From Eledone cirrhosa (Eukaryota), in NCBI GenBank assembly GCA_964016885.1, contig OZ024743.1, forward strand, positions 49,848,001 to 49,912,000: a stretch of 64,000 nucleotides of DNA. The letters are read 5' to 3'. The translations under genes were made by a program, and so were the position numbers. The notes under the pieces were generated by a model, which ran no database searches, had not been told where the DNA came from, and worked only from the letters and a program-made list of their open reading frames with translations. The first letter of the stretch is position 1, and each line of letters begins with the position of its first letter. Positions 1 to 64,000 of this stretch are shown here, one piece after another.

Positions 1-28
1 TGCCCTCTCCCAGTTTTCCACCTTTAAT

Positions 29-3000
29 TTACAGATATATACTCAGAGTAGGCCCATTCACTCGGGCCATTCTTGCTTCTCTCACCCATCTTTCAACAAA
101 ATGCTGGGAAGAGAGCACTTCCCTCTCTACTCTGATTTTCCTTTTCAAATGAAATTTGAAAAAGTCAATCAGAGCATCACCGAAGAGGTAAGTGCTCGTC
201 TTCAGCCCTTTCAAACGTGTCCACCATACTATCTCTTTCGCCATGGCCACCAGACAGATAAAAACTGCCTGCCCTTCCCAGCTAAAGGAAGAGGGCGGGG
301 CAATCCTCACGATGGACTCAGATGATAGCTGGATCCGTCCTAAACGCGACAGCAGGTGTTCGACATAAACCCACAAGTCAGCAATTTTCGGACACTGGAC
401 GAGTGCGTGCAGGACGGTTTCGTCGCCCTGCGCGCATCTCGGACATGCCCGGCTGACGGCACCTCCATGCCAGTAGAGTTTATCCCGAACTGGCAAGGCT
501 CCTCGGTAGCACTGCCAGGCCAGAGATTTCTGGAAGTTGTCCATAGGCCCCGGCCCGAAAGTTCTTCCGAAGAGATTGGCTAGTTGATTTTCGTCGACGC
601 CTAGAGTTTCCCCAAGTACGTCGTCGCTCTTCCCCTCCACTAATCCTCTATAGAACGCCGAGGTGGAGTTTCCACCGATCACATTGCCCGATTGGTCGAG
701 GGCTGTGAGCGCCTGAAGACATTCCAGTCTCCAGGCGCTCCCTCTCGGTCTTCGCTTGACCCAGGACTGCAGCTCCGTCAAGGAAACGAGCTAGGGAAAT
801 ACGCACCTAGCAAACGGCGACCACACCTGATCACCGTCGAGGAAGAGGTAGAGATGTCGTAGCCTGAGCGCGTGCCTGCGCATCATCAGCCACGGCATGC
901 CCAGCCCTCCACGTAGCGGGTGTTGACAACAGATGGACCGCCTGACCATCGGAGCACGTCCCTTCCACAAAAAGCGAAAGAGCAAACGCTCCAGCGCAGT
1001 CAGGCGAGGCTTAGGACAAGGTACGACGGTCAGGCGGTAGCAGATGACAGACGCGATGTACGCGTTAGCCACCTCCGCTCGACCTTTCAGGGATAGCTTC
1101 CTCTCCGCCCATTTCTGGGTGAGAGAAGCCACCCTGCTCGTCACCTCGTCCCAGTTTTTGTCCGCCTGGAGGTCCGGACCGAACCAGACCCCTAGCAATT
1201 TAACCGGTCCGTCCGTCCAGCGTCCGACGACGCTGTTGGACGTCATGGACCTGCCTCTCCAGGTGCCGAGCTGCAGGCCCACTGACTTTTCCTGGTTGAT
1301 CATTGCTCCTGTCACCGCTTCGTATTCTCTTAGTGTAGTGCCGATCGCCTCGATGTGTTTGGCGTTCGACACCACTACGGTGACATCGTCCGCATATGCT
1401 GACACGGATCTTCCGCATCCTAGTTCGCGCGGGACGCCCCTCAATGTCTCCAGTTTGTGCAGTAATGGCTCGAGAGTCAATACGTACAAGAGGGACGAGA
1501 GGGGACATCCTTGGCGGACCGAGCGCATGATGTTGAACGGTTCCGACAGGTGACCGTTCACTCTCAACACAGAGCAGATGTCGCTGTGCATGGCAGCGAT
1601 CCAGCCTCTGAAGATGGGCCCAAAGCCAGCCGCCCTCAGGATTGCCGCTAGGTAACGATGGTCGACCCTATCGAAAGCTTTCGACTGATCTAAATTGATC
1701 AAGGACCCACCCGTGCCAGGTTCCCTAGCTACCCTCTCTACGATGTATCGCATGAGGTGGAGGTTGTCGTGGACGGATCTGTCGGGAATGGCGCATGTCT
1801 GCGCCTCTCCCACCAGACCACCAACGACAAGCGCCAACATCTTTGCTAGCACCTTGGCCAAAATCTTGAACTCTGTGTTTAGCAGAGTTATGGGCCGGAA
1901 ATTATCTATGTTATCCCCCTTGTTCGGATCCTTTCTCAGCAGTGCCACCGCTCCTCGGCTCACAGAACTGGGAATTCTCCCGTTCTGTTGCCAGTTGCAG
2001 TAGACGTCCGCCAAGAGGCCTCCGAACAAGTCTGGCATCTGTACGTAAACTTCATAGGGTAGACCATCCAAACCAGGCGATTTACCCTTTGTGCAGCCAG
2101 TCATTGCCTCCCTTACTTCAGCGGCTGTTATCGGCTTTTCGCAACACTCCGCCTCAGTGGCCGAGAGCCGCGGCAGTCCGTCGAGGTAGACACTAAAGTC
2201 CATCCCTCGACCCGGCCCACCGCTGCCCCCGAACAGCTGAGCGAAGTGTCGCTGAAAAGCTTCACACATTTGCCCGAGATCGAGTAGCATTCGCCCGTCG
2301 TGGTCCACCAAAGACCGGATCGTGGCTTTGTTGCCACGACGCGCCTCCGCCACTCGGGCCCATTGAACGGCTTTCGTCCCCTCGTGTCTGAGAGCACGCA
2401 CCCTAGCTCTGACAACACAGCCTTCGTGCTTTGCATTGAAGAATTGGTCAAGGGCCAATTTCGCCGCAAGCACGTCGGTCGCAATGCCTTTGCTAAGCGC
2501 CTCGTCTAATTTTCTAACTAGTTCTCCCTCTGCTCTATTTTTCTCTATTGCTAAAGCCTTACTAAACCTAATCGATTCTATTCTAATCGCTCTTTTTAGA
2601 GCAAACCACCACTGGTTGTTGACGATGGCCCCCGTCAACGCTCGCTTAACTAGTTCGCTAATCCGGTCTCTGTAGGCCTTGCGCGCTGGTAAGGACGCGT
2701 TTAGCTTCCAGTACCCGGGTCCTCGTCTATGAAGCCTATCTAAGTCAAGCACACAGGTCACGAATTTGTGGTCCGTGTAGCTGACTATCTTGAATTGTGG
2801 ACAGCCTATGCTAGACCTATCTATTTCCCTACAAAATACTCTATCTAGATATGATCTGGATGACCCTATGCGATTTGTCCAAGTCTACATTGGCACATTC
2901 GGGAAATCCAATCGGTACCTGTCAGACAGTTCAAAACGCCTGAGCAGGTTGGTGAGGCTCTTGCACCCTCCACCCCTATCTGCTAATCCCACACAGTCCC

Positions 3001-3448
3001 AGCGTGCATCTAAGATCCCGTTCCAGTCGCCCACTAACACTAAAGAGCGGGACGTTCCAAGAAAGGTCTCCAGACGCCGGAAGAAATCAGGCCGTCCTGC
3101 TCCTGTCGGGGCATAGACGGCCACTAGCCTGAAAGCTTGCCCGTCTCCGCTGGTCACGCCCAGCACCACCAGCTTACCCTCTGGGTCCAGGAAGATGGCC
3201 CATATGGCGAGATCCAAACCTCTCCGAAAAAGCACAGCAACTCATCCCCCCGATCCAGGACGGCTGGGAGATGTGTACACATCGTAGCCGCCGAAGATCG
3301 GTGCGAAGGCCCGTGCTTCGGAGATTCTGGTCTCGCTGATGGCCACTACATCTATGTTTAGTGACCTGAGGTCGTTGAGCAGGTGACCCTGCTTCCATGA
3401 CGACCCCAAGCCACGCGCATTTATGCTGCCTATTCTGAGTGAGGTCAT
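29..3448 (-). pseudogene. A1 ORF2: APE endonuclease + reverse transcriptase + C-terminal CCHC
   Basis: ORFs 3242-3448, 2885-3235, 791-2761 and 29-781 are all in one frame, separated by three in-frame stops. Motifs: SINARG, LVGDWN, SYLDR, TDHK, PGYWKLN, FRPITLLN, DQSKAFDRV, QGCPLS, YADD, CPRC..H..C. Confidence 0.93.
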
Positions 3449-3483
3449 GTTTAAAATAGAGTGGAAAAGATGGGAAAGACCAC

Positions 3484-5586
3484 TTACCGTACTTTTCGTA
3501 GAGGGGGGATGGTTTTTCCATCCCCTTTCACTTGATCGTCTGGTGAAGGGACCGTTGAATCGTCCCTTCGGCTGGTCGTCGGCTCTTCTATGAGTATGTC
3601 CGAATATACTCTTCGGTTGAGTGTCCCTCCTAGGTCTCTGAAATCACCAACTGCGTTGGGGAATTTCGTTTTAATGTTTGTGTACTGTTTCTGTGCTATT
3701 TTTAGCAGTCTTATGTTAGTTGGCGTTTTGATTGGTGCTGGTATTATGTAGTCGTGTTGTGAAATGTCTGTGTGTTCAATTATGTAAGTCATTAGTTTCT
3801 TGTTGTGTGTATTTATTGCCGTGCATTTGTTTTTCTGGGGGTGGGGTGTGGTTCTGCTATTTTCTTGTCGTTGTTGCTGGGTGTGTGTGTTTTGTTGTTG
3901 TGTTTGCGATGTTGGTGCTTGTGGTGGTGGTGTTGAAGGTGTTGTTGGCGGTGGGGTTGTCGCCAGTGGTGATGGTGGTGCTAGTGTGGGTGGTGATGGT
4001 GTTGGTGGTGTTGCTGCTGTGAATCTCTTTGCAGTAGCCTTTACCCTTTTTTCATTTCTTTCCTCCCTTTTCAAAGGCGACGATGCGCTGCTTCTGCGTA
4101 TATGCCTTCTTACGACCTTTTGCCATCCCTCTCCCACCTCACACTCCATGTCTGATTCTGTGAGGTCGGGGAGGGGTACCAGCTCCACTCTTTCACTTGT
4201 TGTTGTTGGTGATGTTTGCACTGGAGTCTCTGTTGCAGCTGCATTTGGTATTGCTGTTGTTGTTGTTAATACTTCCACTGCTGCTGCTGTTTTTGATTTC
4301 CGTGGCGTGGGTATGGGTGCCACGGACCTATCGTTTCTGGTTGCCGCTTGTCCTGTTGCTGGTAGCCGTGGAGCCGGTTTCGGAAGGAGGGGGGTTTTCT
4401 CCTTTCTCAGGGTCTTCTCGTTGCAGAAGGCCCTGAGGTGAGTCTTCGATCCACAGCGAAAGCATTTCGGGCGTTTGCCCTCAACACTTATGGGCAGTTG
4501 AGTGCCGTTATCGAAGTCTATCACATCCGGGATAGCTTCGATGCACTCCTGGTTGGTTTGGATTAACATCTCAATGGAGGTACCGACCCAATCTTCTCTT
4601 ATTTTTTCTGTACTTGCAGTACAGTTGTTTTGTCCTCGATTCCGACGAGGACAGACGCGGCCAGCCAAGAAGGGGCCATCCCGGGGGGGGGGGTCAGTTT
4701 GACCCTCACAATTTTTTGCCCGCAGTAGGAGGGCACCAACACCATTTCCTCGCTCCTTAGGGTCACTAAGGATTGAGCCTTTGCCTCCTGGGGTGTGGCA
4801 AAAAGTACGTCTACGGTGGCATATTTCTTGCCTCGGGTGATGTGCGTTTTCCGCTGCCACACAGACCCCAAGGCTTTTTGTATTTGAGCCTCTGTGGCTC
4901 TTTCAACCCTACGGGATTTTGTACTTACTGTACTGTACGTGACCGTACAGTGCTGTTGGGTTTCGAAAAAAATTTCCGCTGCCTTGCAGATTGCTCGGTG
5001 TCCGGTTTTTGTCACCATCCTCTTCGCTTCCTCTAATTCCTCATTTGTTATGAGGATGGTTTCCAGGTTCTTTGCGATACCTGCAAACGAGATTGGTTTT
5101 TCTTTGCTGCTGTTGTTGTTGTTGTCGTCAGAGCTGCTGTTACTTTTGTTGTTGCTGCAGGTACTACGACTACTGCCGCCGCCGCTGTTGCTGTGGTTGT
5201 TGTTGTTGTTGCTGCTGCTGCTGCTGTTGTTGTTGCTGCTAATGCTGTTGTTGTTTATGCTGCTGTTGATGCTGTTGCGGCTGCTACTGTTGTTTTCCTT
5301 GTCACTGTTGCTGCTGTTATTACGGCTGCTACTGCTATTATTCCTTTTTCGTCGCTGTCGTCGTCGTCGTGGAGAAATCTTGCTCGCTTTGCACGTGATT
5401 TTTCTTTTCTGGCGTCGCTTGCGAAAGAGAAGGGGGGGAGAGAGACACATTTAGAGAAGGGAGGGAGAGAGACACATTTAGAGAAGGGAGGGAGAGAGAA
5501 AATCTTCTCTCTGCTGTAGTGACGATTGAGGAAGAAGAAGACGGAATGAGTGGGAGTGACCTATGAAAATTCTTTTTCGTAGCCAT
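3484..5586 (-). pseudogene. A1 ORF1 (gag-like, CX2CX4HX4C knuckle, N/S-rich N-terminus and P/T-rich C-terminus)
   Basis: Stitched from ORFs 5338-5619, 4599-5450 and 3484-4860, with frameshifts near 5340 and at the G-run near 4683-4693. VEGKRPKCFRCGSKTHLRAFC aligns with family B ORF1 VEGRRPSC. Confidence 0.82.
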
Positions 5587-5801
5587 GTTGTTTTTTTGTT
5601 TAAAATAAATATTGGGCACAAAACCCCAATAGGCGGTTATTTAACCCCGAAGGGCCAAATAACGGACAGAAAGACCCCTCTCACGAGGAGGAGGGTGTTT
5701 TTGTCTACAATTTGGTTAAAGTTTTAAACAATTTACAATTGTTATAGCGGTCAAAATTTACAATACCTTACAGAGCCGAGCCTCCGTCAACCATAGCATT
5801 C

Positions 5802-5828
5802 AATAATAATAATAATAATAATAATAAT
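5802..5828. repeat. (AAT)n microsatellite
   Basis: Direct reading. Separates the A1 5' end from the R4/Dong fragment. Confidence 0.97.
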
Positions 5829-6962
5829 CTGTGTCTATTATTAGGTACAGTGCGAGAATTCTAAGATGGAATGTTGCTGAACAAAAAGAAATGGATAGGA
5901 AGACTAGGAAGCTATTGACTATCTACAATATGTTCCACAAGAGGAGTGATGTCGATAGACTCTACTTAAGGAGATCTGAGGGTGGAAGAGGTCTTATCAG
6001 CATAGAGGACTGTGTTCAGATGGAGAAAAACAACCTACACAAATACGTGACTGATAGTAAGGAGCCAATGCTCAGAACTGTACTGAAGGAGGGGACAATA
6101 GGCCAGGGGATGTCCAAGGAGGAAATAACATCAAGGAGAAAGAGCAGCCTTCAGGAAAAATCCCTTCATAGTACCTTCTTTGAGAAAACTGAATTTAGAG
6201 ATTCACAGACATGGAACTGGTTGAAAAGAGGAGACCTTAAAAAGGCTACAGAAGGAATGTTAATGGCTGCGCAGGAGCAGGCCCTCAAAATGAAGTGGTT
6301 GAAACACCACATTTACAAGGAGGAGGCCAGCCCACTGTGCAGGATCTGTGGAGAGAGAGAGGAGACTGTGGCTCACATTGTATCCGAGTGTAAACACCTA
6401 GCCCAGACTCACTATAAGGGCTGGAGACATGATGTGATGGGCAGGGTGATCCACTGGCACCTATGCAAAGTAAACAATTTACCACATTCTGAGAAGTGGT
6501 ATGAGCATAAGCCAGAGGCGGTGATAGAAAACGATCAGGTGAAGGTGCTGTGGGATTTTAGGATACAGACGGACAAGAAACTGGAACACAATAGACCTGA
6601 CCTGGTGGTTTTGGACAAAGAAAAAAGATCGTGCCTGATTGTGGATGTGGCCTGCCCATTCGACACGAGAGTGCAAGAGAAGGAGAGGGAGAAAATTAAC
6701 CGATACCAGGACTTAAAGTGGGAGGTAAAAAGGATTTGGAAGTGCCATGAAGTCAAAGTGATCCCGATTGTCATAGGCGCACTAGGGACTATCTCAAAAA
6801 GTTTCCAGGGATGGTTAAAGAAAATTGGCCCCTTCACGCTTTTTGGAACGCTTCAAAAGGCATGCTTGCTGGGAACAGCAAGAACCCTCCGATACGTCCT
6901 GAATATCTGAGGCTCAACAAACTTTCCAGTTAACCAACATCAATGACTGAGACTCAAAGAAC
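5829..6962 (+). mobile_element. 5'-truncated R4/Dong-like non-LTR retrotransposon (RLE endonuclease)
   Basis: ORF 5831-6910: LYLRRSEGGRGL thumb, CRICGEREETVAHIVSEC zinc finger, RHD, RPDLVVLDK, IVDVACP, GALG, LQKACLLGTA. (AAT)n on both sides matches the known TAA-repeat targeting of Dong. Confidence 0.88.
5831..6910 (+). CDS. Uninterrupted C-terminal 359 aa of R4/Dong ORF (thumb, CCHC, PD-(D/E)xK restriction-like endonuclease)
   Basis: ORF track; motifs as above. No true start codon because of 5' truncation. Confidence 0.8.
   Translation: MSIIRYSARILRWNVAEQKEMDRKTRKLLTIYNMFHKRSDVDRLYLRRSEGGRGLISIEDCVQMEKNNLHKYVTDSKEPMLRTVLKEGTIGQGMSKEEITSRRKSSLQEKSLHSTFFEKTEFRDSQTWNWLKRGDLKKATEGMLMAAQEQALKMKWLKHHIYKEEASPLCRICGEREETVAHIVSECKHLAQTHYKGWRHDVMGRVIHWHLCKVNNLPHSEKWYEHKPEAVIENDQVKVLWDFRIQTDKKLEHNRPDLVVLDKEKRSCLIVDVACPFDTRVQEKEREKINRYQDLKWEVKRIWKCHEVKVIPIVIGALGTISKSFQGWLKKIGPFTLFGTLQKACLLGTARTLRYVLNI

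Positions 6963-7016
<54 letters not shown>
6963..7016. repeat. (AAT)n tail/target of the R4/Dong element
   Basis: Direct reading. Confidence 0.97.
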
Positions 7017-7816
7017 CAACTGGCCAATCTCTTCGGAAGAACTTTCGGGCCGGGGCCTATGGACAACTTCCAGAAATCTCTGGCCTGGCAGTGCTACCGA
7101 GGAGCCTTGCCAGTTCGGGATAAACTCTACAGGCATGGAGGTGCCGTCAGCCGGGCATGTCTGAGATGCGCGCGGGGCGACGAAACCGTCCTGCACGCAC
7201 TCGTCCAGTGTTCGAAAATTCCTGACTTGTGGGTTTATGTCGAACACCTGCTGTCGCGTGTAGGACGGATCCAGCCATCAGCTGAGTCCATCGTGAAGAT
7301 TGCCCCGCCCTCCTCCTTTAGCCGGGAAGGGCAGGCAGTTTTTATCTGTCTGGTGGCCATGGCGAAAGAGATAGTATGGTGGACACGTTTGAAAGGGCTG
7401 AAGACGAGCACTTACCTCTTCGATGATGCCCTGATTAACTTTTTCAGATTTCATTTGAAAAGGAAAATCAGGGTAGAGAGGGAAGTGCTCTCTTCCCAGC
7501 ATTTTGTTGAAAGATGGGTGAGAGAAGCAAGTATGGCCCGAATGAATGGGCCTTCTCTGAGTATGTGTCTGTAAATTAAAGGTGGAAAACTGGGAGAGGG
7601 CACTTGCCCTGGTGGTCAGGGCCACTGTGGTCTTTTAATGGGCTTTCTCCACAAATGTCCCTTGGAAGTCTCCCCCCTATTGGGGAATTTTTCTTTGTTA
7701 TTTTATTTCAACCTCTGTTTTTTTACACGCAGAAATGCCCATTTGTACCGTCCTGTATTGTCCTGTACTGTCCTTAATGTCTACTTTATGTGAACCCTTG
7801 TGGTTAATAAAGAAAA

Positions 7817-7817
<1 letters not shown>
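7014..7817 (+). mobile_element. Tx1-like family A copy A2, 3' fragment with complete 3' UTR
   Basis: Near-identical to the reverse complement of 1-589; ORF 7059-7574. Ends AATAAAGAAAAC followed by (ATT)n at 7818-7872. Confidence 0.92.
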
Positions 7818-7874
<57 letters not shown>

Positions 7875-8013
7875 GGGTGTTTTTTTATTGTTTACCCTCA
7901 GTGCTGAAAAAATCTATGACGATGTTTTTCTAAGAATTTCAAAAACTGATATTTTTACTTATCTAATTTCCTGTCTACAACACTAGTGACAATTAATGTA
8001 GAAATTCACATAC

Positions 8014-8050
<37 letters not shown>

Positions 8051-8176
8051 TTTTGATAGGCTGTGACATGGTAAGTCACCAGAGTATTTAATAAGAAAGA
8101 TATTAAATATTGTGTGATAACAGCATACACCAAAGCTTCATTAATATATATATATGTTCACACACTCACACACCCT

Positions 8177-8209
<33 letters not shown>

Positions 8210-8210
8210 G

Positions 8211-8409
8211 TATATTAATAAAAGGAGTTCCAACTTTGTCTGATTTACTCGTTTTATTTACAATCCTTTAAAATTATAATGAAATAGTATGGTAGAATAT
8301 TAAATGTTTTTGTAGAATATTAAATGTGTTTTGTAGAACATTATAATTTTAAAGGATTGTAAATAAAACGAGTAAATAAGACAAAGTTAGAATACCTTTT
8401 ATTAATATA
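8211..8409. repeat. Fold-back: ~70-bp inverted arms (8211-8281 / 8339-8409) between (TA)/(CA) tracts
   Basis: actcgttttatttacaatcctttaaaattataatg versus cattataattttaaaggattgtaaataaaacgagt. Confidence 0.9.
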
Positions 8410-8439
8410 ATCTTCTATACACACAATCATACACACCCG

Positions 8440-8643
<204 letters not shown>

Positions 8644-8743
8644 AAATTGAGGTTGGTAATGGCACATGGAATATATAAGAGACAGAATACTTTTTTGTGA
8701 AAAAACATAATTTTATAAGGTAAGGAAATAATAAAGGGTATAA

Positions 8744-8790
8744 AAAATGACCGGTTTCGATGGGTCTGCAAAAGCCATCTTTTCAAATGT
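8744..8790 (-). ncRNA. Minimal type-I hammerhead ribozyme motif, U3-A8 variant
   Basis: Minus strand UUGAAAA-GAUGG(cuuuugcagac)CCAUC-GAAACCGGUC: stem II, palindromic ACCGGU stem III, GUC triplet. Stem I is weak. Confidence 0.7.
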
Positions 8791-9243
8791 TGATTAATAT
8801 TAAGAAAAATTAATAATACGAAGAGTTAAAATTTGAGACTTGAAAATTCAAGTATAAAATTCATTGTGGGATTTCATAGCAGTTTTCATCTTGGTAGCAA
8901 CAACAGGTTGACTGCTGTGTCCCTTTCTGGTAGTGAATGAGAAGTTATTTGGGGTGTGGGTTATTTTATAAAGGTCAGATTTAGCAATCGCCAGCTGCTG
9001 GTCAGTGAGGGGGTGGAAGCAATATACATACACATATCTTCCTGTGATGGGTAGGAGAGTGGAGCGTGATAGAAAGGGATTTAGTGCACTTACACCTATA
9101 TATACACACATACCTTCATCCACACATACATACATATACATATACATATATATATATATATATATATACATATACACACATACATACACACACACATACA
9201 TATACATACACACATACACACACACACATATATATATACACAT

Positions 9244-9294
<51 letters not shown>

Positions 9295-9333
9295 TATATA
9301 TACATACACATACATCCAGATACACACATACAT

Positions 9334-9364
<31 letters not shown>

Positions 9365-9461
9365 CACACATATATATATATATATATATACCCCCCCCCC
9401 CACACACACACATACATACACACACACACACATATATATATACATATATATATATATATAA

Positions 9462-9651
9462 CTTTCACCGTATTTTTTTGACTAAAGAAATTTTAGTCTG
9501 ATAATGGGGTTTAGAACCCCCAGATAAATGGAAAAGGATGAGTATTGATGTACATCAATACTCATCTTTTTCCATTTATCAAAAAAATACGGTGAAAGCT
9601 ATTCTATTTTCTAATTTCAAACCTGTTCACTGTTTCAAAACATATTTACTT
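9462..9651. mobile_element. Fold-back fragment of the tRNA-headed element also at 62101-62643
   Basis: 58-bp near-perfect palindrome 9523-9580 and outer arms ctttcaccgtatttttttga / tcaaaaaaatacggtgaaag. Sequence matches 62101-62245. Confidence 0.85.
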
Positions 9652-9700
9652 GTCATATATATATATATATATACATATATATATACATATACACACACAC

Positions 9701-9853
<153 letters not shown>

Positions 9854-9983
9854 GTAGGAGGTGAGTTTTATTGTAGCACAATAAAGCAATGCAAATATCG
9901 GATAAGTAGCACTCCACAGTTTATAGGACTGGAGTATAAATAATATAATATCAAAAGATGGTTAAAAGAATTCCATGTATTTT

Positions 9984-10045
9984 GTTATGCGCATTTCAAA
10001 AACAAATATCATCATGAGATGATATTTGCGTTCTCATCAGATAAA
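9984..10045 (-). ncRNA. Type-I hammerhead-like motif with long stem II
   Basis: Minus strand CUGAUGA-gaacgcaaauaucauc(ucau)gaugauauuuguuuuu-GAA-AUGCGCAU-A, with palindromic stem III. The island is flanked by (TA)n. Confidence 0.7.
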
Positions 10046-10144
10046 ATAGGGAGACATGATATGAAGCTTAAAAAACACTTGCGAGCAGTGAAGTGTTAAA
10101 TCAACATATAATATCAACTTATATAATATAAGATCTTTTGATCT

Positions 10145-10212
<68 letters not shown>

Positions 10213-10215
<3 letters not shown>

Positions 10216-10590
10216 ATTGGAAATCAGTAAAATCGAATCTCTGGCGGTTTTTTCTGGTTATTTCCCTTGCCGGGATTAGCACGTGATAATTATAGATTCG
10301 AGTAGCAGCTTATTGCAGCAACATATAATTTATCACTTCCATCCCAGGAAGAACGATAAACCTGTTGAAAAATTGAATCCAACATTCGGTCATCAATTGC
10401 CAGGAGCTTGCCTTACAAGTAAGTCGGATATTTGATTTTGAATTCAGAGAAACACTTTAAACGTCTATTCGTCTAATTTGTCCAGGTGTACTTTTTCTCA
10501 ACCTGATTAGTGCTATCGTTGCTCTGGTATACATATTGTGTGTTAGTTTAGCCTACCACAATGTTCGATTTGTCAAGCTTTTTAAACGTA
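10213..10590. mobile_element. (TA)n-flanked dispersed repeat related to 61720-62066
   Basis: 10350-10590 aligns to 61720-61951 in the same orientation, while 10213-10250 is the reverse complement of 62029-62066. Confidence 0.7.
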
Positions 10591-11065
10591 TATATATATA
10601 TATATATATATATTATGGAATACTGTTGGCTTTTTGCTACAATGTTTTCTATACTTTTCATTTATATATATATATATTCCACTCACTCACTCACTGTTTC
10701 TCCCCTTCTCACTTCCACCGTTCGCTACGAAAACGATTTTCTTCTTTCTTACATCGGATTCATCGCGAAAGGTCTATTTCTTACTCGCTCATATATTCAC
10801 CCAGCTTATACTGATAGAATAACTATGTAGCTTGTGTTTCTTCCTATCTTCGGTTAGCTTTCCCTTGTGTTGTTTACTTGTCTCACTCGCTTTACGCGTT
10901 TTAATTGTCCTAATAACTTATTTTAGTTATTATTGCACCAACGTGAGGTATATGATTTTTAATGCATTGAAATACCAATGACCGTTGGCAAATCACTGAT
11001 GAGGGACTCATTTTATAACATGTTATCCATGTGCAACCATGCAGTATTCTTCTCCCCATATTTTT

Positions 11066-11157
<92 letters not shown>

Positions 11158-11518
11158 CTGATATATTGTATGTGAGTTGAGAGTATTTGTGATGAGAGCG
11201 AGCCGTATGGAGTAGGTAGCTATGGTAACCGAATAAATAATCACAGTTGTTGTGTTGGTAACTATACGAGAAGAGAGAACTATTGCTACAAAAGCTGATG
11301 GCGGACGTAATGGAGGTTTTCGTGACTCTCTTAGTGAGTGCTGCCATTACAGTATTGTAACTATTTTACTGAAGGAGAGAAAAACCTTTTAACACTCATG
11401 CGGAAAATGAAACATCGTCACATATGCAAGGAGGGGCCATGCTGGAAGGTTTCATAGCATTGTTGTTGTTGTCCTTGTTATTGTTGTTGTGTCTTTTGTT
11501 ATTATTGTTGTTACTAAT

Positions 11519-11557
<39 letters not shown>

Positions 11558-11575
11558 CTAGTAGTAGTAGTAGTT

Positions 11576-11627
<52 letters not shown>

Positions 11628-11641
11628 CAGTAGTAGTAGTT

Positions 11642-11672
<31 letters not shown>

Positions 11673-11673
11673 C

Positions 11674-11720
<47 letters not shown>

Positions 11721-11773
11721 GAGGAGGAGGAGGAGGAGGAGGAGGAGAAGGAGAAGCAGCAGCAGCAGCAGTA

Positions 11774-11834
<61 letters not shown>
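11519..11834. repeat. Compound (GTA)n(GGA)n(GCA)n(GTA)n microsatellite
   Basis: Direct reading. Confidence 0.97.
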
Positions 11835-12420
11835 TCTTGTTCCATTAGGGTTGCGAAATGACATGTCTTTTCTTCATCGTTTTATTTTTCCTGAAGTGGC
11901 ATTTATCGATTATTATAATTATTGCTGTCTTAAATAAAAATAAAAAAAAATAATAACAAATAATAATAATAATAATAATAATAAATGAATAAATAAATAA
12001 AATATTTGAAAAGAAGACATTAATTGACCAGCTGGAAGAGAATCCATCTTGAATCTTGGCAAATGATGCCCTAGTTTCGTAACCAGTTTATATTTTATTT
12101 CTGTTTTCAACGAGATTTTATTGTCGAAAACCTTAAGTATGGCATCATATATTTGAAATATCGTTAAATGTGTGAAGCCTTCATATTTACAGATAAACGT
12201 CTTAGTTTGTTAGCGTGACAGCATATATATATATTTGAGGAGCTATATAATGTGTGAAGCCTTCATATGTATTAGTGAAAACCTTAAATGTTTTGGTGTA
12301 ACATCATATATGTGAGGTGATGTCGGTAAATGTAAATGTGTCGATAAATTACCCTTAAATGATGTAATAAAGTCGATGGTGAATAATACCGTCTGGTAAA
12401 AACAAAAGAATCATTTACCT

Positions 12421-12526
12421 TTCTATCTATCAATCCATCCATCTGTCCATCCAGTCATCTGTCCGTCTGCCTGTCTGTCTGCTTGTCTATCTATCTGTCT
12501 ATCTGTCCACCTGTCTATCTGTCTAG
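12421..12526. repeat. Degenerate (TCTA/TCTG/TCCA)n tract, left flank of the Tx1-B array
   Basis: Direct reading. Confidence 0.9.
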
Positions 12527-15389
12527 TAGACGGATTAGCACTTTAGTTAAGCAGCACTTGACGGGGACCATTATCAACAACAGATGGTGGTACTCTATCA
12601 AGAGGGTAGTTAGATTAGACTCGATAGGTTTTAGTAAAGAATTAGTGTTAGATAGAAATATGATCCAAAAGGAACTGGTAGATAAAGTAGAAGAGGCACT
12701 TAGGAGTGGCAACGTAGCCAGCGTGTTAGCGACGAGAACGGCCTTGGACCAGTTCTTCGACGCAAAGAACGAAGGCTGCGTTGTCAGGAGCAAAATACGT
12801 GCTCTGGGAAACGAGGGAGCCAAAGCTGTTAGCTGGGCCCGAGTGACGGAGGCGAAAAGTGGCAACAACTACACGATTCGGTCTTTGAAGGACCAAGACG
12901 GACGCGTTGTACGTGAGCCGGAGCAGATGTACGCGGCCTTTCAGCGGCACTTTGCTCAACTATTCGGGCAGGGCGCCGCGCCGGGAGGGGGTATGCATTT
13001 CAGTCCATACCTTGACGGCCTGCCGCGACTCTCGGACAGCGAGGCGAAGTTCTGCGAAAGGCCGATTTCAGCCGCTGAGATGGGGGACGTGCTGAGCCAA
13101 TGCGGCAAACGCAAATCTCCAGGTCTCGACGGTCTACCCTACGAATTTTACGTAGCAATGCCGGACTTGTTCTCCGGTCTTCTGGAAGCGGTCTACTGCA
13201 ACTGGCAGCAGAACGGGAGAATTCCCAGTTCTGTGATCGGGGGCGTAGGCACGTTAGTCGGGAAGGACGAGAATAAGGGGGATGACATAGGCAAATTCCG
13301 GCCCATAACTCTGCTAAACACAGAGCTACAGATATTGGCCAAGGTGTTGGCAAAGAGGCTGGCGCTTGTCGTCGAAAACCTGGTGGGAGAAGTGCAGACA
13401 TGCGCTTCCCGACCAGGTCCATACACGACAACCTCCACCTCATGCGATACGTCATAGAGAGGGTAGGGTGTAAACCCGACTTCGGTAGGGCCCTGATCAA
13501 CATGGATCAGTCTAAGGCTTTCGATAGAGTTGACCAACGTTACCTGGATGCGGTGCTCGAGGCAGCAGGCTTCGGACCCGTGTTCAGGGGCTGCATTGCT
13601 GCAATGTACAGCAGCAACATCTTCTCAAGGGTCAAGGTGAAAGGCTACCTCTCGGAGCCATTCCATATCACGCGATCCATCCGACTACGATGCCCTCTCC
13701 CCTCCCTTCTGTACGTACTGACTCTCGAGCCACTACTGCGGAAGTTGGAGCTATTGCAGGGCATCCCTTTGGAACCGGAACTGCGAAAAGTGGCGTCGGC
13801 CTACACCGACGACGTAACAGTAATGGTGTCGAGCACCTCGCAAATCGGGGAGGTCGGCACCTTACTGGAGGAATACGAAAGCTTCACAGGAGCGAAGCTG
13901 AACCGGGACAAATCTGTCGGTTTGCAACTCGGAACGTGGATAGGCAAACCGATGCCTTCTGATGGCGTCGTCGGACGCTGGACAGCAGGACCGGTAAAGC
14001 TGCTCGGGATCTGGTTTGGTCTGGACCTCCAGGTGGAGAAGAACTGGAACGAGGTGACGGCCAAGGTATTTGCGCTCACCCAGAAGTGGGCCGAGTGCAA
14101 ACTATCCTTGAAAGGTCGAGCGGAGGTGGCGAACACTTTTATAGCGTCCGTCATCTACTACCACTTGACCGTCGTGTCTTGTCCAGCCAAAACGCACACC
14201 AAAATGGAGCGCGCGCTCTTCCAATTCCTTTGGAAGAAACGGGCTCCTTTGGTGAGAAGATCCATCTGCTGCCAACACCCTTTAAACGGAGGGTTGGGGA
14301 TGCCGTGGCTGACGATGCGCAAACACGCACCTCCATGTATTCCTCACCGGACAACCGGTGTGGGCCCCGTTCGTGAAGCGAGCCTTTCCACGACTCGTCT
14401 CGCTTACCGAGCTACAGTCCTGGGTCAGACAAAGACCTAGGAAAATGGGCGACTGGCACATCGAATGTGCTCAGGCGCTCACAGCCCTCTGGCAAACGGA
14501 CCCGGCGATCATTGGAGACTCCACTTCGTCATTCTATAGAGGGTTGGTCCGCAGCAAGTGCGACGACGCGCTCGGAGAAACTCTGGGCGCAGAGGAGGAC
14601 GAACTGGCCAGTCTGTTCGGTAGGACCTTCCGCCCGGGACCGATGGACAGCTTCCCAAAGTCCCTGGCCTGGCAGTGCTACCGAGGAGCTCTACCAGTTC
14701 GAGACAAGCTCTACAGACACGGGCGCCCGGGCAGGGACTTTTCGAAAAAGATCTGTCCGAGATGCGTGCGCGACGAGGAAACTGTCGCGCACGCATTTGT
14801 ACACTGCCCGGACGTCACCGACCTGTGGAGCTATGAAGAACGACTATTGTCGCGGGTGGGACCAATCCAGTTGACCACCGAGTACATTGTCATGATCAAA
14901 CCGCCACCCTCCTTCAAAAACGAGGTAGAGGCGGTTTTCCTATGTGTTATGGCTATGGTGAAAGAGGTTATATGGTGGACGAGGTTAAAAGGGCTGAGGT
15001 CAGACACCTTTCTCTCCGGCCAACAACTGATTCGGTTTTTCAAATATCATTTTGGAAGAAGAATCAGGATGGAGAGAGAGGTGCTGTACCCCAGCAAATT
15101 TTATAAAAGGTGGGTGAATGTGGCAAAGATGGCCCGAGTGGTTGGGCCTTCTCTCTCTATAAGCCTGTAGGTTGAGGAAAAAGAGGAAGGGAGTGCTCAC
15201 TCTTGGTGCTCCTGGAGATGAGGGTTGTACATTTTTCGGGGTGTGTACAACTCCTGTGCAACGCCTCCCCTATTAGGGATTTCAATTGTTATTTGTTTTA
15301 TTAATAGTTTTATTTTCATATACCTGTATGTAAACTCCCCATTTGTATTTGTCCCCTTCTTTTGTGCCCTTGTGGCTAATAAAGAAATT
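12527..15389 (+). mobile_element. Tx1-like family B copy B1, 5'-truncated within ORF2, frameshifted
   Basis: ORFs 12483-13457, 13400-14440 and 14358-15170 (RT with YTDD, CCHC). Ends AATAAAGAAATT, then a tetranucleotide tract at 15390-15424. Confidence 0.92.
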
Positions 15390-15424
15390 TATCTGTCCAC
15401 CTATCTATCTGTCTGTCTATCTAT

Positions 15425-18400
15425 GCTGGCTCATAGCTGGCTTCATCAATCCAGCGAATGACAACGTGATTTCCATTGGGAAAACCACAGGCAATGCGTT
15501 CAGTGGAACAGGTATAGAACTTGTAGTGCAAATGAAGCCTGAACGCATTGCCCAAATACCCGACAGAATCCTATTAGGGGGCCACGGGTATATAAACATT
15601 AGCGTGGAGGGGAGAAGGCCGTCCTGTCATATCTGTGCAGGCAGAGGGCACCTGAAGGCGGCTTGTCCCCAACTCAACAAGAAGAAAACCCTGCTACCAA
15701 CACCAGCTCCACCACCACCACAACAGATAAACAAACAACAAAACTCAGTCCCACCCAACCCGTCCCTCAGTAAAACTACACCACCACCACAACACAAACA
15801 GTCACAACACCTTACCCAAAAACAAAACACAGTCCCACCCAACCCCTCACTCAATAAAACAACACAACCACCGCAGCCACAACACACAACACAGTCTAAC
15901 ATAGTGACATCCATCTCCCCCACAGAGAAAACCAACACGGAAATAATACCAGCAAACATACCTCTTCCCTCCAACACTGAAGATAACCCAACGAATTAGG
16001 AGGAAGAAACGGAGTCCTTCAGACAGATTAAAAGGAAAAAAAGAAAACATGTGCAAAACACACAAAGCCAAACAACCCCTACCCAAATGTCAACACAATC
16101 CAACAAAACACAAAACACCCCTCCAGCAACAAACAAAACCAAACCTGCCCCTCCCCTCTTCGAAACACTCACACCATCCGAAAAAAAGACATTACACTAT
16201 ACTTACATCAACAGAAACAATAATAAATTAAATGAACTCATAAACAATAACCCTTCGGTACAAACCGAAGGGGTAAACTTTGTTTCTTCAGAAAACTACT
16301 CACATTTAAAATTAATAAAGATCCCAATGAACCTCTACCAAAAACTAAAAAAGGATTTTAAGGAGGACGTAGGACCACCCTCTGTCAAACCCATAAACCG
16401 CGTCCTACTAAAAAGCTTTCCCCCTCCCCTTCCCCTCCCCAACACAACTCCAAACACTGACGACCCCACACCACCACAAGACACCCCTTCACCCAACACC
16501 CCCTACCCCATGGAAGTCGTGCGACCCGAACCCCGGGAAGCAGAAAGGTAGGTCTCTACACTCTCCTTTGGCTTTGCCGCCCACATGGATGTGTTAAGAG
16601 TAGGATGTTTGAATGCACGTGGCCTGGGCTCAACTTGGAAGCAAGCAAAGCTTCTAAATGACCTCAGGTCACGTGGTATAAATGTAATGGTTATCTGTGA
16701 GACTCGGATCAGCGTCGTGCGGCAGCTGGCCCCTACCTTCGATGACTTTGAGGTGCATGCATCTCTCTGTCAACCTGGAGGTGGGGGTGGGGTTATCGTA
16801 CTGCTGGAAAAACACCTGGGTCTCACCGTACAGGTTGTTCACTCGGACCCGGAGGGTCGTTTGTTGGTGCTAGACGTTGGCAGTAGTGAAGGTGCGGCCT
16901 TGAGACTGGTCGCCATCTACTCCCCTTTCGGAGCTGAACGGCCCTACTTCTTCCAGCGTTTGGAGACTTTTCTGGGAACGTCGTGTTCCCTGCTTCTAGC
17001 GGGGGATTGGAATGACATCCTAGATGCACGTTGGGACTATGCAGGAGCATGTCCTAATAGAGGGGGGTGTAACAGCCTCAAGGGGTTACTCGACCGTTTT
17101 AACTTGGTCGATAGATATCGACTAGATTTTCCAACTGTGTCAACCTGGACTTGGACGAACCATAGTGGTCAATATAGATCGTATTTAGATATATTCTTAG
17201 TTAGAAGTAAGGATAGGGACATATTAAGCTGTCCAGAAATGCTCACGGTTGGCTATACGGATCACAAATTAGTGACCTGCGTAGTCAATCTCGAGAAAAC
17301 ACATAAACAGGGTCCCGGCTACTGGAAACTTAATTTGTCTTTAGCGGCAAAAGAGACTTACAGAAACCGGATTAGCAGATTAGTTAAGGAGAGGTTGACG
17401 GGTGCAATCGTCAACAACCGATGGTGGGCATCTCTCAAAAGAGAGATTAGAACAGAATCAATAAGTTATAGCAAGATGTTAGCTGCCGATAGGAATAGAA
17501 ACGAGAAAGAATTAACAGGTAAATCAGAAGAGGCAATCAAGAGCGAAGATGTGGCCAGAGTGCTGGCATCGAGGACGGCCTTGAGCCAGTTTTTCGATGC
17601 AAAGCACGAAGGCTGCGTCATTCGAAGTAAAATACGTGCTCTAGGTAATGAGGGGGCCAAAGCCGTTGGCTGGGCCCGCGTGACAGAAGCTAAGAGTGGA
17701 AATCGATCCACCATCCGGTCTTTGCAAGACGAGGATGGACGGGTGATCCGGGAGCCTAAGCAGATGTGCGAGGCCTTTCAAAGGCACTTTGCCCGATTAT
17801 TCGGGGGAGGCGAGGGTCCGGGCGGGGACGTGGATTTCGGTCCATACCTCGACGGCCTGCCGCGTCTCTCGAGCGAAGAGGCAGAGTCCTGCGAGGGACC
17901 AATCTCAGCTGATGAGATCGGGGATGCGCTGAGCCAATGCAGCAGACGCAAATCTCCAGGTCTCGATTGTATACCTTACGAACTTTATTTAGCAATGCCG
18001 GTCTTCGTCTCCGAACTCCTCGAAGCGGTCTACTGCAATTGGCAGCAGAACGGGAGAATTCCTTGTTCTGTAGCCAAGGGCGTAGTCTCGCTGGTGAGGA
18101 AGGACGAGAACAAGGAGGATAGTATAAATAATTTTCGGCCCATAACCCTGCTAAACACAGAGTTAAAGATTTTGGCCAAGGTGTTAGCAAAGAGGTTGGC
18201 GCTTGTCGTGGGTGGCCTGGTGGGAGATGCGCAGACTTGTGCTATCCCATCCAGGTCCATTCACGATAACCTCCACCTCATGCGATACATCATAGAGAGG
18301 GTTGGGAACAAACCCGGCTTCGGTGGGGCCCTGATCAACTTGGATCAGTCTAAGGCGTTCGATAGGGTCGACCATGGTTACCTGGATGCGGTGCTAGCGG

Positions 18401-20238
18401 CGGCTGGGTTCGGTCCTGTTTTCAGAGGCTGGATCACTGCCTTACATAGCAACCACATCTGTTCTAGGATCAAGGTGAACGGCTACCTTTCGAAGCCGTT
18501 CGAAATCACACGATCCATTGGACAGGGGTGCCCTCTCTCCTCCCTTCTGTACGTACTGACTCTCGAGCCTTTGCTGAGGAAGTTGGAGTTGTTGCAGGGT
18601 ATCCCCCTGGAACCAGGATTGAGCAAAGCGGTGTCGGCCTACGCCGATGACGTAACAGTAATGGTATCGACCGACTCGGAGATCGAGGCGATCGGTACCT
18701 TACTGGAGGATTACGAAAGGTTGTCAGGAGCGAAACTGAACCGGGAAAAATCCATCGGGCTGCAACTCGGAACGTGGAGAGGCAGACCGATGCCTCCCGA
18801 CGGTGTCGTCGGACACTGGACGGAGAGCCCGGTGAAGTTGCTTGGGGTCTGGTTTGGACCGGACCTCCAGGTGGAAAAGAACTGGACGAGGTTACGAACA
18901 AGGTGTTTGCACTAACCCAGAAATGGGCCAAGTGTAAGCTGTCCCTAAAAGGTCGGGCGGACGTGGCGAACATTTACATAGCGTCCGTCACTTACTACCG
19001 CCTGACTGTCGTGCCTTGCCCTAAGGAAACACTCACCACCATGGAACGCATGCTCTTCCAATTTCTTTGGAAGAAGCGCCCTCCTATGGTGAGAAGATCC
19101 ATCTGCTGCCAACAACCTTCGAAAAGAGGGCTGGGGTTGCCGTGGTTGATGATGCGTAGGCACGCATTAAGGCTACGGCACCTACAGGTATTCCTCACTG
19201 GTCAACCGGTGTGGGCTCCGTTCGTGAAACGAGTCTTTCCGAGACACGTCTCGCTCACCGAGCTGCAGTCCTGGGTCAAGCAAAGATCCGGAAAACTGGG
19301 AGACTGGCACACTGGGTGTGCCCAGGCGCTCAGGGCTCTCTGGAAAGCGGGCCCGGCCATCGGTGGAGAATCCACCTCATCATTCTATAGAGGGATGGTG
19401 GCTAGCAGGGGCGATGACACCCTTGGAGAGTCGCTGGACATGGAAGAGGTCGAACTGGCCAGCCTGTTCGGTAGGATTTTCGGCCCGGGACCAATGGACA
19501 ACTTCCAGATGTCCTTGGCCTGGCAGTGCTACCGGGGGGCTCTACCCGTTCGAGAGAGGCTCTACAGACACGGGCACCCGGGCAGGGATCCCTCGAAAAA
19601 GATTTGCCCTAGATGCGTGCGTCACGAAGAAACCGTTGCGCACGCATTGGTGCAATGTCCGGGCGTGGCTGATCTGTGAGGCTACGCCGAACGACTGCTG
19701 TCGCGGGTGGCGCCGATTCGATTGACCGCCGAGTCCGTGATGACAATCAAACCGCCTCCCCTCTTCACAAAGGAAGCAAAGGCGGTTTTTCTGTGCGTAA
19801 TAGCCATGTTGAAAGAGGTTGTTTGGTGGACACGATTGAAAGGTCTGAGGTCAGGCAACTTCCTCTCTGGCCATAGTCTGGTCTACTTCTTCCGATATCA
19901 CTTCGGAAGAAGGATAAGAATGGAGAGAGAGGTGCTTGGCCACAGGCAGTTTTATGAAAGGTGGGTGATAGTGGCGAGAATGGCTCGTGTAAATGGGCCT
20001 TCTCTGTATACCATCCTGTAGGTAAAGAAGTAAAGGAGAGGGGAGCACCTTCTCCATGTGCTACCCGGGCAAAGGATTGCACACTTTTTCGGGGGTGTGT
20101 GCAACCCCCATCACGTCCCCTCCCTTTTGAGGTTGTTTTCGATTATTTTCATTTTATACCCTTTTTACTCGGTTTTATGTAAACTCCCCCTTTGTATTTG
20201 TCCCTTCTGTTTATGCCTTTATGGTAAATAAAGAAATA
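15425..20238 (+). mobile_element. Tx1-like family B copy B2, truncated within ORF1
   Basis: ORF1 part 15425-16551 (CHICAGRGHLKAAC) and ORF2 16585-20021. Ends AATAAAGAAATA-TATCT. Confidence 0.93.
16585..20021 (+). pseudogene. B2 ORF2 (APE-RT-CCHC), full length with one frameshift (~18885) and one stop (19677-19679)
   Basis: ORFs 16585-18915, 18774-19679 and 19707-20021. Motifs CLNARG, GDWN, TDHK, YADD. Confidence 0.92.
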
Positions 20239-20854
20239 TATCTGTCCACCTATCTGTCTGTCTATCTGTCCACCTGTCTGTCTATCTGTCTATATGTCCA
20301 CCTGTCTATCTGTCTGTCTATCTGTCTGTCTATCTGTCCACCTATCTGTCTGTCTATCTGTCCACCTGTCTGTCTATCTGTCTATCTGTCTGTCTATCTG
20401 TCCACCTGTCTATCTGTCTGCTATCTGTCCACCTGTCTATCTGTCTGTCTATCTGTCCACCTATCTGTCTGTCTGTCTATCTGTCTGTCTATCTGTCCAC
20501 CTGTCTATCTGTCTGTCTATATGTCCACCTGTCTATCTGTCTGTCTATCTGTCCACCTATCTATCTGTCCACCTATCTGTCCACCTGTCTATCTGTCTGT
20601 CTATCTGTCTGTCTATATGTCCACCTGTCTATCTGTCGGTCTATCTGTCTGTCTATATGTCCACCTGTCTATCTGTCTGTCTATCTGTCCACCTATCTAT
20701 CAGTCTGTCTATCTGTCCACCTATCTGTCCACCTGTCTATCTGTCTGTCTATCTGTCCACCTATCTATCTGTCTGTCTATCTGTCCACCTATCTATCTGT
20801 CTGTCTCTCTGTCCACCTGTCTATCTGTCTGTCTCTCTGTCCACCTATCTGTCC
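20239..20854. repeat. ~0.6-kb compound (TCTA/TCTG/TCCA/CCTG)n tract (GATA/GACA type)
   Basis: Direct reading. Confidence 0.96.
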
Positions 20855-21530
20855 CAGATGCGTGTGCGACGAGGAAACCGTTGCACACGCATTGGTACAC
20901 TGCTCGGGCGTAGCTGATCTGTGGGGCTATGTCGAACAACTGCTGTCAAGGGTGGGACCGATCCGGTTGACCACCGAGTCTATTGTAATGATCAAGCCGC
21001 CTCCCCCCTTCAAAGATGAAGCAGAAGCGGTGTTTCTGTGCGTAATAGCCATGGCGAAAGAGGTTGTATGGTGGACGCGTCTGAAAGGACTGAGGTCAGG
21101 CACCTTTCTCTCTGGCCAACAACTGGTCCGTTTCTTCCGATATCATTTCGGAAGAAGGATCAGGATGGAGAGAGAGGTGCTGCACCCCAGTCGTTTTTAT
21201 GAAAGGTGGGTGAAAGTGGCGAGAATGGCCCGTGTGAATGGGCCTTCTCTTTACATAAGCCTGTAGGTGGAAAAGAGGAAGGAACGAGGGAGCACCCCTT
21301 CTCTGTGCTCCTGAGGAAAAGGGTTGCACACTTTTTTCGGGGGTGTGTGCGACCCCCCAAGGCGCCTCCTCTCTATTGAGGATTTTGTTATAAATTTTAT
21401 TTTTTGTTATATCTTATTTTATTTTTATATTTTGTTATTGCCTCCTCCTTATTGAGGACGCCTTTTTGTGTAAACTCCCCCCTTTGTACTTGTCCCACTT
21501 TTGATGCCCTAGTGGCAAATAAAAGAAACA
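20847..21530 (+). mobile_element. Tx1-like family B copy B3, short 3' fragment
   Basis: ORF 20862-21266 plus 3' UTR. The 5' junction shares ATCTGTCC with the microsatellite. Confidence 0.92.
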
Positions 21531-21556
21531 TATCTATCTAGTTTGTCTATCTATCT

Positions 21557-24500
21557 GGGATGGACACACGCGTATAACTTGCTGAGTAAGTTCTGTTTAA
21601 ATTTCTATAGAAATTCTTGTCTGATAACTTTAATTTTTGTACCATTTTGTATGGGGATGCCGTGGCTAATGATGCGTAAACACGCATTAAGGCTACGGCA
21701 CCTCTACGTATTCCTCACCGGACAACCGGTGTGGGCCTCGTTTGTGAGACGAACCTTTCCCAGACTCGTCTCACTCACCGAGCTGCAATCCTGGGTCAAG
21801 CAAAGACCGAGAAAACTGGGCGCCTGGCACACTGAGTGTGCCCAGGCGCTCACCGCCCTCTGGCAGGCGGATCCGGTTATCAGTGGAGACTCCACCGCAA
21901 CATTCTATAGAGGGCTGGTACGCAGCAGGTGCGACGACGCCCTCGGAGAAGCCCTAGACATGGAGGAGGACGAACTGGCCGGCCTGTTCGGTAGGACATT
22001 CAGCCCGGGACCTATGGACAACTTCCAGAAGTCCCTGGCCTGGCAGTGCTACCGAGGGGCTTTACCCGTTCGAGAAAGGCTCTACAGACACGGGCGCCCG
22101 GGTAGGGACCCCGCCAAAAAGATCTGTCCCAGATGCGTGTGCGACGAGGAAACCGTTGCACACGCATTGGTACACTGCTCGGGCGTAGCCGATCTGTGGG
22201 GCGATGTCGAACAACTGCTGTCAAGGATGGGACCGATCCGGTTGACCACCGAGTCTATTGTAATGATCAAGCCGCCTCCCCCCTTCAAAGATGAAGCAGA
22301 GGCGGTGTTTCGGTCCATACCTCGACGGCCTGCCGCGCCTCTCGGACAGGGAGGCGAAGTCCTGCGAGGAGCCGATTTCGGCCGCTGAGATAGAGGACGT
22401 GCTGAGCCAATGCGGCAAACGCAAATCCCCGGGTCTCGATGGTCTTCCTTACGAATTATATCTAGCTATGCCGGACTTGTTCCCCGATCTCCTCGAGGCG
22501 GTCTACTGCAACTGGCAACAGAACGGGAGAATTCCCTGTACTGTGACCAAGGGCGTAGTCACGCTAGTGAGGAAGGACGAGAACAAGGGGGACGAAATAA
22601 GTAACTTCAGGCCCATAACTCTGCTAAATACAGAGTTACAGATTTTGGCCAAGGTGCTAGCAAAGAGGTTGGCGCTTGTCGTGGGCAACCTGGTGGGAGA
22701 TGCGCAGACATGCGCTATCCCGTCCAGGTCCATCCATGACAACCTCCACCTCATGCGATACAACATAGAGAGGGTTGGGAACGAACCCGGCTTTGGTGGG
22801 GCTCTGATCAACTTGGATCAATCTAAGGCGTTCGATAGGGTCGACCATGGTTACCTGGATGCGGTGCTAGCGGCGGCAGGCTTCGGACCCGTTTTCAGGG
22901 GTTGGATCACTGCTATGCACAGCAGCCGCATCTGCTCTAGGGTCAAGGTGAACGGCTACCTCTCGGAGCCGTTCAAAATCGCGCGGTCCATCCGACAAGG
23001 GTGCCCTCTCTCCTCCCTTCTGTATGTGTTGACTCTCGAGCCACTACTGCGGAAGTTGGAGTTGTTGCAGGGCATCCCTTTGGAACCGGGATTGCGGAAA
23101 GCGGTGTCGGCCTACGCCGATGATGTGACAGTAATGGTGTCGACGGCCTCCGAAATCGAGGCGGTCGGCACCTTACTGGAGGAGTACGAAAAGTTCACAG
23201 GGGCTAAGCTGAACCGGGACAAGTCGATCGGTTTGCAACTCGGCACGTGGAGGGGTAGACCGATGCCCTCCGATGGCGTCGTCGGACGCTGGACGGAGGG
23301 CCCGGTGAAGTTGCTCGGGGTCTGGTTCGGACCGGACCTCCAGGTGGAGAAAAACTGGGCGGAGGTTACGAACAGGGTGTTTGCACTGACCCAGAAGTGG
23401 GCCAGTTGCAAACTATCCCTGAAAGGTCGGGCGGAGGTGGCGAACACCTACATAGCGTCCGTCATCTACTACCGCCTGACCGTAGTGCCCTGCCCAAGGG
23501 AAACCCTCACCAAGATGGAGCGCGCGCTCTTCCAATTCCTTTGGAAGAGGCGGGCTCCTATGGTGAGGAGATCCATCTGCTGTCAACACCCTTCGAAAGG
23601 AGGGCTGGGGATGCCGTGGCTAATGATGCGTAAACACGCATTAAGGCTACGGCACCTCTACGTATTCCTCACCGGACAACTGGTGTGGGCCTCGTTTGTG
23701 AGACGAACCTTTCCCAGACTCGTCTCACTCACTGCAATCCTGGGTCAAGCAAAGACCGAGAAAACTGGGCGCCTGGCACACTGAGTGTGCCCATGCGCTC
23801 ACCGCCCTCTGGCAGGCGGATCCGGTTATCAGTGGAGACTCCACCGCAACATTCTATAGAGGGTTGGTACGCAGCAGGTGCGACGACGCCCTCGGAGAAG
23901 CCCTAGACATGGAGGAGGACGAACTGGCCAGCCTGTTCGGTAGGACATTCAGCCCGGGACCTATGGACAACTTCCAGAAGTCCCTGGCCTGGCAGTGCTA
24001 CCGAGGGGCTTTACCCGTTCGAGAAAGGCTCTACAGACACGGGCGCCCGGGTAGGGACCCCGCCAAAAAGATCTGTCCCAGATGCGTGTGCGACGAGGAA
24101 ACCGTTGCACACGCATTGGTACACTGCTCGGGCGTAGCCGATCTGTGGGGCTATGTCGAACAACTGCTGTCAAGGGTGGGACCGATCCGGTTGACCACCG
24201 AGTCTATTGTAATGATCAAGCCGCCTCCCCCCTTCAAAGATGAAGCAGAGGCGGTGTTTCTGTGCGTAATAGCCATGGCGAAAGAGGTTGTATGGTGGAC
24301 GCGTCTGAAAGGACTGAGGTCAGGCACCTTTCTCTCTGGCCAACAACTGGTCCGTTTCTTCCGATATCATTTCGGAAGAAGGATCAGGATGGAGAGAGAG
24401 GTGCTGCACCCCAGCCGTTTCTATGAAAGATGGGTGAAAGTGGCGAGAATGGCCCGTGTGAATGAGCCTTCACTCTACATCAGACTATAGGTGAGGAAGA

Positions 24501-24754
24501 TGAAAGACCAAGGGAGCACCCCTTCTCTGTGCTCCTGAGGAGAAGGGTTGCACACTTTTTTCGGGGGTGTGTGCGACCCCCCAAGGCGCCTCCTCTCTAT
24601 TGAGGATTTTGCTAAAAATTTAATTTTTTGTTATATCTTATTTTATTTTTATATTTTGTTATTGCCTCCTCCTTATTGAGGACGCCTTTTTGTGTAAACT
24701 CCCCCCTTTGTACTTGTCCCACTTTTGATGCCCTAGTGGCAAATAAAAGAAACA
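21557..24754 (+). mobile_element. Tx1-like family B copy B4, rearranged (5' UTR + ORF2 3' segment + RT-to-3' end)
   Basis: 21557-21651 is homologous to the B5 5' UTR; 21652-22311 duplicates 23606-24260; ORFs 22291-23784 and 23864-24490. Followed by pure (TATC)n. Confidence 0.9.
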
Positions 24755-24833
<79 letters not shown>

Positions 24834-24834
24834 A
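24755..24834. repeat. Pure (TATC)n
   Basis: Direct reading. Confidence 0.98.
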
Positions 24835-50980: not shown

Positions 50981-51246
50981 AACGGAAAAAATGAAACGAA
51001 ATTTTATTTCCCACTCTTAGTACGGCTGTTACTTAAATATAAGTATGTACACGTACATACATATATGTATACAGACGTACAGTAGTATGTATATATATAT
51101 ATACATACATGCACACATATATATATGTACGTATGGATTCACCAAACATTTATTATAATGCTCGGTGTGTTTGTAAACAAACATCTCGTATTAAGCCGTA
51201 GTGTCCGGCAACCATCGTTGCTCGTTTGTTCAACACTGACAAAGGA

Positions 51247-51289
51247 ACGCTGTACTAGTTTCAAGCTTATTAGCTATCGTCAGTAACGT
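51247..51289 (-). ncRNA. Minimal type-I hammerhead ribozyme
   Basis: acguua-CUGACGA-u-AGCU(aaua)AGCU-u-GAA-ACUAGU-A-cagcgu. Confidence 0.8.
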
Positions 51290-51775
51290 ATACCTTCCGG
51301 CCAGATTGTTGAACTTATATACTTACCTTATGCATATTAACGGCTGAGTAGACCAATTTGCATATCGAGTGGGTTAATCGGCCGGGTGCACCGAAAACGA
51401 TAAACGGAAAAAATGAAATTATATTTAATTTCCCACTCTTAGTACGGCTGTTACTTAAATATAAGTATGTACACGTACATATATATATGTATACAGACGT
51501 ACAGTAGTATATATATATATACATAAATGTACACATATATATATGTACGTATGGATTCACCGAACATTTATTATAATGCTCGGTGTGTTTGTAAACAAAC
51601 ATCCCGTATTAAGCCGTGGAAATGAAGAGTGGGAAATGAAATTTCGTTTCATTTTTTCCGTTTATCGTTTTCGGTGCACCCGGCCGATTAACTCACTCGA
51701 TATGCAAATTGGGCTACTCAGCCGTTAATATGCATAAGGTAAGTATATACGTTCAACAATCTGGCCGGAAGGTAT

Positions 51776-51818
51776 ACGTCGCTGACGATAGCTAATAAGT
51801 TTGAAACTAGTACAGCGT
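51776..51818 (+). ncRNA. Minimal type-I hammerhead ribozyme (inverted copy)
   Basis: acgucg-CUGACGA-uagcuaauaaguuu-GAA-ACUAGU-A-cagcgu. Confidence 0.78.
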
Positions 51819-52023
51819 TCCTTTGTCAGTGTTGAACAAACGAGCAACGTTGGTTGCTGGACACTACGGCTTAATATGGGATGTTTGTTTACAAACACAC
51901 CGAGCATTATAATAAATGTTTGGTGAATCCATACGTACATATATATATATGTGTGCATGTATGTATATATATATACATACTACTGTACGCCTGTATACAT
52001 ATATGTATGTACGTATACATACT

Positions 52024-52113
<90 letters not shown>

Positions 52114-52260
52114 GTGTGAGTGTGTGTATAATAATTCAATAAACCAGACGATAAGACGGCGTTTATAAATGTCATGTCCGTTTCTGTGGTCCTATATCTT
52201 AAAATGGGAATTTTTCTGGAGACAATTATAATTATTTTAGACCTATAAATAAGTAGATGA

Positions 52261-52528
52261 ATAAATAATAAGACATCCATGTCACCATAAATAATAAGAC
52301 ATCCACGTCACCATAAATAATAAGACATCCATGTCACCATAAATAATAAGACATCCATGTCACCATAAATAATAAGACATCCATGTCACCATAAATAATA
52401 AGACATCCATGTCACCATAAATAATAAGACATCCATGTCACCATAAATAATAAGACATCCATGTCACCATAAATAATAAGACATCCATGTCACCATAAAT
52501 AATAAGACATCCATGTCACCATAAATAA
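52261..52528. repeat. 26-bp minisatellite, ~10 copies
   Basis: Unit aaataataagacatccatgtcaccat. Confidence 0.97.
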
Positions 52529-52933
52529 CTCCTGTGAGGAACATTAGACCAGACATATATGAACTTAACTATTGTAGATGTGTGTATGCTGAGCTGGCAA
52601 ACTTGTCACCCCCCACACACATACACACTCATACACACACACACACTCATACACACACACTCTCTCCCTCTCTCTCTCTCTCTTTCTCTATTTCACTCTA
52701 ATTCCCATTCAAGCTCACAGATACGTGCACGATTGTGTGTGTGTATGTGTGTGTGAGTGCGCGTGTGTGTGTGTGTGTGTATTTAATTATTAAATAGTCT
52801 GAGAAATCTCGAATTAGATGCAACCTTGGAGGAAGCCAGTTGAACCTACTAGGGTGCCAGCTGTAACGAGATGCACACTCTCGCATCCCGCTCTCCCCCC
52901 CTCTCTCTCTCCCTCTCTCTCCGTCTCTCACTC

Positions 52934-53090
<157 letters not shown>

Positions 53091-54673
53091 AGAGGGTGCT
53101 GTAGCTGCACGGTTCCTCAACCAATAGAGAATCAATTGTCGCAGTGTTAGAATGCACCGAAACAAAACCCAAACTCAAAGAATTATCTAAGATGATATTT
53201 TAACTGTTCAAAACTAAATTTGGATTGTAGACAAATGGATGGCTGAGAGCCAAAATTTAGGATTCCAGTTTAGCTAAGATATAAATAGATCGATGAATCG
53301 GTTCAATATATTCATATTATGACTAATGGATCTATGAAGTGACGGAGGGCGGAAAAAATAACAAAAACCTCGTGAAAATACAATGAAGTTCCTTCCATAG
53401 AGATTGTTAGATAATTTTGGCAATAAATTCTGGATAAATCTTCATAATTTTAAATAGACTAACTTTATTGTACAATAGAATTCTTCGAAAATAATTCATT
53501 TTATATTCCTGGCATTGTTTTGTCCGTTATTATCAGTATTTAATCAGTTTCTAAGGGTTCCTACTATTTGATTATATATAGGGGTCGATTGACTTTCGTC
53601 AAATCGGACCGAGGAAACAATGTTTCCATTGGTCTTTCCAATTGCTAGTACTATCTATCGGTCGCAACTCCAAGTAGAAGGAGAAACGTGAAATAATTGT
53701 TTCTACTTTTGGCACAAGGCCAGCAATTAGCCAGTGTATTACTTGTACTTTATTTTATCGACCCCGTAAGGATGAAATGCAAAGTTAACCTCGGCGGGAT
53801 TTGAACTCAGAATGGAAATAATGTGTCTTATTCAAGGACATAACGCATCAACTGGTCCAGGAATCGAACTCACAACCTCATGATTGTGATTCCAATTTTT
53901 CTAACCACTCACCCACGCGCCTTTACTGATTATATAATGAGTTCTAAGTCTATACAAGGGCATGTTTATATATAAACTACTTTAGGCCTATATAAGTGTC
54001 TATATCTACGTCAGGGCTCTATACAACTATAGTCCAGGAATACATAAGGAGTCCTATGCCTATATAACTATATTCTATCACTATATATTCATATATATAC
54101 CCTATATAGGCTACAGGGATTATATAACCTTTTGTTTTCAATTGAAACTAACGTTGGAATACTCGTATATACGAAAAGAAATATTGTTTTATTTCCATGC
54201 TGAAAATAATTCATTTTCAAGTGGAGCCTGGAACGGCATCGTAAACCATCTTTGGTGGCGGGATCTTGGTCGATAAGAGAGAGATGGAATGGTTGGTGGA
54301 TGAAATAATAAAGGAGGGGGGATGGTTGGCAGTGTCATAAGTCAGAAACAGGAATGGTTTGAAAATGGAGGAGAAAATTATCTGAATTGCTCCCATGACC
54401 AGTCAATAATGTCGAGATTACGCCGAAGAGGAATCTAGGTGTAGATGTATAGATGTGTAGATGTGGTTGTATTAAAAATGAAAATGTAATGGCGGTATTG
54501 TTAGAACAAGCCGTACGGGGATAAAATGGTGTTATTGTTAGTACAAGCCTTACGGGAATAAAATGACGGTATTGTTAGTACAAGTCTTACGGGAACAGTA
54601 AGTAGGATAAAAAGAGAATGGAAACTGATTTGAAGAAAGTTCTGGAATAAAATAATGATATGAAGTGTGAGGA

Positions 54674-54743
<70 letters not shown>

Positions 54744-54876
54744 GTGATTTTGAGTGAAGGTTATTATATGTGAGAAACAATCAAGATAATTTCAAGTATG
54801 GAAGGCTAAGAAAAGATATTTGACAGAAAAAAATGAAGAATTCTTCAATAATGGAATTTGCAGTCGCTGCCAGTAG

Positions 54877-54877
<1 letters not shown>

Positions 54878-54963
<86 letters not shown>

Positions 54964-55039
54964 GTAGTAGAGATAAAGGAATAAAGTAGAGAGAAAAAAT
55001 AGATTTAATAATGTGGCCCTTTATTACCATTTTGTTGTT

Positions 55040-55072
<33 letters not shown>

Positions 55073-55127
55073 CTTCTTCTTCTTCTTCTTCTTCTTCTTC
55101 TTCTTCTTCTTCTTCTTCTTCTTCTTC

Positions 55128-55185
<58 letters not shown>
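54878..55185. repeat. (AAT)n, then compound (TTG)n(TTC)n(ATC)n
   Basis: Direct reading. Confidence 0.96.
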
Positions 55186-56069
55186 CCCCCTTCTCCTTAT
55201 TATTGAGATTGTCAGAATCATTAGAACGTCGGACAAAATGCCTCGTCATTTCACGGCCTTTTATGTACTGAGTTCAAATCCCACCGAGCTTGACTTTGAC
55301 TTTCTTCCTTCTGGGTTTAATCGACTTTCTCATCGCTACAAATTGTTGGCTTTGTGCCAAAAGTAGAAACAATTAAAAGCAGTGGATTGGCAAAATTGGT
55401 AGAGCGTCGGACAATATGCTTTGCGGTATAGAGTTACGGTGATCTGATTTCAAATTTCGTCTTACGGGGTCGATAAAATAAAGTACCAGTCACGCAAAGG
55501 AACGTAATTGTGCTGCAAAGCATAGCGTCCGACCCTCTACCGATACTGCCAATCCACCACCCAATTGCCATACAAATAATGCCACAAGGGCACATTGGCT
55601 TGAAAGTTGCCTCTAAAATGTATGTATATACGCGCTGTGAGATGGAAATACGCGGTTTGGTGCCCGAGAGCGCGGTTAGCCCATCGGGAGTGAGAGACCC
55701 CTAGTTCTTGTTAGGACATCATTCTAAAAGAAGTTAAAATTTTGATGTAAAACCTGTGATTTGATGGCAGCCAATGATGTTGATCTGATCTGCTTGGATA
55801 CCAGTCACCGTTTCCTGAAATTGGGATGGGTCTTCACTTAAAAAAGCTTCAAGTAGAGGCAGCACTTAATCTTTTACATGGCTTGTGTGTGTGGCAGACA
55901 ACTCGAACCAGCATGCACATCCTGAAAACACCACCCTCAGACCGACAAAACTGAATATTCAGCCCGTCAGCAACATCAAGTACACGACAAAGATCTGTTT
56001 GTCAGATGATAAGCTAAAGATTCTTCTGATAATCCCGCTTACGTCCTATGAAAGATCGGAACTTCCATA

Positions 56070-56395
56070 CTTTTTTTTTTATGTGGAACAATTTTTTTTT
56101 CCTGATAATTATTTATTTACAATAGTTTATAACTTTGCCTATTATTCCGTATGGTGAGCAAATGGGGTCCAACGTGCTGGCCTCTCCACAGCCCTGGCGG
56201 ACAGGATGGAGAAGGCGTTTCCCCGGAGGATGGTAATGGAGATGCGCTGGAAGAGCCATTCCAACTCGCGAGGCTCACACCTGCGGCTGGCTAACTCAGC
56301 ACCTATGGTGGTGAATAGGGAGGTAGCCCTAGGGCCAAGGACACCAGAAGTCTCTATTGCCAAGGGCACGACCGCGAACCTGTCGGAGAGCGACT
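56070..56395 (-). mobile_element. 3' end of a CRE-clade-like element (RLE C-terminus, 3' UTR, A-tail)
   Basis: FAVVPLAIETSGVLGPRA..WLFQRISITILRGNAFSI matches the CRE-type P.A.ET.G..G and QR.S....RGNA motifs. AATAAA and A-runs follow. Confidence 0.72.
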
Positions 56396-56650
56396 GGTAC
56401 TATATTTACCGTTTCCTCATTAAGTTTCCTCTACAGGTACTGATTACCAATTTTGAGGTCCAGAGTGATGTTAAAAAAGTTGACTTTAGTTAAGTTGGAA
56501 GAGATTGAGGTATTTAAGCCGAACTCTTTGAAGATCCCTATATGATCTTTTCTAAATTTACCCATGACGTCACTGTCCAAATGGCTTGAGATTGCCAGGC
56601 CATGGTATCTGTACTGGGCTGAGCTATGAGGGTACGTTCGTTTTCTGAGG
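56396..56650 (-). pseudogene. Penelope-like (Naiad-type) RT fragment
   Basis: ORF 56431-56760: YRYHGLAI (degenerate YRDDGL) and IFKEFGLNTSISSNLTKVNFFNITLDL (cf. VNFLDVTLDL). Confidence 0.68.
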
Positions 56651-56797
56651 GTGTTGAGAACGAATCCATCGACAAGGCCATTGTCATCAGCTACTAATGC
56701 TAATGTTGTTGGTGTTGGTGCTATTTTTAAATGGATCTGACCAGCTAGCTTTTGTCTCATGTTGATACAACGCCTTTCACGATAGCTGGATTAATTT

Positions 56798-56934
<137 letters not shown>

Positions 56935-57143
56935 AAGCAGGCCTCCTTAATATTTTACCACTACCACCACCACAACCACCACTACGACTACCACATAGAC
57001 AACGGTTCTCTTCCCTAACCAACACACACTCTTTATATATATATATATATATATATATAGATATATATATATATATATATGTGTGTGTTTGTGTGTGTGT
57101 GCGTGTGTGCGTGTGTGTGTGCGCGCGTGTGTGTGTGTATTTG

Positions 57144-57223
57144 ATATAGAAATGGCTTCTACAGGATTAGAACTGTTTCATTCGAATGAAACAGTTCTAG
57201 TCCTGTAGAAGCCATTTCTATAT
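57144..57223. repeat. 80-bp spacer-less palindrome (one mismatch)
   Basis: atatagaaatggcttctacaggattagaactgtttcattc|gaatgaaacagttctagtcctgtagaagccatttctatat. Confidence 0.95.
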
Positions 57224-57287
57224 TAAATATTTATACTCTGCTATGTATTGAGTACCTTATTTACTGGGGTTACCCCCGATTGAACCC

Positions 57288-57374
<87 letters not shown>

Positions 57375-57487
57375 GCACACAAATATAAATATATATATAT
57401 AAATATATCAGAAGATCCCGTTAACCGTGAAAGCAGCGATTCTTTGCTTAAACTTTAATCTGTTATTTTAATATATATATATATATA

Positions 57488-57561
<74 letters not shown>

Positions 57562-57721
57562 AATTAAAATAAGAATTAAAATACTAGAGTGTGTTGGAGT
57601 TAAACACCCTCTTCATATTATAGAAATGACAGTATAAGATATAGCTCAGTGTAATTAAACAGAGCCGAAGAATTATAAAAAATAAACCAAAGAAGCCTTC
57701 AATACATCAACAGTCTTTATT

Positions 57722-57763
57722 AGCCAACAATGTTTCGTCCTATTAAGGACTCATCAGGGCAAG
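57722..57763 (-). ncRNA. Minimal type-I hammerhead ribozyme
   Basis: gcc-CUGAUGA-GUCCU(uaau)AGGAC-GAAAC-auu-GUU-ggc: canonical core with all three stems. Confidence 0.85.
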
Positions 57764-59396
57764 TAAAACTACACGAAGCACTATCGGCCAATACAAGCCA
57801 AAAACTCAGAAGAATATGGAGTATACATCTATTAAAGCTTAGGAAAGATATCAAGGAAAAGTTGGCTAAGATTAAGAGTGAGCAGTTACAAACATAGATA
57901 TAGACCAAATAGCAAGGAAGTGATTAACATGTTGAATCCACATTGTAAATATTGTATAATGCAAAAACTTGAAACACAAATGGTAATATAATGCGAGAAT
58001 TACAGTACGATATAGAATAGAATATAATATAATAGATGGTGATAATAAAAAGCTTAATATATGTATATATATATATATCTATACATATAGACATTAGTAC
58101 AAACACAAACTAACACTTATTAAGTATCTAAATATATATATATATATATTGTTTACAGTATAATATATAATATAATAAAGATAAAAATAAGAATAAAGAT
58201 AAAAATAAAAATAAAATATAATATATAATTCCCTGTCAGTGTGCATAAACAATATAAAACATTATAATAACATTATAATAACAATATTATAATATATTGG
58301 CATCAAAAGATATACAAAATTACATCATACATATAATTCAAGGTTAACAAATAGTATAAAGTTTTACACAGGGTAAGAAAAAAATCATATAGAACTAAAT
58401 TGTGTTGAAAAAATTGTGTTGAAAAAATATCTATACCATTGTAACAAATACACGGAGGTCAAGTCATTTTACATTGGCATAAATATTACCAAAATATCAC
58501 AAAATATTACAAAATATAACATAACAGTACCTCAAATAACAGACATATATTAAAATCTATAATACGATTACATAAAAATGATATGATATAACAACGTTAA
58601 CATCAAATAGCAAACAGAGTGTAAGGAAATGCTTCATATATATATTTACGTGGTTGACATACACAGACATATTAATGAAATTACATGATCAGACAGACAG
58701 CGTGTGGTAGTAAAAAAATAAATAAAATAAACCGAAGATCGAAAAACAAAAACAAGTATATTTACTTAGGTGTCACAAGCGGTTAAGTAAAAGAAAAAAG
58801 ATAGAAATGTAAACCGGAGAGTTGACTAGAAAACCTTTTTAAATTAATTAATATTAAAAGTATTTAAAATATATATTTAGTCACTTCAAAATTGGCTAGT
58901 GTTTAAGTCATCAAAATCGTATAAGTTTAAGATATCTCATTAAAATTATCAAGAATAGAGTAAAATATGCTCCGTTCAGTCGAATAACGCTATCAAATAA
59001 AAGGACTCTAAATAGAACTATGGTAGACCAATGGGAACAGAAAGAAGAGAGGTTATGGAGGATAGGAAGGAGCATAAAAGTAAAATCAATATATTATATA
59101 ATATCATAAAAAGGAGCATAAAGGTGAAATTTATATATAGTATAATAGAAGGGGCGAATATTAAGTGTATAGAGGAGGAGGTTCATTAGTTGAATGAGAC
59201 TCCAAACAAAGTATTTAATAAGATATAAACTCATAAGGTGTTAGTGAAGACACTATAATAATGCTTAAGAAGATAGATAGGATATGGTAGCCAAAAGACT
59301 ATGGAAACTAAAATCGGAAAGCTGTAAAAAACTAATAATAATAATGATGATGGTAATCAAAAGGAACCTAAACAAAAAAGAAAGGAAATATAGCAG

Positions 59397-60399
<1,003 letters not shown>

Positions 60400-60873
60400 T
60401 ATATATATATTTATAAATATAAATTCAGCGAGAATCGCATTTCGGCGGGTAGAAAAAGCGAAACGAAACGCAAAAATCAGAGTTATGCTGGCATGCGCTC
60501 CCCATAGTTAAAATACCAGAGCTAAACAATATGTTAAAACGCCATACAAACTGAAAAAGTGGCATTAACTACCTAAACCAAAAAATCAAATCAAGCTAAA
60601 AGGGTCAAAACAAAATAAATGATAAAAAAACAGACCTGGACCCATTGGAATTGATGGTAAAATCCAAATGCAGGGTTTCTATGACACCTAAATCAATAAT
60701 ACTGGCTGCTTAAATTATAAGCTTTTGGTATAATGATCGAACAAGGAATATCACGTTTTCAACAGGTATTTTGCTCTGTACCAAGTTTGTGAATGACGTA
60801 GAGCTTCGTAAAAGCACATGTGTAATTCACAAGGGGAAAGACCCCAGATTTATAAAAAAAAACATATTTATAC

Positions 60874-61030
60874 ATATATATAAAACTGAAGTTGTCTGTG
60901 TGTGTGTGTCCTAATTTATATACAAATCCACATTTCTACTCCGATTGACTTCAAACTTGTATTTATATATTCCTTGCGGTCTAAAGATATTAATTGCAGC
61001 TTTCATTTTTCAATTTTCTGTTATTAAAGG
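60874..61030 (+). mobile_element. Possible Helitron-like 5' terminus
   Basis: ATATATATAAAACTGAAGTTGTCTGTGTGTG..TCCGATTGACTTCAAACTTG resembles invertebrate Helitron left ends from memory. No CTRR/hairpin 3' end was located. Confidence 0.35.
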
Positions 61031-61625
61031 CGTTTTTTCCACTAAAACTTTAAGCCCTTTTGGTCAGTTAGTTCGGCAATTTTGTCTACAATGTTCAAGA
61101 GAGACAACTTTTTAGTATTTTGAAAGAGTTACTTCTCTTTATAGACTCTATTATCCCTACTTAAACGCACATCCCTTGAAATTGTTGATGGTGACCCCAA
61201 TAGTAACTCCGAAGAATTCGGCATCCGATATAACAGTTCGGTCTATATCAGATTGGGTAGATTTTTGTAACCTTAAAAGTATCCAACTAAATTCATTCAT
61301 GCTCTCCAGCACTGCAGTTCCACATGCTTACTGCTCTGTAACTATTGCTTTCATTGTACCATAGCACAACAAATACACGTTCGGTTTGTCGAATGCCTTT
61401 TTACTTAACCGTATCGTCTTGGCTTTCGTGGGTTGAACATTTTACTCTCAGGCACCCAATTAAGTTAAACCCTTGGTAATCTACGACGAATTTTTTTATA
61501 AGCACAAAATGTAGACACCATCCCCATGCCGAGGTATTCCGTACTTCTCTGTACTGTTTCAGAAAGGAGGGATAAACATGCCAATCTATGTTTAGAAGCC
61601 CGAGCAACGCCGGACCATTGTGGTA

Positions 61626-61712
<87 letters not shown>

Positions 61713-62060
61713 TCTAAGCAGAACGAAAACCTGTTGATAAACTGAGTCCTCTGTTCAGTCACCAATACCATGACCTTGCCATTCAAGTAAGTCTGATATT
61801 TGATTTCGGAGTCAGAGAAACATTTCAAACGCCCGTCTGATCTGTCCAGGTCTATTTTTCTCAACCTGATTAGTTTTTTCGTTACTTTGGTATGTATTGT
61901 GTGTTAGTTTAGCTTACCACAATGTTCGATTTGTCAAGCTATTTAAACGTATGTTATAACTCTGAGACCTATCTTATCGAGTGCTTTGCTAACTCATCAC
62001 TTCATATAAGTAGGCCGAATTTACTTGCAAACCGCCAGAGATTCGATTTTACTGATTTCC

Positions 62061-62100
<40 letters not shown>

Positions 62101-62103
<3 letters not shown>

Positions 62104-62641
62104 TAAGTATGTTTTGAAACAGTGAGCAGGTTTGAAATTAGAAAATAGAATAGCTTTCACCGTATTTTTTGACTAAAGGAATTTTAGCCTGATAATGGGT
62201 TTTAGAACCCTCAGATAAATGGAAAAAGATGAGTATTGACGTACATGGGAGTCGAACCCACATCTTTGGTTATCGCGACCACTGTGCTACCATTACACCA
62301 GTGAGCTCTTGCTACTTACTGCACCTGTGCAACGACCACATATGTGTTCTTTGTTGCTTACCTGAAATCCCATTACATTTCTTGTGTACATATAGTTTGC
62401 ATAGGATGAATTCCTGCACACTGAACAAGGCCATTTCCCTGAGTGAATTGGAACCCTGTTTTCCTTTCTACATAATGGGACTTTAGTCTTTGTCAAGTTG
62501 AGTTGGTGTAATAGTAGCACAGTGGTCGCGATAACCAAAGATGTGGGTTTGACTCCCATGTACGTCAATACTCATCTTTTTCCATTTATCTGAGGGTTCT
62601 AAACCCCATTATCAGGCTAAAATTCCTTTAGTCAAAAAATA

Positions 62642-62643
<2 letters not shown>
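62101..62643. mobile_element. Head-to-head pair of a tRNA-headed element (140-bp inverted arms 62161-62300 / 62504-62643)
   Basis: A box TGGTGTAATRG and B box GGTTCGACTCC; (TA)n on both sides. Confidence 0.85.
62301..62496 (-). pseudogene. RTE-type LINE ORF fragment in the fold-back loop
   Basis: LNLTKTKV..SGKWPCSVCR..HICGRC, the Cys-rich insert that follows the RT KTKV motif in some RTE-type LINEs. Confidence 0.55.
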
Positions 62644-62689
<46 letters not shown>

Positions 62690-62690
<1 letters not shown>

Positions 62691-63490
62691 AATAGATTGA
62701 CATATATATATATAAAATAAATACATGAAACAATCACAGGGAATAATTTGTAAAGAATGTAGGCACACATGCCTACATTCTTTACAAATTATTCCCTGTG
62801 ATTGTTTCATGTATTTATTTTATATATATATATGTCAATCTATTTTTAGTTGATATAAAATGCTCGGATCTAATCTTTGAGCATATTCTACGGTGTATAT
62901 GGCGCATGTCTCTCAGACATGACAGCTCTTAATTTTAATTTTGGATATATATACGGCCCCTTGATTGTTGAGCTCATTCAGTTGAATAAGCTCGGCTGCT
63001 ATTTCTGGCTGTCGATGGTCCTATTCACGCCACTGGGATGACGTTGTTCAACGAGTGTATTTAAAAAAAAATGCAACACGTGGTTCGAATCATTCACAGA
63101 TTTGCATTTGCTTTGTAAACAGATGCTTATTTTTCTTCTCCTTTGGTGAACATCCAAGAATTTAACTGCTGTGATTTACGGATTAATAGGTGAAATATAT
63201 TTCTTACTTAAAGAAATATATACAAAGAAGATTAATCATTTTAACAGGTATCTATATTTGAAGTTCTAGTCAAACTTTAATTAGTTACCTACCTAGCTAT
63301 GTGTGCCTACATTCTTTACAAATTATTCCCTGTGATTGTTTCATGTATTTATTTTATATATATATATATATGTCAATCTATTTCTAGTTGATATGTAATA
63401 CTCGGATCTAATCTTTGAGGTTATTCTACGGTGGATATGGCGCATGTCTCTCATACATGACAACCCTTAATTTTAATTTTGATATATATA
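62690..63490. mobile_element. Element with a perfect 76-bp fold-back (62690-62845) and a ~180-bp direct repeat (62770-62951 / 63304-63490)
   Basis: Direct reading; period 534 bp; microsatellite flanks. Confidence 0.8.
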
Positions 63491-63624
63491 TAGAATTAGC
63501 CGTCGAAACGGCTTGAGCTCAGCCGTCGGGGTCCTACTTGTTCCTATTACCCACTCTACTACCCTAAGTATTGAGTACTTTGGTGCGTTATGGTCCATCT
63601 GGTTCCTTACCACATCTCCTTCGT

Positions 63625-63659
<35 letters not shown>

Positions 63660-63817
63660 AAATATAAATGAAGTAATTCCGTCGGAAAAGTTCAGGAAAA
63701 AAGAGTGCTCTATGTAGGTAACTGGTAAATGGAATAATTGCCTTATGTTGTTTAATACATAACTATATATATATATATATTTATGTATATATATGTATAT
63801 ATATATATATATATATA

Positions 63818-63856
<39 letters not shown>

Positions 63857-64000
63857 AATAATATTGCCAGAATTAATAACAGAACACACTCACTGTTTGG
63901 TTGGTTTTCGCTTCTGTGTCTTTTATATCGGTTAATTTAATTTATTCGGTCCTCAATGTTGCCATTGACTGACCAACGGTAAAAAATACAGATACAATAT

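Follow-up and report, generated by a model that had tools for sequence, protein, structure and literature searches.

Where do related LINE families find their insertion sites? The question is raised by a 64,000-nucleotide stretch of an Eledone cirrhosa contig, called here the window, in which two lineages of non-LTR retrotransposons, A and B, lie close together, A beside AAT/ATT runs and B within a TATC/TGTC repeat. According to the original prediction, A and B are close sisters, A has switched to (ATT)n, and a hairpin loop of the endonuclease accounts for the switch. We consider the anatomy of the locus, the junctions, the relationship of the lineages and the loop.

Elements of the locus

Both A and B belong to the L1 group of APE-type non-LTR retrotransposons: ORF2 combines an APE endonuclease, a reverse transcriptase and a zinc-binding domain, an ORF1 lies upstream, and 5' truncation is observed. 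By their architecture we take them to be Tx1-like; no named Tx1 or Dong reference was returned by the cluster look-ups of 20 proteins, the protein atlas or an APE-only search. The coordinates are given in Table 1.

Table 1. Repeats, elements and endonuclease loops of the window (positions and strands as in the window)
Feature	Position	Strand	Remarks
A1, decayed Tx1-like non-LTR retrotransposon	1..5801 (begins <1)	minus	full-length 5' end; 3' UTR crosses the left window edge
A1 ORF2 (APE endonuclease, reverse transcriptase, zf-RVT)	29..3448	minus	single frame; in-frame stops at 3244, 2887, 793
A1 loop TNRIGSSR	2855..2878	minus	equivalent of the L1-EN betaB6-betaB5 hairpin, by alignment and structure model
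A1 ORF1, in frameshifted pieces	3484..5586	minus	CCHC motif by eye; 27–40% identity to B ORF1s, patchwise
(AAT)9	5802..5828	plus	read in A1 sense, an (ATT)9 that precedes A1; doubles as the RLE element's 5' flank
RLE-type LINE fragment, Dong/R4-like	5829..6962	plus	5'-truncated, single ORF; CCHC, RPD..D and K...Y motifs
(AAT)18	6963..7016	plus	follows the RLE element and precedes A2; last AAT common to A2 (3-nt microhomology, 7014–7016)
A2, 5'-truncated family A 3' end	7014..7817	plus	terminal letters AATAAAGAAAAC
(ATT)18	7818..7872	plus	A2 3' junction
Six B-lineage units	12525..35011	plus	head-to-tail array in compound TATC/TGTC repeat
B2 hairpin loop TNHSGQYR	17155..17178	plus	
B5 hairpin loop ANRSGQSR	32190..32213	plus	

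Family A is represented by two copies. The A1 ORF2 yields Pfam matches to RVT_1 (E 2e-28) and zf-RVT (E 9e-08), and a scan of two of the A1 ORF1 pieces gave nothing at E 0.01. Over 589 bp, A2 has 96.3% identity with A1; the 22 differences in these 589 bases mean that the two are not parts of one duplicated block. In reads and contigs, other family A copies run on into A1-like sequence beyond the point where A2 stops, hence A2 is a true 5' truncation. Twin priming of a single insertion is ruled out, as the A2 segment is already contained in A1 and has diverged by 3.7%. A weak match to A1 ORF1 at 56807–56877 is low-complexity sequence and does not represent a further copy.

The family is very abundant. 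With A2 and its short flanks as the query against four of the 17 listed runs, 11,270 contigs of run X6 aligned on 845 bases, and 99,599 of 12,467,656 reads of run X15 aligned on the same 845 bases of the A2 region; neither figure is a copy number. In the RAD run, the large loose ends coincide with places where many molecules stop and have an agreement of about 0.36; we read them as restriction-site ligation artefacts rather than junctions. A scan of metagenome contigs for the element produced three weak matches of 19–24 residues among 178 candidates. None of 37 viral candidates matched, nor did any in a second scan, and a scan of prokaryote genomes gave 0 of 48, a single 22-base match inside bacterial DNA in a further scan being due to chance.

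A fragment overlooked by the original prediction lies between A1 and A2, and the arrays at both A 5' ends are its flanks. It has a single-ORF architecture with CCHC and PD-(D/E)xK restriction-like endonuclease (RLE) motifs and no APE; the reverse transcriptase is absent from the fragment. From these motifs we take it to be Dong/R4-like. In the relative and cluster look-ups no match was named Dong or R4. Among the 120 of its longer relatives listed (155 found) none bears an APE label in Pfam, and all have RVT_1. The arrays are explicable without A, because they also flank this fragment and Dong, an RLE-type element of the R4 clade, reportedly targets TAA microsatellites (PMC3812793).

The B units form several subfamilies with mutual ORF2 identities of 73–95%, and the lineage is monophyletic in the tree (support 1.0). 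They compose a same-strand array with internal deletions; in all six the target repeat is on the same strand at both sides, and nothing but ATATCT lies between B4 and B5. Pfam recognises Exo_endo_phos in B2; two of the B ORF1s have zf-CCHC matches (E 0.002–0.004) that fall short of the Pfam cut-off.

Junctions with simple repeats

Outside the elements the window comprises 33,488 bases, of which 120 (0.36%) belong to AAT/ATT runs of at least four units. All three family A junctions visible in the window, contributed by two copies of one cluster, are situated in such runs. Against this background, random insertion would be most unlikely to give three out of three, although all three come from one cluster. 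For B, all 12 junctions counted (six 3' and six 5') are in TATC/TGTC. The Fisher test for the A and B associations gives p of 0.036 when copies are counted and 0.002 when junctions are counted, neither set being independent. Within the window, A and B differ in their microsatellite association. As predicted, A1 starts right after (ATT)n in element sense, namely (ATT)9 at 5802–5828, and A2 ends in AATAAAGAAAAC followed by (ATT)18 at 7818–7872.

The 3' ends of A and B align through TGG..AATAAA(A)GAAA(A)[C/T] and then directly enter different repeats. Neither A copy shows (ATT)n at both flanks or a target-site duplication, the A1 3' junction lying beyond the window. The flanks of A2 are on opposite strands: upstream, the claimed target appears reverse-complemented, as (AAT)18, and the downstream run is (ATT)18. 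The strand of the A2 5' flank is thus wrong for a clean (ATT)n insertion.

The likeliest cause of the difference in repeats is target preference, as seen in two A copies of one cluster. Our main reading, to which we assign a probability of roughly 0.65, is that A is an (AAT/ATT)n-targeting Tx1-like LINE residing next to a TATC-targeting relative. Family A would enter AAT/ATT repeats through a nick in the AAT strand, from which reverse transcription is primed, and B would target TATC/TGTC repeats by the same route. Specificity is perhaps assisted by base pairing between the nicked strand and the 3' end of the RNA.

The main alternative, which we consider unlikely, is that A adds an (ATT)n tail of its own and inserts loosely, in either orientation, into microsatellites or AT-rich DNA, the target array of Dong having caught two copies. 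The arrangement around A2, (AAT)18 upstream and (ATT)18 downstream, is what a self-tailed insertion at the end of an (AAT)n array should produce, the AAC that follows the ATT run of A2 keeps the AAT register for two letters, and the abundance of the family also agrees with loose insertion. However, B, whose 3' end is homologous, has no tail: this end is followed by whatever variant the local array offers, with ATATCT between B4 and B5, and therefore the repeat after A2 is more naturally the target than a tail. Moreover, A1 meets (ATT)n in element sense at its 5' junction, which a 3' tail could not produce, and that two insertions should hit a single short array is unlikely unless there is some preference for it.

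Under target preference, A1 and A2 would be two separate insertions at one AAT array, also used by the Dong-like element. The 5' end of A2 would have been joined, via the 3-nt AAT microhomology, to an inverted array close by that was broken in its AAT strand, and the DNA between the opposed arrays would have been lost or inverted at that step.

It is also conceivable, if distinctly improbable, that A1, the Dong-like fragment and A2 were once co-oriented in an (ATT)n array, and that the left block was later turned round at the AAT microhomology, by an inversion or through an assembly join, so that the targeting is real and the A2 5' end is a breakpoint. Read on the minus strand, the left block is (ATT)18, Dong-like, (ATT)9, A1, which fits a single array; the microhomology at 7014–7016 has 3 nt, and B provides a comparable same-strand array with internal deletions. 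On the other hand, the second breakpoint would have to fall to the left of the window, and such a rearrangement alters the history of the cluster, not the target claim. A template-switch chimera of Dong and A RNAs was set aside, since the same strand problem recurs at the next array.

Relationship of A and B

The identity between A1 and B is 64–70% in ORF2, 57–61% in the APE domain and 70–73% at the DNA level; ORF1 is homologous between the lineages in the patches noted in Table 1. Four database proteins match A at 78–82%, that is, much closer than B does. Hence the description of the two ORF2s as closely similar was overstated.

The placement of A1 in the trees (FastTree and fast IQ-TREE) has a support of 0.48 and an SH-aLRT of 22. 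The AU test yields p of 0.41 for A1 grouped with B versus 0.59 for A1 grouped with the A-like proteins, and so speaks neither for nor against A and B as sisters. The long stem and a derived four-residue insertion belong to B, which, judging by these sequence features, looks like the derived lineage; A and B are probably both old. A switch of A to (ATT)n thus lacks an established polarity.

The endonuclease hairpin

The loop sequences quoted for A1, B2 and B5 are all correct, and the loop is indeed the equivalent of the L1-type beta-hairpin: the segment aligns to the hairpin of the L1 endonuclease (L1-EN) and is predicted to form a two-strand hairpin in the structure model of the A1 APE domain (pLDDT 94.6). 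The best fold match of the model is L1-EN (E 7e-19), followed by TRAS1-EN (E 6e-13). Compared with human L1-EN and its LTx and LR1 hairpin grafts (PDB 1vyb, 2v0r, 2v0s), the modelled domain has the same fold and hairpin at TM 0.80–0.83. However, L1-EN is only about 21% identical to the A1 APE domain, and L1 is a promiscuous cutter of T-tracts.

Could the loop have moved the target? On the mechanism drawn from the original prediction, A and B are a recent sister pair, and (TATC)n gave way to (ATT)n as the target through two hairpin changes (I for S, S for Q). Changes in the same hairpin do alter cleavage patterns in TRAS1 and R1Bm (PMC1919474) and in L1 (PMC1950540), and the AU test does not reject A1 and B as sisters (p 0.41). 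At the same time, the LTx and LR1 grafts altered the nicking profile of L1-EN without transferring the donor target, and L1-EN carrying the loop of Xenopus Tx1L did not recognise the Tx1L site (PMC1950540).

The comparison of A and B does not single out the loop either. Among 216 APE columns there are 57 fixed differences, two of them in the loop, which is the domain average, and 71 of the 187 eight-residue windows hold more. B2 and B5 differ at three of the eight loop positions despite their common target, just as A1 and B5 do. At position 4 of the loop, P0003, an A-like protein, carries serine as B does. Further, the A1 loop comes from one decayed copy, in which a stop codon lies two codons ahead of it, and it is B that looks derived. 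The loop as the cause of the target difference is therefore not supported, and we regard this mechanism as very doubtful, the least probable of the accounts weighed here. Specificity is probably spread across the endonuclease surface rather than confined to the eight-residue loop.

The value of A and B as a ready pair for loop swaps is accordingly below what was claimed, as the endonucleases differ at about 40% of positions and the loop is not enriched for differences. The closer A-like families (78–82%) would be better comparators once their targets are known.

Comparison with known systems

Microsatellite-targeting LINEs of the Tx1 clade have been described: Kibi at (TC)n, Koshi at (TTC)n and the crocodilian Tx1-1_Crp group at (TTCC)n/(TTTC)n (PMC4494074; PMC3812793). 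Differing microsatellite targets among related Tx1 families are thus already known, including in fish. The present elements resemble them in being two-ORF APE-RT LINEs at simple repeats, with different repeat units in related families. The repeats of the known families, however, are pure pyrimidine tracts, whereas here they are AAT/ATT and TATC/TGTC in an octopod host, the target of A being derived from two copies. In our literature search, neither of these motifs was reported as a Tx1 target, and no octopod was reported as a host of such targeting.

The repeat class of the family A flanks equals that targeted by Dong, and the array they belong to also contains a Dong/R4-like fragment. The differences are the other endonuclease type, the single ORF and the strand: the sense strand of Dong has AAT, whereas A reads ATT at two of its three junctions. 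In Octopus vulgaris, Dong-R4 elements are abundant (51 families, 92.7 Mb) and 80 families spanning 56.3 Mb are classified as L1-Tx1, according to the accessible part of PMC13282606, where no target analysis of the L1-Tx1 families was seen. These families are of the same element class in what is likely the same host group, and on that partial description A and B may be members.

A microsatellite-specific family has been defined by more than 20% of its flanks lying in one repeat type (PMC4494074). If the preference of A for ATT holds genome-wide, two repeat motifs and a cephalopod host would join the microsatellite-targeting APE LINEs, and A and B would form a comparative pair for the way APE endonucleases change targets, a process described in reviews as poorly understood (PMC3812793).

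A broader reading, which we offer only tentatively, is that an octopod radiation of Tx1-like elements (60–85% identity) has split the commonest microsatellites (AAT, TATC/TGTC and perhaps more), that an APE lineage has converged with RLE-type Dong on AAT arrays, and that nicks in the AAT strand on both sides delete or invert DNA between opposed arrays. If so, the families would provide a dense natural series in which specificity residues could be mapped by association. On the practical side, an abundant element beside AAT repeats would probably matter for microsatellite markers in octopus population work.

Organization of the family A copies

Two copies of LINE family A, A1 and A2, flank a fragment of an RLE-type LINE (the middle element) at the left end of the window. 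A1 opens with a 5' UTR, which is followed by an ORF1 broken by frameshifts and by an ORF2 that spans 1,139 codons in a single frame interrupted by three stops; Pfam detects RVT_1 and zf-RVT in A1. The best match of its modelled endonuclease (stops entered as X; pLDDT 94.6) is L1-EN (E 7e-19, TM 0.83), and the architecture of A and of the related lineage B would fit a putative membership of the Tx1 clade. A2 is 96.3% identical to A1 across 589 bases, and it is 5'-truncated, since reads and contigs from all four runs compared carry on past its break point into A1-like sequence. At the join of A2 with the upstream array, three letters (AAT) are common to array and element. A putative splice-donor-like GTAAG motif is seen 30–60 bases from the 5' end in the 5' UTRs of A1 (~5770, minus strand), B3 (21585), B4 (24860) and B5 (30220; all plus strand).

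Features of the window and their positions
Feature	Position	Strand	Remarks
A1	<1-5801	-	LINE copy, left end outside window
(AAT)9	5802-5828	+	at A1 5' end; one flank of middle element
Middle LINE fragment, 1.1 kb	5829-6962	+	5'-truncated, between (AAT)9 and (AAT)18
(AAT)18	6963-7016	+	at A2 5' end; other flank of middle element
A2	7014-7817	+	5'-truncated family A copy
(ATT)18	7818-7872	+	3' of A2; unique DNA beyond
Degenerate AAT array	11932-11997		no A or Dong-like element adjoining
B units	12525-35011	+	head to tail
Longest satellite stretch	20239-20850		compound TATC/TGTC/TCCACC
Minisatellite	35130-35867		57 bp x 13
Minisatellite	37707-41430		54 bp x 69
Minisatellite	44452-45355		21 bp x 44
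260-codon ORF	48751-49533	-	PHD-like cysteine cluster; probably fragment of another LINE
Minisatellite	52261-52528		26 bp x 10
(AAT)28	54879-54962		no A or Dong-like element adjoining
337-codon ORF	59397-60410	-	YIGST motif; no Pfam match at E 0.01

Association with different repeats

The original prediction placed A and B in different microsatellites, and both junctions it quoted, A1 directly after an ATT run and A2 followed by (ATT)n, are correct in the sequence. All three visible junctions of family A are in AAT/ATT runs and none in TATC; runs of at least four such units occupy 120 of 33,488 bases (0.36%) of the window outside the elements. For B, the TATC/TGTC repeat is found at six of six 3' ends and six of six outer 5' junctions, a count that leaves out internal deletion/duplication junctions and assumes the 5' end of B5 from its position. 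Fisher's test for the difference between A and B yields p 0.036 when copies are counted and p 0.002 when junctions are, both overstating the evidence because each family is confined to one cluster. The (AAT)28 and degenerate AAT arrays are potential unoccupied sites.

Part of A1 is present in 11 of the 17 sequencing runs listed, which come from seven studies and bear several organism labels. The family is very abundant: A2-matching sequences occur in 11,270 contigs of run X6, 7,816 of X1 and 16 of X11, and 99,599 of 12,467,656 reads of X15 match A2, none of these being copy numbers. No host flank turned up in the metagenome, viral and prokaryote contigs that were scanned.

Target or tail

The B units form several subfamilies (ORF2 identity 73–95%, ORF1 44–63%) housed in the compound satellite, the spacer between B4 and B5 being ATATCT only. 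Their 3' ends run into any local variant of the array, that is, pure TATC, TATCTGTCCACC, or ATATCT alone ahead of the following element, and the array likewise adjoins truncated 5' ends; this pattern fits a target better than a templated tail. Judged from this one array, B very likely targets TATC/TGTC. Since A and B can be aligned at their 3' ends through the last bases, the (ATT)18 after A2 would more likely be a target too.

The strongest rival is that this (ATT)n is a tail. It directly predicts the opposed flanks of A2, AAT upstream and ATT downstream, whereas ATT on both sides would be expected of an element cleanly inserted into (ATT)n. However, the homologous B 3' ends behave as if in a target, and the A1 5' junction likewise points to a target. 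Targeting could be reconciled with the A2 flanks if the second break fell in an inverted array close by, on an AAT strand; alternatively, the block may have been flipped by a later inversion.

The middle-element ORF has CCHC, RPD..D and K...Y motifs, an anatomy that we take to be that of Dong/R4 elements; among the matches listed (120 of 155), its longer relatives have RVT_1 and lack the APE label. TAA repeats are reported as the target of Dong elements (PMC3812793), and thus the AAT arrays beside A1 and A2 can be accounted for without family A. The AAT array is common to this Dong/R4-like RLE LINE and two APE-type insertions.

On balance, the original observation holds in part, and its interpretation has partial support. 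Family A probably (about two chances in three) works as a microsatellite-targeting LINE in the manner of Kibi and Koshi, with AAT/ATT as the target. PMC4494074 describes Tx1 relatives in different microsatellites, Kibi in (TC)n, Koshi in (TTC)n and crocodilian families in (TTCC)n or (TTTC)n, with further targets assigned to its supplements and Figure 3; Tx1 and R1 are the target-specific APE clades named in PMC4640811.

The endonuclease loop

The loops TNRIGSSR (A1), TNHSGQYR (B2) and ANRSGQSR (B5) had been quoted correctly, and they do correspond to the betaB6-betaB5 hairpin of L1-EN, both in the alignment (E about 1e-4, with a possible register shift of two residues) and in the A1 model, where short strands 187–188 and 195–196 frame the hairpin. 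The claim that a loop change moved the target fares badly. A1 differs from B2 at four of eight positions and from B5 at three, while B2 and B5, with the same target, also differ at three. The loop of P0003, an A-like database protein, differs from that of A1 at four of eight positions and carries the B-type serine. A1, B2 and B5 all cover 216 columns of the APE domain, and 57 of these are fixed differences between A and B; the loop has two (2.1 expected), the domain average, and 71 of 187 eight-residue windows have more. The loop motif is present in 42 of 120 homologues, giving 28 distinct loops. A loop switch as proposed is unlikely. The Tx1L loop placed on L1-EN failed to recognise the Tx1L site, the authors invoking further factors including RNA-primer pairing (PMC1950540), and R1Bm recognition is spread over many residues (PMC1919474); on this literature, the hairpin matters yet is not a portable code.

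Relatedness of A and B

The families are less close than had been supposed. A1 and the B copies share 70–73% of DNA positions across long ORF2 matches, and in protein 64–70% for ORF2, 57–61% for the endonuclease and 27–40%, in patches, for ORF1. Four database proteins are nearer to A1 than B is (P0001, 78%; P0016, 81%; P0042, 82%; P0124, 81%), and P0003 has 74% identity to A1. The named matches that come nearest belong to Argonauta hians (two proteins, 68% and 60%) and a cuttlefish (one, 47%), which points to an octopod as the likely host.

Trees were built from an A1-anchored alignment, with 17 and 13 rows picked for coverage and insertions relative to A1 removed. B is monophyletic (1.0) with a long stem, and A1 has no settled place. 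In the endonuclease-linker tree the Argonauta protein P0041 joins B at 0.98, which, given vertical descent, suggests that the split is old. The AU test (15 rows) does not distinguish a sister relation of A1 and B (p 0.41) from a grouping of A1 with the A-like proteins (p 0.59). A four-residue insertion in the zinc-binding domain is found in B alone; B thus looks derived, and the proposed switch to ATT lacks an established direction. A large sister group (P0004-P0119; 40–50% identity, ENA assemblies, clusters of up to 732 members) has very variable hairpin loops of 8–12 residues.

Octopus vulgaris harbours L1-Tx1 and Dong-R4 elements in abundance, with recent activity (PMC13282606, PMC8967140, PMC10294476), and no analysis of their targets was found in the available sections of these papers. 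A search of the literature on Tx1, microsatellites and cephalopods found no report of Tx1 targets (ATT)n or (TATC)n. Such LINE families are usually recorded in Repbase rather than in papers of this kind, and prior description of A and B is quite possible.

Elsewhere in the window, the YIGST motif of the 337-codon ORF is reminiscent of the GIY-YIG terminus found in Penelope-like elements.

Follow-up and report, generated by a model that had tools for sequence, protein, structure and literature searches.

The locus analysed here, at positions 50981 to 52028 of a window of 64,000 nucleotides from Eledone cirrhosa, raises the question of what kind of element would leave a hammerhead motif on each strand, and how such an element came to lie between two (TA)n microsatellites. 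The available data are most compatible with an abundant hammerhead family of 422-bp units, of which this locus would be a decayed member, probably copied into (TA)n by the enzymes of a Penelope-like element (PLE). This family is likely an animal non-LTR retrozyme, a known kind of element (PMC7229834, PMC7761336). We hold this reading to be correct with a probability of roughly three in four.

The locus consists of a 1.5-unit tandem, which runs from 51617 to 50981 on the minus strand, and an inverted one-unit copy, which is joined to it head to head and runs from 51625 to about 52027 (Table 1). Specifically, the tandem has a period of 422, with 209/222 identity (94%) between 50981-51199 and 51403-51617, and the inverted arm (51625-52031) is identical to the tandem arm at 388 of 409 positions (95%). 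The 422-bp repeat in tandem-plus-inverted arrangement that an earlier, sequence-only reading of this DNA had described is thus borne out. A divergence of 5% between the arms and of 6% within the tandem excludes an assembly fold-back, and the arms are permuted whole-unit copies, not terminal inverted repeats. The same reading was right to call the unit non-coding: when it is read as a ring, the longest stop-free frame is 53 amino acids in sense and 66 in antisense. No ORF was found at the locus, and no LTR-type ends were seen in its sequence. GC content over 50001-52000 is 0.34. The 3' ends of both arms reach (TA)n via short TTAT-type overlaps, and the left (minus-strand) 3' end extends, tail-like, about 57 nt into (TA)n past the stop of the right arm. 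The filler at the inversion junction repeats GGAAATGA, which is present a few bases inside the right arm. No target-site duplication is discernible at the insertion flanks, and a blastn search with the locus returned no further unit copies within the 64-kb window.

Table 1 Positions of the unit insertion, its motifs and the neighbouring element within the window
Feature	Position	Strand	Remark
Inferred target to the left, a (CA)n(TA)n microsatellite	50922..50980		
Full 422-bp unit period, 3' part of left arm	50981..51402	-	sequence, self-comparison
Partial second tandem unit, 5' part of left arm, without hammerhead	51403..51617	-	
Inversion junction, 7-nt filler	51618..51624		
Inverted arm, slightly under one unit, 3' end in (TA)n	51625..52027	+	
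Right flank, (TA)n microsatellite, inferred target	52028..52111		
Type I hammerhead core, left arm	51253..51283	-	predicted cut after GUA, between 51253 and 51252
Type I hammerhead core, right arm	51782..51812	+	predicted cut after 51812
Hammerhead with extended helix I	51228..51314	-	fold z -3.1; helix I predicted at about 23 pairs, bulges included
Hammerhead with extended helix I, right arm	51751..51837	+	fold z -2.1
Donor-like motif AG/GTAAGT	51737..51744	+	38 nt before core; mirror at 51321-51328 (-)
Octamer-like motif ATGCAAAT	51702..51709	+	in predicted hairpin of one fold
5'-truncated Hydra-clade PLE, both ends in (TA)n	57560..60291	-	motifs; separate from unit insertion

Each arm carries one hammerhead core of the form CTGACGA..GAAACTAGTA and reads CUGACGA, helix II, GAAA, CUAG and UA. 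The core pattern has four matches in the window, as compared with 0.20 expected from 100 shuffles; two of them are the arms of the unit, one belongs to a neighbouring PLE and one, at 15977, is without helix II. The CUGACGA/GAA-ACUAGU-A hammerhead noticed earlier thereby holds for both arms. Its helices measure 6 bp (I), 4 bp (II) and 1-2 bp with a palindromic loop (III). Helix II consists of AGCU/AGCU and has a U-U closing in place of G10.1-C11.1, and helix III is a single A-U pair below the palindromic CUAG, which the monomer is predicted to form at a forcing cost of about 5 kcal/mol. Two RNAs that pair via ACUAGU would form a dimer of a predicted -52.6 kcal/mol, versus 2 x -23.3 for open monomers. 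On these folding models, the ribozyme of the unit is predicted to be of a weak, dimer-dependent sort. The ring has a fold z of -7.0 in sense versus -2.6 in antisense, and of -3.8 once the AT hairpin is left out. Rfam detects no hammerhead in the unit at the gathering score or at E<=5; the miRNA matches that it lists at E<=5 were rejected as below-threshold matches to AT repeats.

To place this copy within its family, one unit period was compared with four of 23 listed public runs (X1, X4, X5 and X21), where X5 is a run under another species label, X21 is a RAD library and therefore biased, and X4 is not taken as RNA; small-share runs among the 23 are left out of the analysis. The unit matches 10,109 contigs in X1, 125 in X4 and 3 in X5, along with 76,850 of the 12,467,656 RAD reads in X21 (0.6%); these counts stand for abundance, not copy number, and summed contig depth is excluded as a measure of the latter. 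The head-to-tail joint that leads from 51402 to 50981 is present in all four runs, on 11 contigs in X1, one in X4, one in X5 and 1,159 reads with about 133 starts in X21. Moreover, at least 1,892 of the 2,757 X21 reads that overrun an end do so in closing joints, among the joints listed. The sequence-only reading would be refuted by a unit that is always tied to a PLE ORF as its pLTR, and the closure of the unit on itself in four of four runs speaks against such a tie. Its proposal of a non-autonomous hammerhead retroelement, in turn, stands at the level of the family, given this closure, the abundance and a helix I that is kept.

The joint from 51402 to 50981 would be interior to the unit if the natural start lies near 51019-51026. 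Reads cover 51011-51070, where the locus has its own ends, without a dip; an alternative junction, 51038-51019, lies inside the reference and also shows no dip in coverage, and record 19 of X5 spans both candidate junctions. In X21, a fraction of 0.78 of the matching reads continues into unlike sequence, and the largest loose ends among those listed either belong to a unit-like second subfamily (26 of 30 by eye at 51043) or are starts at the AATT enzyme site. Also in X21, reads end at 51003, 51355 and 51358, and some loose ends lie at 50999-51000; these positions coincide with AATT sites, and the ends were rejected as element ends because they are probably library cuts or chimeras. Two complete hammerhead units in a row occur on no contig or read, because the records are short. 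A rare coding parent of the unit is possible, given that short contigs break at branch points. In metagenome scans, a 26-nt unit pattern has 0 loci, and the 12 loci found with a 19-nt pattern were rejected as chance, with none of the 12 showing a downstream GAAAC or wider homology.

The reads also offer a view of how the ribozyme varies. Variants within the core 51253-51283 fall on N7 (51279) and loop 2 (51269) only, among the 40 listed of 73; by our own estimate from these 40 of 73, at a density of about 39 variants in 360, the lack of variants at 14 positions of the core falls short of significance. In helix I, the two letters of the third pair, 51286:51250, shift in step in X4 (0.87/0.86) and X21 (0.43/0.46 and 0.93/0.91) and change together on one X5 contig, but mismatch in frequency in X1 (0.28 vs 0.56). 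This pair alternates between U-G, G-U and A-U in the family, and the listed variants 51242 and 51307 break outer pairs of the extended helix I. The 6-bp helix I acguug/cagcgu that had been proposed for this locus is recovered in the family, where its closing letter T51284C (+) accounts for 99.9%, 100% and 97% of the depth in X1, X4 and X21. The pattern of substitutions suggests that helix I is kept by compensatory pair change. A second unit subfamily is recognizable over 51225-51325, with swapped helix I pairs, indels in the outer part of that helix and GA where the donor has GT, and is also present under the other species label of X5.

Two further motifs named in the sequence-only reading are present, but a role is supported for neither. 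The splice donor AG/GTAAGT has its GT changed to GA in 33%, 64% and 41% of the depth in X1, X4 and X21, and with five both-strand occurrences in the window, two of them from the unit locus, it is a weak signal. A 91-nt GT-AG stretch, 51739-51829, would span the hammerhead and remove it if spliced; of the 66 joints, the 15 that are listed do not include the corresponding skip, and the runs concerned have no RNA record. The octamer is a similarly weak signal (four both-strand occurrences in the window, two from the unit locus), and no test points to a function.

How the unit reached its present position is suggested by the anatomy of the insertion. According to the available part of PMC8557442, insertions of EN+ PLEs are marked by a partial tandem, an adjacent inverted 5' copy, a one-sided tail and a microsatellite target, almost all Hydra PLE families target (TA)n, and Naiad PLEs also prefer it. 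All of these hallmarks are found at the unit locus, with (TA)n as the target. Specifically, the locus is like the EN+ Hydra-clade PLEs of that paper in its partial tandem, its inverted 5'-truncated copy, its one-sided tail, its (TA)n target without visible target-site duplication and its canonical hammerhead, and differs in the length of the tail (about 57 nt vs 30-40 nt) and in having no ORF. Non-autonomous head-to-tail PLE derivatives are described there for Chlamys, and the unit resembles these. The insertion thus looks like that of a coding PLE, which the unit locus itself is not.

This geometry points, in our reading, to target-primed reverse transcription that began at two ends and used a template of more than one unit. 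Since both arms cross the cleavage site, this template would have been a circle or an uncleaved multimer. The differences between the three copies fit a circular and a linear multimer template alike: at 51144, unit 1 and the right arm agree, and at 51050, the two left units do. The model that we favour would begin at source loci with at least two complete units, which would be transcribed by read-through. With a helix III of only A-U and the palindromic CUAG, two hammerheads are predicted to pair via ACUAGU and, once paired, to cut slowly after GUA. The long helix I could then hold the ends of the monomer for ligation into a circle, by analogy with coral, mussel and axolotl retrozymes. Subsequently, the GIY-YIG endonuclease of a PLE would nick both (TA)n strands, with each nicked 3' end priming at a UUAU-like site in the RNA. 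One cDNA of 1.5 units and another of just under one unit would be joined head to head, and the product, which has damaged helices and a single sense hammerhead on each strand, would presumably be a dead end for unit-length RNA. A bolder version, which we put forward only tentatively and consider somewhat doubtful, is that the family is a circular-RNA retrozyme of very high copy number and that its circles serve directly as templates for the reverse transcriptase and endonuclease of a Hydra-clade PLE. In that version, two-ended (TA)n priming on one RNA would give rise to more-than-unit, circularly permuted, head-to-head insertions.

A PLE of this clade lies about 5.5 kb from the unit locus. It comprises a GIY-YIG ORF fragment that is open to 59397 (a weak GIY-YIG match) and a 1.6-kb 3' region, and it has a canonical hammerhead at 57726-57757 (-), for which Rfam HH9 gives 25.9 bits, below the gathering score. 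Its assignment to the Hydra clade is by motifs and not by a tree, with CxCX5C and CxxC/CxH in the PLE itself and RW-R and DKT in the homolog P0002; on the same motifs, an assignment to Neptune was rejected. The masked local score between the unit and the 3' region of this PLE is 22, within the range of shuffles (mean 20.3, maximum 27), and local alignment to this one PLE of the window thus finds no DNA homology. The neighbour therefore shows that such machinery was active in the genome rather than the identity of a helper, and its lineage is a candidate for that helper.

Compared with the metazoan non-LTR retrozymes described in the available part of PMC7229834, the unit is alike in being non-coding and within 150-450 bp, in its type I hammerhead and low GC, and in its head-to-tail array and highly self-paired predicted ring. 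A weak helix III with a palindromic tetraloop is also seen in axolotl HHR_Amex1 and a U-U at the base of helix II in HHR_Amex2; these two have one weakening feature each, whereas the unit joins both in one ribozyme. A 1.5-unit tandem with an inverted unit in (TA)n is not described in that part of the paper, and unlike the retrozymes reported there, the unit locus has a single sense hammerhead per strand. A PLE origin of non-LTR retrozymes has been argued by Li, Clavereau and Pollet 2026 (10.64898/2026.07.22.740005). In the accessible portion of that work, retrozymes cover a range of lengths that includes the unit, active arrays give monomer and partial offspring, and PLEs coexist with retrozymes, all as found here; eight of nine predicted retrozyme dimers showed no cleavage. 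Their link to PLEs is drawn from co-occurrence and pLTR homology, while that of the unit comes from insertion anatomy and target, with no pLTR homolog of the unit in the one PLE of the window. The PLE min-HHRs covered in the available part of PMC4209133 resemble the unit in a palindromic helix III suited to dimers and in opposite-strand pairs 100-700 bp apart. However, they have a helix I of 4-5 bp and a helix II of 7-8 bp, as opposed to 6 and 4 bp and no G10.1-C11.1 in the unit, whose helix sizes fit the 'canonical' metazoan type I hammerhead of that paper instead of the min-HHR. Judged by its sequence, the unit has the testable features of a metazoan non-LTR retrozyme, and the locus is a decayed copy, not an active element. 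A literature search, in which Craig et al. 2021 (PMC8557442) was the only match, found no description of the unit family.

The same observations could be accommodated, though with considerably lower probability, if the unit were an internally deleted PLE, with its 5' end joined to its hammerhead-bearing 3' end, that moves without circles, by way of a linear read-through RNA that stays uncleaved. In that case, the hammerhead would be near-vestigial, and the tandems would come from PLE template jumps. This account departs from our preferred explanation in the RNA intermediate only, and it draws on an insertion geometry that is entirely PLE-like, on a ribozyme that looks weak in helix II and in the helix III of the monomer, and on the ends listed, which show no excess at the cleavage site. 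A preferred 5' end is suggested by the inversion joints, as four of the five other head-to-head joints in X21 start at 51023-51026 and the right arm starts at the equivalent of 51018, but this cluster consists of four RAD joints with one or two starts each, all near the enzyme site. What tells against such a deleted PLE is a helix I apparently kept by compensatory change, together with helix sizes that are canonical rather than those of min-HHRs.

We consider it improbable, more so than the deleted PLE, that the locus is debris from the 5'-truncated tandem or inverted end of a coding PLE and that the unit has no mobility of its own. Opposite-strand hammerhead pairs 100-700 bp apart in Schistosoma are ascribed to truncated PLEs in the available part of PMC4209133, and an ORF junction may be present among loose ends other than those listed. 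However, what precedes the hammerhead on its 5' side, in either arm and in the family as seen in four of four runs, is the 3' end of the unit itself. A coding PLE would at this point run into its 3' UTR and ORF, as the neighbour does over 1.6 kb. Finally, it is very improbable that we are dealing with a satellite or MITE-like DNA repeat that resembles a hammerhead by chance, or with a fold-back in the assembly: the locus is a long inverted repeat in which Rfam finds no hammerhead, but its arms and tandem copies diverge by 5% and 6%, its arms are permuted and not terminal inverted repeats, its fold is strand-specific, and its variation falls at positions that a hammerhead tolerates.

Under the retrozyme reading, the state of this particular copy can be described from its private changes. 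One of them, at 51284 in the left arm, breaks the first pair of helix I, and another in the right arm breaks the second pair. The letter at 51299 is common to both arms and absent from 98-99.9% of the family depth; that the arms have it in common points to one event from one source, although conversion between the arms could also account for it. The locus has one sense hammerhead per strand, which the sequence-only reading had missed. As no single-strand transcript contains two sense hammerheads, the locus by itself cannot yield an RNA of unit length, and we expect that read-through transcripts would fold onto themselves as a duplex of about 400 bp. Li et al. define an active element by complete hammerheads in two successive units, an arrangement that is absent here. 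The circle of about 420 nt that had been envisaged for this locus is accordingly not borne out, with a single sense core per strand and both copies of helix I damaged.

The link between retrozymes and PLEs has so far consisted of co-occurrence and pLTR similarity. Here, the unit bears the PLE insertion signature itself, and its (TA)n target is also that of the Hydra-clade PLE found elsewhere in the window. The locus thereby adds an insertion anatomy and a very large family on which the circle model can be examined. Given the number of copies, a census of junctions could tell a circular from a linear template and identify the helper. If the bolder version, with circles as direct templates, is true, the notion that PLEs mobilise retrozymes through circles becomes testable on thousands of junctions, and a doubly weakened hammerhead would be expected to cut only as a dimer.

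The remainder of the window holds several other repeats. Nested inverted repeats at 46576-48218 (116-bp arms at 91%; a self-inverted part at 46678-46933) surround a C/A-rich interior and adjoin (TA)n at their right end, and are possibly a PLE-type or MITE insertion. A 54-bp minisatellite at 37707-41430, repeated 69 times with 97% matches, has an open frame of 1,436 codons on the minus strand, and a 57-bp array of 13 copies lies at 35130-35867. A dense cluster of LINE copies occupies 1-34814; the copies are related to one another, carry frames for APE, RT and zinc fingers on the two strands, and are taken to be L1/Tx1-like by their motifs. An RTE-like 3' fragment lies at 5828-6910. A SINE piece at 50009-50119 is presumably cephalopod-like. 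Lastly, a tRNA-like sequence at 62237-62307 (-), which at 31.9 bits is just above the Rfam gathering score, may be the head of a SINE.
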